Shown here: piece after piece, positions 1 to 64,000 of the stretch | How the letters are laid out: each line of letters starts with the position of its first letter | How positions within the stretch are numbered: position 1 is the first letter of the stretch | DNA from: Bdellovibrionales bacterium | GTDB lineage: Bacteria > Bdellovibrionota > Bdellovibrionia > Bdellovibrionales > UBA1609 | Direction: 5' to 3' | DNA: 64,000 nucleotides | Assembly: GCA_965261545.1 (NCBI GenBank) | Contig: CBDHDF010000010.1 | Span: 256,001 to 320,000 of the forward strand | Notes under the pieces: generated by a model | What the model saw: only the letters and a program-made list of their open reading frames with translations | What the model was told of the DNA's origin: nothing | Database searches by the model: none | Position numbers and translations under genes: made by a program

Positions 1-93
1 CATTTTTTGAAAAATATCTAGAGCCTGAGTGGTTACATCGACATGGGGGCAGTCTTCTCGAAGAGCGGAATTAATAAATTCTTTAAGGATCAC

Positions 94-1947
94 CTAAGAC
101 CCTTTATGCGCTTCAAGGAGACGTTGAAGTTCTTTTTCAATCATTTGAGTGGCAAGGTCGGGGACAACCCTCCGAACCACAGCCTCAAGCATTTCTTGAG
201 ATTGAGCTCGAATAATTTCTTCGAGCTTGTCTTCACTAAGTTGTTCGACTTTGGATTCCTTTTGTTTGGATTTCTGCTGATGGTGGTCCACAGCCGCACG
301 CCTGCCCATAACCTGAACCTCTGCCCCCCCAATCGTCGCTTCGCTTTCTAGGGAAGATACCTGAGTAGGAGCTAGGGGAGACACCTGAGTGGGAGCTAGA
401 GAAGATACCTGAGATACCTGAGTAGGAGCTAGAGAAGATACCTTTGCCACATGATCGCCTTGTTGACGGTGAGGCTGCGGATATGGGGATTCTTGCTCTT
501 GCTGAATCTTTCCCAACTGGGGCCCCTTAGAAGACGGAATAATGTAGTTCAAAGGTAGACTTTCATAGGAGTCCTCTTCACTCTGAGAGTCAGGATCCAT
601 ATCAAAATCCACTTTGAATCTACTTAAGTCTTTGCCTTGATCTAAAGATGGATTTTCTATGGAACTTGCTTCCCTGGAAGTGTGATTCGACATACTCCCG
701 GTAGCCCTAGAAGCTTGACCCAAGGACATTTCTCTAAATCCTGAAGAGTCTTCTTCACCTTCTCGACTCTCACCAAAATTAGACCTCTCGGCCTCTCCAT
801 GACCAACCTCTCCATAAATACTTGCCACCGCTGTGCCCCCCATACCAGGACCAGGACCAGGACCAGGAGATCCAGCATCCAAGGACAGTTCGATAAAATC
901 AGAGCTGTCCTCCTCTTCATGGGTGCCCTCGTTAGGGGCAATCTCAACATGATCTAAACCATAAATACTTGCCACCGCTGTGCCCATACCAGGACCAGGA
1001 GATCCAGCATCCAAGGGCAGTTCGATAAAATCAGAGCTGTCCTCCTCTTCATGGGTGCCCTCGCTATGGGCAATCTCAACATGATCTAAACCATGAATAC
1101 TTGCCACCGCTGTGCCCATACCAGGAGATCCAGCATCCAAGGGCAGTTCGATAAAATCAGAGATGTCCTCCTCTTCATGGGTGCCCTCGCTATGGGCAAT
1201 CTCAACATGATCTAAACCATGGCGGCCACCCTCTAGGCGCAGTTCTTCAAAGTCGGGTATATCGCCTTCAAAACTCTTAGGATCAAACTCATTAAACTCA
1301 GACTCGTTAAATTCAAACTTATTAGATTGAGGCTCGTTAGATTGAGGCTCATTAAATTCAAATTCGTTAGATTTAGATTTAAAAGTCAACTGGTGAGAAA
1401 AAGATTGTGCTGACACCTCAGATTCCATAGACCTTACAAGCTCCTTCTTATGTCGTTTTCTAGGACCTTTCTGGGATAAATGAGTCCTCGAATTGAGAGG
1501 TGGAGGAGTTGAGGCTTCGTAGTCCATAGTCTCTGGTAAAGTAGGAAAAGTCAAATAAGACGACAGGGCTTGAGACCTGGTTTTTGGCACCAAACTCTTT
1601 ACCATTCGACGGAGGGTATCCACTTCAAAGGGCTTTTCCAGCTTGGCGTTGGCCAAGCAGCCTTGAAACTTATCCTCATCAATATCCATGAACTCACTGC
1701 ACATCAAAACCACGGGTATGGCTTTCAGTGCCTGAGAGGACTTAAGACTTGAACTCACGTCATAGCCATTTTTTTTTTGCAAAAGTATATCGGCAAAAAC
1801 AATATCTGGGGCCAACTTCTTGGTCACGGGCTCAACGTCCAAACCTGTATTTACTGAATGCACCTCGGCAGCATAGTCCTTAAGGGCAAGTTGAAAAACC
1901 TTCTTAATGGTGGGGCTCTCATCAGCGAGCAAGACGCACAAAGCCAT
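94..1947 (-). CDS. romR: RomR-like response regulator (receiver domain, long acidic low-complexity linker, C-terminal helical domain)
   Basis: N-terminal REC (VLLADESPTIKKV, DIVFADILL, KPF); repetitive linker; C-terminal LEEIIRAQSQEMLEAVVRRVVPDLATQMIEKELQRLL resembles the RomR C-terminal motif of Myxococcus/Bdellovibrio. Confidence 0.75.
   Translation of the reverse strand: MALCVLLADESPTIKKVFQLALKDYAAEVHSVNTGLDVEPVTKKLAPDIVFADILLQKKNGYDVSSSLKSSQALKAIPVVLMCSEFMDIDEDKFQGCLANAKLEKPFEVDTLRRMVKSLVPKTRSQALSSYLTFPTLPETMDYEASTPPPLNSRTHLSQKGPRKRHKKELVRSMESEVSAQSFSHQLTFKSKSNEFEFNEPQSNEPQSNKFEFNESEFNEFDPKSFEGDIPDFEELRLEGGRHGLDHVEIAHSEGTHEEEDISDFIELPLDAGSPGMGTAVASIHGLDHVEIAHSEGTHEEEDSSDFIELPLDAGSPGPGMGTAVASIYGLDHVEIAPNEGTHEEEDSSDFIELSLDAGSPGPGPGPGMGGTAVASIYGEVGHGEAERSNFGESREGEEDSSGFREMSLGQASRATGSMSNHTSREASSIENPSLDQGKDLSRFKVDFDMDPDSQSEEDSYESLPLNYIIPSSKGPQLGKIQQEQESPYPQPHRQQGDHVAKVSSLAPTQVSQVSSLAPTQVSPLAPTQVSSLESEATIGGAEVQVMGRRAAVDHHQQKSKQKESKVEQLSEDKLEEIIRAQSQEMLEAVVRRVVPDLATQMIEKELQRLLEAHKGS
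352..442 (-). repeat. Approximately 24-bp in-frame tandem repeat inside romR
   Basis: Encodes VSSLAPTQ-VSQ-VSSLAPTQ-VSPLAPTQ-VSSL. Confidence 0.9.
817..1221 (-). repeat. Three in-frame tandem copies (126, 132, 147 bp) inside romR with a nested Pro-Gly hexamer
   Basis: Units 1221-1096, 1095-964, 963-817 encode (H/Y)GLDHVEIA..EGTHEEED.SDFIEL.LDAGS(PG)nMG(G)TAVASI with n=1,2,4. Confidence 0.95.
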
Positions 1948-1952
1948 GCCTT

Positions 1953-2016
1953 AGTAAACGCCTTTAGTAACATTCAGTCAAGTCGGATTGACGATATCAC
2001 CTAAGACCTTTATCTT
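1953..2016. promoter_or_regulatory. Back-to-back sigma70-like promoters for romR (-) and lptG (+)
   Basis: + strand TTGACG(1988-1993)-17 bp-TATCTT(2011-2016); - strand TTGACT(1981-1976)-17 bp-TTTACT(1958-1953). Confidence 0.5.
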
Positions 2017-2024
2017 GACATATA

Positions 2025-3107
2025 ATGTTATCAATCATAGATCGTCACATAGTCAAACTTTTCCTTGGGTTCTTTCTTGCCGGGCTCACCACCTTTGTGA
2101 CCATTGTACTTGCCGCTGACTTTATCCACCGCTTCATCCGCTACAGTGATGTGGAGGAAGAGGTCTTCCTGCGCTTTTACATCTACTGGCTGCCTGAAAT
2201 CCTGGTTCAAATGATTCCCCTCGCTTGCCTCGTGGGAGCCATTTTTACATTTTCTACACTCCACCGGTCCAATGAACTGGTGGCTCTTTTAGGAATGGGT
2301 CATCGCCTCACAAGAGTGGCTGCTCCAGCCCTTATGATCGTCTCCCTCCTCTCCACTTTCTCTTTTTGGATGAGTGATCGCATTGTCCCCATGTCGTCAA
2401 AGAAAAAAAATTATGTCAAATATGTAGAAATCAAAAAGCGTCCAGGACTATATGTCACCGTGAAAACCAATAAGATTTGGTATAAATCAGGATCGATCTT
2501 ATTCAACATAAAAACTCTCAATCCAAGTGATTCTACGGCTCAAGGTCTCACCATGTATTATATGGATAAAGATGACTGGAAATTGATCCAACAAATTCAA
2601 GCTCGCTTCGTTAAGATTCGCAATGGCCTTTGGGAACTCCACAATGGATTCATCACCCACTTTAAAGAAGGGGCAAGCTTTCCTGAGATCAAACCCTTTG
2701 AAAAAAAAGAAATCACCATGGGAGAAGAACTTCACAATATTCAATCTTCCACCAATGCCTTTGAGATCATGACTTTAAAGCAGTTGGATCAATTTATTAA
2801 GCGTCACAAAGAGGCAGGACTTGATACCTTAAGTTACGAAGTCAATTATCACCAAAGATTTGCATTTGCGTTTATCGCCCTTATTTTTGTCTTGCTAAGT
2901 ATCCCTCTAAGTATGAGTCAGAAAAGATCTGGGGGGACCTTTGCCAGTGTCGCACTTTGCATTGCCTTGGCCCTAGTCTACTGGATTGTGTTTAAATTTT
3001 CACTGGCTCTTGGACAAAGTGGTACGGTCCCTCCGATGATCAGTGCCTGGGCCCCCAATGTATTGTTTTTAACGACCTCCCTTTATCTTTTTAACAAGCG
3101 TTCTTAG
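2025..3107 (+). CDS. lptG: LPS export ABC transporter permease (LptF/LptG family, probably LptG)
   Basis: IIDRHI start, P.ACLVGAIFTFSTLHRSNELVAL motif, periplasmic beta-jellyroll region, C-terminal PPMISAWAPN. Confidence 0.85.
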   Translation: MLSIIDRHIVKLFLGFFLAGLTTFVTIVLAADFIHRFIRYSDVEEEVFLRFYIYWLPEILVQMIPLACLVGAIFTFSTLHRSNELVALLGMGHRLTRVAAPALMIVSLLSTFSFWMSDRIVPMSSKKKNYVKYVEIKKRPGLYVTVKTNKIWYKSGSILFNIKTLNPSDSTAQGLTMYYMDKDDWKLIQQIQARFVKIRNGLWELHNGFITHFKEGASFPEIKPFEKKEITMGEELHNIQSSTNAFEIMTLKQLDQFIKRHKEAGLDTLSYEVNYHQRFAFAFIALIFVLLSIPLSMSQKRSGGTFASVALCIALALVYWIVFKFSLALGQSGTVPPMISAWAPNVLFLTTSLYLFNKRS

Positions 3108-3158
3108 CTGTCCAAATAAAAAACAAAAATAATATGTTTCAACCTACTGAATAATTAC

Positions 3159-3896
3159 CTAAAATTTATGTTTTTCTTGTAAGATCTCGTTGAGAGAGAG
3201 TTGTGTGAGTTTTTTAATGCCTCGAATAAGGTACCAAAGGTTGAAAATCATAATAAAAGTAAGTGGAAGGGCAATGACGACATAGCCCATCCATGTCATC
3301 TTTGAAACTTGTGCGTTGAGGATAGCCGCTTTCTCAGTGCTTGAAATTGCGGGATCAATATCTTGGAAAATCCACATTGCTAAAATAAAATTTAAAAAGC
3401 TACTTAGAAAAAAGGAAAGTGCAAAAATCAGTGTGGAATTTTTAAACAATGTTTTCAATTGACGTGTTTTTCCATTTTCCTCAATGGACTGGTGAATTAA
3501 GTGAATGTTGAGTATATTGCTGGCGATGAGATCGATCAGTGGTTTTTTGGTGTAGGCAGAGATCAAAACAGCAATTCCGATGAGAAGGGGAAAGAGAGCC
3601 TCCTTAACGGCAAACCAGATGCCTTCAAGTTGTAGCAAGGCGAGGCCTCCTGTGGCCACAATATTTATACACCCGAATAAAGAAAGTAGGTTTTTTTGTT
3701 GATTTTTATAGTAATCAAACAGTCCGTAGACTATGGGGAGAGAGAGGGCGAGCAAGAGGGTATACAAAGGACCATGATCTCCCCCCCATTTATCTGTGAG
3801 TTTATTCAAGATAATAACAGGTAAGAGAATATTAAAGAGAATACTAAGAATACTGGCCAAGGGGCTTTCTTTCGATGAAGATGAATTTGTGGACAT
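3159..3896 (-). CDS. Integral membrane protein, VC0807-like family
   Basis: About 6-7 TM helices; NILLPVIILNKL and WFAVKEALFPLLIG motifs. Confidence 0.6.
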   Translation of the reverse strand: MSTNSSSSKESPLASILSILFNILLPVIILNKLTDKWGGDHGPLYTLLLALSLPIVYGLFDYYKNQQKNLLSLFGCINIVATGGLALLQLEGIWFAVKEALFPLLIGIAVLISAYTKKPLIDLIASNILNIHLIHQSIEENGKTRQLKTLFKNSTLIFALSFFLSSFLNFILAMWIFQDIDPAISSTEKAAILNAQVSKMTWMGYVVIALPLTFIMIFNLWYLIRGIKKLTQLSLNEILQEKHKF

Positions 3897-3984
3897 TGGA
3901 TATCTCGCTATAGCTTTTTATTCTTAACTTGGTGATTTGATAAGCTCGCTCATAGGGTATATCCTAGATTGCTTCCGTGCTTTT

Positions 3985-6900
3985 TCATAGGCTTTTCCAG
4001 CGACAAATACGAACATCTTGGTTTAAAGGTCTGTCTCGAGCCACCAGCCCCATGAATCTTGGCGCCCCGTCTTGGGTTTGCTGATGATCCACCAGGCCCT
4101 GCTCCTGTCTTTGAGCTTGATCGGCGTGATCGATTTGATTCTTAGACTCAAAATAACTTTGCAGGGCTCCATCTTCCGCACTGAGGCTGCAATGGTACCA
4201 GGATTCAAGAAAAAATCTACGCACAGAGTGTTCGGCCCAATCCACGGGGCCCACCCTGTAGCATTCCCCTAGGGTGGGAGCCCAGGGGATGGCTTCCCCA
4301 CCATGTCCATCATCAGATTCATAGTCTTGGCCATATGTATGTGAGCGACTGGAGTTCTTTTTGAGCGAGGGAACCCCCAGTTGAGAGTAGTAAAAGGCAC
4401 CATCTTGGGGCGGTGCTGAACATCGCTCTAGGGGCCGGGGGAAGAGGCGATGGTCCACCCTGTGACCCTGGTCTGAAGAAAGACTGACATTATTTTTGAT
4501 AAACAGCCTTACAAAGGCCAACTCTCCCGCAGAAAGTTTTTGAGAGTCGCAGGTTTTATTCTTTAAGGGCCTTAGAGCCTCCAGGTTTCCAAGACTTGCC
4601 CAAACGGGGTCGTAGGTGAGGGTGGTGTCCATTTTGTCATAGATTGGTAAATCATGGCGCAAATCTTTTTCTTTAGAAAATCCACCTTTTATATCTTCTA
4701 GATTTGTTCTTGGGGGGACCTTTTGCAATTCGTCGCCCACCACTCTACGGGTATAAAAGGTCTCAATCTTTTTCCTAACGAGGTAATCTTGGGCCTGATC
4801 CACGTCCCTTTTTTTCAGAAGGCATAGCCTGTCTTCTTTTTTCAAAGAGATCTTTTGCCGACCCAATATCTCGGAGAGCCCACCATATTTTTGAAAAGCT
4901 CCACTGTGGGTCATCACCTTGATAAAATCCACGGCATCTCGTCCTTGGGGAAGTTGAAGGGTCATATTTTTTTCTCTGTAGGAGGCTTTCTCCATTTTGA
5001 GCCTTTCACTTAAAAGAACCTTGGAAACTTCTTCCCAAAACTTAGGTTTTGAAGAGTAGTGGTTGTACACAGTTCCACCGAGGAAGTGGGCCCAAGAAAA
5101 TGGGGCCACTTTATGGTCTATGCTGATTCGATAGGGTTCAACATTTTTTAGGGAGAGAATCTCTTGGATTTTTCTTTTATCCCCAATGGAGAGAATCAAG
5201 CTCAAGGGAAGCATGTTGTGCAATACAAATTGCTTGGGTTTTAGGCGGGCCCCACGGCCCGCAAAGGCCATGGAGGTGTGCTCTCCTGGAAACAAGTTCA
5301 TGATTTTGGAAAGGCCACTGAGGAGAGAACCCCAGTCTGTTTTTTCAACGCTCTCACTTAGGGGCTGGGACTTGTTGGGCTTGGATTGGATCGAAGGCGA
5401 TGGGGGAGGGTGGGATGAAGAAGATGAGGGCGGGTTCGAAGATGCTTCATGCAGGCTGTAAACTGCTGTTATGTAGTCCCAAACAAAGCTCACCTCTATT
5501 GCTTTGAGTCCAAAGGCTGAAAACTCACTGAAGCTCCCGTGGGCAGCTTGGGAAGCTTCACTGGGATTCGCCATGGGAAGGGTGTACCGGTGGGTGGGGA
5601 GTTTTCTGCCGGTCCACTCCATATACTCCACAATATCATGGACCACATCCAGGTCTATTTTTTTGGATCTCACAAAGTGAAAGTGATGGGAGAGGAGGCT
5701 TAAAATCTCAATGGTCTCCATGGACTCCAAGGGAGAGGGGTGAGAGGATAAAAAGAGAGGAGCCGGGCCGGCCTGTTTCCACTCTCCACGCCACAGTCGC
5801 TCCAGAGTGTTTTTGAAGGCTTGAACTCCAAAGGGGGTGTTGAAGGGCACTTGCTTCTCCCGGAGAAAGGTCAGTAGAGCCCAAGCTTCTTCTTCGGAGG
5901 GGGAGTGGACCACGGCGGCCAAAACGGCGGAAGTCTGTTCCCCAGGGTCATATTTGGCTTTGGTTTTGGTTGCCACCATTAAACTTAGTAGAGGGGCTCC
6001 TCCGACTTCGATGGCATAGGCAAAGATATCTTTGGGCAAAATTTGAGAAGAGACTCTGACTATGGCTTCCATGAGCTTTTTCTTTTGAGCCTGTCTGAAG
6101 GAACTTCTTAAAATAAACTTGATGCTTTCTTCGGATCTATCTTCACTTTTTGCACAAAAGTGATAAAGATGTCCCATCACATTTTTAATCTTTTTTATGT
6201 CATAGTTTTTGCCCTCAATGGCTTTTAAGAGTTGCAAAAGACTTTCATCCAAATTCAATTTTGGAATATTGGCATTCAGATTGGGGGCATTGGCATTTAA
6301 TTTTGGAACAACGGTCACGGGAGTCTGCCAAAGGTCAAATACACGGGATATCAGGTCAAGGTTGTCAATGCCTTGTTTGACTTTGGAGAAGAAAAGATGA
6401 AAAAGTCTTTGTCCAAACTGCTTTTTTTTCTGGGGATTGCTTTTACTTTTTAAAACCTCGCGGGCCAGGGTTTCCCACTGGCGGCGCTGGAAAAAGTCTT
6501 GGGACCTGATAGTGTCCATATATATTTCCATATGACTGTGATCCAAGGGAATCACTTGGTCCAAACCGTTGATGATCTGAAGTTTGACATTCATCCAAGT
6601 GATGGAATCTTTATCTTTGTTTGAAATATTCATCATGGATGGAATGGCTTTTCCATAATCAATGTAAAGGGGGACTAGTTTATAAAATAGGGTGGGATTG
6701 TTGACCATAGTGGAGAGCACTTGGAAGCTCTTCACATGGTTTTTCAAATAATCTTCACGGGCAAGGGCATGGCGAATATTAGGGTTGTTGACCTGTCCCT
6801 CTGAGGTTGAATCCCTGGTATAGGAGGCATAGGCATTGGTGCTGACATTGGCATAGGATTGAGTGTAGGGGGCAATGCCAAGGAATATCAACTCAACATA

Positions 6901-7581
6901 CTGATTGAGAGCTTCACTTTGAGCATACAGATGACTTTGAGTATGCATATTGTTTATATTGCTTTGAGTGTCCATATCACTACCAATATCACTCTGAGTG
7001 AGTTCGCCCTCCTCACGGCCCTTGTTCTCCTTGGAGTGTCTATGGGCCATAAACTGCAAGGGAGTCATGTGGCTGTCCCCCACCTTCAAGTCAATGGGCA
7101 AATAGTGCTTCTTGGTGAGAGTAAAGGCTGCTTTGTAGTCGCCTTGAAGGAGATGGGTTTCTAGAAGATTTTCGTATTTTTGAGATGCTTCCTTAAATAT
7201 TCTTATCATGTCCCTTTCGGTGGTGTTAATCATCTCTAGGGCATGGAAACCTTTTTTGTTCCCATGGGGTTGGTATATTTTAGCCCCAGCTTTAATAAGC
7301 TTTTCTGCAAAGTTGGAATTGCGAGATTGTACAGCACGCATTAAAGGTGTGTAACCTTCGGGATCGTAGACATTAAAGTCAGCTTTTTGTTGAACCAGGC
7401 GATTTATGGATTGAATATCTTCTGTTTGAATGGCTTCAAAAACTTCTTTGGTCACAGCCTCTTTGGTTTTCTTTTTCTCTTTCAAAGCAGAGCACCCAAG
7501 GGATATTCCTAGAAAGCCTATGAGCAAGAACTCAAGGGTGAGTCCCATCCATTTAAATTTCCATACAATTTTGTTTTCCAC
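3985..7581 (-). CDS. Large lipoprotein with N-terminal ankyrin repeats
   Basis: Lipobox SLGC after a hydrophobic stretch; ankyrin consensus GYTPLMRAV...AEKLIKAGA; remainder unrecognised; AGGGAG SD-like element before a GTG start. Confidence 0.7.
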   Translation of the reverse strand: MENKIVWKFKWMGLTLEFLLIGFLGISLGCSALKEKKKTKEAVTKEVFEAIQTEDIQSINRLVQQKADFNVYDPEGYTPLMRAVQSRNSNFAEKLIKAGAKIYQPHGNKKGFHALEMINTTERDMIRIFKEASQKYENLLETHLLQGDYKAAFTLTKKHYLPIDLKVGDSHMTPLQFMAHRHSKENKGREEGELTQSDIGSDMDTQSNINNMHTQSHLYAQSEALNQYVELIFLGIAPYTQSYANVSTNAYASYTRDSTSEGQVNNPNIRHALAREDYLKNHVKSFQVLSTMVNNPTLFYKLVPLYIDYGKAIPSMMNISNKDKDSITWMNVKLQIINGLDQVIPLDHSHMEIYMDTIRSQDFFQRRQWETLAREVLKSKSNPQKKKQFGQRLFHLFFSKVKQGIDNLDLISRVFDLWQTPVTVVPKLNANAPNLNANIPKLNLDESLLQLLKAIEGKNYDIKKIKNVMGHLYHFCAKSEDRSEESIKFILRSSFRQAQKKKLMEAIVRVSSQILPKDIFAYAIEVGGAPLLSLMVATKTKAKYDPGEQTSAVLAAVVHSPSEEEAWALLTFLREKQVPFNTPFGVQAFKNTLERLWRGEWKQAGPAPLFLSSHPSPLESMETIEILSLLSHHFHFVRSKKIDLDVVHDIVEYMEWTGRKLPTHRYTLPMANPSEASQAAHGSFSEFSAFGLKAIEVSFVWDYITAVYSLHEASSNPPSSSSSHPPPSPSIQSKPNKSQPLSESVEKTDWGSLLSGLSKIMNLFPGEHTSMAFAGRGARLKPKQFVLHNMLPLSLILSIGDKRKIQEILSLKNVEPYRISIDHKVAPFSWAHFLGGTVYNHYSSKPKFWEEVSKVLLSERLKMEKASYREKNMTLQLPQGRDAVDFIKVMTHSGAFQKYGGLSEILGRQKISLKKEDRLCLLKKRDVDQAQDYLVRKKIETFYTRRVVGDELQKVPPRTNLEDIKGGFSKEKDLRHDLPIYDKMDTTLTYDPVWASLGNLEALRPLKNKTCDSQKLSAGELAFVRLFIKNNVSLSSDQGHRVDHRLFPRPLERCSAPPQDGAFYYSQLGVPSLKKNSSRSHTYGQDYESDDGHGGEAIPWAPTLGECYRVGPVDWAEHSVRRFFLESWYHCSLSAEDGALQSYFESKNQIDHADQAQRQEQGLVDHQQTQDGAPRFMGLVARDRPLNQDVRICRWKSL

Positions 7582-8027
7582 GACCTTACTCCCTTTATGT
7601 AATCTTGCCCTTTACAACTTTGTTCTTCACGATTTTATACTTCAGAACTTATTGCCTTATGCTTCATAATTTTGCTCTTTGAGGAGGTTTATGAGAGTGA
7701 TAGAGAAGCATTCAGGCGTTTCCGACACGTGTAGTCGATTTTTTTCAATGGATCAATATTTTTCTGTATGTCCATCCAAAATTGGAAAAAATTTTAATCT
7801 GAGTGACAATTCTGCCCCTTCATCGCAGGTCATTAGAGAGGGCATTGACGCCCCCGTTCTTGGCTGTGCTCTCCCAGTGGTCTAAAGACATGACATAGCT
7901 ATGATATCACAGTGAAATATGATGAGGAGAGCATTCAATGAGTGTAATGGATTCAATGGTTTGTTTGTTGCTAGCTTTTATCAATGGAGCCAGATGTGGA
8001 ACCATGAGTAGGGCCAGACGTGGAGTC

Positions 8028-10754
8028 ATGAGTTGGGTTTTGAAACCATCTTGGATTTGGAATACATTATTTCTAAAATTATTTCTAAGCTTAAGTTTAT
8101 TTTTAAGCTTAAATTCAAGTCTTTTTCTTTCCAATTCGACCTATGCCCAAAGTCAGAAAAGTGATATGGGAAGTTCCCGTGAGATGGATGATTCCCTCTT
8201 CGAGAAGGCGGAGCCTCCGGAATCTCATGCGGAACTTCATGAGGTGGGGGCTTCCTCTGGTTCTGCTGTGGAAAAAATTCAAGTCACAGGCTCTCGTATT
8301 CGGCGCATTAACACAGAAGGCCCCCTTCCCTTGGTTGCTGTTGATCGAGAGGCCATTGAAAACTCAGGTTATAATTCGATTTCCGACCTTATCAGGGAAA
8401 TGACTCTAAGCTCCTTTGGAGCCATGAGAGAACAGTGGCTTGGAAGCATTAGCGGTCTGGCTCATGCCAACCTTAGGGGGCTTGGGGCGGAGCGCACCCT
8501 TGTGCTCCTCAATGGCAAAAGATTAGCCGCAGATGCCATAAACCGCGCCGTGGACCTCAACTTGATTCCACTGGCCGCCATTGAAAGGGTCGAAATTCTC
8601 GCCAATGGAGGATCGGCCCTCTACGGTTCGGATGCTTTGGGAGGAGTCATCAACATGATAACGAAAAAGGGCTACACTGGCCTCGAAGCCTCCCTGCAAC
8701 AAACCCTTACCCAGTTAGAAGGTGGTGAAAAAACTCATGGGTCAGTCACCTATGGGTATGCTTCTTCAAGTTGGAGTGCCACGGGTGTTTTCTCATACAG
8801 AAACAACCGTGACATTATAGGCAGTGAAAGGGAGTGGACGGACACAAAAATTTCCACAAGGGGGGACCCTGGTACCATTGGAAGTTTGGTGAATAATGTA
8901 AAAAGTTTTCAACCCTCCGTGGACTGCCCTGTGGAAAGAGTGGATGACAGTGGCAATTGCACCTATAATTATAGCCCTCACCTCACCACTCGCCCTCAGA
9001 TTGAGCAGCTTGGGGGCCTTGTGGATGCGACCTATAACCTGGCTCCTGAGATGGAGGCTTATCTGAGGGTTCTTGGAACTCGAAAAATGACAAGACTTCA
9101 GTATCCTGCAAGCCATGGTGATATCGTACTTCCAGGTGGTCAACTCAGTCATATCACCAATTCTCGTGGGGAGCCCCTTAGATCCTTCATAGATGCTTCA
9201 GGTGATATTATTTTTCGCCAACGATTTGTGGAACTTGGGCCTCGCCGTATCGACATCCAGACAAATGCCTACAGTGCTTTAGCAGGGATCAAGGGAATGT
9301 TGTTTGCAACAGAATCTTGGGAGTGGGATTTGTCTTTGGGCTACCACTATGTGCATCGCTTGGATGGGAGGCGAGGTTTTATTCTCAAAGATGACTTAAA
9401 GAAGGCCATCCTCTCAAGTGAGTTTAACCCACAAGCGGCAGAGGGACAAAGGGGGAGCCTTTCTCAATACGAGTATAAGCCCTATCAAAAGGATACCTCT
9501 GCGGTAGCTCAAGCAGAGCTTAATCTTACGGGAGAACTTATGGAGCTCTCCCATGGCCCCCTCGGCATGAGTGTTGGCTTCGTCGCCGGTCATGAGAACT
9601 TTGAAACACGAACGGATCAGGCTACAAAAGACGGTTTTGTTCTCAATAAAGGTGGGCTTGATGGAGAGGGATCCCGCAAAACCCTCTCTTCTTACTTGGA
9701 GTTAAGCCTCCCTTTGCTCCAGTCCCTGGAGTGGCAACTGGCCATGCGATATGACAATTATAATGATTTTGGATCTGCTTTCAACCCCCAGGTGGCTCTT
9801 CGTTGGTCTCCTTCAAGCTCTTGGATGCTTCGAGGATCTGTGGGGACGGGATTTATGGCTCCCCGGATTCAAGACGTTTACTCCAGTGAAACAAGTGGGT
9901 ACCCCTCTTTTATCGATCATGTTCTCTGTCGCAATCAGGGCAAACAGTGCACACCTGTGGGAACTCCTATTTTGCGTCGTGGGAATAAAAATCTCACAGA
10001 GGAAAAGTCTATCTATGGAGGCTTAGGAACTTCCTACCAAATCACTTCTCAGCTTCATTTGGCCTTCGATTCTTGGTACATGCGCATTAAGGATGAAATT
10101 GGTTCAGACTTTTCAGCTATGACACTGGCAGAAGCTGAATTTGGATCCGATTACGTTCGTGACTATGGAATTGACATTCAAAGAGACCCTAGCACTCAAG
10201 AAATCACTCGTGTTGTGACCCCTTGGCTGAATTTGGCTTCCAAAGAGCTAACAGGGATTGATCTCACAGCTCGCTGGAACCTTGCCGTTCCATCTTGGAA
10301 GCTAGGGAATGTCGGCTGGTTGCTAGGAAAGCTAGAGAGGCTAGGTGGGGGGCGCTTGGACCTCAAGTTGGCCCACTCCCAGATATTTTACTACAAAGAG
10401 GAGCTTTTTCCAGGTCTGGGTTTTATAAATCAATTGGGAAAACGGGGAAAGCCTGCGTGGAGGGAGCAAATCTCAATGACCTACTCTCCCCATGACAAGC
10501 ACCAAGTTTATTTCGGTGTGCGCATCGTGGGACCCAATGACAAATTTCTTGGTGGGACCCATAAAACCTATGGTGAATACGATGCTCAATATAAGTATCT
10601 GGCTTCGTGGGGTGGTCAGTGGAGACTAGGGGTTCGCAACCTCCTTGGTAGCACCCCACCCCTTGATGAAACCCTTCCAGAAAACCAATTGAATACCTCC
10701 CTCTATAATAACTTGGGGCGCTATGTCTCAATGGGCTATAATCATAAATTCTAG
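8028..10754 (+). CDS. TonB-dependent outer membrane receptor (ORF open from 7938; likely start 8028)
   Basis: TonB box EKIQVTGSRI; plug motifs NLRGLGAERTLVLLNGKR and IERVEIL..GGSALYGSDALGGVINMITK; C-terminal Phe. Confidence 0.93.
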   Translation: MSWVLKPSWIWNTLFLKLFLSLSLFLSLNSSLFLSNSTYAQSQKSDMGSSREMDDSLFEKAEPPESHAELHEVGASSGSAVEKIQVTGSRIRRINTEGPLPLVAVDREAIENSGYNSISDLIREMTLSSFGAMREQWLGSISGLAHANLRGLGAERTLVLLNGKRLAADAINRAVDLNLIPLAAIERVEILANGGSALYGSDALGGVINMITKKGYTGLEASLQQTLTQLEGGEKTHGSVTYGYASSSWSATGVFSYRNNRDIIGSEREWTDTKISTRGDPGTIGSLVNNVKSFQPSVDCPVERVDDSGNCTYNYSPHLTTRPQIEQLGGLVDATYNLAPEMEAYLRVLGTRKMTRLQYPASHGDIVLPGGQLSHITNSRGEPLRSFIDASGDIIFRQRFVELGPRRIDIQTNAYSALAGIKGMLFATESWEWDLSLGYHYVHRLDGRRGFILKDDLKKAILSSEFNPQAAEGQRGSLSQYEYKPYQKDTSAVAQAELNLTGELMELSHGPLGMSVGFVAGHENFETRTDQATKDGFVLNKGGLDGEGSRKTLSSYLELSLPLLQSLEWQLAMRYDNYNDFGSAFNPQVALRWSPSSSWMLRGSVGTGFMAPRIQDVYSSETSGYPSFIDHVLCRNQGKQCTPVGTPILRRGNKNLTEEKSIYGGLGTSYQITSQLHLAFDSWYMRIKDEIGSDFSAMTLAEAEFGSDYVRDYGIDIQRDPSTQEITRVVTPWLNLASKELTGIDLTARWNLAVPSWKLGNVGWLLGKLERLGGGRLDLKLAHSQIFYYKEELFPGLGFINQLGKRGKPAWREQISMTYSPHDKHQVYFGVRIVGPNDKFLGGTHKTYGEYDAQYKYLASWGGQWRLGVRNLLGSTPPLDETLPENQLNTSLYNNLGRYVSMGYNHKF

Positions 10755-10778
10755 CTATTTCCACCTTTTTGTGACTTA

Positions 10779-10824
10779 TTTCTCTTGTCCTTTGGCCATA
10801 ATATGGCTTGGCGACGAGGAGAAA
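10779..10824 (+). terminator. Intercistronic stem-loop after the TonB receptor gene
   Basis: Arms tttctc-ttgtc / gacga-g-gagaaa around an inner ggccat/atggct hairpin; no clear U tract. Confidence 0.4.
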
Positions 10825-10926
10825 ATTTGGTAATTCACGTGTGTTTTATGGTGCGCTTCATCTTTTTGCAGCCCTAAAACCTTGAGCACTTTAACAAAGA
10901 ATCTGAGAGCCTAGTGAAGGAGGCCC

Positions 10927-11817
10927 ATGGAAAAAAGAAAGTTGATTTATTGCATTTTCCCGCCTTTGGTTTTTTTACCTTTTTCATGGAGTTCATGGAG
11001 TTTCTTTTCTATGTTTATGTCCAGGCTGATTTTGCTGCTTCCATTGTTGGTCGTGTTTTCTTTGTGGTCTCTTCACTTTGCCGAAGCTCAAAAGAAAGAT
11101 AAAAAGAAAGCTCCCACAGCCTCACTGAATCAGCTCACAAGGACTCAAAAGCAAAACGACAGGGACGCCACGGCTTCCCAAAAGAAAATCACTCAAATAG
11201 CCAATGCCACAAGGTCTTTGTTGGACGATTACCGGGTGGTAAATCGCCAAGTTGAAAATACAAAGGTTTACAATCAACAACTTCGTGATCTCATTGGTTC
11301 TCAAAAAAAAGAAATGAAGTCCATTGGTCAACAAATACAAGGTCTTGCTAAGACAAACAAGGAAATCCTACCCTTGATGTCGAGAATGATTGATCATTTA
11401 GAAAAATTTATTTCTTTGGATAGTCCCTTTCTCCCAGATGAAAGACGCCATCGCCTAGAGACTCTCAAAGTGATGATAAAGCGAGCGGATGTATCAACTT
11501 CTGAAAAATACCGTCGTATTCTTGAAGCCTATCAAATAGAAAATGAGTATGGTCGTACGATTGAAGCCTATAAGGGACTTCAAAAACACGATGGCCAAGA
11601 GCTTACTGTGGATTTCCTACGCATAGGTCGACTGAGCTTGATTTATCAATCTGTGAATGGAGACAAGGGTGGTTATTGGGATAAGGAAAACCGTCGCTGG
11701 GCGAACCTCCCCAGTGAGTACAAAAAAACTGTTCGCAGGGGCATTCGCATGGCGCGCAAGCAATTGGCGCCCGATCTTATAAAGATTCCCATAGGTTCTT
11801 CTAAGGTGACTCAATGA
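10927..11817 (+). CDS. DUF3450 family TonB-system periplasmic protein (TtpB-like); start may be near 11011
   Basis: Signal peptide, coiled coil, D.PFL..ER..R, EKYRRILEAYQIENEYGR and VDFLRIGR motifs. Confidence 0.85.
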   Translation: MEKRKLIYCIFPPLVFLPFSWSSWSFFSMFMSRLILLLPLLVVFSLWSLHFAEAQKKDKKKAPTASLNQLTRTQKQNDRDATASQKKITQIANATRSLLDDYRVVNRQVENTKVYNQQLRDLIGSQKKEMKSIGQQIQGLAKTNKEILPLMSRMIDHLEKFISLDSPFLPDERRHRLETLKVMIKRADVSTSEKYRRILEAYQIENEYGRTIEAYKGLQKHDGQELTVDFLRIGRLSLIYQSVNGDKGGYWDKENRRWANLPSEYKKTVRRGIRMARKQLAPDLIKIPIGSSKVTQ

Positions 11818-13409
11818 AACAAGGACGTAAAAGAATGCAAAAAAGTAATGTAAAAAGTAGGGTGAAAGAAAATACAACGCAAAGAAGGATAGCCAAGTTC
11901 ATGCTCCCTTCCAGAGGAGAGGGCCGGATCATTGGAGTCAGAAGTATGGGAGTCATGACTTTTATGTTCTTGGCCTTTATTTTTTCGCTTTTACTCTCCC
12001 TTTCAGATGTATCGAATGCAAAGAGCCCTAGGAATGCAAAGGGTACAGGTATTTCGAAATCTTTGTCTCTCGATGATCTTCTTAAGGAAATTAAAAGTGA
12101 GCAGCGCACACAGTCTGCTGAGAACCAAAAGCGTGAGAAGGAATTTCTTAAGAAAAAGTCTCAACAACAGAGCCTTTTAACCCAAGCCCGTGCTGAGTTG
12201 AAAAGGCAGGAGTCTATAACTGAGCTTTTAACCCAAGAGTTTCAGAAAAATGAAAAGGATCTTACCAAGCTTGAACATGAACTTAATCTTACGCTTGGCA
12301 CAATGGGGGAGCTTTTTGGTGTGGTAAGACAGGTCTCGGGCGATCTCAAAGGTATTTTTCAAACCTCTGTGGTCTCTGCCGAGCTTCCTGGCCGTGAAGC
12401 TTTTGTGGGACGCTTGGCTGAAACAAAGGTTCTTCCTGAAATTAAAGACCTGGAGCAGCTTTGGTTTGAAATGCAGCGAGAGATGACAAAGGCGGGGGAG
12501 GTTTCCCAGTTTCAAAGAGATGTGATCCTACCCAACGGTGAAAAACAAAATAGGACTGTCACTCGGGTAGGCAGCTTTAATCTTATTTCAGAGAGCTCTT
12601 ACTTGGTTCATCAACATGAAACAGGTCAAATCACAGAACTTTCTCGTCAGCCCTCCAGTCGCTTTACATCTCTTCTTGAAGGTGCTTCAAGTCCTCGAAA
12701 TTATTATGCAGCCTTTGCTATTGATCCCTCCCGTGGGGCTATTCTCTCTATGTTGGTGCAAGCCCCCAACTTCTTGGAACGAATCCAGCAAGGAGGTATT
12801 GTGGGCTATGTGATTCTCTTTCTCCTGGCCATTGGGATTATTCTTACATGGGAGAGAATTGCCTACCTTAAAAGGGAGGATGATAATATAAAACAGCAAT
12901 TTAAAAACTCCACACCTAATAAGAACAATGCTTTGGGACGTGTTATGAATGTTTTTTACGAACATAAAAACATGAACTTAGATGCCTTGGAACTTAAAAT
13001 GGACGAGGCTATTATAAGGAATACATCTCCCATTGAGCGTGGGGTGGGGACCATTAAGATTCTTGCCACAGTGGCTCCCCTTTTGGGTCTTCTTGGCACA
13101 GTGACAGGTATGATTGCGACTTTTCAGTCCATCACACTGTTTGGAACAGGGGACCCCAAGCTTATGGCTGGAGGAATTTCCCAAGCTCTCATTACAACAG
13201 TGTTGGGTCTTGTTTGTGCCATCCCCCTTTTGCTCCTTCACAACCTAGTAGCTTCAAAGAGCCGGAGGATTGTGCAAATCCTTGAAGAGCAGTGTGTGGG
13301 TCTTCTTGCTGATCAAGAAGCTTGTAAAGCCAAAAACCAAAAAAACCAAGTCCAAACCCAAGCTCAAGAGGAAGGGGGCGTTGCAGAGCCAGCAGCCACG
13401 AGCCCCTAG
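11814..13409 (+). CDS. ttpC: TtpC-like large MotA/TolQ/ExbB proton-channel protein
   Basis: Periplasmic coiled-coil N-terminal domain (GELFGVVRQ, VTRVG.FNL, IDPSRG) plus APLLGLLGTVTGMI and MAGGISQALITT. Confidence 0.8.
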   Translation: MKQGRKRMQKSNVKSRVKENTTQRRIAKFMLPSRGEGRIIGVRSMGVMTFMFLAFIFSLLLSLSDVSNAKSPRNAKGTGISKSLSLDDLLKEIKSEQRTQSAENQKREKEFLKKKSQQQSLLTQARAELKRQESITELLTQEFQKNEKDLTKLEHELNLTLGTMGELFGVVRQVSGDLKGIFQTSVVSAELPGREAFVGRLAETKVLPEIKDLEQLWFEMQREMTKAGEVSQFQRDVILPNGEKQNRTVTRVGSFNLISESSYLVHQHETGQITELSRQPSSRFTSLLEGASSPRNYYAAFAIDPSRGAILSMLVQAPNFLERIQQGGIVGYVILFLLAIGIILTWERIAYLKREDDNIKQQFKNSTPNKNNALGRVMNVFYEHKNMNLDALELKMDEAIIRNTSPIERGVGTIKILATVAPLLGLLGTVTGMIATFQSITLFGTGDPKLMAGGISQALITTVLGLVCAIPLLLLHNLVASKSRRIVQILEEQCVGLLADQEACKAKNQKNQVQTQAQEEGGVAEPAATSP

Positions 13410-13527
13410 AATCCCTAGAACTCCCCAATAAAGTAAAAGAAAAGAGTAAAGTAGAGTAGAGTAGGAAGGGAAGAGAGCGGGGAGTAGAAGAGGGAGTTAA
13501 GTAGAGAAAGATCAAAGAGGATCAAAG

Positions 13528-14043
13528 ATGTTAAGTTTAATAGATGTCATTCGTGAATTTTTAGATAAGGGTGGGGAGGTTCTCTGGTTGATCCTCATCA
13601 CAACTTTTCTACTTTGGACATTTATCATTGAGCGTTTTCTCTTCATGGGAACAGTCTTTCCCAGTCGGGTGAAGCGTCTCCGGGAGCAGTGGGCGAAGCG
13701 CCCTGAAAAAGTTTCTTGGTGGTCCCATAAAATTCGAGATAAAATGATTTCTGAAGCTAAAATGGAACTCAACCAATTTATTCCCTTTATTAAGGTCCTT
13801 GTCGCCCTCTGCCCTTTGTTGGGTCTTCTGGGAACAGTCACGGGAATGATCGCTGTTTTTGATGTGATGGCCATAACTGGAACAGGCAATGCTCGCATGA
13901 TGGCTTCGGGTATTTCTATGGCGACTATACCCACTATGGCAGGAATGGTGGCTTCACTTTCGGGCCTTTACTTGGGAGCTCGGCTGGAGAAAAAAGCTAA
14001 AAGAGAGGTCGAAAATGTGGCCAAACTTTTAGAGTGTCATTGA
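13528..14043 (+). CDS. exbB: ExbB (short MotA/TolQ/ExbB)
   Basis: CPLLGLLGTVTGMI, MASGISMATIPTMAG. Confidence 0.9.
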   Translation: MLSLIDVIREFLDKGGEVLWLILITTFLLWTFIIERFLFMGTVFPSRVKRLREQWAKRPEKVSWWSHKIRDKMISEAKMELNQFIPFIKVLVALCPLLGLLGTVTGMIAVFDVMAITGTGNARMMASGISMATIPTMAGMVASLSGLYLGARLEKKAKREVENVAKLLECH

Positions 14044-14110
14044 ATATGAGATTGTGAGTGCCCTGAATAGAGATTGAGTGCCTTGAATATGAAATTCTGA
14101 ATGTTCTTAA
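14032..14110 (+). repeat. Degenerate 20-24 bp tandem repeat beginning in the last codons of exbB
   Basis: Units gagtg..(t/c)tgaata..ag/aatt start at 14032, 14056 and 14076, with a partial unit at 14099. Confidence 0.75.
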
Positions 14111-14150
14111 TGCGATGATTTAATGGACAACTGGTGTAGGAGGTAAATCT

Positions 14151-14558
14151 ATGAGACGCAGAAAAAACTCAGCCACTGAAGATACAGGAATTGACTTAAC
14201 TCCCATGCTTGATGTGGTTTTTATCATGTTGATCTTTTTTATTGTAACAACCTCCTTTGTCAAAGAATCGGGAATTCAGGTTAGCCGTCCCAATGCAGCC
14301 ACTGCGGAAAAAAAAGAGCGAGCCAATATTTTGATTGCCATTTCGGAGGCCGGAGAGGTTTGGATTCAAAAAAGGCGAGTGGATATTCGATCTGTTCGAG
14401 CTAATGTGGAAAGGCTTCACGCAGAAAGCCCCGAGGGCACAGTGGTGATTCAGGCTGACAAGGGCTCTAAGAATGGGCTTCTCGTGCAAGTCATGGACCA
14501 GGTTCGCCTTGCGGGAATTCAAAGTATTTCACTCGCAGCCAAAGCGACAAGGGAGTAG
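14151..14558 (+). CDS. exbD: ExbD/TolR biopolymer transport protein
   Basis: IDLTPMLDVVFIMLIFFIVT; SD AGGAGGT. Confidence 0.95.
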   Translation: MRRRKNSATEDTGIDLTPMLDVVFIMLIFFIVTTSFVKESGIQVSRPNAATAEKKERANILIAISEAGEVWIQKRRVDIRSVRANVERLHAESPEGTVVIQADKGSKNGLLVQVMDQVRLAGIQSISLAAKATRE

Positions 14559-14561
14559 AGC

Positions 14562-15185
14562 TTGCGTTTGTTACAGGCCGCCATTGCGGCCATAGCTGTC
14601 ACCATGGGGCTTTTTTATTTTATGTCTGTTCTCATCTCTGGGGGAGGGACTTTCGTGGAGAAAGAGGCGGGGCAGGCCATTGAGTTTGTGCGCATGAAGC
14701 CCGATGATCGCCTGGAAACTCGCAAGAGGAAGCTCCCCAAAAAGCCGCCTGAGATTAAAAAACCTCCTGAAATTCAAAAACTTAAGGTGGCCAAGGCCGA
14801 CTCCCCCACCAAGCCCAAAATGCAAATGGATATGCCAGATATGGACCTCCCTATGTCTAAGGGGGATGGGCCCTTTCTTGGGGTTGGAGGTGGTGGAAGC
14901 CAAGACTCTGAGGTCATGCCTCTTGTACGCATTGAACCTCAGTTTCCAAGAAAGGCTGCCATGAGAGGTATTGAGGGCTGGGTTCAACTGCAATTTGATG
15001 TGACCGAAGCTGGCACTGTGAACAATGTGCAAATTATTAAGTCCTCTCCTCCCCGCATGTTTGATAGCAATGCCCGGAGGGCTCTTTTAAAGTGGAAGTA
15101 TAAACCCAAAACTGTGGATGGGAAGCCTATCGCTCGCAAAGGGCTGAAAGTCCAATTGGACTTTAAACTTGAGGGGGAGTTATAG
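14562..15185 (+). CDS. tonB: TonB energy transducer
   Basis: N-terminal TM, Pro/Lys-rich spacer, C-terminal domain EPQFP..A..RGIEGWV..WKYKP. Confidence 0.92.
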   Translation: MRLLQAAIAAIAVTMGLFYFMSVLISGGGTFVEKEAGQAIEFVRMKPDDRLETRKRKLPKKPPEIKKPPEIQKLKVAKADSPTKPKMQMDMPDMDLPMSKGDGPFLGVGGGGSQDSEVMPLVRIEPQFPRKAAMRGIEGWVQLQFDVTEAGTVNNVQIIKSSPPRMFDSNARRALLKWKYKPKTVDGKPIARKGLKVQLDFKLEGEL

Positions 15186-16489
15186 TGACCCGTACTTTGG
15201 CACAGCTTGCACGCTTTACATTCTTTTTATTTATAGTTCTTGCCTCTAGCACCCATGCTCTCACTGCCCATGCTCTCACTCTCGAGGATGTTGAATTTAA
15301 GCCCATAAAAGCGAAGGCACTGAATGATCGGCCGGCAGCTCTCACAAGTAAGTTCACCCACAAAAGACTCTCTCGATCCCATACAGCACTGATCGCAGAG
15401 AAGTATGACCAAGCTATCGAAATGCTTAAAAAGCTAGAGGCTCAAACGAAATCACGTCCCTTTGAACTCGCTCAAGTTTATCAAACTCTAGGCTTTGCCT
15501 ACGCCAATAAAGATGATTTGAAAAATGCCGTTGTTTATTTCAAAAAATCCATTGACCTCAAGTCTCTTCCAACCTCCCCCACCCTTTCCTCTCTTTACAC
15601 TTTGGCCCAACTTCAAATTGGCCAGGAAATGTACCAAAGTGGCCTGACAACCCTTTTGGAATGGTTTCACCATGTGAAAAAGCCACGGGCGCAAGCCTAT
15701 GTTTTGTTGGCCACAGCTCTTTTTGAGCTCAAGAAAAAAGGTCCCGCTCTCGTTTTTATAAATAAAGCTTTGGAGTTGTCTCAAGTTCCTGCCGAGAATT
15801 GGTTGCAGTTTGCAGTGGCTCTCAATTATGAAAACAAAAAATACAAGGAGGCGGCCTCTGCTCTTAGGCTTCTGGTAGAGAGGTATCCCCAAAAAAAGAA
15901 ATATTGGAAGCAATTGGTGGGTGTTTACCTCAATCTGGATGATATTTCTTCCGCTCTAGCCACCATTCAAATGGCCTATAAAATCAAACATATGACGGAA
16001 GACAAAGAGCTTCTCAATATGATAAGCCTTCAACTGACTGAAGAAATTCCCTATAAAGCTGCAAAAGCCTTGGAAAGCTTTATGAATAACGAGCAAGTGC
16101 CTAAAAACAAAAAACATTTTGAAATTTTGGCCCAAGCCTGGATACAGTCAGAAGAGTTAGAGCGAGCCATAGACCCACTTCAAAAGGCCGCAGAACTCTC
16201 TAAGGATGGCAAAGTGGCGGCCAAGCAGGGGCATCTCTTACTAGAGCTAGGCAGATTTTCTCATGCGGTCAAGGCTTACTCCATGAGTTTAAAAAAGGGA
16301 GGGCTTAAGAGTCCAGGTCGTATTTATCTTGCCCGTGGAATTGCTCAACTAAATCTAAAGAAATACGAGGAGGCCATTGCGAATTTTGAAAAGGCCCAAG
16401 GTATAGAGAAAACATCCCAAGCGGCTGAGCAGTGGCTCCAACATGTTCATCTTGAAAAAAGGTATACCTCTTCTTATGCGCCGCAATGA
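15185..16489 (+). CDS. Secreted TPR protein (TtpD-like)
   Basis: Signal peptide, multiple TPR helices, YWKQL motif, position after tonB. Confidence 0.8.
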   Translation: MTRTLAQLARFTFFLFIVLASSTHALTAHALTLEDVEFKPIKAKALNDRPAALTSKFTHKRLSRSHTALIAEKYDQAIEMLKKLEAQTKSRPFELAQVYQTLGFAYANKDDLKNAVVYFKKSIDLKSLPTSPTLSSLYTLAQLQIGQEMYQSGLTTLLEWFHHVKKPRAQAYVLLATALFELKKKGPALVFINKALELSQVPAENWLQFAVALNYENKKYKEAASALRLLVERYPQKKKYWKQLVGVYLNLDDISSALATIQMAYKIKHMTEDKELLNMISLQLTEEIPYKAAKALESFMNNEQVPKNKKHFEILAQAWIQSEELERAIDPLQKAAELSKDGKVAAKQGHLLLELGRFSHAVKAYSMSLKKGGLKSPGRIYLARGIAQLNLKKYEEAIANFEKAQGIEKTSQAAEQWLQHVHLEKRYTSSYAPQ

Positions 16490-16534
16490 ACGGCGTATTA
16501 AACATATTGCAAACGGAAAAGTCACATAAACAAT

Positions 16535-18484
16535 TCAGCTTCTTTTTAAGTACCACTGACTCCAAAATGCTCTTTGCTCTTTGGCTTGGGCTTTAAACAT
16601 GGACTGTCCTGAAATATATGGAATCTTGTGACTGTGAGCAAACTCCAAGCCGGGAGAATCTTGGGTGTAATTGAGATCAATGACTTTGTGGGGGCTATGG
16701 GAAGGCCACTTTTTATGGCGATTTCGGCCCACAGCCCAAATAAGAGAGGAGATTGGTTCAAAAGGCATTTTTGAGGCGGTTTGCTCAGATGAAAGCGGCT
16801 TTCCCGTTCTTGCTGAATAAAAGGAAGCTTTCTTTCCCAGAGCTTTGAGAGCGAGAGCCATACTCCTTCTTGTTCCTCCACCTCCCCATACTATGGCGAA
16901 GGATTTTACATGTGTGAACAAACACTTTAAGCCATCGATATCTGTGTTATGTCCCACAATTTTTTTATCTTTTTCATCGAAGAAAAGAGTATTGACCGAT
17001 TGAGATTCTTGAGCCACGGAAGACAGCTGATCGCAGAAGTGCAGAGCGGATTTTTTCAATGGAGATGTCACAGCCGCACATATTAAACCTAAGTCTTTGA
17101 GAATGGAAAGACCAGGATCGAGTTCTTTTTCCTCCATGGAAATTCTCAATACAGGTATATTTTCTTTCCTAAAGTATTCATCGTGTTCAATGGGTGTGTG
17201 GCTAGACTCCACAGGTTGACCAAGAACAGCGGCAAAATTTTTAAAATTGTCTAGCCCTCGCAGCCAGTCCAATAAGAGGGGCTGGTCTTTGCAGGAGCTA
17301 CTGTCACCAAGTCTCACAAAGTTGAATTTCATATATGGCTTTTGCCTCATGCGGTACCAGCTCCAGCGGCCTGATTGAGAGCGAGGAAGGAAACTGCGAT
17401 TTTCTGGATGTTTTTTCCACCATTGATGGGCTTCCCACAATTCTTCGAAATTCTCAATGGAAATTGCAAGTTTTAAATGTTTGGAAGAGCCATTGAATTT
17501 AAAATATTTTTCTAACTGTTGGCAGCAGTCCTTAACACTCCCCCCTCCATATTTCTCTCTTTTATGAAGGGAAATGACATGGCAAGGGACTTTGGGTTCT
17601 CCCAGTTCCAGAGCCCAGTCGATTTTCATTTCCATGGTATTTTGATTGTCGTTCTGATTGGTATTGTGAGTGGTTCTGTGGGAGAGGATGAGTTTTTCGG
17701 CAGGAATTAGTTCTCTTGCCCATTGAATTTGCTGGGGGCAGAGCAAGTCATTTCGTAGTTCAAAGTGGCTAAAAAAAGCTTCATACTTTTTCACAAATAA
17801 ATGCAGAAAATGGTAAGAGGCCATGTGTTGGGGGAAGAGAGTGATTTGTCCATGAGGTGTCACCTTGTGAGGTGAAGGCTTGCTGGATAGTGATGGAGGT
17901 GTCTGTGGAGTTTGGCTAGATGGTGATGGATTAAAAATCATGGATTCCCAGGGATTGGGAAAATCGAGGCCCTCGATGAGGGTGATTTCGTCGTGGGCCC
18001 ATTGGGCATACCTTTGTTCTCGCTTTTTAAAACGCTTTAAAAATTCTTTGTACTCTGACGTTTTCTCCCCCTTTGGGGGCAATGGAGGACGGTTCATTAA
18101 AGTGCGCCCGAGGGAATCTGTTGTTCTTCGTACCCAAATGACAACAAGTTCGGGGGGGATGGCCTTTTCAAAGTCGGAGAGGATGGCACTTTGGGATCCA
18201 TCTTTTTGGAATCCATCTCCTTCAAACCCAGCACCTAGGGCCATGTAATGGTTCCTTGTGGCTTTGTGTTGGTGACTTTGAAGCCATTGGTTCAAGACTT
18301 TCCTTTCTATTTTACGAAAGGCGGCCTCCCCTTCAGATTCAAAAATATGGGAGAGATTTTTTCCGCAGAGTTTTTCAATTTCTTCATCCAAGTCCCAACA
18401 ATGGGCTGATGGATCGTAGGCTTTCATTCTTTTTAGAAGAGAAGACTTACCCACTCCTCGGTGTCCGACAAGTAAGTAAATCAT
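16535..18484 (-). CDS. Trifunctional shikimate kinase / type I dehydroquinase / shikimate dehydrogenase (AroK-AroD-AroE)
   Basis: GHRGVGKSS, DLD and GEAAFRKIE (AroK); ELRND, ISLH and LKLA (AroD type I); SHTP..H, VTSPLK, SVNTL, GHNTD and GGGGT (AroE); ATG at 18484 overlaps the aroA stop (ATGA). Confidence 0.8.
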   Translation of the reverse strand: MIYLLVGHRGVGKSSLLKRMKAYDPSAHCWDLDEEIEKLCGKNLSHIFESEGEAAFRKIERKVLNQWLQSHQHKATRNHYMALGAGFEGDGFQKDGSQSAILSDFEKAIPPELVVIWVRRTTDSLGRTLMNRPPLPPKGEKTSEYKEFLKRFKKREQRYAQWAHDEITLIEGLDFPNPWESMIFNPSPSSQTPQTPPSLSSKPSPHKVTPHGQITLFPQHMASYHFLHLFVKKYEAFFSHFELRNDLLCPQQIQWARELIPAEKLILSHRTTHNTNQNDNQNTMEMKIDWALELGEPKVPCHVISLHKREKYGGGSVKDCCQQLEKYFKFNGSSKHLKLAISIENFEELWEAHQWWKKHPENRSFLPRSQSGRWSWYRMRQKPYMKFNFVRLGDSSSCKDQPLLLDWLRGLDNFKNFAAVLGQPVESSHTPIEHDEYFRKENIPVLRISMEEKELDPGLSILKDLGLICAAVTSPLKKSALHFCDQLSSVAQESQSVNTLFFDEKDKKIVGHNTDIDGLKCLFTHVKSFAIVWGGGGTRRSMALALKALGKKASFYSARTGKPLSSEQTASKMPFEPISSLIWAVGRNRHKKWPSHSPHKVIDLNYTQDSPGLEFAHSHKIPYISGQSMFKAQAKEQRAFWSQWYLKRS

Positions 18485-19947
18485 AGCCCTGACAAACTCC
18501 AAAAGCCGGGAAAGCTTTTGTCTACGACCTCAGGATGGAGAATGTGAATAGGGATACCTGACTTTTTTAAGACTCCTGCTGCCATGGCCAGTCTGTGATC
18601 ACAGTCTGTGTTAAATGAAAACTCTTGGGTAGGCAAAGAGTTGGGGGAGACTCCTGTGATGGTAAGTCCATCATCCATAAGCTTTATATCACAGCCAATT
18701 TTTTGCAGAAGTTCAGCCATTTTTAAGATGCGATGGGATTCTTTGTATCTTAAATGTTGAGCGCCGTGGAGGAAGCTTACGCCTTGGGCTCTTCCACAAA
18801 GGGCGGCGAGAACAGGAAACATATCCGGACATTCTTTCATATTTAATTCGATGGCTTTTAATTGAGAAGCCTTTTGGACCCTTAGGTTTCCTTGGGAATC
18901 ACAGCCCACGGGTACGTTCATTTGTTTCAGCACATGGATAAAAAGGCGATCAGGTTGGAGGCTTGTTTGAAATGTTTTTGCGCTTGGCTTGTTGGAACTC
19001 AAAACCTTGATGTCCAGTGTATCTTCAGTAAGTGAGGGGTGAGCCTTAATTTCAGAAAATTGGGAAAAGGGGTCCGTGTGGCTATGAATTTCTGTGGAAG
19101 GATCATTTCCAGGATCTTCTGGGGTATCAATTTGTAGGTGAGGGCTCATGATAGCTGTTCCTGAGACAGCAGCAAGAGCAGCTAAGGCAAACATACAATC
19201 CATATCTGGTTCTATGAGGTACTCTTGTGTGTAGAGTGTTTGCCTTGGGGGAACTGTGTACTCATTTTCCCATGACTCCACATGGAGGCCCAGTTTATGG
19301 ATGAATTTGAGTGTCATATTCCAGTAGGATGATGATACCATTTGATGGCTGAGGGAAAAGTGAAGAGATCGGTTCAGTCCCCAAGCATTGAGCAATACGG
19401 CTGAGGCGAACTGGCTCGATCTTGAACTGTTAATATGGATGGCATCTCCCATGATTTTCCAACCCCAGCTTTTAATCTTCATGGAGTCTTTTCCCAGTTG
19501 GACCTCCATGCCAAGCTGTCGTAGGATAGCCACCAACTCTGTTTGAGGGCGAGAAAAAAGCCTTTTGCTTCCATGGAAGAGGTACTCACCGGGGACCCGT
19601 GAAGCCCTTAGAGCTAAGAATCTAAGCACAGTGCCTGCATCTCCACAATCCACTGAGATCATAGAAGGTGTTTGATAAGGAGTTTGATGATGATGGTGAG
19701 AAGCACTTTTATGTTGGTGAGTCGTGCTTTGGTGGGGGGTGGTAGGTTTTTGGTGGTGGCCCAAAGGATTTTCTGACAGGGCTTTAAGACCTTTCTTCAT
19801 AAGGCTCACATCATTGCATGTGGAGTCTCCATTGATTTCTAGGTCTTTAAAGTGATCTTGCAAAAGGAGGGCGCGGTTCAATAAAGATTTGGAAGAGGGA
19901 ACCTGACCTACAAAATAAAAATCTGACATCATCTCACATCCACCCAT
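18481..19947 (-). CDS. aroA: EPSP synthase
   Basis: PSSKS..NRAL, GDAGT..RF, SSQFASA, LRYKESHR, DHRLAMA, VDKSFP. Confidence 0.93.
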   Translation of the reverse strand: MGGCEMMSDFYFVGQVPSSKSLLNRALLLQDHFKDLEINGDSTCNDVSLMKKGLKALSENPLGHHQKPTTPHQSTTHQHKSASHHHHQTPYQTPSMISVDCGDAGTVLRFLALRASRVPGEYLFHGSKRLFSRPQTELVAILRQLGMEVQLGKDSMKIKSWGWKIMGDAIHINSSRSSQFASAVLLNAWGLNRSLHFSLSHQMVSSSYWNMTLKFIHKLGLHVESWENEYTVPPRQTLYTQEYLIEPDMDCMFALAALAAVSGTAIMSPHLQIDTPEDPGNDPSTEIHSHTDPFSQFSEIKAHPSLTEDTLDIKVLSSNKPSAKTFQTSLQPDRLFIHVLKQMNVPVGCDSQGNLRVQKASQLKAIELNMKECPDMFPVLAALCGRAQGVSFLHGAQHLRYKESHRILKMAELLQKIGCDIKLMDDGLTITGVSPNSLPTQEFSFNTDCDHRLAMAAGVLKKSGIPIHILHPEVVDKSFPGFWSLSGL

Positions 19948-20418
19948 TCATCCATCTAGGTTAGTGGCAAGTTTGCTTTTCACTTCCTTGGGAACATCTA
20001 CTTTTTTCCACTCTTTGGAATCTACAAAAACATGAAGGGTTTTGACAACAGCACACAATTTTTCACTCTGAAAGAGTTGTATTTTGAAAGTCACTGAAGA
20101 TGAACTGAGTTTTGTAATGTCCACTTCTCCGACACACTTTTTGCCTGCGAGGAGGGGGGACGCATATTGGCAACGAGCCTCTTTAATGGGCACCGCCCAG
20201 TGGGGAGATTCAAACCACATACTCCACTCAACTCCTTGATCCGTCAAAAAACCTTCAAGCAGTCGATGGGCTAACTTAAAAGTGTTGGCAAAATAAACGA
20301 CCCCCCCCATATCGGTTTCATCAAAGTGAATGTCAAAGCTTTTAGACCATGTGCGTTTGGTCGTTTTCTTTGTGAGGTTTTGCTTTTCGGTGCAGGGGTT
20401 GCTTGGGTGACTATACAT
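19948..20418 (-). CDS. Hot-dog fold acyl-CoA thioesterase (YbgC/4HBT type)
   Basis: FDETDMGGVVYFAN motif. Confidence 0.85.
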   Translation of the reverse strand: MYSHPSNPCTEKQNLTKKTTKRTWSKSFDIHFDETDMGGVVYFANTFKLAHRLLEGFLTDQGVEWSMWFESPHWAVPIKEARCQYASPLLAGKKCVGEVDITKLSSSSVTFKIQLFQSEKLCAVVKTLHVFVDSKEWKKVDVPKEVKSKLATNLDG

Positions 20419-21203
20419 TAGAAATTGTCCTTTTTTTCTCTTAATAAGGTGAAGACTTCGAGTTCGTTGAACTCATTGAGTTCATTGGTTGATGAGTGCT
20501 TGAGGCCCAGCGCATATGCAATTTCTTTGGTGTGTGTGCGAAGAAAGGGATTGCATTGGATTTGGTCTTTTAGCTTAAAGGGAACTGTAAATAAGTTGTT
20601 TTTTCTTTGTTCAATAGTTTTGTCATAGTAATTTTGGAGAGCCCTATTGTGGGGATCCCACTGAAGGGCAAATTCACCATTTTTTAAGGTGTACTCATGG
20701 GCACAGTGGACAACTGTGCCAGAGGGAAGACTTTTAAGTTTTTTGAGGCTTTGAAGAAGCTCTTGAGGTGTTCCTTCAAAGAGGCGGCCACAGCCAAGAG
20801 AAAAAAGGGTGTCTCCACAAAAGAGGGCTTTGTGTTGGGGGAAGTGGTAGGCAATATGTCCCTTGGTGTGCCCAGGCACAAAGAGAATTTGTGCCTCTAA
20901 GCGTCCCACAAGGAGGTGATCGCCCTCTTTGAGGCCACGATCCCATCCAGGTATACGGTGTTTGTCGTATTCAGAGGCGACAATTTGGCAGGAGTATTTT
21001 TGTTTGAGTTCGAGGTTGCCCCCGACATGGTCGGGGTGTTGATGAGTGTTGAGAATCCAGTGAAGACGCCATTGGCGTTCTTGTAAAAAGCTATCTATGG
21101 GGTTGAAGCCTGAGGGATCCACGGCGGCAACAGTTTTGGTGTCCTCGTCGTAGATGACAAAGTTGTAATTGTCGTAGAGGGCAGGAAGAGTAAAAATTCT
21201 CAA
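20418..21203 (-). CDS. gloB: Hydroxyacylglutathione hydrolase (glyoxalase II)
   Basis: DNY, THQHPDHVGG, PGHT.GH, FCGDTLF..GCGRLFEG, CAHEYT; likely TTG start at 21203 after a GGGAGG SD, overlapping the pdxJ stop. Confidence 0.92.
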   Translation of the reverse strand: MRIFTLPALYDNYNFVIYDEDTKTVAAVDPSGFNPIDSFLQERQWRLHWILNTHQHPDHVGGNLELKQKYSCQIVASEYDKHRIPGWDRGLKEGDHLLVGRLEAQILFVPGHTKGHIAYHFPQHKALFCGDTLFSLGCGRLFEGTPQELLQSLKKLKSLPSGTVVHCAHEYTLKNGEFALQWDPHNRALQNYYDKTIEQRKNNLFTVPFKLKDQIQCNPFLRTHTKEIAYALGLKHSSTNELNEFNELEVFTLLREKKDNF

Positions 21204-22240
21204 AACAACCTCCCATGCAAGCTTTTGTTTTTCGAATTCCCATTGGAATTTTTTCTGTTCAATCCCCCATGGGAGCTTTTGCTCCTCGGAGCAGAGGATG
21301 CGATGCATTGGGAAGTTTTTCTATTTTTATGGAGAATTTTTAGATAGTTCTTAATGGTCGTCTCCATTCCGTCGTAGAGGGCTTCGCAAACTAGGGCGTG
21401 TCCAATGGAAACTTCCTCTATCCAAGGAATGGCTTCGATGAGGAAGCCTAGGTTTTTCTGGTTGAGATCATGGCCGGCATTGACACCTATGTTGAGATCT
21501 TTGGCCAAGTGAGCTAGGTTTTTATAGGCTTCTAAGGTGGCATGACTTTTTAGGTTGGTATCATCTTCTAGGATGGAGCCACATAGATGGTTGTCAAAAT
21601 TTTCTGTAAGGTTTTTCTTCCAGCCTTCTTCAAAGCCTTCTGCAAAGTGTTCTGTGTAAAGTTCCACCCGTGAGGGAGCGAGTTCTTGGAGAGCCTTGGT
21701 TTCCCTAGGATTCCAATTCATGGGGTTTATAAAGAGGGAGCTTCGAATACTCTTTGTTTTTAACTTAGAGATGACACCTTTGAGGAGGTGTTTACTTTTG
21801 TCAAGCTCCCACCCAGCATTGGAGGTGAGAACATGGGGGGGATCGGGAACGAGGGTGCACTGTGTGGGTTCAATCTCCATGACCAGGCTTAAAAATTCTG
21901 GACTGGGGTAGCCCTCGATATTGAATTCAACGAGTTGGTGGCCTTTATTGCAGCTTTTGTGGTGGTTTTTTCTTTGGTCGTTGCTACGGTCTGTGGACTG
22001 ACTCTTGCTTTGATTATGGGTTTGCCTTGCGCGTTGGTCATTGATTTGTTCGAGGAGAGAGGAAATTTCAAAAACATCCAAACGGCGTATATGCCTTTCG
22101 TCGGGGCGAGGGTGAATCGTAATCCCATGGGCCCCCCATGTGAGGATATCCTCTGTCATCTTAAGGATATGGGGGTTATTCTTTCCTCGTGCATTGCGTA
22201 AAGTTGCAAGTTTATTGATATTTGTACTGAGTTTTATCAT
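21200..22240 (-). CDS. pdxJ: Pyridoxine 5'-phosphate synthase
   Basis: NINKLATLRNARG, GITIHPRPDERHIR, FNIEG, CTLVPD, VNAGHDL, EVSIGHAL. Confidence 0.95.
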   Translation of the reverse strand: MIKLSTNINKLATLRNARGKNNPHILKMTEDILTWGAHGITIHPRPDERHIRRLDVFEISSLLEQINDQRARQTHNQSKSQSTDRSNDQRKNHHKSCNKGHQLVEFNIEGYPSPEFLSLVMEIEPTQCTLVPDPPHVLTSNAGWELDKSKHLLKGVISKLKTKSIRSSLFINPMNWNPRETKALQELAPSRVELYTEHFAEGFEEGWKKNLTENFDNHLCGSILEDDTNLKSHATLEAYKNLAHLAKDLNIGVNAGHDLNQKNLGFLIEAIPWIEEVSIGHALVCEALYDGMETTIKNYLKILHKNRKTSQCIASSAPRSKSSHGGLNRKNSNGNSKNKSLHGRLF

Positions 22241-22460
22241 GGGCTGTAAACTATCACAGCCTTGTGTTTTTGTGGATTCAGTAACTGATTAAATATGCAG
22301 CATGTTAATTCATCGCTGTTGCAAAATTGTTTGGAGCATTTTCACCAAAAGCCTAGGACCCATGGAAGAGCCAAGGAGTAGATATGTGTAGATTGTGTAG
22401 ATATGTTTAAATCCTATTCACAGGTCACCCCTCCTCTCATGATATTATGAGTTCCTTAAG

Positions 22461-22476
22461 TGGCACGATCTTTGCT
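22461..22476 (+). promoter_or_regulatory. sigma54 (-24/-12) promoter
   Basis: TGGCACGATCTTTGCT is an exact match to TGGCACG-N4-TTGC(W). Confidence 0.8.
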
Positions 22477-22489
22477 TATGTAATCAAGT

Positions 22490-23284
22490 ATGGAATCTTT
22501 AAGAAAAAAATTGAAAAATGGTCGCAATATTAGCAATACAATAACAATGTTCTTTTTTGGCTTGGCTCTTTTAGGGTTGATGGCTTGTAGTGGAGGAGAC
22601 GACAGAGTCCAAAGGAAGCCAGTGTCTCAAGCCCATGAGCATCGAACAGATGGAAATACTGACGGTGATGTCAATGGCACTGTGGAGCCTCCTGAATCCT
22701 TTGATGATGAGTATTATTCTGGGCGCATTTTAGGCTCTCCTCAAGAGGAGTTTCAGTATGGCGTGGATAATCTGGTGTCTTCCTTTATGGACCCCGTGAG
22801 TGAAGAAGCTGGGTTGGGATATGTGAGTGGAGTTCAGGGAGATGACACGGGTGTATGGCTCAATGGATACCTCAAGGTGAATGGAGGTTTTAATGAAAAC
22901 ACTGGCGGTCAAAAGAGTTTTGTTCAAGGAGCCTCTTTTATCAATGTTCTTATTTGGGATGAGCATGCGGGGCTAGAGGCCAAAGAGGGGGGACTGATTC
23001 CAGGCATTAAAATAGGTCCTGCTCGCTTGGTCAGTGGGAAGATTCAAGGCCACAATGTGGAAGTTGAATTTTCATATCGAGATAAAAATGGGTATCTTTT
23101 AGGCTACCTTATATTGATGGGTTCTTACAATACTGAGATATTTTCAGGCACTTTTCACTTTGACAACGAATTCTTCAGCGACTCCAAATACAATGATGGT
23201 GGTTATGGGTGTGATGGCAAAGGAGCCTGTGGACAAATGGGGAGTTTTTCGATTCCCACCTGTCAAATATTTGACTGTCGTTAA
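22490..23284 (+). CDS. Hypothetical lipoprotein
   Basis: Lipobox LMAC; beta-rich domain; four C-terminal Cys. Confidence 0.7.
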   Translation: MESLRKKLKNGRNISNTITMFFFGLALLGLMACSGGDDRVQRKPVSQAHEHRTDGNTDGDVNGTVEPPESFDDEYYSGRILGSPQEEFQYGVDNLVSSFMDPVSEEAGLGYVSGVQGDDTGVWLNGYLKVNGGFNENTGGQKSFVQGASFINVLIWDEHAGLEAKEGGLIPGIKIGPARLVSGKIQGHNVEVEFSYRDKNGYLLGYLILMGSYNTEIFSGTFHFDNEFFSDSKYNDGGYGCDGKGACGQMGSFSIPTCQIFDCR

Positions 23285-23524
23285 CTCAGCCCCATGACTA
23301 GTAAAGACACAATGCCATTCGTCATGGGAGGATCAGAAGAGCGAAATAATGCGTCGCAAAACAAATTTTGATTTTGAATCACTATGTCATATTACGACTT
23401 CAAGTCCCACAACAAATCGTTATACAATGATGGAATGGAGTTCAAATAACAAAGAGTCAAATGGAACAAAACGCACCCAAACTAAAGTAAGCCCACCTAA
23501 TTTTCACCTTGAGGAGACACAAAC

Positions 23525-25876
23525 ATGTCAGGCCATGAAAAAGGACACAACTTTCATCAGGCAGCCCTTGAATATCATCGTCAGGGGAAACCAGGAAAAG
23601 TCGATGTGCAATCGAGCAAAGCCTGTAAAACAGAATACGACCTTTCCCTGGCCTACTCTCCAGGTGTAGCTGCCCCCTGCAAAGAAATCTTTCAATCACC
23701 TCAAAAAGCCTATGAATACACGACCAAGGGAAATCTCGTCGCTGTTGTAAGCAACGGAAGTGCCGTGCTCGGTCTGGGAAATATAGGAGCCCTTGCAGGC
23801 AAGCCCGTCATGGAGGGAAAGGGAGTTCTCTTTAAGCAGTTTGCCAATATTGACGTTTTTGACCTGGAAATTGATGCCAAGAGTGCGGATGAAATCATCG
23901 CCGTTGTCAAAGCCCTTGAACCCACTTTTGGTGGCATTAACCTCGAAGACATCAAAGCCCCCGAGTGCTTTATTGTGGAGGAGGCTCTCAAAAAACAAAT
24001 GAATATTCCTGTCTTTCACGACGACCAACACGGCACTGCCATTATATCAGCGGCAGCTTTTCTCAACGCCTGTGATATTACCCATAAAAAAATTGATGAA
24101 ATCAAAGTTGTCTTCAATGGGGCTGGAGCTGCTTCCATCGCCTGTGCCAAGCTTTTTAAAAAGCTCGGCGTGCAACGAGAACACCTCATCATGTGTGACT
24201 CCAAGGGAGTGATTCATTCGGAGCGACAAGAGGGAATAAATCCCTACAAGCAGGAATTTGCCATCGACACTCCCCACAGAACCCTTGAAGATGCCATAAA
24301 AGGAGCCGATATCTTTTGTGGCTTGAGTGTGGCGGGAGTTCTCACTCGCCCCATGATTGAATCTATGGGAGCCAACCCCATTGTCTTTGCCATGGCCAAC
24401 CCCGACCCCGAAATTATTCCCACAGAGGCCAAGGCCATTCGCAAAGATATTATCGTGGCCACGGGGAGATCTGATTACCCCAACCAAGTCAACAATGTGC
24501 TGGGTTTTCCAAGCATTTTTCGTGGGGCTCTCGATGTTCAGGCCACGGGAATCAACGAAGAAATGAAACTTGCAGCGGTCCACGCCCTCGCCGCCCTCGC
24601 CAGGCAGGATGTCCCTGACAGTGTCTCTGCCGCCTACGACGATCAGGCCTTTCACTACGGCCCCGATTATATTATCCCCAAGCCCTTTGACCCTCGGGTT
24701 CTCATCCATGTCGCACCTGCGGTGGCCCAAGCAGCCATGAATTCGGGAGTGGCCCAAAAACCCATCAAAGATTTAAATGCCTATAAAGAACACCTCGAAG
24801 CTCAACAAAGCGTGAAGCAAGGTTTTATCCGAACCAATATCAATCGAGTGAAACATACATCCTATAACCAGCACCAAGAACTTCCCACCTTGATCTTCCC
24901 CGAAGGCAAGAGTGAGAAAGTCTTAAAAGCCTTAAATGCTATTGAGAGAGAAAAGATCATTCATCCTATTCTCCTTGGTGACGAAATAGAAGTGCGACAA
25001 AAAATGGAGGATCTAGGCTTGGACAACCTTATAGATATTCCCATTTACCGTCCACCGAACCACTCCCATTACAAAAACTACGTGGAATCTTTCTACCAAA
25101 TGCGCCAACGCAAGGGAGTTATGTTGTCAGAGTCTGAGAGACTCATGAGCGACCCCTACTATTTTGCCTCCATGGCCGTTCACCTAGGAGATGCCGACGG
25201 CATGATTTCGGGAGCTATACAAAACTATGCCGACTGTGTGAGACCCATTCTTGAAATCATTGGAACCACAAAAAATCGTGTGGCCTCAGGTCTCATCATG
25301 ATGCTCTTTAAAGATAAAATGTATTTTTTGGCGGACACCACCGTTAATATTGACCCCACGGCTCAACAAATTGCCACCACCGCTATTTATGCCTCCAAAG
25401 CTGCCGAATTTTTTGGCATTGAACCGCATATTGCTATGCTTAGTTATTCCAACTTTGTTGGTAAGCTTGAAAACCCCAAAAAAATGAAAGAAGCCGCTCG
25501 ACTGGTCAAAAAGTTTCACCCCGAATTGAGTGTGGATGGAGAAATGCAAGCCGACACGGCTGTTAATGGAGAGATCACCCGTCGAATTTTTCCATTTTGC
25601 CATCTCAAAGACGGAGCCAATATCCTTATTTTCCCCAACCTTGATGCTGGCAACATCGCCTACAAACTCATACAGCAATTAAGTGAGGGGGAGGTTCTTG
25701 GCCCCTTTCTCATGGGCATTCAAAAGCCTGCCAACGTGCTACAAAGAACCTGTAGTGTTGATGATATCATCAACACCATTGTTCTCACAGCTTTGGCGAC
25801 CCAAGAATATAAGAAGAACCATAGGGCAAAGAAAAAGACCTTAAGCACTCCCGCTGTCCTCAGCCATGTTGTATGA
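23525..25876 (+). CDS. maeB: NADP-dependent malic enzyme fused to a PTA-like domain
   Basis: [44 protein letters not shown]-terminal PTA-like FPEG and DGEMQAD. Confidence 0.96.
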
Positions 25877-27162
25877 AATTTCCACCGTCGTATGAAATGA
25901 AATCCTATGAAATTGCCATTGTCGTGGGTGTCGGACTCAAAGGGACCTCCATGGACGAAATCAAAGAAAACCTGTCTGAGCTACAAGAGCTTGCCCATGC
26001 TGCGGGAGCCAAAGTATTGGCTGTGACCCTTCAAAGACTCCCCAAGATTCATCCCGCCACTTTGATTGGAAGAGGTAAAGCCGAAGAAATTGCCGAACTC
26101 GTTAAAGGCTGCAAAGCCTCTTTGGTGATTGTGGATCACCCCCTTTCAGGAGTTCAAAGTCGAAATTTAGAAAAAAAAATGGAGGCTCGGGTTCTTGATC
26201 GAAGCCAGCTCATTTTGGATATCTTCGCTCAAAGAGCTCGAACCTACGAGGGCAAGCTTCAAGTGGAACTCGCCCAAAGGCTGGACCAAATGCCCCGCAT
26301 GGTGGGTGCGTGGCATGGCTCTCTCTCTCGTCAAGGGGGAGGCATTGGCACCCGTGGTCCCGGAGAAAAAGCCCTTGAAATTGATCGTCGCAGTATTCAA
26401 GAACGGGTCAAGCAAATTCGGCAAAAGCTGGAATTGGTGCGCTCCCAGCGATCCCAACACCGCTCCCAAAGAAGGCGCCGGCAAGTCCCCAGTTTTTCAT
26501 TGATTGGCTATACAAACTCGGGAAAAAGCACCCTTCTCAACCACCTGACTCGATCCAATGTCTTTGTCAAAAACCAGCTCTTTGCCACACTGGATCCCAC
26601 GACGAGAAAGGTGTATCTCCCCCAGATCGGGGAAGCTGTCATCACAGATACCGTGGGATTTATCAGAAAGCTTCCCACTCACCTCATTGAAGCTTTCAAA
26701 GCCACCCTTGAAGAATCGACAGAGGCCGATGTTCTTCTTCATGTCATTGACCTCTCCAGCCCACACATGGAAAAGCATATCCAAGTGGTCAACGAACTCA
26801 TTGATGAACTCGGTTGGAGAGAAAAACCCATCCTCCATGTTTTTAACAAAGTGGACCTTGCTTCTGCCTCCAAGTTTTTTCAAATCAAGGAAACTCCCCG
26901 AGTTTTTATCAGTGCCCAAAGGGGGGAGGGAATAGAAAAGCTCAAACAATGGATGTGCCAATCCCTACAAAAACAACAGCCACTCTTGGAACTGTTCTTT
27001 CCCCAACTTGAAGAGCATAAAATCTATGAACTTGGACACCAAGCCAAACTTCACAAAGTAGAAAAGGGAAGCACGGGAACCATCTGTCATGTCTTCCTCT
27101 CGAAAACCCAACTGGGTCCATGGCAAAAATACCTTGTAAGAACAATCACAGCCACCCCGTAA
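25873..27162 (+). CDS. hflX: GTPase HflX
   Basis: LILDIFAQRA, GTRGPGE, GYTNSGKST, LFATLD, DTVGF, NKVD. Confidence 0.96.
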   Translation: MKFPPSYEMKSYEIAIVVGVGLKGTSMDEIKENLSELQELAHAAGAKVLAVTLQRLPKIHPATLIGRGKAEEIAELVKGCKASLVIVDHPLSGVQSRNLEKKMEARVLDRSQLILDIFAQRARTYEGKLQVELAQRLDQMPRMVGAWHGSLSRQGGGIGTRGPGEKALEIDRRSIQERVKQIRQKLELVRSQRSQHRSQRRRRQVPSFSLIGYTNSGKSTLLNHLTRSNVFVKNQLFATLDPTTRKVYLPQIGEAVITDTVGFIRKLPTHLIEAFKATLEESTEADVLLHVIDLSSPHMEKHIQVVNELIDELGWREKPILHVFNKVDLASASKFFQIKETPRVFISAQRGEGIEKLKQWMCQSLQKQQPLLELFFPQLEEHKIYELGHQAKLHKVEKGSTGTICHVFLSKTQLGPWQKYLVRTITATP

Positions 27163-27214
27163 AAGTAAGAAACTCTACCCTGTCACTCGAAGTTTTCACT
27201 CACTTTCCATAAAA

Positions 27215-27844
27215 TCACTCAAATAATAAATAATAAGTTCCTTTAGCACAAGCCACCGCAGATAAAACAGCTCCTCCCAGTGCAGCTCCTCTTATTGCTG
27301 TTGCTTCAGCCATTGCTTTTGCACTAGTGACTGTTCCCACCAACACTTCTCCTGTTCCTCCTAAGGCCATAGCTGCTCCCACGAATGCTTTTGCAGCCCC
27401 CTCTGTTCCTTTTACGGGCAGGCCCATTTCTCTCTGTGCTGCCAGTGCTTCTTTTTCTTCTTTGAATCCTTCCAATACTACAGCCCCTCCAACACCTGCG
27501 GCGCATCCAGCCCCTATGGAAACAGCGATCCATTGAATCGCAGGCGGCACCACTCCCAATGCAGGAAGAACGGCAAGGTGTATGGGGTCTTCCAAAGCAG
27601 GGTCATCATGGCTAGAACTTTGAAGCATGTCTTTAACACTTTGAACATCATGGAGCAGGGCCTGATGAATTTGGTCCGAGGAAAGGACTTCTTTTTCATG
27701 GCCACTTGATAGTTCCCAATCAGAGTTCTCAGAGATGGCTGAATACCCATAAATGGGAGTCAAAATCAAAGTTGATACAGTGATTATGGGTATAATTGTA
27801 GTAAACATGACTGTCGCTATTATTGTAGGTATAGTTTTAAACAT
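27215..27844 (-). CDS. Hypothetical secreted or membrane protein with a Gly/Ala-zipper C-terminal half
   Basis: Strong SD AAGGAGGT; hydrophobic N-terminus; acidic spacer; GxxxG/AxxxG-rich helices. Confidence 0.7.
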   Translation of the reverse strand: MFKTIPTIIATVMFTTIIPIITVSTLILTPIYGYSAISENSDWELSSGHEKEVLSSDQIHQALLHDVQSVKDMLQSSSHDDPALEDPIHLAVLPALGVVPPAIQWIAVSIGAGCAAGVGGAVVLEGFKEEKEALAAQREMGLPVKGTEGAAKAFVGAAMALGGTGEVLVGTVTSAKAMAEATAIRGAALGGAVLSAVACAKGTYYLLFE

Positions 27845-27902
27845 TACAAACCTCCTTTATTTGAGTGACACTACGACACAAGATCGTTTTCTTTCATTAT
27901 GA

Positions 27903-27918
27903 AGCAAATGCCATGCCA
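27903..27918 (-). promoter_or_regulatory. sigma54 (-24/-12) promoter for the 209-aa gene
   Basis: Minus strand TGGCATGGCATTTGCT, one mismatch to consensus, about 60 bp upstream of the ATG. Confidence 0.7.
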
Positions 27919-28125
27919 AAGTGATGGTGGCCATTTATCACCTAAAAATCTATTTATCTCACTTCAGCACCTATTTAGCGACCAAGCTATGAGTCATATA
28001 TAGAGTCTCATAGAGTCATAATGGAATTTGAAGAAACCCAGAGACATTTAGAGGCACGAAGCGTTATATTCTTAAACAGTGTTTACTTTTAAACACTCTA
28101 ATCCTCCGCCCATCGGGGTCGGTTC

Positions 28126-28154
28126 TTGACACAAGACAATATGCCCTATAGGCT
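28126..28154 (+). promoter_or_regulatory. sigma70-like promoter upstream of the SEC-C gene
   Basis: TTGACA-17 bp-TAGGCT. Confidence 0.5.
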
Positions 28155-28244
28155 CCTAGCTGACACATAAGGTCCTGGTGAATGAAGCTTTTTGATAAGT
28201 GTTATTTGATAAAGGAAAAGCGGTAAAGAGGACAAAGGAACCAA

Positions 28245-29336
28245 GTGCAAGAAGTCAACAACACACAGATTGACGCGATGTGCCGCTGTGGATCGGGAAA
28301 ACTTCATCGGTATTGTTGCTTTAATAAGGTGATTAAGTTTCCAAGAAAGAGTCAATTTGAAGGAAATAGCTTCCATACAGTCCAGGAACTTCTTGCAATG
28401 GCCACAGAAGCTTTAAAGGAGCAAGAATTTCATTCACTTGAGGAAATCAATACCGAGCTTGCTCGCTTTTACAATAATCAAAATAATTTGCCTAAAGCAC
28501 CTTTCTTAGGGCTCACACCCGCACAAATGCATCGGATTCTCTACACTCCCTTTGATTTAAGCAATGAGATATTTCACTTTGATTATGTAAACCACCAGGC
28601 AGAGATTATCAATACTCCTCTCATCAACAGTGCTATTTATTTCTTGAATTATTTAAAAGAAGCTAAGTACTTGCGAGCCACAGCAAAGGGAAACTTGCCT
28701 ATGGTTTTTGTCAAGAGCTTTTACCAAGATCTTATTTCTAAGGACCCTGAACTTAGTCTTATTTACTCTAAATCTTTCCAAAGACGTTTTCCTTGCCGCA
28801 AAGAAGGAGATCTTTATCAATTAAAGTGCCTTAAACACTTACTACTTATGCAAGGAATCATAAAAAAAAGAGCTGGTAAATTTTCTCTCACTAAAAAGGG
28901 AGAAAAAATTATTGAAACTAACAATACCCTGAAACTTTTTGAGAACCTCGTTGAGGCTCTTTTTAATAAATTTAATTGGGGATTTCAAGATCTTTACCCA
29001 AGCTTCTCACTGATTCAATCCAGTGCTGTTTTTAATGTATACTTATTACATAAGCATGCTAATAACTGGATTTCAAAATCAGAACTCGGCGAAATCTACT
29101 TGCGAGCTTTTCCTAAATTGATTGAAGAAGCTCCTTATTCATACTTAACTCCTGAGGATGATGTCATCAATAGCTTTTCTTTTCGCTTCTTGGAAATCGT
29201 TTCTTATCCTTTGGGGTGGGTGAAAGTCGACCCCATGGAAGAGGGAATGCATCACTATAATTTCAAAGTAAGTGCCTTCTTTAAAAAGTGCTTTAAGCCC
29301 TTACAGGACTTAAACTCGCCTTCTTTGGATACATAG
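28245..29336 (+). CDS. SEC-C motif-containing hypothetical protein
   Basis: N-terminal CRCGSGKLHRYCC Zn-binding motif; AT-rich coding sequence. Confidence 0.75.
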   Translation: MQEVNNTQIDAMCRCGSGKLHRYCCFNKVIKFPRKSQFEGNSFHTVQELLAMATEALKEQEFHSLEEINTELARFYNNQNNLPKAPFLGLTPAQMHRILYTPFDLSNEIFHFDYVNHQAEIINTPLINSAIYFLNYLKEAKYLRATAKGNLPMVFVKSFYQDLISKDPELSLIYSKSFQRRFPCRKEGDLYQLKCLKHLLLMQGIIKKRAGKFSLTKKGEKIIETNNTLKLFENLVEALFNKFNWGFQDLYPSFSLIQSSAVFNVYLLHKHANNWISKSELGEIYLRAFPKLIEEAPYSYLTPEDDVINSFSFRFLEIVSYPLGWVKVDPMEEGMHHYNFKVSAFFKKCFKPLQDLNSPSLDT

Positions 29337-29401
29337 GAGGTGTAAGTAAATAACCGCAGTTGCAATTCTTCTTAATTTAACTGAAATAAGTTCAAAGTAA
29401 A

Positions 29402-29489
29402 TGGCGGAGAGAGTGAGATTCGAACTCACGGTACGTTGCCGTACACACGCGTTCCAGGCGTGCGCCTTAGACCACTCGGCCACCTCTCC
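29402..29489 (-). tRNA. tRNA-Ser (GGA)
   Basis: GGAGAGG acceptor stem, D-loop AGTGG, anticodon arm CACGC-CTGGAAC-GCGTG, long variable arm, GTTCGAAT, encoded CCA. Confidence 0.97.
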
Positions 29490-29690
29490 TAAGCTTCTTA
29501 TAATAATGTTTTCCCTAAGTAGCAATCTTTTTTAAGTTACCAATATTACCAATAATGGTGGTGAGTTTTACGCGCAAAGAGCTTTGAATTTGTCCTTGAG
29601 TTATTTCAAATGACTAGACATGTAATAATATAATGGTAATTATATAAAAAAGTTATACCAAGACCTGAACTTTATGCTAGCATAATTTTC

Positions 29691-31043
29691 ATGGATCACA
29701 TGAATCAGTTATTTTCCAAGGGAGAGTTTATATTTCATCAAGGTGATGAAGGGGACTATGCCTATATTATTGAAGAGGGGAGCATTGAAATTTTCCTCGA
29801 AGAAGGGGGAGATGAAATTCCCGTGGCGAGGTTGGGAGTGGGTGAAATTTTTGGAGAAATGGTGACTCTTCATGCCCATGGTTCCAACTCCGATGGAGGA
29901 TCACTCCGTTCGGCCTCAGCTCGTGTCATGAAAGATTGTTGTTTATCTATTGTTTCTCGAAGCCAACTGCATTCTTCTTTTGAAAAAGCCGGTCCTATTT
30001 TAAAGCTTTTGGTAAATACTTTTCTTCAGAGAATGGGTGCGGGATTACAGAAAAAATCCATTGAGGAAAATCCTCACGAGAAGCTAAAAATGGCTAGCCT
30101 CGAAACTAATCTCTCCACCCCTCCCTCCAGTTGGCAAGGGCAAAATCATGAAACCTTACACCATGAAGCTTTAGGCTATGAGTATGGCTTTAGTAACAAA
30201 GGGATTATGGCAAAAATGAATTTTGAGCAAGATATTAAAGAAGCTTTTGAGAACAAAGAGTTTTTTATTCAATATCAACCCATTGTGCATATGGCATCAC
30301 GCCAGTTGGCGGGATTTGAGGCTCTCATTCGTTGGAAAAGTCCCACAAAGGGTTTGGTTCGCCCCGATTTATTTATGGCTGTGGCTGAAGAAGGAAGTCT
30401 TATGGCGCCCATAGGTCGGTGGGTGTTGCAGCAAGCTATTAAAGATTTGAAAGAAATCACGAGGACCTTGGAGTGCAAGCCCTTTATGGCCATCAATGTT
30501 TCAGGTCGGCAGATTGCGGATTCCAGCTTTTTTAAAACTCTTGAAAATGAACTTGATAAAACGGGTTGTGACCCCGCCCAAATCAAGCTCGAACTCACCG
30601 AGAGAGTTTTTGTGGAAGGAAGGGTGGCGAAGAATTGGATTCACCATTGCCAAGAAATGGGTGTGACGGTGGCCCTTGACGATTTTGGAACAGGATACTC
30701 AAGTTTAGGATCATTGAGAGAATTAAAAGTGGACAATTTTAAAATTGACCGCTCCTTTGTGAGCCATCTTATGACAGACAAGGTAAGCACGGTGATTGTT
30801 CAGGGTCTTATGAGTATTGCCCAAGGTTTGGGCATTGCCGTGGTGGCTGAAGGTATCGAAACCAGAAAGCAGGAACAAGGGCTCAATGAGATGGGTTGTT
30901 CCTATGGCCAGGGCTATATTTACTCGAAATCTCTTTCACTGGATCAAGTCATAGAGCTTTGTCAACAAAAACAAATTGACACGAAAAGCCCTTCCCCTCA
31001 AAGAATCATAGAGTTTGGTCCTCTTTCCCCAAGCTTTGTGTAG
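29691..31043 (+). CDS. cNMP-binding + EAL c-di-GMP phosphodiesterase (Bd1971-like), copy 1
   Basis: IFHQGDEGD.AYII, FGEM...RSASA; QPI, EALIR, INVS, ELTE, DDFGTGYSS, KID, AEGIE, QGY. Confidence 0.9.
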   Translation: MDHMNQLFSKGEFIFHQGDEGDYAYIIEEGSIEIFLEEGGDEIPVARLGVGEIFGEMVTLHAHGSNSDGGSLRSASARVMKDCCLSIVSRSQLHSSFEKAGPILKLLVNTFLQRMGAGLQKKSIEENPHEKLKMASLETNLSTPPSSWQGQNHETLHHEALGYEYGFSNKGIMAKMNFEQDIKEAFENKEFFIQYQPIVHMASRQLAGFEALIRWKSPTKGLVRPDLFMAVAEEGSLMAPIGRWVLQQAIKDLKEITRTLECKPFMAINVSGRQIADSSFFKTLENELDKTGCDPAQIKLELTERVFVEGRVAKNWIHHCQEMGVTVALDDFGTGYSSLGSLRELKVDNFKIDRSFVSHLMTDKVSTVIVQGLMSIAQGLGIAVVAEGIETRKQEQGLNEMGCSYGQGYIYSKSLSLDQVIELCQQKQIDTKSPSPQRIIEFGPLSPSFV

Positions 31044-31312
31044 CATCACCCAATGGCTTCATTGTGGAGGGTGCCCCCATGAGAAGTTATACATATATAT
31101 TATAATTATACTCGAAATCAAAATTGAAAGTCTAAAAGTAAATTTGATGCTAAGTATGCCATCTGGTCAGTTCAATAACGCAAATTGTTATTCTCCCAGC
31201 ATCAATTAAAGGAACCACTATGTTACATTATAGACTTATAGCAATATAAAATAATACAAATTATTTGAGAAATTTATACCCAGACCTTGGATTTATGTAT
31301 AAGATGACTGGC

Positions 31313-32629
31313 ATGAATCGATTGTTTTCTAAGGACAAATTCATATTTCATCAAGGCGACGAAGGGGACTGTGCCTATATTATTGAAAAAGGGTCTGTGG
31401 AAATTTTCCTTGAAGAGAGTGGAGTTGAAATATCTATCTCGATGTTGGGTGTGGGTGAGATCTTTGGAGAGATGGCAATTCTTGATTCCTGTGAGCGGTC
31501 AGCTTCGGCCCGAGCCCTTGAAGATTGTGATTTATTCGCTGTTTCTCGATGTCACTTATACTCTCATTTTGAAAAAGCTGATTCTACCATCCAACTTTTG
31601 ATGAAAGTCTTTCTCAGAAGACTTCGTGCAGGGCTGGAAGAAAAAGCCAGGGAAAGAAAACCCTTTCGACAATCGAACACTGAGGCAAGTCTCTCAATAA
31701 AGCCCCATCATGGGAACGGTAAGAGCCATGAAACTCATGGCAACTACGACGAGGATCAAGGGAGTTGTGAAACTCACGGGCATGAAAGTTACCAGGTTCA
31801 AGAGATCATTAATAAAATTCGTTTTGAACAAGATATTCAAGAAGCCTTTGAAAAAAAAGAGCTTTTTGTTTGCTATCAACCCATTGTGAATATGGCATCA
31901 CATCAACTGGCTGGATTTGAGGCTCTTGTGCGCTGGAAAAGTCCCACAAAAGGTTTGCCTTGTAACGATATATTTCTAGCGGTGGCCGAAGATAGAGATC
32001 TTATGAGACCCATTGGCAGATGGGTGTTGCAAAAAGCCATCAAAGACTTAGAAGAAATCAACAGGACTGTGCACTTTAAACCCTTTATGGCTATCAATAT
32101 TTCAGGTGGGCAAATCAATGACTCCCAGTTCTTTAAAACTCTTGAAGGTGGAATTGATAAGGCGGGCTGTGACCCCAGCCAAGTCAAACTCGAAATTACA
32201 GAAAAAGTTTTTGTTGAAAAAAGGGCTGCAATGAGATGGATTCGACGCTGCCAGCAAATGGGTGTGACAGTGGCTCTTGATGACTTTGGTACAGAGTATT
32301 CGAGCCTAGGAGCACTGACACAATTGAGAGTGGATAATCTTAAAATTGATAGATTCTTTGTGAGTCGTCTTCTTATGGACAGGGCAAGCACAGTGGTTGT
32401 TCAGGGGCTCATAAGTATTGCAAGGGGATTAAATATTCCCGTGGTGGCTGAAGGGGTTGAAACTAGAAAGCAGGAACAAGGGCTCAGCGAGATGGGTTGT
32501 TCTTATGGTCAGGGCTATTTTTATTCCAAACCTCTTTCTTTAGAACTGGCTCTCGATCTTTGCCAGCAGAATTCAACGGCCATCCAACACTCTTCCCTTC
32601 AAAGAACCACAGAAGCCCTACGATATTGA
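31313..32629 (+). CDS. cNMP-binding + EAL protein (Bd1971-like), copy 2; start inferred by alignment to copy 1 (ORF open from 31265)
   Basis: Paralogue of copy 1; FGEMAILDSCERSASA; EALVR; DDFGTEYSS. Confidence 0.88.
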   Translation: MNRLFSKDKFIFHQGDEGDCAYIIEKGSVEIFLEESGVEISISMLGVGEIFGEMAILDSCERSASARALEDCDLFAVSRCHLYSHFEKADSTIQLLMKVFLRRLRAGLEEKARERKPFRQSNTEASLSIKPHHGNGKSHETHGNYDEDQGSCETHGHESYQVQEIINKIRFEQDIQEAFEKKELFVCYQPIVNMASHQLAGFEALVRWKSPTKGLPCNDIFLAVAEDRDLMRPIGRWVLQKAIKDLEEINRTVHFKPFMAINISGGQINDSQFFKTLEGGIDKAGCDPSQVKLEITEKVFVEKRAAMRWIRRCQQMGVTVALDDFGTEYSSLGALTQLRVDNLKIDRFFVSRLLMDRASTVVVQGLISIARGLNIPVVAEGVETRKQEQGLSEMGCSYGQGYFYSKPLSLELALDLCQQNSTAIQHSSLQRTTEALRY

Positions 32630-32707
32630 CCTGAATCCATTCCGTTTCCTTAAACTAAGCGTGTTCAGAAGCATATTTTGCGATGAGTTATTGTCATCCC
32701 AATACTT

Positions 32708-35700
32708 CTATTGGGCTTGTTGAGTGGGCTTGCTGGAGGGGTCCTTGTCGTACAGGGGGAGGCTTGCCACATGCAGTGTTTGGGTGGGAAAGGCGAATTC
32801 AACATCTACCCTCTTGGCAAGCTTCATGATTTCTAAAAAGATACTCTGTCTTTCTGTAAGCTCCATGCCCCAATTGGGAACTTCTAAAAAAGCGTAGAGA
32901 AGAATATTGAGGCTGGAGTCTCCGTATTCATTAAAGACAACATGGTAGATGTCCTTTCTTGTATGAGGATGCTCTTGGATGATATCCTTAATACCTTGAA
33001 TAAAGGTTTGCATTTGCTCCGGAGTGGTATCGTAGGTGAGACCTATGTGTGTTCTGATACGTCGATAGCGTCGTTGCCCCATATTATCAATATTTTTATT
33101 GGCAAGTAGAGAGTTGGGGATGCTGATGATGGAGTTATAAAAGGTTCGTATTCTTGTCGAGCGAAAACCAATCTCTTCCACCGTTCCCTCAGCATCACTG
33201 GTCACAACCCAATCCCCAATTTTGAAGGGTTGATCCATAAAAATCATGATGGAACCAAAGAGGTTGGCTGCAGTATCCTTGGCGGCGAGGGCAAAGGCAA
33301 GACCCCCAATGCCAAGTCCCGCTAAGATAGACATCACATTGAAGCCTAGGTTTTGTATGGCCATAAGGCCACCGATGAGGGCGACAAAAAATCGCATGGA
33401 TTTAGCAATGAGAGGTACTAAGTGGTCGTCTAGCTCCGACTCTGTTTTTTTAGCAAAGCGTTTAAAAAGTTCAGTAAAAATATCTGTGAGACGATAGGCC
33501 GCCCAAACCAAACTGATACTAAATGTGAATTGAATCATTATAAGTAGAAATGAGCGAAGAAGTCCGTCCAGGTTAAGATGATAAATGCAAAGAAACCATA
33601 CAGCTGTGGCCCCTAAAAGTCCTAGGGGTTTTTCTAAGGAGAGGATGAGTTTGTAACGAATAGAGTCTTCACGACGAAGAATCCACTTTTTAAAGATAAG
33701 AAAAAGAAACTCAGCGAAAGACTTTACAATAAAGCCAAGAAGAAGGGAGACAAAAAGACCCAACCACTTCCAGTTTTCAAGTCCAAGGCTTTTTTGGGTG
33801 GACCAAGAGGGGAGTTTGTCTTTCCAACCTTGGGTGAAGAGTGCCCCTTGAGTGGTTCCTTTAAGGTAGGGTAGATGTTTGATCTTATTATAAAACTCTT
33901 TGGCTCGTAGGGTGGTGTCCGTCGTAAAGAGATATTGGTGGGCATGGGGACCTTTTTCGATTTTTGCAATGGTGATTTCAGTGTCTTTGAGTCGCCACTT
34001 GGGTAACTCGGTGTTGTCGGGAATAAGGCTCAAATTGATGATGATAACACGGTCGAGAACTTCTTTGAGTAAAATAGCAGCTTGCTTTCCCTCTTGGGTT
34101 CGCGCCAAGGTGGGTAGAGAAGAGAGATCAAAGCAGCGAGTGGCATCGTTGATTCGCTGTATGAGTTGATCGTTATTTGTTTCAATACCATTCTTATAAT
34201 CATTCATGGCCTCCATATAGGACTTCATGGTATCTCGTGGGTGATCCAGGCGCACAGGTTTTAGTGGGGAGGAGGCCGATGTCGTGGTGGACATGGTGAT
34301 TGATATGAGAATTATCATAATGAGACCCGTAAGGCCCGCAACAAATGACTTGAGGGCGGGGACCATCATAATGAGGCCAGCAATGAATGACTTGAGAACG
34401 GGAATCCCTGCTTGTGCCATAATTTTTATAGCATTGGTTGTGGGGCAGGGGCCTGGATGTATCTTATAGTTAAATATCAATTGGTCCTTTTCAGCTTCGT
34501 CGCGAAAATGCCAGTTTTCCATTCTAGGTATATTTTTTTCCATTTTTGACAACTCAAGATCATGGCTACTAATAAACCCTAGGGCTTTTGGAAAACGAAC
34601 AATTTCCTGAATGACTGTTTGACTTCCCATAAGTCTTTCTTGATTATTTGTTCCATTGAAAATCTCATCAATAAAATATAGAAAGGGCTTCTGAGCTTGG
34701 GCGACTTTGAGTATATGTGAAATACGCTTCACTTCATAATAAAATTTTGAATACCCATCTTGTAGAGAATCACTGACTTTGAGGCATGAAAACATAGGAC
34801 AGCAAAAGCTCTTAAAACTCTTGGCGTAAACAGGTGCTCCTATCATTGCGAGAGTATGGTTGATGCCAATGGTACGCAAGAAGGTCGATTTGCCTGCCAT
34901 ATTTGAGCCTGTGAGAAGAACGAGTTGAGCGGTGAGAGAAAAATTATTTCTGACCACTTGATTTTTTGGGATCAAGGGGTGGTAAATGCCTTTAAAGGTA
35001 AGTTCGATTTTATCGGGGGCATGATTTTTAGAGCTATCGAGTTCATTAGAGGGAGCGAAGGTGTTCAAGGTATCAGAGGTGTTCAAGGTGTCAGAGGTGT
35101 TGAATACACGAGAGGCACCGGAAGCACCCGAAACATCGGGAAGGCAAGAGGTTTGAAAGTGAGACATAAAGCTAAGACTCATGAGGGCTTCGAACTCTCC
35201 TAGCTCTTCTAGGATAAATGGAAGCTCTTTAGACGCAGAGACTCTCCATCTTTCTACAAAGAAGGTGATAAGGTATTCCCATGGTAAAAAGAGGTTGACG
35301 GCGATATGTGCAATGGGATGGGCTTGAACACTGAGCAAAGAGATGAAAAATTGCAACTTCTTATACTTCTTTGAGAACTGGCATTGGTGTAGATTTTTAA
35401 AATGGCTTAAAAATGTTTTCTTATCTTTGAATTTGATTTCAATATGCTGAAGCAGAGGTTTGAGGGCTTGAGTTTTTTGCGCTAAATCTTGTGCATGGGT
35501 AAATCCTTCGTGGGCTTTTGGACGAAAGCCTACGATGAAGAATAAATAAAGTACTATGGGGAGCGCTGGAGGGAGTGGTAAAGTTCCAGCAAGTCCGAGG
35601 GCAACACTTACCCACATAGTGATAAGAAGAAATGACTGAACTTTGAAGTGTTTGAAAAATTCAGGGCTTACAAGGGAGCGGTCAAGGTCAAGTTTTGTGA

Positions 35701-36280
35701 TGGAAAGTTGGCTACGCTTTTCCTCTCCGAGGATTTTGAGGTAGAGAAATCGCCAAAGAAAGGGGCGCCACTGAGTCCATTTATCTTGACGAAGATGAAT
35801 AGCTTCGAGTTGGGGATCATGGAGGCTTTCAAACCACCGCAAAAGGGTAGACTCTCCATAGGGCGTAAAGCTTTCATTGACGAACTCAAAGAGGGATTTT
35901 TTTCCAAAGAGATGAAAATCTTGGGATAATATTTCTAGCTCTCCTTTTAGGAAAGGTTTTGCAGGGTTTTCATTGACAAAAAGCCCCATGGCTTTGGCTT
36001 CCTGCCTTTTAAAGAAGTCATAGAGGAAGTGAAGGTGTTGAATAAATTTCTTTAGATTTCTGTGGGCCAATATCAAGTAGAAAAAATAGATCAAATCTAT
36101 AAACCAAAGGAAAATAAAGGGGAAGGGGGAACTAACAAGGGGAATGACAATCAAGAGACCGAGTCCGAGGAGGCCACTAATTAAGCGTAGCGTCATATTT
36201 TTCTGAAGCAATTGTTGGTACTTTGCTTTTTGTTTTGTCAGTTTGTTTTGCCAATATTGCAAGCGGTTTATATGTATCAT
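32708..36280 (-). CDS. Fused ORF: membrane-anchored MutS domain V ATPase (about 36280-34397) plus MscS-family mechanosensitive channel (about 34369-32708)
   Basis: TGSNMAGKSTFLR, DSLQDG.S.FY.E, IDEIFNGTN, SSHDLEL (MutS-V); GLGIGGLAFALAAKDT.ANLFG, PFKIGDWV, GTVEEIGFRSTRIRT, FAFPTQTL (MscS). Confidence 0.85.
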   Translation of the reverse strand: MIHINRLQYWQNKLTKQKAKYQQLLQKNMTLRLISGLLGLGLLIVIPLVSSPFPFIFLWFIDLIYFFYLILAHRNLKKFIQHLHFLYDFFKRQEAKAMGLFVNENPAKPFLKGELEILSQDFHLFGKKSLFEFVNESFTPYGESTLLRWFESLHDPQLEAIHLRQDKWTQWRPFLWRFLYLKILGEEKRSQLSITKLDLDRSLVSPEFFKHFKVQSFLLITMWVSVALGLAGTLPLPPALPIVLYLFFIVGFRPKAHEGFTHAQDLAQKTQALKPLLQHIEIKFKDKKTFLSHFKNLHQCQFSKKYKKLQFFISLLSVQAHPIAHIAVNLFLPWEYLITFFVERWRVSASKELPFILEELGEFEALMSLSFMSHFQTSCLPDVSGASGASRVFNTSDTLNTSDTLNTFAPSNELDSSKNHAPDKIELTFKGIYHPLIPKNQVVRNNFSLTAQLVLLTGSNMAGKSTFLRTIGINHTLAMIGAPVYAKSFKSFCCPMFSCLKVSDSLQDGYSKFYYEVKRISHILKVAQAQKPFLYFIDEIFNGTNNQERLMGSQTVIQEIVRFPKALGFISSHDLELSKMEKNIPRMENWHFRDEAEKDQLIFNYKIHPGPCPTTNAIKIMAQAGIPVLKSFIAGLIMMVPALKSFVAGLTGLIMIILISITMSTTTSASSPLKPVRLDHPRDTMKSYMEAMNDYKNGIETNNDQLIQRINDATRCFDLSSLPTLARTQEGKQAAILLKEVLDRVIIINLSLIPDNTELPKWRLKDTEITIAKIEKGPHAHQYLFTTDTTLRAKEFYNKIKHLPYLKGTTQGALFTQGWKDKLPSWSTQKSLGLENWKWLGLFVSLLLGFIVKSFAEFLFLIFKKWILRREDSIRYKLILSLEKPLGLLGATAVWFLCIYHLNLDGLLRSFLLIMIQFTFSISLVWAAYRLTDIFTELFKRFAKKTESELDDHLVPLIAKSMRFFVALIGGLMAIQNLGFNVMSILAGLGIGGLAFALAAKDTAANLFGSIMIFMDQPFKIGDWVVTSDAEGTVEEIGFRSTRIRTFYNSIISIPNSLLANKNIDNMGQRRYRRIRTHIGLTYDTTPEQMQTFIQGIKDIIQEHPHTRKDIYHVVFNEYGDSSLNILLYAFLEVPNWGMELTERQSIFLEIMKLAKRVDVEFAFPTQTLHVASLPLYDKDPSSKPTQQAQ

Positions 36281-36375
36281 CTTTTTTAAGATCCTTGTTC
36301 TTCAAGATCCTTGGGATTCTTTGAGGCACTGTTTTTTTGCTCTAAGGGAGCGAGAGCCTAGTGACACGGTTTCTA

Positions 36376-36413
36376 TTTATCGGTTTGATGGGTTTTTATC
36401 GGTTTGATGGGTT
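36376..36413. repeat. Exact 19-bp direct tandem repeat in a divergent intergenic region
   Basis: tttatcggtttgatgggtt x2. Confidence 0.9.
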
Positions 36414-36556
36414 AAAACATTGAGACACGAAGTGACCTCGACTTTCTGTGGCTTCTGTGTGCTGTATTGTATGCTTATGCCTACTTGTTACGCAACTTTG
36501 TAAGAAAGGGGACTAAGGACTGGCCTTGCTGTCTGTTGTGTGGCAAAACAAGAGTC

Positions 36557-37462
36557 ATGAAAGCTTTGGTGATTGAAAATTTAGAGAAGAACTATGGCCC
36601 GATTCGAGCTGTGGATAACGTGAGTTTTCATATTGATACGGGAGAAATATTTGGCTTACTTGGACCCAATGGAGCGGGAAAGACTTCTATTATTTCCTGT
36701 ATCGTGACTGTCTCTCAGCCCAGTTCAGGGTCGGTAAAAATATTTGGTCATGAGATGCACCAAAACTCCAAAAAAGGTAAGGATTTGGTGGGGGTGGTTC
36801 CCCAGGAGCTTATTAACCATGGTTACTTTAATGTGGAGGAAATTCTTCACTTCTACTCAGGCTATTATGGGATTCTTAGGAACAAAGAGCAGATTCATTT
36901 CTTACTGGACCGCCTTCAATTGCAACAGCATCGTCACAAGAGGGTGAAGCAGTTGAGCGGGGGAATGAAGCGCCGCCTTCTTATTGCCAAATCCCTCCTT
37001 CACAAACCGAAGCTTCTTTTGTTGGACGAGCCCACAGCAGGTGTAGATATTGAGTTGAGAGAGGTTTTGTGGAAATTTGCCAAGGAGTTGAAAGAAGAGG
37101 GACTTTCTATTTTACTGACCACTCACTACTTGGAAGAGGCGGAAGAGTTATGTGACCGTGTTGGTATTTTAAATAAGGGTCGTTTGCACCTTATTGGAGA
37201 AACAAGCCGACTGATTCGAAGCCTGACTTATAGAAATGTGTCTCTAACTCTTAATAAAACAGAGACAAGCCCTCTGCTGACAGAGCACTCTCATCTATTG
37301 AAAAAATCTGAAAACTGTTTCATTTTTCGGATTCCCTCAGAGCAAACTCTAGGTCAGCTACTGACAGAAATTGGTGTTAACTCCAGTGATATTTTGGATC
37401 TAAATATTGAGGAAGGAAGCCTTGAAGATGCCTTTCGTATTGTTTTGGACACTTCAAAATGA
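36557..37462 (+). CDS. ABC-2 type transporter ATP-binding protein (YadG-like)
   Basis: GPNGAGKT, LSGGMKRR, LLLDEPTAGVD, TTHYLEEAE; start set at MKALVIE. Confidence 0.92.
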   Translation: MKALVIENLEKNYGPIRAVDNVSFHIDTGEIFGLLGPNGAGKTSIISCIVTVSQPSSGSVKIFGHEMHQNSKKGKDLVGVVPQELINHGYFNVEEILHFYSGYYGILRNKEQIHFLLDRLQLQQHRHKRVKQLSGGMKRRLLIAKSLLHKPKLLLLDEPTAGVDIELREVLWKFAKELKEEGLSILLTTHYLEEAEELCDRVGILNKGRLHLIGETSRLIRSLTYRNVSLTLNKTETSPLLTEHSHLLKKSENCFIFRIPSEQTLGQLLTEIGVNSSDILDLNIEEGSLEDAFRIVLDTSK

Positions 37463-37508
37463 AATCAGATATAAAAAATTAGCAACAAAGTCAGGAATAA
37501 GATTAGAT

Positions 37509-38306
37509 ATGAAATCAGAAATAAAATCAGATTTAAGATGGACTCCATTTATTATGCTATGCTATCGAGAAATTCGACGCTTTATGAAAGTTCTCATACA
37601 GACTGTCTTAACTCCCATTATGAATTCTAGTCTTTATTTTCTCATTTTTGGATTGAGTTTGAATATCACAATCCCAGGGGTTTCATCCTACCTTGCTTTT
37701 CTCATTCCTGGCCTTGTGATGATGGGATGTTTAAATAACTCTTTTCAAAATGCTTCAAGCTCTGTGGTTAGTTCCAAGTTCAGTGGAGAGTTGGAGGATT
37801 ACAAGGCGGCTCCTTTAAGTCATCAGCAATTTATATGGGCTTTGGCTTTTGGAGGTGTTGTAAGGGGCTTCTTGGTGGCAATCATCATCTTTGCAGTGGG
37901 ACAAGGGTTTTACTATATTCATTACTCCCATTTCTTTTTTATCGCCCATCCTCTGATCTTATTTTTCTTTCTCTTGGTGGGAGGACTTTCTTTTGCAAAG
38001 CTGGGATTATCTGTGGCTATTTGGTCCAAAACCTTTGACCAAATGAGTGCCGTGGGAAATTTTATTATCACTCCACTTATTTACCTTGGAGGAGTGTTCT
38101 TTTCTATTGATAGGTTACCAGAGTTTTGGCAGCAAGTTTCAAAATTTAATCCTTTATTTTACCTTATCAATGGAGTGAGGTATGGAGTCTTAGATCAAAG
38201 TGATGTTTCTATGACATCCGCAATTTTGATTGCTACTTTCTCTCTCGCTTGTTTCCATATACTTGCGTTATATAGCCTTAAAAAAGGTAGCTTTGTAAGG
38301 TGGTGA
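37509..38306 (+). CDS. ABC-2 type permease (YadH-like)
   Basis: REIRRF, YLAFLIPGLVMM, PLIYLGGVFFS, NPLFYLINGVRYG; start uncertain. Confidence 0.88.
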   Translation: MKSEIKSDLRWTPFIMLCYREIRRFMKVLIQTVLTPIMNSSLYFLIFGLSLNITIPGVSSYLAFLIPGLVMMGCLNNSFQNASSSVVSSKFSGELEDYKAAPLSHQQFIWALAFGGVVRGFLVAIIIFAVGQGFYYIHYSHFFFIAHPLILFFFLLVGGLSFAKLGLSVAIWSKTFDQMSAVGNFIITPLIYLGGVFFSIDRLPEFWQQVSKFNPLFYLINGVRYGVLDQSDVSMTSAILIATFSLACFHILALYSLKKGSFVRW

Positions 38307-38432
38307 TGCATTGGTGTGGCGAGTGGTGGTGTGATGTGTCGAGTGGATATTTGCAATCACCCAACTTTTTCATGGGGGCGCTTGGTTCTTGATCAGCGGG
38401 GGTTTGGGGGTGAAATTCCTTCGTTCTACTCG

Positions 38433-39476
38433 CTATCGCCTATCGGGGTGAATTTCAGCAAAGCTTATGTGAGTTCCCAGGGGTGGGTTTAATGGATTTA
38501 AGCTTATGGGTGAATCATTAGGATTAAGATACCCTAGCCCCCTCCACCTTTGCATAAATCCGAATAAGACTCCCACGCCCCCTCCGGCCACTTGACCTCC
38601 TAAGTGAGCCACATAGGCCACCCTTCCAAACTCCTCCATGGATCCGAGAAAGCCCGCTAAATCAGAAGCCCCCCACATGAAAAGAAGCACCCAGCCAGGT
38701 AAATAAATATAACCTAGATATTCTATCTTGGGCACAAAGAGAAAGTAGAAAAATCGTACAGATTGCTTCCAGCACCTCACAGAGTACAGTGCCATCAATC
38801 CACTGACAGAACCACTCGCTCCCACCAGTGGAACCATGGATTCTCCCCCAGCACTCCACAAAAAAAACAAAGCTGCCAAAAAACCCGACAACAAATAGAC
38901 CACTAAAACCCATAATCCACCCACTGCCAACTCCAAAAGAGTTCCAAATAAAAGAAGAAAAGCCATATTTCCCAAAAAGTGGAGAAAGCCACTATGGCTA
39001 AATTGATAGGAGAGCCAGGGTACCCAACCATCATCTATAGAACTTAAACCCATCGTGGAGAAAGGGCCACCCTCCCTCAAGCTTAAGAATGTGGAAAATT
39101 GCTGCTTCCACTCAGAAATAGCCACTTGGTCGCCCTGATAATCGTAAGCCCTTCCTTCCCTCACAAAGTTTGGGTCATTGAGAGCAAACCTTGACATCAC
39201 CCTCGTTTTTCGACCTTGGGAAACAAGCACAGCTAATTTCTTTCTATCGTCTGAGTACTGATTCTTCTCCCCATGCATTTTAACATACTCAGCATAAACG
39301 TGACCTTGGGTCTGTACATATTGTTCACTCAAAAAAATAGCACGAATATCCTGTTTCGTTTGAGTTCCCACTGCATGAGTCAACAAAAAAACCATATAAT
39401 TAAGAGCCACCAAAGCCCATGTCACAGGGGCTGCAAATCTCTTAAAAATTTCATTAGGCCAAGGCACCAACATCAC
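38433..39476 (-). CDS. Rhomboid family intramembrane serine protease
   Basis: FSHSGFLHFLGNM, catalytic GASG, AHLGG. Confidence 0.9.
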   Translation of the reverse strand: MMLVPWPNEIFKRFAAPVTWALVALNYMVFLLTHAVGTQTKQDIRAIFLSEQYVQTQGHVYAEYVKMHGEKNQYSDDRKKLAVLVSQGRKTRVMSRFALNDPNFVREGRAYDYQGDQVAISEWKQQFSTFLSLREGGPFSTMGLSSIDDGWVPWLSYQFSHSGFLHFLGNMAFLLLFGTLLELAVGGLWVLVVYLLSGFLAALFFLWSAGGESMVPLVGASGSVSGLMALYSVRCWKQSVRFFYFLFVPKIEYLGYIYLPGWVLLFMWGASDLAGFLGSMEEFGRVAYVAHLGGQVAGGGVGVLFGFMQRWRGLGYLNPNDSPISLNPLNPPLGTHISFAEIHPDRR

Positions 39477-40816
39477 GGACTCTCTAATTTATTATTCTTA
39501 TTATCCTTGGTATGAGATTCATTCCCCCTTAAATTCATCCATTGAAGTCTTGCCATTTGCATACTTAAAAAATTATCCAAAGGAATCACATGAATGATAG
39601 ACTTAAATATTTTCATAGACTTTTCGTATTCACCATGACGATAAAAGTAACGTCCACCCCATATCTTGACATAAATTCTTGAAACCACTTGAAGATCTTT
39701 AAATAAAGAGTCCATATCGCCACTGACTCTCCTGTGGTGTTTATTTATATGGTGTCTATTTATACCATGGATGCCACTCCCCATGATACGGGTCATAAGG
39801 CAGCTTTCCGACTGAGGATCATCATGGCATACCATTCTGAAATACTTATCTGACAACCTCCTATCATCTGCATAAATAAAAGCACTCGCTAGATCCATCA
39901 TACCTCTGCCACTTCCTGGATGGCCTGACACCTTATAGACTTTATCCACCTCTTTCTTTAAACAAGATTCATCGACCTCTCCTGCGGCATAAAGAGCCAT
40001 AGCCAAACTTAAGCGAGAATGCTTTTCTTCGGGCCAGTGGGATATCTCTCTATTAACAGTTGCACAAAGCCTATCCTCTTCATCAAAGAAATAAGCCAAA
40101 CTATTTCCTTTATTGGGGCCAAAAGTAAATAAATAAAACTGCAATGAAGCAATAAAGACAAGCAAAATCAAAATAGCAGAAAAAGTTGAACGAATAAAAA
40201 TCTTTTCAATAACTGATGGTCTCGGACAGACCTTTCCATTAAGACTCAAAACCACTGTATCTGATACTCTATCATGAAAACATCGTCTTCTATCGTTACT
40301 CATCATTGATAGAAAAGGAATACCTAACAGAAAACAAGAGGCAATCCAGTATGTGGATCTAAGTGCACACTGGCCTAATTTCCTCTTTTGAGGCTCCCAA
40401 ATATCCACCACCCTGAGAGACATAAATAACTGCCCAAGAGTTCCCCCATAGTGCCAAGTCAAATAGGTCTTATACACAAAGCCAAGCAAAACTATAATGC
40501 CTACACAAAGAGTTGACGACCAAACCAAGTGGTAGGGGTTTTCAAATAAAATAGCCTTCTGAATGATCTTTTTAAAAGGGGCCACCAACACCATCAAAAA
40601 AGGTCCAAGAACCATCAAAACATCGATAATATTGGAGGCAAGGCGATCCAAGGGACTGGCAGCCACAAAATGAGAGTGAAGGGGAGTACTCCTACCAAAA
40701 GCATTATTGGAACCATCATGAGGACCATTATGAGTGAAATAATCATACTTAGAAGAAGCATTCTGGCAAGCATCAGAAGTGGAGCCAGACAAAGGGTTAT
40801 CATCGTGAGTGATCAT
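39473..40816 (-). CDS. RDD family membrane protein with a C-terminal Cys-containing, TPR-like domain
   Basis: RL.SNIID, GGTLGQ...LRVV, R..HD..SDTVV. Confidence 0.8.
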   Translation of the reverse strand: MITHDDNPLSGSTSDACQNASSKYDYFTHNGPHDGSNNAFGRSTPLHSHFVAASPLDRLASNIIDVLMVLGPFLMVLVAPFKKIIQKAILFENPYHLVWSSTLCVGIIVLLGFVYKTYLTWHYGGTLGQLFMSLRVVDIWEPQKRKLGQCALRSTYWIASCFLLGIPFLSMMSNDRRRCFHDRVSDTVVLSLNGKVCPRPSVIEKIFIRSTFSAILILLVFIASLQFYLFTFGPNKGNSLAYFFDEEDRLCATVNREISHWPEEKHSRLSLAMALYAAGEVDESCLKKEVDKVYKVSGHPGSGRGMMDLASAFIYADDRRLSDKYFRMVCHDDPQSESCLMTRIMGSGIHGINRHHINKHHRRVSGDMDSLFKDLQVVSRIYVKIWGGRYFYRHGEYEKSMKIFKSIIHVIPLDNFLSMQMARLQWMNLRGNESHTKDNKNNKLESP

Positions 40817-40983
40817 AACCTCTCATCGGTCAAATAAAGATTTAGTTTCAATCAGAGCACATGGCTAAATCAAAACTTATGGGAAGTGAAGACCCATAAA
40901 AGATGGAGATTTACAAAAAGAGGAAGTTCATAAAAAGGGAAGGTCCATTAGAAATGGCGACCTCATTCACTCACCTACACCTG

Positions 40984-42537
40984 TTATATCTGTCGAGCAC
41001 GCTTTTCCACGTTAAGAGCAGCCTCACGCATGACCTCGCTAAAGGTAGGGTGGGCATGAAAGCTTCGAGCTAAGTCCTCGGCACTTCCACCAAACTCCAT
41101 AACCACAACAGCCTCAGCAATCATGTCCGAAGCCCTTGGACCTACAATATGCACTCCTAAAACTTGATCCGTCTCTTTATGAGCGAGAACCTTGACCTGC
41201 CCCTCTTGAAAGCCCATGGCCTGAGCCCGACCATTGGCTAAGAAAGGAAAAGAACCTGATTTATAGGGAGTGTTAGCCTTCTCTAGTTCCTCTTCAGTCT
41301 GACCAACAGATGCAATTTCAGGCCATGTATAAATCACGCTGGGCACAGTTCTATAATTGACATGCCCCTTCTGGCCAGCAATAATTTCTGCCGCAGCCAC
41401 ACCTTCTTCTTCGGCTTTATGGGCCAACATGGGGCCAGGAATAAGATCACCAATGGCGTAGATACTAGGGTATTTTGTACGGTAATAGGCATCGACAACT
41501 ACAAAGCCTTGCTCATCTTTTTCAATGCCCATTTCCTCAAGGCCCAGCCCCTCTGAAAAAGGGCTCCTTCCTGCCGCCACAAGCACTTGGTCCACCCTGA
41601 GGCTTACCTTCTTGTCACTCTTGTCATTTTTTTCATGCTTGTCATCCATAGGACTTTCATAGAAAACATTGGCCCCTTTACCGCTGGTCTTCACCTCTGT
41701 GACCTGAGAAGAAAGAAGAAACTTCATCCCCTGCTTCTCCAAAATATGTTGGGCCATTCGGCTTATCTCCCTATCCATAGCTCCACAAATTTTGTCAGAG
41801 AACTCAATGACTGTCACCTGGCTCCCCAATCGTAGCCACACAGAGCCCATTTCAAGCCCAATAGCTCCAGCTCCCACCACCAAAAGGTGCCTTGGAATTT
41901 TAGAGAGTTCTAGGGCTTCCGTGGAAGATATAACTCTCACTCCATCATAGTCTATAGAAGGCAACGTACGAGGGACGCTCCCTGTAGCCAAAATAATATT
42001 TTTTGCCTTGAGAATTTTTCTCTTAAAACCTCCACTCCTCTTGGCGGATTCAGTAGAGCTAGAAGAACTAGCGGAACCACTACCATCTTGGGAAGAGCCT
42101 TGAGAAATAACTGTCACCTCATGCTCACCTGTGACCCGAGCTTGGCCATGAAAAACCTGAATCTTATTTTTCTTCATAAGAAAGGTCACGCCCGAAGTCA
42201 GATTATCCACCACTTTATTTTTTCTCTTCATCATATCAGCAAGATTGAGTTGCAAACCTTTTATGTTTATCCCATGATTCACCAACTCATGCTGAGCTAG
42301 AACAAAGTACTCGCTGGAGTCTAAAAGAGCCTTAGAGGGAATGCAACCAATATTGAGGCATGTCCCCCCCAAGGTCTTTCCCTTGTCAACAATGGCTGTT
42401 TTAAAGCCAAGTTGAGCCGCTCGAATGGCGCCGACATAACCTCCAGGCCCCGAACCAATGACAATGACATCAAATTCTGAACTGGGCTCTGATTTCAATT
42501 CTGAACCTGACTCTGATTTTGAACCTAACTCTGACAA
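40984..42537 (-). CDS. lpdA: Dihydrolipoamide dehydrogenase
   Basis: GSGPGGY, GGTCLNIGCIPSK, GAGAIGLE, HAHPT.SE. Confidence 0.97.
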   Translation of the reverse strand: MSELGSKSESGSELKSEPSSEFDVIVIGSGPGGYVGAIRAAQLGFKTAIVDKGKTLGGTCLNIGCIPSKALLDSSEYFVLAQHELVNHGINIKGLQLNLADMMKRKNKVVDNLTSGVTFLMKKNKIQVFHGQARVTGEHEVTVISQGSSQDGSGSASSSSSTESAKRSGGFKRKILKAKNIILATGSVPRTLPSIDYDGVRVISSTEALELSKIPRHLLVVGAGAIGLEMGSVWLRLGSQVTVIEFSDKICGAMDREISRMAQHILEKQGMKFLLSSQVTEVKTSGKGANVFYESPMDDKHEKNDKSDKKVSLRVDQVLVAAGRSPFSEGLGLEEMGIEKDEQGFVVVDAYYRTKYPSIYAIGDLIPGPMLAHKAEEEGVAAAEIIAGQKGHVNYRTVPSVIYTWPEIASVGQTEEELEKANTPYKSGSFPFLANGRAQAMGFQEGQVKVLAHKETDQVLGVHIVGPRASDMIAEAVVVMEFGGSAEDLARSFHAHPTFSEVMREAALNVEKRARQI

Positions 42538-42568
42538 TGAAGCTCTCCTCTCTTATACATCTAACAAC

Positions 42569-44005
<1,437 letters not shown>

Positions 44006-44116
44006 AAGCTTCTCCTCTCAAGCGCTTCTTTCTCCTCTAGGTCCTCTCGGGTGAATAGGGGCCTCTCAAGTGAAATAAGACTTCAATGAATCAAATTACA
44101 ATGAACAAAACTTTAA

Positions 44117-47038
44117 TTAAAGTTGAATACAAGCATCAATAATGTCTTGCTGCTCTGTTCTGTGAACTTTGGGTGAACCCGTAGCGGGACTCGCCCGCTC
44201 TGTTCGTCCCAAGTAACCAACTTCCACTTCATGAAACCCCACACTTCCCAATAAATCCCTAAGACGTGGTGCCATAAACATACTGGCTCCCATGTTCTGA
44301 GGTTCCTCTTGAACCCAGAGAACTTTCTTAAGGTTTGTAAACCTACTAATGATAGGAGCCAGTTGCACCTTCGGGAAGGGATAGAACTGCTCCACTCTTA
44401 CAACAGCCTTTCGAGCAAAGTCGGCCCCATGGGCTTCGCGAGCTTCCTGAATTTCATAATATATTTTGCCTGAACAAAAAAAGAGTGACTCCACATTACT
44501 GGGGTGAACCGTATTATCCTCAATCACCTCTTGGAAATGTCCTTCAGAAAATTCACTCAAAGGCGACACCACCTTGGGGTGCCGCAAAAGAGACTTAGGA
44601 GACATAATCACAAGAGGTTTTCTAATCTCCCGAATGGTTTGCCGGCGCAGAGCATGAAAGAGATTTGAAGGTGTTGTCAAATTGCAAACCTGCATATTAT
44701 CCTGACCGCAAAGTTGCAAGAACCTCTCAAGCTTTGCACTGGAATGCTCTGGCCCCTGCCCCTCATACCCATGTGGTAATAACAGAGTCAGCCCGTTGTA
44801 CCTAGTCCACTTTTGCTCTCCACTGGATATGAACTGGTCAATGATAATCTGAGCCCCATTGGCAAAATCGCCAAACTGAGCTTCCCAAATGGAAAGAAAC
44901 ATAGGGTCTACAACGGCATTCCCATATTCAAAACCTAATACCGCTATTTCTGAAAGAGAGCTATTATAAATGCAAAATTCCCCCTGATCGAGGTTCAAAG
45001 TGGACAAAGGGCAATACTCCTCACCTGTTTTTTGGTCAAAGTAAACCGCATGGCGATGAGAAAAAGTCCCTCTTTTACAATCTTGGCCCGAAATGCGAAT
45101 AGGAGTTCCCTCCTCCCGCAAACTTGCATAGGCCAAAAGCTCCCCCATTCCCCAGTCCACCACTCCTTGCTCCATCATCTTTTTGCGATTTTTAATCAAA
45201 CGCTTCAATTTTGAATTGATTGTAAAAGAGGAAGGAGGTTCCTGCGTTAACACTTCACTGACTTTGAGAAGTTTCTCCTTGGGGTATTTGGTATGGGCAA
45301 TGGTTTCAAAATCCTCGGGGCAACTCCTTCTCAATCCACTCCAAAGCTTTGCAAAAGCTAAGGGCTGTATTTCAGGAGGATTTTCTCGTGTATCATCTAA
45401 AATTTTTTGCAAACTATTGATTCTCTCTTTGTAGTAAAGCTTGGCCTCCTCCTCTGTAAGAATCGACTGGCGCACCAATTCACGGGTGTAAATGGTCTTT
45501 AGGGTGGGGTGTTTTTTAATTTTGGAATACATCTGGGGCTGAGTAAACATGGGCTCATCCCCCTCATTGTGACCAAATCGTCTATAACAAATCATATCAA
45601 TAACAACATCTTGACGAAATTTCTGCCGAAAGCGAATAGCCATATCCATAGCTCTCACACAAGCCAGCACATCGTCTCCGTTGACGAGAATGACAGGGGC
45701 ATTGATCGACTTAGCCACATCCGAACTGTATCGAGTCGACCTTCCATCTTTGGAATCGGTGGTAAAACCCACCTGATTATTAACAATCACATGAACACTT
45801 CCCCCCACCCTGTAGCCATCTAGTTGAGATATCTGCAAAGTTTCACTGATGACACCCTGACCACTAAAAGCGGCATCTCCATGAATGAGAATGGGAACAA
45901 CTTTTTTGCGCTCCTGGGTATCCTGCCGCCTTCTTTGCTTCGCTCGTACCATGCCACAAACAACGGGAGTGACGCACTCTAAATGGCTGGGGTTAAAGGC
46001 CAATGAAATATGGCAGTCTCCATGGGGAGTTTTTTTGTCAGAAGAGTAACCCATATGATACTTAACATCCCCATCATAACCCGTATCGTCGATGACAATT
46101 CCATCAAAATCGGCAAAGATCATATTGAGCGCCTTGTCCATAAAGTTTGCCAAGACATTGATCCTTCCCCTATGAGCCATTCCCAGAACCAGTTCTTCAA
46201 CGCCCAAACAGGTCCCTATGGTTACAGAGTGCTCCAACATGGGCAAAAGAGCGTCTCCCCCTTCGATGGAAAAACGCTTGGTTCCCACATAGCGAGCATG
46301 AATGAACTGTTCTAGAGCCTCTGTTTTTGCAAGAGAATGAAAAATGAAAAGTTTCTCTTCTGCACTTAGCTGAAAACTTGAGGAATCCATTTCCATTTCA
46401 TTGAGAAACCAAGACCTCACCAATGGCTCACAGCCCGCCACATGAATGGCTAAGGTGCCAGAGTACTTCTCCCTCAAACTGCGAGCCACGTCCTCAAGGG
46501 ACCCCCCTTGAGTCTGCATAAGATGGTCCACACTCAAAACCCCTAAATTACTACTATTATCTGAATGCTGTTCTAAGTGCTGTATATTAATTTCACTGAA
46601 GTTAAAACTTTCTTCTTCAAGTGGAGTTGGTGCCAGTGGATTTAAGTGAGCTTTAAGATGTCCATAGTCTCGGTAATGCTCCACAAGCCGAAACATCATG
46701 TACTTTTCATGTTCATCCAAAACAGATGCCGAAGGTGCTGAAGAGGCTGGCGATGCTGGCATCGAGCCTAAGCTTGTTGAGGTTGAATCTAAAACCAAAG
46801 CTGATGAGGCTGACGCCGCTGAAGCCAATGAAGTTGAATGTGGAGTGAGTTGGAGTGAGCCGTTGGCCGCTTCCTCCCCCACACCCCGGCCTATATTAGG
46901 CAGCACCTCACCCAAGGAGGCTATTTCAAAAAAATGACGCCATTGAGCATCAACGCTCTGAGGATTTAACTTAAATTTGTGATACTGATCCTCCAAGTAC
47001 TCAAGATTGGCAGGACTCAGGTGACTTAAATCTTCCAA
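44117..47038 (-). CDS. sucA: 2-oxoglutarate dehydrogenase E1
   Basis: KRFSIEG, GMAHRGR, NPSHLE, HGDAAFSGQG, WEAQFGDF, PHGYEGQGPEHSS. Confidence 0.97.
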   Translation of the reverse strand: MEDLSHLSPANLEYLEDQYHKFKLNPQSVDAQWRHFFEIASLGEVLPNIGRGVGEEAANGSLQLTPHSTSLASAASASSALVLDSTSTSLGSMPASPASSAPSASVLDEHEKYMMFRLVEHYRDYGHLKAHLNPLAPTPLEEESFNFSEINIQHLEQHSDNSSNLGVLSVDHLMQTQGGSLEDVARSLREKYSGTLAIHVAGCEPLVRSWFLNEMEMDSSSFQLSAEEKLFIFHSLAKTEALEQFIHARYVGTKRFSIEGGDALLPMLEHSVTIGTCLGVEELVLGMAHRGRINVLANFMDKALNMIFADFDGIVIDDTGYDGDVKYHMGYSSDKKTPHGDCHISLAFNPSHLECVTPVVCGMVRAKQRRRQDTQERKKVVPILIHGDAAFSGQGVISETLQISQLDGYRVGGSVHVIVNNQVGFTTDSKDGRSTRYSSDVAKSINAPVILVNGDDVLACVRAMDMAIRFRQKFRQDVVIDMICYRRFGHNEGDEPMFTQPQMYSKIKKHPTLKTIYTRELVRQSILTEEEAKLYYKERINSLQKILDDTRENPPEIQPLAFAKLWSGLRRSCPEDFETIAHTKYPKEKLLKVSEVLTQEPPSSFTINSKLKRLIKNRKKMMEQGVVDWGMGELLAYASLREEGTPIRISGQDCKRGTFSHRHAVYFDQKTGEEYCPLSTLNLDQGEFCIYNSSLSEIAVLGFEYGNAVVDPMFLSIWEAQFGDFANGAQIIIDQFISSGEQKWTRYNGLTLLLPHGYEGQGPEHSSAKLERFLQLCGQDNMQVCNLTTPSNLFHALRRQTIREIRKPLVIMSPKSLLRHPKVVSPLSEFSEGHFQEVIEDNTVHPSNVESLFFCSGKIYYEIQEAREAHGADFARKAVVRVEQFYPFPKVQLAPIISRFTNLKKVLWVQEEPQNMGASMFMAPRLRDLLGSVGFHEVEVGYLGRTERASPATGSPKVHRTEQQDIIDACIQL

Positions 47039-47089
47039 GGAAACCCCATTTACTACTTAAGATTAAAGCTAATGCAGCTAAGGCTACAG

Positions 47090-47119
47090 TTAATACTAAA
47101 ACTATTAATACTAAAACTA
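47090..47119. repeat. Exact 15-bp tandem repeat upstream of sucA
   Basis: ttaatactaaaacta x2. Confidence 0.85.
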
Positions 47120-47277
47120 TGGTTAGTACAGTAAGACTATAGTATTGCTATACTTTTTTCACTTCCTCTAGTATAGCAGGGACCACAAAGAACCCATAGA
47201 GAACAATAGATATGGCGCAAAGCTTCAAGACTCTCGGCAGGATACTCTAGAGCACAAGAAAATCAATGTTAGTTCCA

Positions 47278-50200
47278 TTAGCTCAAAATACAGGGAGGCT
47301 CAGGTACTTTCACAATGCGGGCTAGGGGGTAGATCACGGCCTGATGGATTTGGCCTTGAACACCGTAGGCTCTGAGGGCCTGTTCATAGAAGGCAAGCTG
47401 TTGAAAGGCTTGTTCTAAATATTTTTGAGACCCCGATTTATAGTCAATAATCCAGGTTTCTTTATATCCATGGGAATTTTCAATTTCTCCCCAAAGATCA
47501 ATGACTCCCTCGACAATCCCATGGGGCGCTTGTTCCATAACCCTATGGGATGACGGCCCATTCACTTTGTGGGCCGTTGTCTCCGTAACTTCATTGTTCC
47601 TTCTTTTCCTTCTTTCGGTCAAATCTTCTTTTTTTTGTAATGGCATTTTTTGCATTTGCATTTGAAAGCCCCATTCCACAAAACCTATCTTGAGCAGATG
47701 CTTCATGGGAGGTGTTTTTATGTTTTGTACAAAATCAATCGCAGCTAGAAATTCATGGGCACGCTCTCCAAACCATCGCTTTGCCCAAGGTGAGTCATCC
47801 TTATTTATACCATAGCGTAAAGATTCCATTGCTTTGTGAAGTAAAATGCCATCGTTTGAACTTTGTATCATTGAGGTAAATTGTTGATCGACTCCCTTCC
47901 ATTTTGGAGGCTGTTTTTCTTTCTGATCCCTTTGATTCTTTGAATCGGGTTGTTTTGTCAGAAGTTCCTTTTGAGGTGGGCACAAAAGATCACTGACAGA
48001 TATTTTAAGATTTGGTGATTTTTTTTTCAAAGGGTTTGTGTAGGGTTTTCTGATTTTGATTTCAGGTATTGGGTTATGCAGGGGTTCACGAGCCCTGCCA
48101 TGCGATCCTGGTTCTTTAGGCGATTTTGATTCTTTATGCAATTTTGGATTCTCATCTGGACTTCTTTTTATTTCCCAGGAATAATTTTGTTCAGTGATGA
48201 TTCCTTCTTGCCTTGTAATATATATTTTTTCAGCCCAAGATCCTTTGAGTTTTGTCTTTGAGTCTGTCCAAGATAAAAATACACTTTCCTCTGCGCGTGT
48301 GAGAGCCACATAGAGCAATCGATGGGTTTCTTGGGCTTCACGTTGGGAGAGCTTTTTGAAAAGATCGAGAGCGACTGGCGAGTGGCTCATTTTTTTTTCG
48401 TCACCGAGGGGAATAGATAAAGTCCATTTCTGTTTTTGTTCATCGACGTTGATAAGAGGTTTCTTGCTGGCATTTTCCGTAAGCTGGAGTTTACTATCCG
48501 TTCGAGGTAAAATGACATGCTTAAACTTAAGGCCCTTGGAGGCGTGAACAGTCATAAGATTAATGGATTGAGGTTCTAGGCAGGCCACAGCGTTACCATC
48601 CTCGACCCAATCTCCATTCCATATATGATTGACAAATTTTAAATAATGAAAGCCCGGGCGGCGCTCTTCGGCATCCAAGTGGGTGATGAGTTTCCACAGG
48701 TTGGATTCTCTTCTTCCACTGGGGTCATGGCACCTTGATAGATCAAAAAAACCTCTTTCCACAAGTGTTTTTTTAAAAGACACACTAATTCCCTCAACCG
48801 TCATTCTCTGTAAAAGTTGGTAGAGAGTTTGCACACTTTTGTGGTGTTTCAGGGTCGATGACTCCGGTGAGCTTGAGAAACTTGATGAATTCGAAGAAAA
48901 GATATTCCAATAGGATGATTTGGAATACTTATGACGTGCAATCTCATTGATTATGGTGGAGTCATCGACATAAAACCAAGGGGATCTCAACAAGTGGATG
49001 AGGTTAAAGTTGTCGTGGGGATTGAGCATAAACTTTAACAATGACAGAGCATCGACAATCTCTCTCCTTTCATGAAAGCCACTGGAGGTATGAATATGAG
49101 TGGGCAACCCCTTGGAGTCTAGAAATGAAGCTAATTCTTTGAGGTGATTGTGGGTTCTTGCAAGGAGGCAAATTCCATCATAGCTTTCTCCTTGATCTAA
49201 AAGATTATAAATATGATTAAGAATCATTTTGTTTTCATTTTCTTTGGGAGAATTTTCTTGGTTTTTGTTTGGAGGAGTTGCAATGGCAAAGGTGGCGACC
49301 ACTTTTTGAGGGCAAATTTTCTGTCCTTTTTTCGATTTCATGGGGTTAAAATTTGAGGAAATTTTAGGGAAAAAATCATTGAAAAAATAGACAAGTTCAG
49401 GTCGAGAGCGATAGTTTGTGTCCAGAAAATTGAGTTGACCTCCTGTTTCAAGGGTACTTTTTTCTTTAAGATCAAAGACTTCACTGCGAGCACCTCGAAA
49501 TAAATAAATACTTTGCTGTGGGTCGCCGACAATGAAATAAGGTCTATCTCCCATAAGTCGACTTAAAATTTCTACCTGAAGGGGACTTGTGTCTTGGTAC
49601 TCATCCACAAACCAGTAGTCCCATTCTTTAGAGAATATTTCGGCAATTTGAGGTTCTTGTTTTGAAATTTGATGGGTTAGAAGCCCTAGGTCGGAGATAT
49701 CAAATTGTCCAGTTTGTTTCTTTAATAATTGAAATTCTTTTGTAAAAATCTGAGAGAGTTGATTAAGGTTGCATGAGAATTGGTCAAATATTTTCCAATG
49801 AAAGGGGTCATAGGAGGGTTCTTTTATATCTTTTTTAAGTTTCTCCAAAATTTTTTTGAGTTGACTGTCTGTACGTGTGTTAGCGATTTGGTTGTTTCCC
49901 TGTTTGGGACAGAAGGGTTTTCGAGGCAATGCGTCCACACACTCAGCAATGTGATTCCAACTTCCAATCTCCCTTTCTTGCTCAATCCAATCCTTTTGTT
50001 CAACTCCGTCCTTTTTCTCAATACCTTTTTTTAGGGATTGCAAAATTCCATTTAAATAAGCTTTGTACTCCATCCATTTTAAAGAATTAAATTCAGTCAT
50101 TTTGGAGAGCAACTGCTGAATATCTTGGGCGTATGCCCTGAGGGACTCTTCAACAATTATTCTAAAATCAGAGGAATGAAACATTTTTAAGTCTGAAAAC

Positions 50201-50751
50201 TCCAAACGAAATCTGAAAAGTTCTATGAGAAGGTTGGTTAGTTTTTGAAAGCCATAGGCTTCCACCAGAGGGTAAAATGGTTTGGATTCTTCTCGAAATA
50301 AGATTTGGCGCAGGGTTTTTTTGGCCAAACTATGGGACTCATAGGTGGAGACTGTGGTGAATTGACTGTCCCAACCTAGCAAGTGACCATAGCTTCGTAG
50401 AAAGTGACTAAAAACTCCATCGAGAGTAGAGATGCGAAGTTGGGAGGGTGACGAAACATATTCCAGGAGCTCTAAAGCTTCTTTTGATTCTGCCAATGTA
50501 CAATTTTGGCTTGTTTTCATGGTGCAGGCCTTGGTGATAAGTCTTTCACGCAACTCTTGGGTGGCTTTTTTGGTGAATGTGGTGACAATGATTCGAGGCC
50601 AAGAGCCATGGTGATTGTGGTAATCTTTGGCCACCTTGAGGACTCGCTCTGTGAGCTTTGTCGTTTTGCCTGCGCCCGCACCTGCGCGAACCATTTCTTT
50701 TAATTCAAATGAGGAGCTCGACACATTTTTCTCCAATGACATTCTCGACAA
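47278..50751 (-). CDS. addA: AddA-like UvrD helicase / RecB-family nuclease (start may be 50742 or 50724)
   Basis: AGAGAGKT, TFT.KA..EL, VDEYQDT, VGDPQQSIY.FRGA, NYRS, TVHASKGL, LYVALTRA, IDYKSG. Confidence 0.88.
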   Translation of the reverse strand: MSRMSLEKNVSSSSFELKEMVRAGAGAGKTTKLTERVLKVAKDYHNHHGSWPRIIVTTFTKKATQELRERLITKACTMKTSQNCTLAESKEALELLEYVSSPSQLRISTLDGVFSHFLRSYGHLLGWDSQFTTVSTYESHSLAKKTLRQILFREESKPFYPLVEAYGFQKLTNLLIELFRFRLEFSDLKMFHSSDFRIIVEESLRAYAQDIQQLLSKMTEFNSLKWMEYKAYLNGILQSLKKGIEKKDGVEQKDWIEQEREIGSWNHIAECVDALPRKPFCPKQGNNQIANTRTDSQLKKILEKLKKDIKEPSYDPFHWKIFDQFSCNLNQLSQIFTKEFQLLKKQTGQFDISDLGLLTHQISKQEPQIAEIFSKEWDYWFVDEYQDTSPLQVEILSRLMGDRPYFIVGDPQQSIYLFRGARSEVFDLKEKSTLETGGQLNFLDTNYRSRPELVYFFNDFFPKISSNFNPMKSKKGQKICPQKVVATFAIATPPNKNQENSPKENENKMILNHIYNLLDQGESYDGICLLARTHNHLKELASFLDSKGLPTHIHTSSGFHERREIVDALSLLKFMLNPHDNFNLIHLLRSPWFYVDDSTIINEIARHKYSKSSYWNIFSSNSSSFSSSPESSTLKHHKSVQTLYQLLQRMTVEGISVSFKKTLVERGFFDLSRCHDPSGRRESNLWKLITHLDAEERRPGFHYLKFVNHIWNGDWVEDGNAVACLEPQSINLMTVHASKGLKFKHVILPRTDSKLQLTENASKKPLINVDEQKQKWTLSIPLGDEKKMSHSPVALDLFKKLSQREAQETHRLLYVALTRAEESVFLSWTDSKTKLKGSWAEKIYITRQEGIITEQNYSWEIKRSPDENPKLHKESKSPKEPGSHGRAREPLHNPIPEIKIRKPYTNPLKKKSPNLKISVSDLLCPPQKELLTKQPDSKNQRDQKEKQPPKWKGVDQQFTSMIQSSNDGILLHKAMESLRYGINKDDSPWAKRWFGERAHEFLAAIDFVQNIKTPPMKHLLKIGFVEWGFQMQMQKMPLQKKEDLTERRKRRNNEVTETTAHKVNGPSSHRVMEQAPHGIVEGVIDLWGEIENSHGYKETWIIDYKSGSQKYLEQAFQQLAFYEQALRAYGVQGQIHQAVIYPLARIVKVPEPPCILS

Positions 50752-53657
50752 CTTTTTGCATCCTTGGGAAGGGGGCGAAAGTCTCCGTCTTCAATGCGCT
50801 GAATGATTTCTTGAATTTTTGACATAACTTTATCTTGGTGCTTTTGAATCACAGACCAATTGTCATAGCAGTGGGCTTCTGTGGCTTCAAATAGATCGCC
50901 TCCTCGGTCTTTGGTGGCAAAACCCTTTTCTCGGCTCATATTGCGGCCCACATAGTAAAAGGCTGAAAGAACTTCTTGGGGACCTAGTTCAGTCCACCCA
51001 CCTTGAAGAGCTCTAGCATATATCGACAGCTGAAAAGAATCGTTCTTGGCCCAGGATTTAAAATTTGTTAAACCCCCAAGAGATAATTTATAATCCACCA
51101 CGGAAACTTCTGTGACAGGGGTTTTTGCCATAGGGTTCCTTGTTGCGGTTTCTGTTCTACAAGCCCCTGTGTCGGAGCCTCGATTGGTGTCTACCCTATC
51201 TATGCTTCCTTTAAATTCGTAGTCTCCAGAACCTGGGGCAGTAATATCTCCTTTTTTTAAATTCCAATCTGCCTTTAGGGGAATTTCCCTACCCTCAGTG
51301 CGCATTTTTGGAAAAGACTTTCTCAGTTTGATCTCTGATGTGATGAATTGTCGAGCCATTTTTAAGAGGCCAGGTTTAAAGAAATCCCAAATTCGTGGAT
51401 CCCATAGACTTCCTGAAGTGTGATTTTTCTGATTGTTAACACATGATTGGATGATTTGCATAAGTTCTGGATTTGTGTAGTTTTCTCGAAATGGAGGTTG
51501 GGTGAGTTTTTTAAAAATATCATGCATGACTTGTCCTTGTGTCAAAGCATCTAAGTCCATGTCGATGTTGGGGAGATTTTGGAGACAAAAAAGTTTGCGA
51601 GCCGCAAAGATAAATGGGCATTGGGCATAGTTCTGAAGAGTTGTTACGGATAGACTGGGCCTTTGATCGAGTTTTATTCTTCCTTGGGTCTTTTCTAAAG
51701 AGTGAGAATCACCTAAAGCATTTAATTGAATCTCATCCCACCGAGAGGGGGCGGGAGAACTCAAAGCTTCGAGGTCGTTGGGGGGTTGGAGAGTTTTGGG
51801 ATCGCTGGGAGCATTGGGATTTTTGGGCGCATAGGATTGAGTCATAGCTCCCTGGAGCCATAGGCGAGCGGGGCCTTCCACGGCACCTAAAAAATTACTG
51901 GACGAGACACTCACAACGATATCTTTCAAGGGGCTTTCTAGTAACCAGCGAATTTCAAACTCTTGCTTTTTAGGGTCTACAAAATCAATCACATATCCTG
52001 TATCTCGATGAATTTCTAAAACATCTTTGAAATCAATAGTTGTGCCTCCACGAGGTTTCAATTCCGATTCAGAGACCCCCATCATATAGACATATTTGCA
52101 CTTGCTGTGGATTCCCGATTCTATATTATTAAAGGGAATCCCATCTCCTGTGGGAGTTTTTTCTTTCATTTCAATGCGAGCGCAAAGCTCTTCTACATAG
52201 GCAATCCATTGACTTAATTTGAGGGAAAGGTGAGGCGGGGCATCTGCAAAGAGGAATTCACATAATAATTGAAAGGCACTTGTTTCGCCCCCCTTCCAAA
52301 GCGGAAAGGCGAGGGCGAAAAATTCATCCCTTTGAAGTCGCTTATTTTTTGGAAGCAACTTATTCCTCTGAGTGGATCCATCTTTCTGAGGTGTATGGTC
52401 TCCCTGAAGTGTATGGTCTTCCTGGAGAGAGTTTGATAATTTTTGAGCTATTCTTGGAAATCGCTTTAAATCTTCAGGGCCGTATATATTCTTAAAAATC
52501 CTGCGAATAAACTCAAATCCTTCTTCCAGGGGGGGGAGGGGAGGGGTAAATCCAGTTATCTCTATGTCTTCGTAGCTCACCTTTCCACTTCTTAACCGGA
52601 GCGAGGAAAGCCACCTTGAAATATCTAGGCGTGAGATAAGGGGTATGACAAGAGGCTTTTCGACCTCAATACCTTCTTGTTGAAAGTACAATCTTAAAAC
52701 TGTCCAATACACTTCAATATTGGGGGCGAGAACTGCAATTTCATGGGGTTGAGCCCCAGTATCTAGCCATTGACGAACTGTGGCTGTGGTGTCTTTGACC
52801 TCAGAGACCATGGTAGAAAATCGTCGAAAAGATGGTGGTCTCCTTGTCCATAAGTTTTCTGGAGGGTTAGTGATGAGGGAGGGTTCACAGGCATTGGTAT
52901 TGGCACAGGCATTAGTGGTCGTGTCGCCCATCGAAGGCTGTGGTGGGGTGGTTTTTGTTTTTGGAGCCAAAAGAGAATAGCCGAGCAAGCTTTCCTTGGT
53001 ATCTTCTGCCCATTGGGGCGCCGGCTTTAAAACTTCGATGTCATGCTTTTTTTGCATTTGAGAGAGAATGTCTGACTCCACGGGAGAAAGGTGATACCCT
53101 AGGTTTACAATCAGCTTTTTCTCCCACACAAGATGGCCCTCATAGATGCTTGCTAAATAAGCACGGACCCATGGGTTGGGAATAAGCTTGAGGGAGTCGA
53201 AGTATGTCCAGCAGTCAAGGGCTAATTGAAACCAATGTCCCCAGCGAATAATGGCATTGGGGTGATTCTCTAACCATGACTTCAATACATCGTTGTGAGA
53301 CTCACGACAAAGCAGGGGAAGCAATTGTTGAATATATTGGAAAACACTTGATGCCGCACGAGTTGTGCGAGCCCATGGGATATCAGCCTCCTCTAACCAT
53401 TTCATGATAAGAGATCTTGCAAGTGTTGGTGAAACCACCCTCATGTCAGGCTGGATTTTGAACAGTATTTTGATCCATAACTCATTGACCCTCAAAACAG
53501 CATCTTTTTCTAGGAAGGAATGCTTTTCCATGAGGTCTTTTTGAATATGTAGCTTTGTATTTAGGTCAGCCACCACCAAGGTCTCGTGGAGAGTGTCAAA
53601 ATTTTGACAGATTCCATGAAATTCATCATGGGTAGATATGTTTCGGATATGAGTCAT
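50700..53657 (-). CDS. addB: AddB-like PD-(D/E)XK nuclease with Fe-S cluster Cys
   Basis: YAQCPF, GSIDRVD, VDYK, QL..Y, CRECHWRKMC; located directly upstream of addA. Confidence 0.82.
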   Translation of the reverse strand: MTHIRNISTHDEFHGICQNFDTLHETLVVADLNTKLHIQKDLMEKHSFLEKDAVLRVNELWIKILFKIQPDMRVVSPTLARSLIMKWLEEADIPWARTTRAASSVFQYIQQLLPLLCRESHNDVLKSWLENHPNAIIRWGHWFQLALDCWTYFDSLKLIPNPWVRAYLASIYEGHLVWEKKLIVNLGYHLSPVESDILSQMQKKHDIEVLKPAPQWAEDTKESLLGYSLLAPKTKTTPPQPSMGDTTTNACANTNACEPSLITNPPENLWTRRPPSFRRFSTMVSEVKDTTATVRQWLDTGAQPHEIAVLAPNIEVYWTVLRLYFQQEGIEVEKPLVIPLISRLDISRWLSSLRLRSGKVSYEDIEITGFTPPLPPLEEGFEFIRRIFKNIYGPEDLKRFPRIAQKLSNSLQEDHTLQGDHTPQKDGSTQRNKLLPKNKRLQRDEFFALAFPLWKGGETSAFQLLCEFLFADAPPHLSLKLSQWIAYVEELCARIEMKEKTPTGDGIPFNNIESGIHSKCKYVYMMGVSESELKPRGGTTIDFKDVLEIHRDTGYVIDFVDPKKQEFEIRWLLESPLKDIVVSVSSSNFLGAVEGPARLWLQGAMTQSYAPKNPNAPSDPKTLQPPNDLEALSSPAPSRWDEIQLNALGDSHSLEKTQGRIKLDQRPSLSVTTLQNYAQCPFIFAARKLFCLQNLPNIDMDLDALTQGQVMHDIFKKLTQPPFRENYTNPELMQIIQSCVNNQKNHTSGSLWDPRIWDFFKPGLLKMARQFITSEIKLRKSFPKMRTEGREIPLKADWNLKKGDITAPGSGDYEFKGSIDRVDTNRGSDTGACRTETATRNPMAKTPVTEVSVVDYKLSLGGLTNFKSWAKNDSFQLSIYARALQGGWTELGPQEVLSAFYYVGRNMSREKGFATKDRGGDLFEATEAHCYDNWSVIQKHQDKVMSKIQEIIQRIEDGDFRPLPKDAKSCRECHWRKMCRAPHLN

Positions 53658-53659
53658 TC

Positions 53660-54358
53660 CTAAAAAGTCTCTCCATGGGATTTTGAGTTCTGAGTCTTTG
53701 AATTCTGAGTTTCTGAATTTTGGGGCTTTGAATCCTGGAATTTTAAATACTGAACTGCATTTTTTACAGATAATTTTAATTTATTTATATCATAAGTGTT
53801 ATCTATAATAAAAGAAGCAAGTTTCTTTTTTTCTTCCAAGGGTGTTTGGCTTTGGATGCGTATTTGTGCTTGATTTTCTGTGTAGGAGTTTCGTTGCCTG
53901 AGTCGTTGCACTTGTTGCTTCAGGTGACAGTAGACCACAAGGATATGGTTGTACTGTTCTTGGAGATTCTTTTCAAAAAGCAAGGGGACGTCGTGAATGA
54001 CAAGCCTTGCTTCTTTGGCGGAAAAATCATCATATTTCTTTTGGGTCTGAGTGCGTACTATGGGATGGACAATGGATTCTAAGATTTTAAGTTGAGATGG
54101 GTTTGAAAACACTTTGTCTCCCAGTTGGGCGCGATCTATTTCTCCTTGTGAATTGAGAATATCAGAACCAAAGGCATCTATGACTTTGGTATAGGCTCCT
54201 CCTTTAGGGGACATAGCCTCCTTGGCCAAAAGGTCGGCATCGATAATGGGTATCCCTAGGTCCTGAAGCATTTTAGAAACAGTGGATTTTCCACTGGCAA
54301 TACCACCTGTAAGCCCCACCCACTGCGTATTTATGTTCACTTTTATATTTGTGTTCAC
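53660..54358 (-). CDS. coaE: Dephospho-CoA kinase
   Basis: GLTGGIASGKST, IDAD, IDR..LG, IVHP, DVPLLFE. Confidence 0.95.
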   Translation of the reverse strand: MNTNIKVNINTQWVGLTGGIASGKSTVSKMLQDLGIPIIDADLLAKEAMSPKGGAYTKVIDAFGSDILNSQGEIDRAQLGDKVFSNPSQLKILESIVHPIVRTQTQKKYDDFSAKEARLVIHDVPLLFEKNLQEQYNHILVVYCHLKQQVQRLRQRNSYTENQAQIRIQSQTPLEEKKKLASFIIDNTYDINKLKLSVKNAVQYLKFQDSKPQNSETQNSKTQNSKSHGETF

Positions 54359-54555
54359 TCTGTGTAAGACCTTAGGTGAGCTGTGGTGAATTGCGTTACA
54401 ATTGGCTTATAATTGATCTACAAAGGACTTTAGCAGACAATTGTAAAGCCCGATAGGAAAATGACAAGCTTAAGAGTACTGAGAAAGCGACTGAGTGGTA
54501 AGACGCTGAGAAATCTCTGAAAAAGTCCTGAGAAAAGTAAGGAGATGTTGGTTTT

Positions 54556-56724
54556 ATGAAATCAAGTACCCAATTTTTTGGCAAATATACTTTACTAGAA
54601 AAGCTCGCTTCTGGAGGAATGGCTGAGATTTTTCTGGCGCGTGGAACGGGTGCCAAGGGGATTGGAAAGCTTGTTGCTATTAAAAGAATTTTGCCCCAAT
54701 TTTCAGACAGTCAAGACTACAAGGATATGTTTACCTCGGAAGCGAAGATTGCTGTCAATTTGTCTCATAGTAACATTGTTTCCATTTATGAATTTGGTAT
54801 TGAAAAGAAGCAGCTTTACCTCGTCATGGATTATGTGGAGGGGCGAAATCTTCGACAGATGCTCAACAAAATGAAAGAGAAGTCTAAATCGTTCTCCATG
54901 GAGCAAGTTGTTTATATCATTAAAGAGGCCGCTTCTGGCCTCGATCATGCCCACCGATGTTTGGATGGAACCACTGGGGAGTCTCTCAACATTGTTCACA
55001 GAGATATCAGTCCACAAAACGTTATGATAAGTTTTGAGGGAGAGGTCAAAATCGTCGATTTTGGAATTGCCAAGGCTGAGGTCACAGAAGAAGCCACGGC
55101 GGATGGTACACTCAAAGGAAAATTTGGCTACATGAGCCCCGAACAAGCGGAAGGGCGTGGCATCAATCTAAGGACAGATATTTTTTCCCTAGGTATTATT
55201 TTGTGGGAATCTCTAGCTAGGGAGAGGCTCTTTTTAGCTAACAATGAGATTAGTACTCTTAGAAAGATTCGTCGATGCCAGATTCCCAGCTTAAAGAGAG
55301 TCAATCCCAATATTCACCCAGAGCTTGAAAGGATTGTCAAAAAGGCTCTGGTCAAAGACCAACACCTTCGTTATCAGGATTCTGCCGCTCTCCACCGGGA
55401 CCTGAGTCGTTTCTTAAACAGGAGATATCCAGATTTTTCATCCCATGATTTTTCTACTTTTATTAGGTCTCTTTATTCAGATGAGATTGTCTCTGCGAGA
55501 AAGCGTCTTATTGAGTATGCGAAAATACCTGATCCACCTGCTCCATCGGCTTCTGAAGTTACCTCCACGGAAGGACTCGATGAGAGCTTCCTTTCTATTT
55601 CTGAGGATCACTTGATTGATGAAAATCAATCTTTAGGTGCGGGAGGTCATGGTAAAACAACTTCGAGAATCACTCTCAGTGAGCCCCATGAAAACCTTTT
55701 AGGGAGAGAGAGTGGACTATCTGGCGGAAACCAAGAAGGGCGGGCTTCATTTGAATTTTCCGAAGATGATATGGATGAGGGAGAAGCTAAATCCATACTT
55801 CCATCTCCATCAGACCTTTCTCAGCCAGACATGTCACCTCTTTATAACACCACTACGACTTATACAGGTAGCATGCCAAATTCAAAAAATAAGAGTTTTT
55901 CCAATTCCAGGGATCTCAGTGTGAGTTTGGTGATGAGGCGAAAGCAGAAAAAGCACCATGTTGCTGTGATTCTTGTTTTGGCTATGACTGTATGTGGTTT
56001 GGCCTATATGACAGATCTTCACAAAAAAGTGCTTTCTCCTGAGAACAAGGCGCAAATTATTTCTCAAATTCAACAAGGGATTCCGAGGGCTCCCAGCAGC
56101 CCACCGTCTTTGCCCCCAAGCCAAGGGGCGGCTTCTGGCCCGGGCTCAACTCGCTCCGTCTCCTCCACTTCTCATCGGCCTCACCAACAGGGGGGTTTGA
56201 ATCAAGGGAGAGGATCGAATCAGGCCGTGGGGGCAACTTCCTCAGCAGGAGTGAATTCTCAGTCTGGCTCTAGGAAAATTAAAATCAATGTCAATAGCAA
56301 CCCTGCAAATGCAGAAATTTGGGTGAATGGAAAAGTCGTGGGGGAATCGACTCCTGCGATTATTTATGTGACTCAGAATAAACCCATTCATATAAAGCTG
56401 AAAAAAGAGAATCATATTACTTACACCAAAAAGAACTTGATCTTTTCCAAGGCAGGACAGGGTTTTATGGCCACTCTCCAAAGGGCTCATGTGGGCTATT
56501 TAAATATTGATGTGCGCCCTCCCCACCCCGCTGTTAAAATCTATTTAGATGGTGAACTTTTAAAGGGTGAAGAATTGCCCATCCGCCGATATGCGGTTCC
56601 AGCTAAAACCATTGTTGTGGAAGCTAGAAATCCAGTTTTGAAAACCTATAGCAAGCAAAGAATTCTTCTTCGGAAGGGTGAGAAAAAGTATGTGGTTTTA
56701 AAATTAAAAAAGAAATTTAGGTAA
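54556..56724 (+). CDS. Hanks-type Ser/Thr kinase with one TM helix and a C-terminal PEGA-like domain
   Basis: GGMAEIF, AIK, HRDISPQN, DFG, GKFGYMSPE; TM helix; VNSNPANAEIWVNG. Confidence 0.92.
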   Translation: MKSSTQFFGKYTLLEKLASGGMAEIFLARGTGAKGIGKLVAIKRILPQFSDSQDYKDMFTSEAKIAVNLSHSNIVSIYEFGIEKKQLYLVMDYVEGRNLRQMLNKMKEKSKSFSMEQVVYIIKEAASGLDHAHRCLDGTTGESLNIVHRDISPQNVMISFEGEVKIVDFGIAKAEVTEEATADGTLKGKFGYMSPEQAEGRGINLRTDIFSLGIILWESLARERLFLANNEISTLRKIRRCQIPSLKRVNPNIHPELERIVKKALVKDQHLRYQDSAALHRDLSRFLNRRYPDFSSHDFSTFIRSLYSDEIVSARKRLIEYAKIPDPPAPSASEVTSTEGLDESFLSISEDHLIDENQSLGAGGHGKTTSRITLSEPHENLLGRESGLSGGNQEGRASFEFSEDDMDEGEAKSILPSPSDLSQPDMSPLYNTTTTYTGSMPNSKNKSFSNSRDLSVSLVMRRKQKKHHVAVILVLAMTVCGLAYMTDLHKKVLSPENKAQIISQIQQGIPRAPSSPPSLPPSQGAASGPGSTRSVSSTSHRPHQQGGLNQGRGSNQAVGATSSAGVNSQSGSRKIKINVNSNPANAEIWVNGKVVGESTPAIIYVTQNKPIHIKLKKENHITYTKKNLIFSKAGQGFMATLQRAHVGYLNIDVRPPHPAVKIYLDGELLKGEELPIRRYAVPAKTIVVEARNPVLKTYSKQRILLRKGEKKYVVLKLKKKFR

Positions 56725-56727
56725 CCT

Positions 56728-56765
56728 CATTTCGGCTTTTTTAGTCTAAGAATGGAGCCGAAATG
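56728..56765. terminator. Hairpin between convergent genes (probable bidirectional terminator)
   Basis: catttcggct / agccgaaatg perfect 10-bp arms immediately after the kinase stop. Confidence 0.65.
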
Positions 56766-56796
56766 GGTCACTTGCTACTTCCACTGCACCTAAAAA

Positions 56797-57231
56797 TCAG
56801 AAGCATGCCACACCAAATTTATTGTTTTTCCTATTATAAAAGTGGATGAAGAGGCTTCCAGTTTTACATTGATATGTGTTTCTCCAAATGCGTCGAGTGA
56901 GAAGTTTTCTTGTTGAAAACTCTGGATAGACATCCACTCTCATGTAAGCTCCATGACAGCTTCTATAGTGAGCTTTTCTACCATGATTGGGTTCAACTGA
57001 TTTCCATCGTCCCCCTTTGCCATATTTGTTGTAACACTTGGTGTGAAGCCGGTGGCGATCACTGGTATTGCCTATACGTATGTACCCCCAATCGTTCGTA
57101 TTTTCCGTATCTTGCATATCTTTCGTATTTTGCGTATCTTTTGCAGTATCTCCTGGGCTGTATCCAAAGCTTATAGTTGATAAAAAACTACAGATTATTA
57201 GAATTATAGTGAAGTGAGTGAATGATCTCAT
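56797..57231 (-). CDS. Small secreted protein with a cationic four-Cys mature domain
   Basis: SD AAGGAG; signal peptide; acidic repeat; basic C-terminal domain. Confidence 0.7.
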   Translation of the reverse strand: MRSFTHFTIILIICSFLSTISFGYSPGDTAKDTQNTKDMQDTENTNDWGYIRIGNTSDRHRLHTKCYNKYGKGGRWKSVEPNHGRKAHYRSCHGAYMRVDVYPEFSTRKLLTRRIWRNTYQCKTGSLFIHFYNRKNNKFGVACF

Positions 57232-57342
57232 ATGTTCTCCTTTCTCTTACTTTCTTGTGGTGTAAAATTAAAAGTTGCGGACTCTTATGGACTTACCTCA
57301 AATCGAATGTAGTTCCCCTCCCAACAGTTATCTTCGAAGTGA

Positions 57343-57386
57343 TATAACTATAAGTTATACTTCTGATTAATTTATTGCAAATTAAT
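57343..57386. promoter_or_regulatory. Two adjacent palindromes upstream of the 144-aa gene (candidate operators)
   Basis: TATAACT-N3-AGTTATA (57343-57359) and ATTAATTT-N5-AAATTAAT (57366-57386). Confidence 0.4.
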
Positions 57387-57457
57387 AAAGAAATTCATGA
57401 ACAAAAATGACCTTGGCCTAGGGACCTTAAGTACTATTTTGTGCAATGTTCCACCAC

Positions 57458-59011
57458 TCAGGTGTATTCCGAGATATATGAGATGTATTCCTCCCAATTT
57501 TCCCGGGAGAGAAAAATATCCACATGGGCTGAGTCACCAAGCATGCTGCGGATTTTTTTATAGGTGTGGCCGGGGCCACAGGCGTGGTGAGCCTTTTTGA
57601 GGTGGGGGTAGTGTCGGAGGGCTTCTAGAAATTGGCTTCCACTCATCCAGTAAAAATGAGTTTCATCGCTGAGGGTGGGGGTATTTTTTGCGGATTTGAG
57701 GTTATAGGTGGCGTAAGTCTCTTTGTCTCCTATGTCCATAGCTCCTTTGTGGGTGAGCTTTAGCCAATGAACTTCACCACCTGTCAGGTGGTTTAGCATG
57801 GGGTCTTCATTTTCTCCCAGGGATTCTGAGGAACCATGAACCCAGTATCCCCTTTGTGCCAACTTGTGCCACGTTTTCATTCCGCTGCTCCATATGAGAT
57901 CATGACAAATGGAACCTAGGGGAAGGGAGGTTTCTCTACTCACCCATAGGGGGCGATGCCAGTGGGTATTTTCGAGGGCGAGATTCTCTCGATGAAACCA
58001 CTTATGGTTTTTAGGGTTGCAAGGTTTAAGAGAGACTGAGAGTGGATTTGCAGGCTTAGAATGTTTTTTTGAGCACTCCCACTTTTTGAGGATATGTCCT
58101 TTTAAGGTTACACCCCTTAAGGAAAGTATTTCTCCGTAGTTTCTTTCGAAGATGCTCACTCCAATCTTTTGGTGACACCCTCCTCCGTAGTTTGAAAGAA
58201 TATTTCGCTCTTTAGAAGCCGCTTTGTAGGTCGTTTTGCAGTTGAGTGTCTCTAAGAGTGCAAGCTGAGGATGGTGCTTGAACTGCCTCTCCTTTTGGGC
58301 CACTTCAATAGCCAAAGCTCCCTGGGCGGGGGCACAGGGATTTTCGCAAAGGGGAAGGACCATCCACTGGGATTGATCAATAAACTGACGCACCTTTTGC
58401 TTTATTTCTAAAAACTCGCTTTTATCTGTGGCTAGAAGGCGGTCCACAGCGGCCTTGGCGACAACGAGCCCTTGCCCCTTTCCTTTTTCTTGAAATAGTT
58501 TGGAAAGTCTTGTGGGAATGTTGCCGCGAATGGGTTTAAAAATCACATTTTTTAATTCGTGGGGCCAAATCTTTGGAAGGAGGGGTTTTAAATTGTATTC
58601 TCGCCGGGGGGAAGATGAAAAAACTTCAAGCACTCTCCGGCTTCGCACCACATCCAACTCCCTTTTGGGAATGAGAAAGAGGTCTCTCATATCTGCTCGC
58701 GGTCTTGTGGCAATGACTTTCGTTCCATGGGAGGGCTCTTCTTCTGTGGGCAGGTCTTTCCATGAGTGGACGACGAGGTCCACTTCTCCATTGACAAGGT
58801 GTTGGTGGAGGTCCTGTGTGAAAACACCCTTGGTTTCAAAAGAGGTCAAATCCACTTCACTGTGTCGGTCCCCCCAGGAAGCACTGAATTTGTATTCAAT
58901 TTCCAAGCTTGGTTCGAGAGACTGAAGAGCCTCTCCCACTTCGTAGGCTTGAAGGCGAGCTAGGTGGCTTTGGCGTGAGGCGAGAATAAGTTTTTTTTTC
59001 ACGATTTTCAT
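57458..59011 (-). CDS. hemC: Hydroxymethylbilane synthase with a C-terminal HemD-like extension
   Basis: ASRQSHLA..Q, GD, KGVFT, VHSWKDLP, SSPRR, IRGNIPTRL, PAPAQGAL, cofactor Cys GGGCH. Confidence 0.88.
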   Translation of the reverse strand: MKIVKKKLILASRQSHLARLQAYEVGEALQSLEPSLEIEYKFSASWGDRHSEVDLTSFETKGVFTQDLHQHLVNGEVDLVVHSWKDLPTEEEPSHGTKVIATRPRADMRDLFLIPKRELDVVRSRRVLEVFSSSPRREYNLKPLLPKIWPHELKNVIFKPIRGNIPTRLSKLFQEKGKGQGLVVAKAAVDRLLATDKSEFLEIKQKVRQFIDQSQWMVLPLCENPCAPAQGALAIEVAQKERQFKHHPQLALLETLNCKTTYKAASKERNILSNYGGGCHQKIGVSIFERNYGEILSLRGVTLKGHILKKWECSKKHSKPANPLSVSLKPCNPKNHKWFHRENLALENTHWHRPLWVSRETSLPLGSICHDLIWSSGMKTWHKLAQRGYWVHGSSESLGENEDPMLNHLTGGEVHWLKLTHKGAMDIGDKETYATYNLKSAKNTPTLSDETHFYWMSGSQFLEALRHYPHLKKAHHACGPGHTYKKIRSMLGDSAHVDIFLSRENWEEYISYISEYT

Positions 59012-59141
59012 GCTTTCACACTTTCATATTTTGGGTTGGAAATGTCGAAGTGGATACAGGAAGTGGACAAAAATGGCGCCTCCATAATGGTGCAGTTTTC
59101 CATGAAGCGGAGACTGTGGGATGGAGGCTGAATCTGTTATT

Positions 59142-60314
59142 TTAAACACAGATATCTTCCCAACCAAAGGGGCGAATTTGTACAAAGTGGTTCCTTTGAG
59201 TGGTAAGTCTCACAATGGTGGAACGAGCTTGTTCAATTCTCAAAGAAAGGCCCTCTTTATTTCTTTCCATTTCTTCAAAAATATGATTCAGGCATTGAAT
59301 CTGGCACTGGTGTTGTAGGAAGGATGGGAGAGGGTCTTGCCGACTTTCACCTCGCAAGTCAATGATAGATCGGGGGCGATTTTTTCCCATCCAATGGAGG
59401 AGGTTAGAGGTTGGTAGGGGAACCGCTACAATGAGACTTCCCTTGAAAGTGGAAAGGGGATCATGGAGAGAGTGAACAGTGATATTTTGGTTTTGATAGG
59501 TGGAAGATAACTTGTCGAGATCTCGTCCTGACACTTGATTTTTGTCTTGATCTTGTTGGTTTGGTTGTCTTGATTGGTCTTGAATTTGATTTAATACTTT
59601 CACTGGATTGCGGCAGTGAATATGAATGGGACCAGAAAATTTTGCCATCCAGGGAAGAATTTTTTGAACAATATGGCCAGCTCCCAAAAAATGTACTTCC
59701 TCCCCAGGCTGGAGGAGGTTTCGGACGATGCCGCCATAACTTTGGCTTCCCAAGTTCAGCAAGTGTTTTTGGCGTACATACTTAGCATCTTTGCAAATGC
59801 TTTCCAGGGTGGCTTTGAGTTTTTGGCTGGAGTAGTGGTTTTCAAAGGGGTGTTTTTTGATGAGATTTTTAAATTGACCAAAGATTTCTGTTTCCCCAGG
59901 AATGGGCGATTGTAGCCCACAGACCACTCCTAAGCAGAAGGAGTAAGCTTCATGACCCGTATAAAATTGAAGGCAATTTTCGGATTTCCTAAGCTTTTCA
60001 AAGGAGTTGAATTGATTTGCCGTTTTCAGCTTTTCGAAGGCCCGAAGTTCCGTTGGCAAATCATGAGACAGTTTTTGGGGAAGTAAAAATTTTCCAAAGC
60101 CCAATATGAGGGAGCGCCAACATGTGGACCATGGAAGCCATGACCCCTCGGGGGAAGATGGTAGGTGGTTGGGCAAGGAGGAGGGCAAGCTGGTGACACC
60201 TTGTTGGTGGGCAATAAAGAAGGGGTCCTTCAAGGTTAACCTCTGGGTAAGCAAGCTAAGTGCAGAGCAAGTATGGCTGGGTGTGTACGTACATAAAATT
60301 GTTTGTAAAGCCAT
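59142..60314 (-). CDS. hemA: Glutamyl-tRNA reductase-like protein (divergent)
   Basis: STCWR catalytic motif, V.CGLQSP..GETEIFGQFK, Rossmann LGAG; adjacent to hemC. Confidence 0.75.
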   Translation of the reverse strand: MALQTILCTYTPSHTCSALSLLTQRLTLKDPFFIAHQQGVTSLPSSLPNHLPSSPEGSWLPWSTCWRSLILGFGKFLLPQKLSHDLPTELRAFEKLKTANQFNSFEKLRKSENCLQFYTGHEAYSFCLGVVCGLQSPIPGETEIFGQFKNLIKKHPFENHYSSQKLKATLESICKDAKYVRQKHLLNLGSQSYGGIVRNLLQPGEEVHFLGAGHIVQKILPWMAKFSGPIHIHCRNPVKVLNQIQDQSRQPNQQDQDKNQVSGRDLDKLSSTYQNQNITVHSLHDPLSTFKGSLIVAVPLPTSNLLHWMGKNRPRSIIDLRGESRQDPLPSFLQHQCQIQCLNHIFEEMERNKEGLSLRIEQARSTIVRLTTQRNHFVQIRPFGWEDICV

Positions 60315-60594
60315 TAAAAAGTCATTAAGAAGCTAGGTTCAAGGCTCAAATATAGTTTAGGTTTTAGGGTTATTTGTCATAGATTTGTCATAAATCCCCA
60401 TTTTCTGGCATTTTCAGAATGGCGTATTAATGGCAGGAACCCTTGTTTTTTCAAGTTCGGCGAGAATTTCTGGCTATGAAGTAACTTTTCTTGACAATCT
60501 TCAAGGTTGAGTTCAGCTTGAATGTTGTCCTTTTTAAAAACTCACAACTTATGAAGGACCCAAAAACTATGTCTCAGGGGCTAAAGGAGATCCA

Positions 60595-62673
60595 ATGAAG
60601 AAACTTCTCAAGTTTATGATGGCCATTCTGGCGTCTATGATAGGGACATTTCTGGCATTTACTGTCTTCTTCTTGTTTTTGATTTCCTCGTTCGTGACTT
60701 TGGGTACTTTCTTGGGGGGCACTCAACTGAAATGGGAAGGACATCAGTGGGGCACTGAGTTTTCTCAAATCAAGGACTCTTCTGTTTTAAGATTGGTGTT
60801 GGAGGGTGTTCTTCAAGACCGTAGTCCTGCATTCAGTTATTCAGTTATTTTCCAAGACCAGCCCGATGCCATAGGTTTGTACGAAATCACTCAAACTCTA
60901 AGAGCCGCAGCTAAAGATGATCGCATTAAGGCTTTGCTCATAGAGTTTAGAAATTTGAAGTCTGGTATAGCCAATATGGAGTCTCTGAGGAGCGAGGTTT
61001 TGAAGTTTAAAGAATCGGGCAAACCTGTGATTGCCTATGGGGAGTCTTATAGTGAAAAGGATTATATTGTGGCTTCAGTGGCGGATGAAGTGGCTCTTTA
61101 TCCAAAGGGAGTTTTTGAGTGGAATGGCCTTTTTGCCAAACTGATTTATTTTAAAAACTCTCTAAATAAGTTGGAAGTGGTTCCTCAGGTATTTCGTACG
61201 GGGAAATACAAAAGTGGAGTGGAGCCTTTTACGGAAGAAAAAATGAGTGTCAGCCAGCGCGAGCAGCTGGATGCTATATTAGAAGTCAGTTGGAGCCAAG
61301 TGTTGAAATATGCTAGCGAAAAAACTCAACTATCTTTCAGTGAGTTAAACTCATTGGCTGAAAACTATCACCTTTTTCTTGCATTACAAGCTAAAGAAAA
61401 GGGGTTTGTGGATTTACTAGCTTCTGAGAGTGACATTGAGGAGAGGCTTATGAATATAGTGGGGGTTCAGGATGATGATTCTCATAAAATTATTGGACTT
61501 TCTGCACTTAGTGCCTTCAATGGGTCCGCCACCAGTGAGTCCATGTCCACGAGAGAACCACCGAATAGCTTTCCCCGCCCCCATTCTTCCAACGACCACT
61601 CCACCAGTGACTCCCATGCCTCCAACGCCTTGGATGATAAGCTTGAACCGGTTTCAGTGGAAGAGCTTGGGCCTGAATCCGAATCGGTTTCAGTTGGTGA
61701 TTCATGTTCAACTGACTGTGTAAACTATGTAAGTTGGAAGTCTTTTTATCGCCAGGTTGTTACGCCTGACTTGAAGTCAATGAAGAACATTGAGAAGAGT
61801 TGGAAGAAAGACAAGGTGGCTGTGATTTTTGCCAGCGGTGGTATTCAGGGAGATTCTTCTGAATCCACGGGTGTTATTGGTTCCAAGGAATTTTCAGAGA
61901 TCATGGGAAAGGTGGTTCGGGATGACGATATCAAAGCCGTGGTTTTGAGAATCAATAGTCCGGGTGGAGGTTTTCTTGCCTCTGATGTGATTTGGTCGTC
62001 CACGAAAAGGTTTAAGGGTAAAAAACCTTTGGTGGCCTCCTTTGGGAATGTGGCTGCCAGTGGAGGTTACTATATTGCCATGGGAAGTGATTATATTTTT
62101 TCAGAACCAACGACTGTGACGGGCTCCATTGGTGTTTTTGGAATATATCCATCGACGGAGAATTTTTTTAAGAACAAGGTTGGAGTGACGTTTGATACAG
62201 TCAAGACTCACCCCTTTGCGGATACCATGATGACAGAGCGCCTTTTAAACTCAGAAGAGCGCACAAGAATTCAAGGAATGATAGATTATTTTTATCAAGA
62301 TTTTTTAAATGTTGTCGCCGATGGTCGTTCTACGTTTAAAGCTGCGGAGGAAGCCCATAAGGTGGCACAGGGGCGAGTTTGGATTGGTAAGGAAGCCAAG
62401 GAAAAAGGTCTTGTGGATGAACTTGGAAATTTGATGCAGGCTATTGATAAATCTGTAGAATTGGCTGAGCTAGAGGACTATGAGATTGTACTCTACCCTA
62501 GAGCACGCTCTCCATGGGAGGAGATTTTTCGTCATTTCATGGATGTTTCAGTGGGATGGGGTGAGCAGTTTCTTCCCGACTTGTTGACAGATATCATAAG
62601 GGAAAGGACTGATGGACGGGCGTCTCCCTTTCATATTCATGCAAGACTGCCCTTTTCTATAGATATTAACTAA
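60595..62673 (+). CDS. sppA: Signal peptide peptidase SppA (67 kDa type)
   Basis: AAKDDRIK, GKYKS (catalytic Lys), LRINSPGG, AASGGY (catalytic Ser), TGSIGV, AQGRVW.G. Confidence 0.93.
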   Translation: MKKLLKFMMAILASMIGTFLAFTVFFLFLISSFVTLGTFLGGTQLKWEGHQWGTEFSQIKDSSVLRLVLEGVLQDRSPAFSYSVIFQDQPDAIGLYEITQTLRAAAKDDRIKALLIEFRNLKSGIANMESLRSEVLKFKESGKPVIAYGESYSEKDYIVASVADEVALYPKGVFEWNGLFAKLIYFKNSLNKLEVVPQVFRTGKYKSGVEPFTEEKMSVSQREQLDAILEVSWSQVLKYASEKTQLSFSELNSLAENYHLFLALQAKEKGFVDLLASESDIEERLMNIVGVQDDDSHKIIGLSALSAFNGSATSESMSTREPPNSFPRPHSSNDHSTSDSHASNALDDKLEPVSVEELGPESESVSVGDSCSTDCVNYVSWKSFYRQVVTPDLKSMKNIEKSWKKDKVAVIFASGGIQGDSSESTGVIGSKEFSEIMGKVVRDDDIKAVVLRINSPGGGFLASDVIWSSTKRFKGKKPLVASFGNVAASGGYYIAMGSDYIFSEPTTVTGSIGVFGIYPSTENFFKNKVGVTFDTVKTHPFADTMMTERLLNSEERTRIQGMIDYFYQDFLNVVADGRSTFKAAEEAHKVAQGRVWIGKEAKEKGLVDELGNLMQAIDKSVELAELEDYEIVLYPRARSPWEEIFRHFMDVSVGWGEQFLPDLLTDIIRERTDGRASPFHIHARLPFSIDIN

Positions 62674-62711
62674 AAATAAAGCGATGATTTAGAGAGAAGG
62701 GAATTGAGTTC

Positions 62712-64000
62712 ATGGATTCTGCAGAAAAAGAGCGTCAGGTTGTTTTGGTGGAGGGAGTTCGAACTCCCTTTGCCAAGGCGGGGAAGCAGCTTAAAGATCT
62801 CCATGCACTGGAGTTGGGAAGGGCCGCCTTGGTTGAGTTGGTAGCCAAAACTCAATTGGATGTCAAAGAAGTCGATGAAATCATTGTTGGGAATGTGGGA
62901 AGTCCCGCAGATGCGGTGAATGTCTCTAGAGTTATTGCTTTGAGGTCAGGGTTTCCCTTGAAAACATCTGCTTGTACAGTTCACCGCAACTGTGCTTCGG
63001 GTCTAGAGAGTATTACTTCGGGTTACGAAAAAATTAGATCGGGGACCATGGATGTCGTCGTGGCAGGTGGTACAGAGAGCATGTCTCAGATGCCCCTTCT
63101 TTTTACCAAAGAACTCCAAGACCTTTTTGGAAAATTTGTTTTTTCAAAGACAGTGGGGGATAAGCTCAAGGTTTTGAAGAAATTGAAACTAAAATATTTA
63201 ACACCCCGAGTGGCGATTGTGGAGGGACTTACAGACCCCTTTGAGGGAATCAATATGGGAGAAACAGCTGAGGTTCTCGCCCGTGAGTTTGCCATTGATC
63301 GTCAAGAGCAAGATAAGTTTGCCATTCTGAGTCACCAGAAGGCTGTGGCAGCTATGAAGTGTGGGAGGTTGAGGGAGGAGAGCACACCTCTTTTTATTCC
63401 CCCTCGTTTTGAAGAGGTGATTTACGATGATATTGGCCCCAGAGAAGATCAAAGTGTGGAGAAGCTCCAAAAGCTCAAGCCCTATTTTGATCGTAGATAT
63501 GGAAGTATTACCGTGGGTAATGCTTGTCCTGTCACCGACGGGGCAGCTATGGTTCTTTTGATGAGTCGGAAAAAAGCTGAATCCTTGGGTTACAAGCCTC
63601 TTGCGATCATACGATCCTATGCTTTTGTGGGTTTAGAGCCCAAGCGTATGGGATTGGGGCCTGTTTATTCCACGCCGGTGGCTTTGGAGAGGGCGGGACT
63701 TTCTATGAAAGACATAGGTCTTGTAGAGATCAATGAAGCTTTTGCGGCTCAGGTGCTCGCCTGTTTAAAAGCTTTTGGAAGTCAAACATTTGCTGAAGAG
63801 AAATTGGGTTTGAAGGAGGCTGTGGGTGAGGTGAATCCCGATCTTCTCAATGTCAACGGAGGGGCTATCGCTCTAGGGCACCCCATTGGGGCGACGGGGA
63901 CTCGTCTTGTTTTAACACTGGTGAAAGAAATGCAAAAAACAAATACACAATTTGGTCTCGCCTCATTGTGTATAGGCGGAGGTCAAGGTGGAGCCATCAT
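62712..64000 (+). CDS. Acetyl-CoA C-acyltransferase (thiolase), runs off the window end; absent from the ORF track
   Basis: Manual translation from ATG 62712: VRTPFAK, TVHRNCASG, GGTESMS, EINEAFA, NVNGGAIALGHPIGATG, SLCIGGGQG. Confidence 0.93.
   Translation, partial: MDSAEKERQVVLVEGVRTPFAKAGKQLKDLHALELGRAALVELVAKTQLDVKEVDEIIVGNVGSPADAVNVSRVIALRSGFPLKTSACTVHRNCASGLESITSGYEKIRSGTMDVVVAGGTESMSQMPLLFTKELQDLFGKFVFSKTVGDKLKVLKKLKLKYLTPRVAIVEGLTDPFEGINMGETAEVLAREFAIDRQEQDKFAILSHQKAVAAMKCGRLREESTPLFIPPRFEEVIYDDIGPREDQSVEKLQKLKPYFDRRYGSITVGNACPVTDGAAMVLLMSRKKAESLGYKPLAIIRSYAFVGLEPKRMGLGPVYSTPVALERAGLSMKDIGLVEINEAFAAQVLACLKAFGSQTFAEEKLGLKEAVGEVNPDLLNVNGGAIALGHPIGATGTRLVLTLVKEMQKTNTQFGLASLCIGGGQGGAI

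Follow-up and report, generated by a model that had tools for sequence, protein, structure and literature searches.

An in-frame fusion of a MutS3-like ATPase to a YnaI-type channel in one Bdellovibrionales species, joined through a putative retained signal peptide

Within a window of 64,000 nucleotides from a Bdellovibrionales genome (G000), a single open reading frame of 1190 amino acids, starting with ATG and free of internal stops, joins a membrane MutS3-like ATPase to a YnaI-type mechanosensitive channel (Table 1). Our analysis suggests, with modest confidence, that this is a tolerated in-frame fusion private to one species, in which the link between the two proteins is the channel's retained signal peptide and is likely split by signal peptidase I. 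A preliminary description of the window had already noted the single frame, with an intact MutS domain V ATPase lacking a mismatch-binding domain and a complete MscS channel, and both Pfam and the motifs agree with it: MutS_V matches residues 455-627 (E 1e-28) and MscS domains match residues 963-1001, 1002-1067 and 1076-1162, while MutS_I and MutS_II find no match in the frame.

Table 1. Position of the features of the fused frame in the window, and further fusions in G000
Feature	Position	Strand	Basis or remark
Fused ORF	32708..36280	-	Reading frame and motifs; covered end to end by second-strain contigs
Membrane MutS3-like half, residues 1-628; predicted MutS core and ATPase	34397..36280	-	Domain search, model (pLDDT 89), alignment to MutS 7oto
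Predicted membrane hairpin 1, residues 28-74	36059..36199	-	Hydropathy; model helices H2-48, H53-97
Predicted membrane hairpin 2, residues 212-252	35525..35647	-	Hydropathy; model
18-nt tandem repeat in disordered linker; second strain one unit short	35047..35115	-	pLDDT <50 at residues 388-422
ATPase domain (MutS domain V), residues 455-627; contains Walker A, Walker B and HD motif	34400..34918	-	Pfam; invariant columns
First copy of the duplication (copy 1), residues 627-640; opens with the P-V that is terminal in the family and includes Met638 and Met639	34361..34402	-	
Second copy of the duplication (copy 2), residues 641-657; supplies the signal's n- and h-region	34310..34360	-	
Segment resembling an internal signal peptide, residues 641-669; predicted cut Ala669/Ser670	34274..34360	-	Register with relatives; putative cleavage
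Predicted periplasmic N-domain of the channel, residues 670 to ~835	33776..34273	-	No Pfam family; homologues, model
YnaI-type channel with cytoplasmic cage; five membrane helices predicted	32711..33775	-	Pfam, profile match, model, fold search
LdcA-Mur ligase			Fused in 0/36 relatives
Fmt-Rpe			Fused in 0/38 relatives
RibB-RibH			Fused in 0/33 relatives
FGase-signal-TolC			Fused in 0/94 relatives
DUF2064-radical SAM			Seen in G000; Pfam

Support for the open junction comes from assembled Logan contigs. Those of two runs of one sample, X1 and X2 (depth 5.8 and 2.5), each carry the entire ORF in one piece; a third run, X3, contributes three short pieces, none of which crosses the junction. The X1 and X2 contigs are identical to the window over 34098-34774, and their sole indel is an in-frame 18-nt deletion at 35059. 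With 13 and 15 differences from the window in addition to that one repeat unit, they probably represent another strain, and in agreement with the single frame noted earlier they show neither stop nor frameshift. Of the 14 codon changes between window and second strain, 10 are silent, where random transitions would give 33% (P 0.004); by half, this amounts to 6/8 in the ATPase and 4/6 in the channel, the channel alone not being significant (P 0.10), with three of its codon changes resting on the one contig of depth 2.5. Conserved columns are retained at 72/79 and 132/140 positions in the two halves, inside the range of their relatives, and each half sits on an ordinary rather than a long branch among its own family's proteins. 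Together, the silent-change excess, the retained columns and the branch lengths indicate that both halves are maintained. A misassembled junction might be invoked on the grounds that G000 contains frameshift-split genes, possibly indel errors, and that the supporting contigs stem from only one sample; however, the junction is letter-for-letter the same in two separately assembled runs from a strain differing at 13-15 sites, and the repeat copies, merely about 80% alike, fit neither a collapsed nor a doubled read. With contigs of the second strain spanning the gene and mostly silent changes between the strains, we judge an artefact very unlikely. The exact 1190-residue protein is absent from a collection of 15 billion proteins.

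The ATPase half fits the published description of MutS3 (PMC2190696), according to which MutS3 carries its ATPase domain near the C-terminus, lacks domains I and II as well as Smr, and occurs beside MutS1 and MutS2. Here, too, the ATPase lies near the C-terminus of its half, and domains I, II and Smr are missing. The fold of residues 1-628 is predicted with high confidence, and its alignments to MutS span 540-600 columns (540 with 7oto, E 1e-15), as would be expected of the MutS core (MutSd) that some MutS3 members possess. PF05192 (MutS_III) is present in homologues and weak in a relative, and does not rise above threshold in the 1190-residue protein. Walker A (TGSNMAGKST) is found at residue 457, FIDE at 536, SSHD at 571 and TTNA at 614, and all catalytic columns are invariant in an alignment of 34 homologues. 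An identity as MutS1, the mismatch repair protein, was discarded: neither PF01624 nor PF05188 is found, and PRK05399 scores 103 bits, where its cut-off is 480. G000 also encodes a separate 890-residue MutS-type frame. The ATPase domain mediates dimerisation in MutS, according to the accessible part of PMC2190696.

In the channel half, PF21088, PF00924 and PF21082, which correspond to pore helix, beta-domain and cage, all exceed their cut-offs, and the profile matches favour YnaI (E 5e-70, aligned from its residue 41) over MscS (3e-37). YnaI is also the top match of a fold search with the channel, and the model shows five membrane helices, that is, two in addition to the three-helix core, as is typical of YnaI-type channels. 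The periplasmic N-domain matched only unnamed Atlas clusters. Each matched YnaI entry in the PDB contains seven chains, in line with the YnaI heptamer described in the accessible part of PMC4559596, which also reports that channels of the MscS family tolerate extra N-terminal helices. The topology proposed earlier, with a cytoplasmic ATPase, a membrane link, a periplasmic domain and the channel, is coherent.

The two halves meet where stand-alone ATPases of this family end. All 22 relatives stop a few residues past G-x-P, close to the junction point, and all 80 metagenome homologues end within 16 residues of it, as the preliminary description had supposed for MutS-like proteins in general. The link consists of Lys644, a hydrophobic stretch of 18 residues (645-662) and Thr667-Ser-Ala669, reading T-S-A|S-S-P-L; by eye and by homology it thus has the n-, h- and c-regions of a signal peptide, with small residues at -3 and -1. 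Stand-alone channels possess a signal peptide followed by a mature start of x-S-P-L type. This motif was located in 20 of 23 of them and is preceded by a hydrophobic N-terminal segment in all 20, with an alanine exactly at the position of Ala669 in seven. Given Lys644, the hydrophobic stretch and a T-S-A|S-S-P-L sequence in register with the stand-alone channels, the link appears to be the channel's old signal peptide with its predicted cut site kept, in accordance with the earlier proposal that a former MscS signal forms the connection. The uncharged span ahead of the mature motif, at 26 residues, is the longest of the set (13-25 in relatives) and includes a favourable 19-residue window that could form a full membrane helix; a span of this length would also fit an uncleaved anchor.

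A degenerate direct duplication runs into this signal, its second copy supplying the n- and h-region, and we could reproduce its existence at 34402-34361 and 34360-34310. Its copies agree at 34 of 42 aligned bases, copy 2 carrying a 9-nt insert, and its score of 46 lies above all 500 of 500 codon-order shuffles (maximum 31.5). The duplication is therefore real and beyond chance. The eight differing bases are all silent or conservative, which suggests that the junction has persisted for some time, perhaps under selection. The earlier inference that the duplication removed the stop codon does not hold: since both the period of 42 and the insert of 9 keep the frame and nothing is deleted, the duplication is frame-neutral and some other event removed the stop; moreover, the channel appears to have come from another locus, and none of the five other fusion junctions in G000 described below shows a duplication. 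Copy 1 starts with the terminal P-V of the ATPase, which could mean either that a segment spanning a joint already in place was duplicated or that the genes were joined at a short word common to both. Repeats of this kind are typical of G000, which holds 280 tandem arrays per Mb compared to 52 per Mb in a family member (G043), with 7 of 1000 random windows reaching the junction's score compared to 0 of 1000.

To place the fusion among its relatives, we used an order set of 384 genomes including G000 (383 relatives) and a family set of 108 genomes; the collection holds no same-genus relative of G000. The ATPase is present in 107 of the 383 order relatives and carries a C-terminal partner in none of these 107, the four frames longer than 700 residues (in G342, G370, G357 and G366) ending normally. 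In the family, the ATPase occurs in 14 genomes, a channel with the same N-domain in 19 and both in six, always as separate genes, and the channels are all at most 659 residues long. The idea that relatives might keep the two genes adjacent but separate was not borne out: on shared contigs they lie 265 kb (G031), 846 kb (G043), 862 kb (G062) and 1.18 Mb (G027) apart, no MutS-like gene is found within 3 kb of the channel at 80 loci, and no MscS gene within 2.5 kb of the ATPase gene at another 80. The pair thus does not recur in independent lineages searched, whether fused or neighbouring. Protein searches, in which the top 8000 candidates were scored and in one case the best 120 of 2663 matches considered, returned no second protein with MutS and MscS domains, and a search for longer proteins found no MscS in its 8 matches from 7190 scored candidates, which is weak evidence. 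No relative emerged when metagenomes were scanned with the junction region. The fused domain pair was likewise not found in a literature in which subscription journals are thinly covered, and the accessible parts of the work on membrane MutS subfamilies, extra domains of MscS, bacterial polyproteins and symbiont gene fusions held nothing relevant. From the genomes compared, we take the fusion to be private to one species, and the combination of MutS and MscS domains appears to be new, as the preliminary description had surmised. Two candidates for further fusions were rejected. The 1175-residue frame of G342 is lengthened at its upstream end, where it runs antisense across a release-factor-like gene, and has a normal C-terminus, and a protein of 1044 residues (P0005) has a low-complexity C-terminal tail and lacks the MutS domain. 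An alignment of both halves jointly (A1) was misaligned and dropped.

The surroundings of the two genes indicate which of them moved. The ATPase gene stands at its native site, divergent from an ABC transporter pair; in relatives, an HD-domain gene lies ahead of it and often a rhodanese gene behind. The channel's usual neighbours, by comparison, have no match in G000 at E 1e-15. With the ATPase in its native place and the channel separated from its usual company, the channel would be the gene that relocated. No signature of a reciprocal rearrangement was seen, the rhodanese gene lying on another contig (C7) among unrelated genes.

Fusions are not confined to this locus. A screen of G000 against 2.4 of the 3.33 Mb of G043, in which 11 candidates were listed from 1054 frames with a match, yielded five further fusions (Table 1), four of which were shown to be unfused in relatives. 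Five candidates were dropped from the list: a gene that is divided in G043, three shadow frames running antisense and one common E1 alpha-beta fusion. In the reverse screen (8 listed of 874), the six remaining after L106 and L064 were left out looked like splits in G000 or two-component shuffles. Frameshift-split genes, for example fmt, occur in G000, and with the five fusions seen in the assembly alone, some of these could be assembly errors. The FGase-TolC fusion has the same design as the ATPase-channel fusion, namely a cytoplasmic enzyme, a signal peptide and an exported protein. Because a TolC-family protein has to leave the inner membrane, this fusion would need either a cut or a start of its own, and its internal methionines show no Shine-Dalgarno pairing. 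Outside the order, a homologue of the ATPase from Prevotellaceae runs into a textbook signal peptide followed by heparinase II/III (P0103, P0170 and P0175; three full-length cluster members). As the same ATPase family is thus fused to an unrelated enzyme, the choice of partner looks arbitrary.

Of the possibilities raised in the preliminary description, cleavage by signal peptidase is the one best supported. We propose the following course of events, in which all steps after translation, cleavage included, are inferred. The channel gene would have relocated behind the ATPase gene, and a deletion or loss of the stop would have merged the frames, the 42-nt duplication being a frame-neutral by-product in a repeat-prone genome. 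In the translated protein, the two hairpins would keep the ATPase cytoplasmic, residues 645-662 would enter Sec as an internal signal and the periplasmic domain would be exported. A cut by signal peptidase I at Ala669/Ser670 would then yield a free channel able to assemble into heptamers and a free ATPase, longer by one C-terminal helix, able to dimerise, so that the fusion would have no effect beyond coupled expression of two proteins. Cleavage would also relieve the mismatch between the twofold symmetry of a MutS dimer and the sevenfold symmetry of YnaI. A rival that deserves consideration, albeit as a rather unlikely one, is that the link stays uncut as a sixth membrane helix and the ATPase hangs passively on the rim of the channel with gating unaffected. 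The unusual length of the uncharged span with its favourable window, a continuous helix over residues 641-667 in the model, the workable topology of a single pass and the tolerance for extra N-terminal helices (PMC4559596, accessible part) would all agree with such a tether, but the link retains small residues at -3 and -1 in the same register as its relatives, seven ATPases on one channel could presumably not all dimerise, and the parallel FGase-TolC fusion would be unworkable uncut.

Considerably less probable is that most of the channel is translated separately, from Met638/639 or Met621, with a normal signal peptide of 31-32 residues and read-through as a side product. The methionines proposed earlier (34369 and 34366) do exist, directly ahead of complete n-, h- and c-regions, and another G000 fusion retains a strong ribosome-binding site before an internal methionine (dG -8.1). 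The site required here, however, is weak: anti-Shine-Dalgarno pairing amounts to -1.5 kcal/mol at Met638/639 and 0 at Met621, compared to -5.0 at Met1 and to -7.0 as the median of the 293 starts used for training. A start weight matrix places these internal methionines in the lowest 2-8% of true starts, which discriminates poorly as Met1 is equally low (7%). Besides, since no stop codon follows the ATPase part, read-through would be the only form in which it could be made. We are still more doubtful that the fusion is functional in the sense that the channel's gating or inactivation is controlled by the nucleotide cycle of the ATPase tethered to it, an arrangement the preliminary description had considered possible. 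The catalytic motifs are intact, the topology is coherent, the junction is stable in two strains and the duplication lengthens the tether, all in keeping with such regulation. Against it, the pair is neither fused nor adjacent elsewhere in the 384 order genomes, the 160 loci or the protein searches, its genes mostly occur apart in the family, the same ATPase is fused elsewhere to an unrelated enzyme, and the symmetries do not match.

If the cleaved fusion is the true reading, two unrelated genes have been merged at little cost, as the signal peptide permits their products to be cut apart, and G000 seems to have made fusions of enzyme, signal and exported protein at least twice. The locus would then offer a simple test of internal-signal processing by signal peptidase I in bacterial fusion proteins. 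Should the protein instead stay uncut and respond to ATP, it would represent a new means of regulating an osmotic safety valve. It would then be the first mechanosensitive channel brought under ATP control through the fusion of genes, and would give a first clue to the role of membrane MutS3-like ATPases.

Among known systems, FbcH of Bradyrhizobium japonicum reportedly produces cytochrome b and c1 from one gene, with cleavage shown at an internal signal sequence. It resembles our case in combining a membrane protein, an internal signal and an exported domain in one frame, but its products are two subunits of one complex and their cleavage is said to be demonstrated, whereas here the partners are unrelated, the arrangement is private to a species and the cleavage is predicted. 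In the Prevotellaceae fusion, the same ATPase family likewise continues directly into an exported protein by way of that protein's signal peptide, although in another phylum, with another partner and with no duplication visible in the protein. Extra regulatory domains on an MscS core are also found in MscK and the cyclic-nucleotide bCNG channels; these form conserved families, in contrast to the architecture of the window, which is seen in one species only. MutS3, as introduced by Lin, Nei and Ma (2007; PMC2190696), shares the ATPase on the C-terminal side and the lack of domains I, II and Smr, but the accessible part of that paper makes no mention of a membrane, and the protein described here has its C-terminus extended by a channel. 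YnaI of E. coli (PDB 6urt, 9h95; PMC4559596, accessible part) is the best match in sequence and fold for the five-helix part and the cage, to which the fusion adds a periplasmic domain of ~165 residues, a signal peptide and the upstream ATPase.

Comparison of G000, the genome that holds the window, with the relative genome G043 yielded five further fused frames in G000 (see table). The fusion of an LD-carboxypeptidase of family S66 to a Mur ligase is absent in relatives, all 36 of those with a match being unfused, and the same holds for the joined DHBP synthase and lumazine synthase (33/33 unfused), in which a Pfam scan found no GTP cyclohydrolase II domain. A frameshift near residue 99 divides the formyltransferase, whose second part is joined to ribulose-phosphate epimerase, an enzyme that is not fused in any of 38 relatives (38/38 unfused); the split frame may reflect misassembly, a pseudogene or a case of recoding. 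In the DUF2064-radical SAM fusion, a strong ribosome-binding site still precedes the Met of the second gene.

Coordinates of the fused frames in G000 and of genes near the MutS-MscS fusion
Feature	Length	Position in excerpt	Position in genome or window	Strand	Remark
LD-carboxypeptidase (S66)-Mur ligase fusion	802 aa	L178:64-2469	G000:C2:820163-822568	+	
Formyltransferase part-ribulose-phosphate epimerase fusion		L179:100-1895	G000:C2:831899-833694	-	
DHBP synthase-lumazine synthase fusion	429 aa	L180:78-1364	G000:C10:462677-463963	-	
DUF2064 protein-radical SAM enzyme fusion		L183:125-1810	G000:C10:1041724-1043409	-	
N-formylglutamate amidohydrolase-TolC-family fusion	783 aa	L182:144-2492	G000:C2:765143-767491	-	as assembled
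ORF with N-terminal cysteine motif	363 aa		window 28245-29336	+	
Cyclic-nucleotide-binding/EAL domain protein, tandem paralogue 1			window 29691-31043	+	
Cyclic-nucleotide-binding/EAL domain protein, tandem paralogue 2			window 31265-32629	+	

Several G000 genes are split by frameshifts. The whole genome contains 1208 tandem arrays, or 280 per Mb as against 52 per Mb in G043, and the period is divisible by 3 in 922 of them. Over window 32660-36420, all 16 differences from the second strain are transitions. Upstream of the MutS-MscS fusion start lies a perfect 19-nt direct repeat in two copies (window 36376-36413), both of which have an internal dyad-like character.

The pair of cyclic-nucleotide-binding/EAL paralogues is convergent on the MutS-MscS fusion. 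The 363-aa ORF, located in low-GC surroundings and without a Pfam or NCBIfam match, carries an N-terminal C-x-C...C-C metal-binding-like motif that we take to be SEC-C-like. In family relatives (excerpts L041, L043, L045-L048, L050, L052 and L057) the ABC transporter is separated from the MutS-like gene by an HD-domain gene, which is absent at that place in G000.

No Pfam family matches the predicted periplasmic domain of the channel (window 33776-34273, minus strand), which is present in two tandem copies in longer homologues (P0001-P0008).

An arrangement resembling the MutS-MscS case is found in the fifth frame, where N-formylglutamate amidohydrolase is followed by a signal-peptide-like segment and a TolC-family outer-membrane efflux protein. 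The enzyme is not fused in any of the 94 family genomes that encode it (94/94 unfused), and no Shine-Dalgarno pairing was found at the internal Mets of the frame. Among homologous proteins, a MutS-like ATPase is likewise joined via a signal peptide to heparinase II/III in Prevotellaceae (P0103, P0170 and P0175; 1228-1247 aa), in proteins that belong to a cluster of 34.
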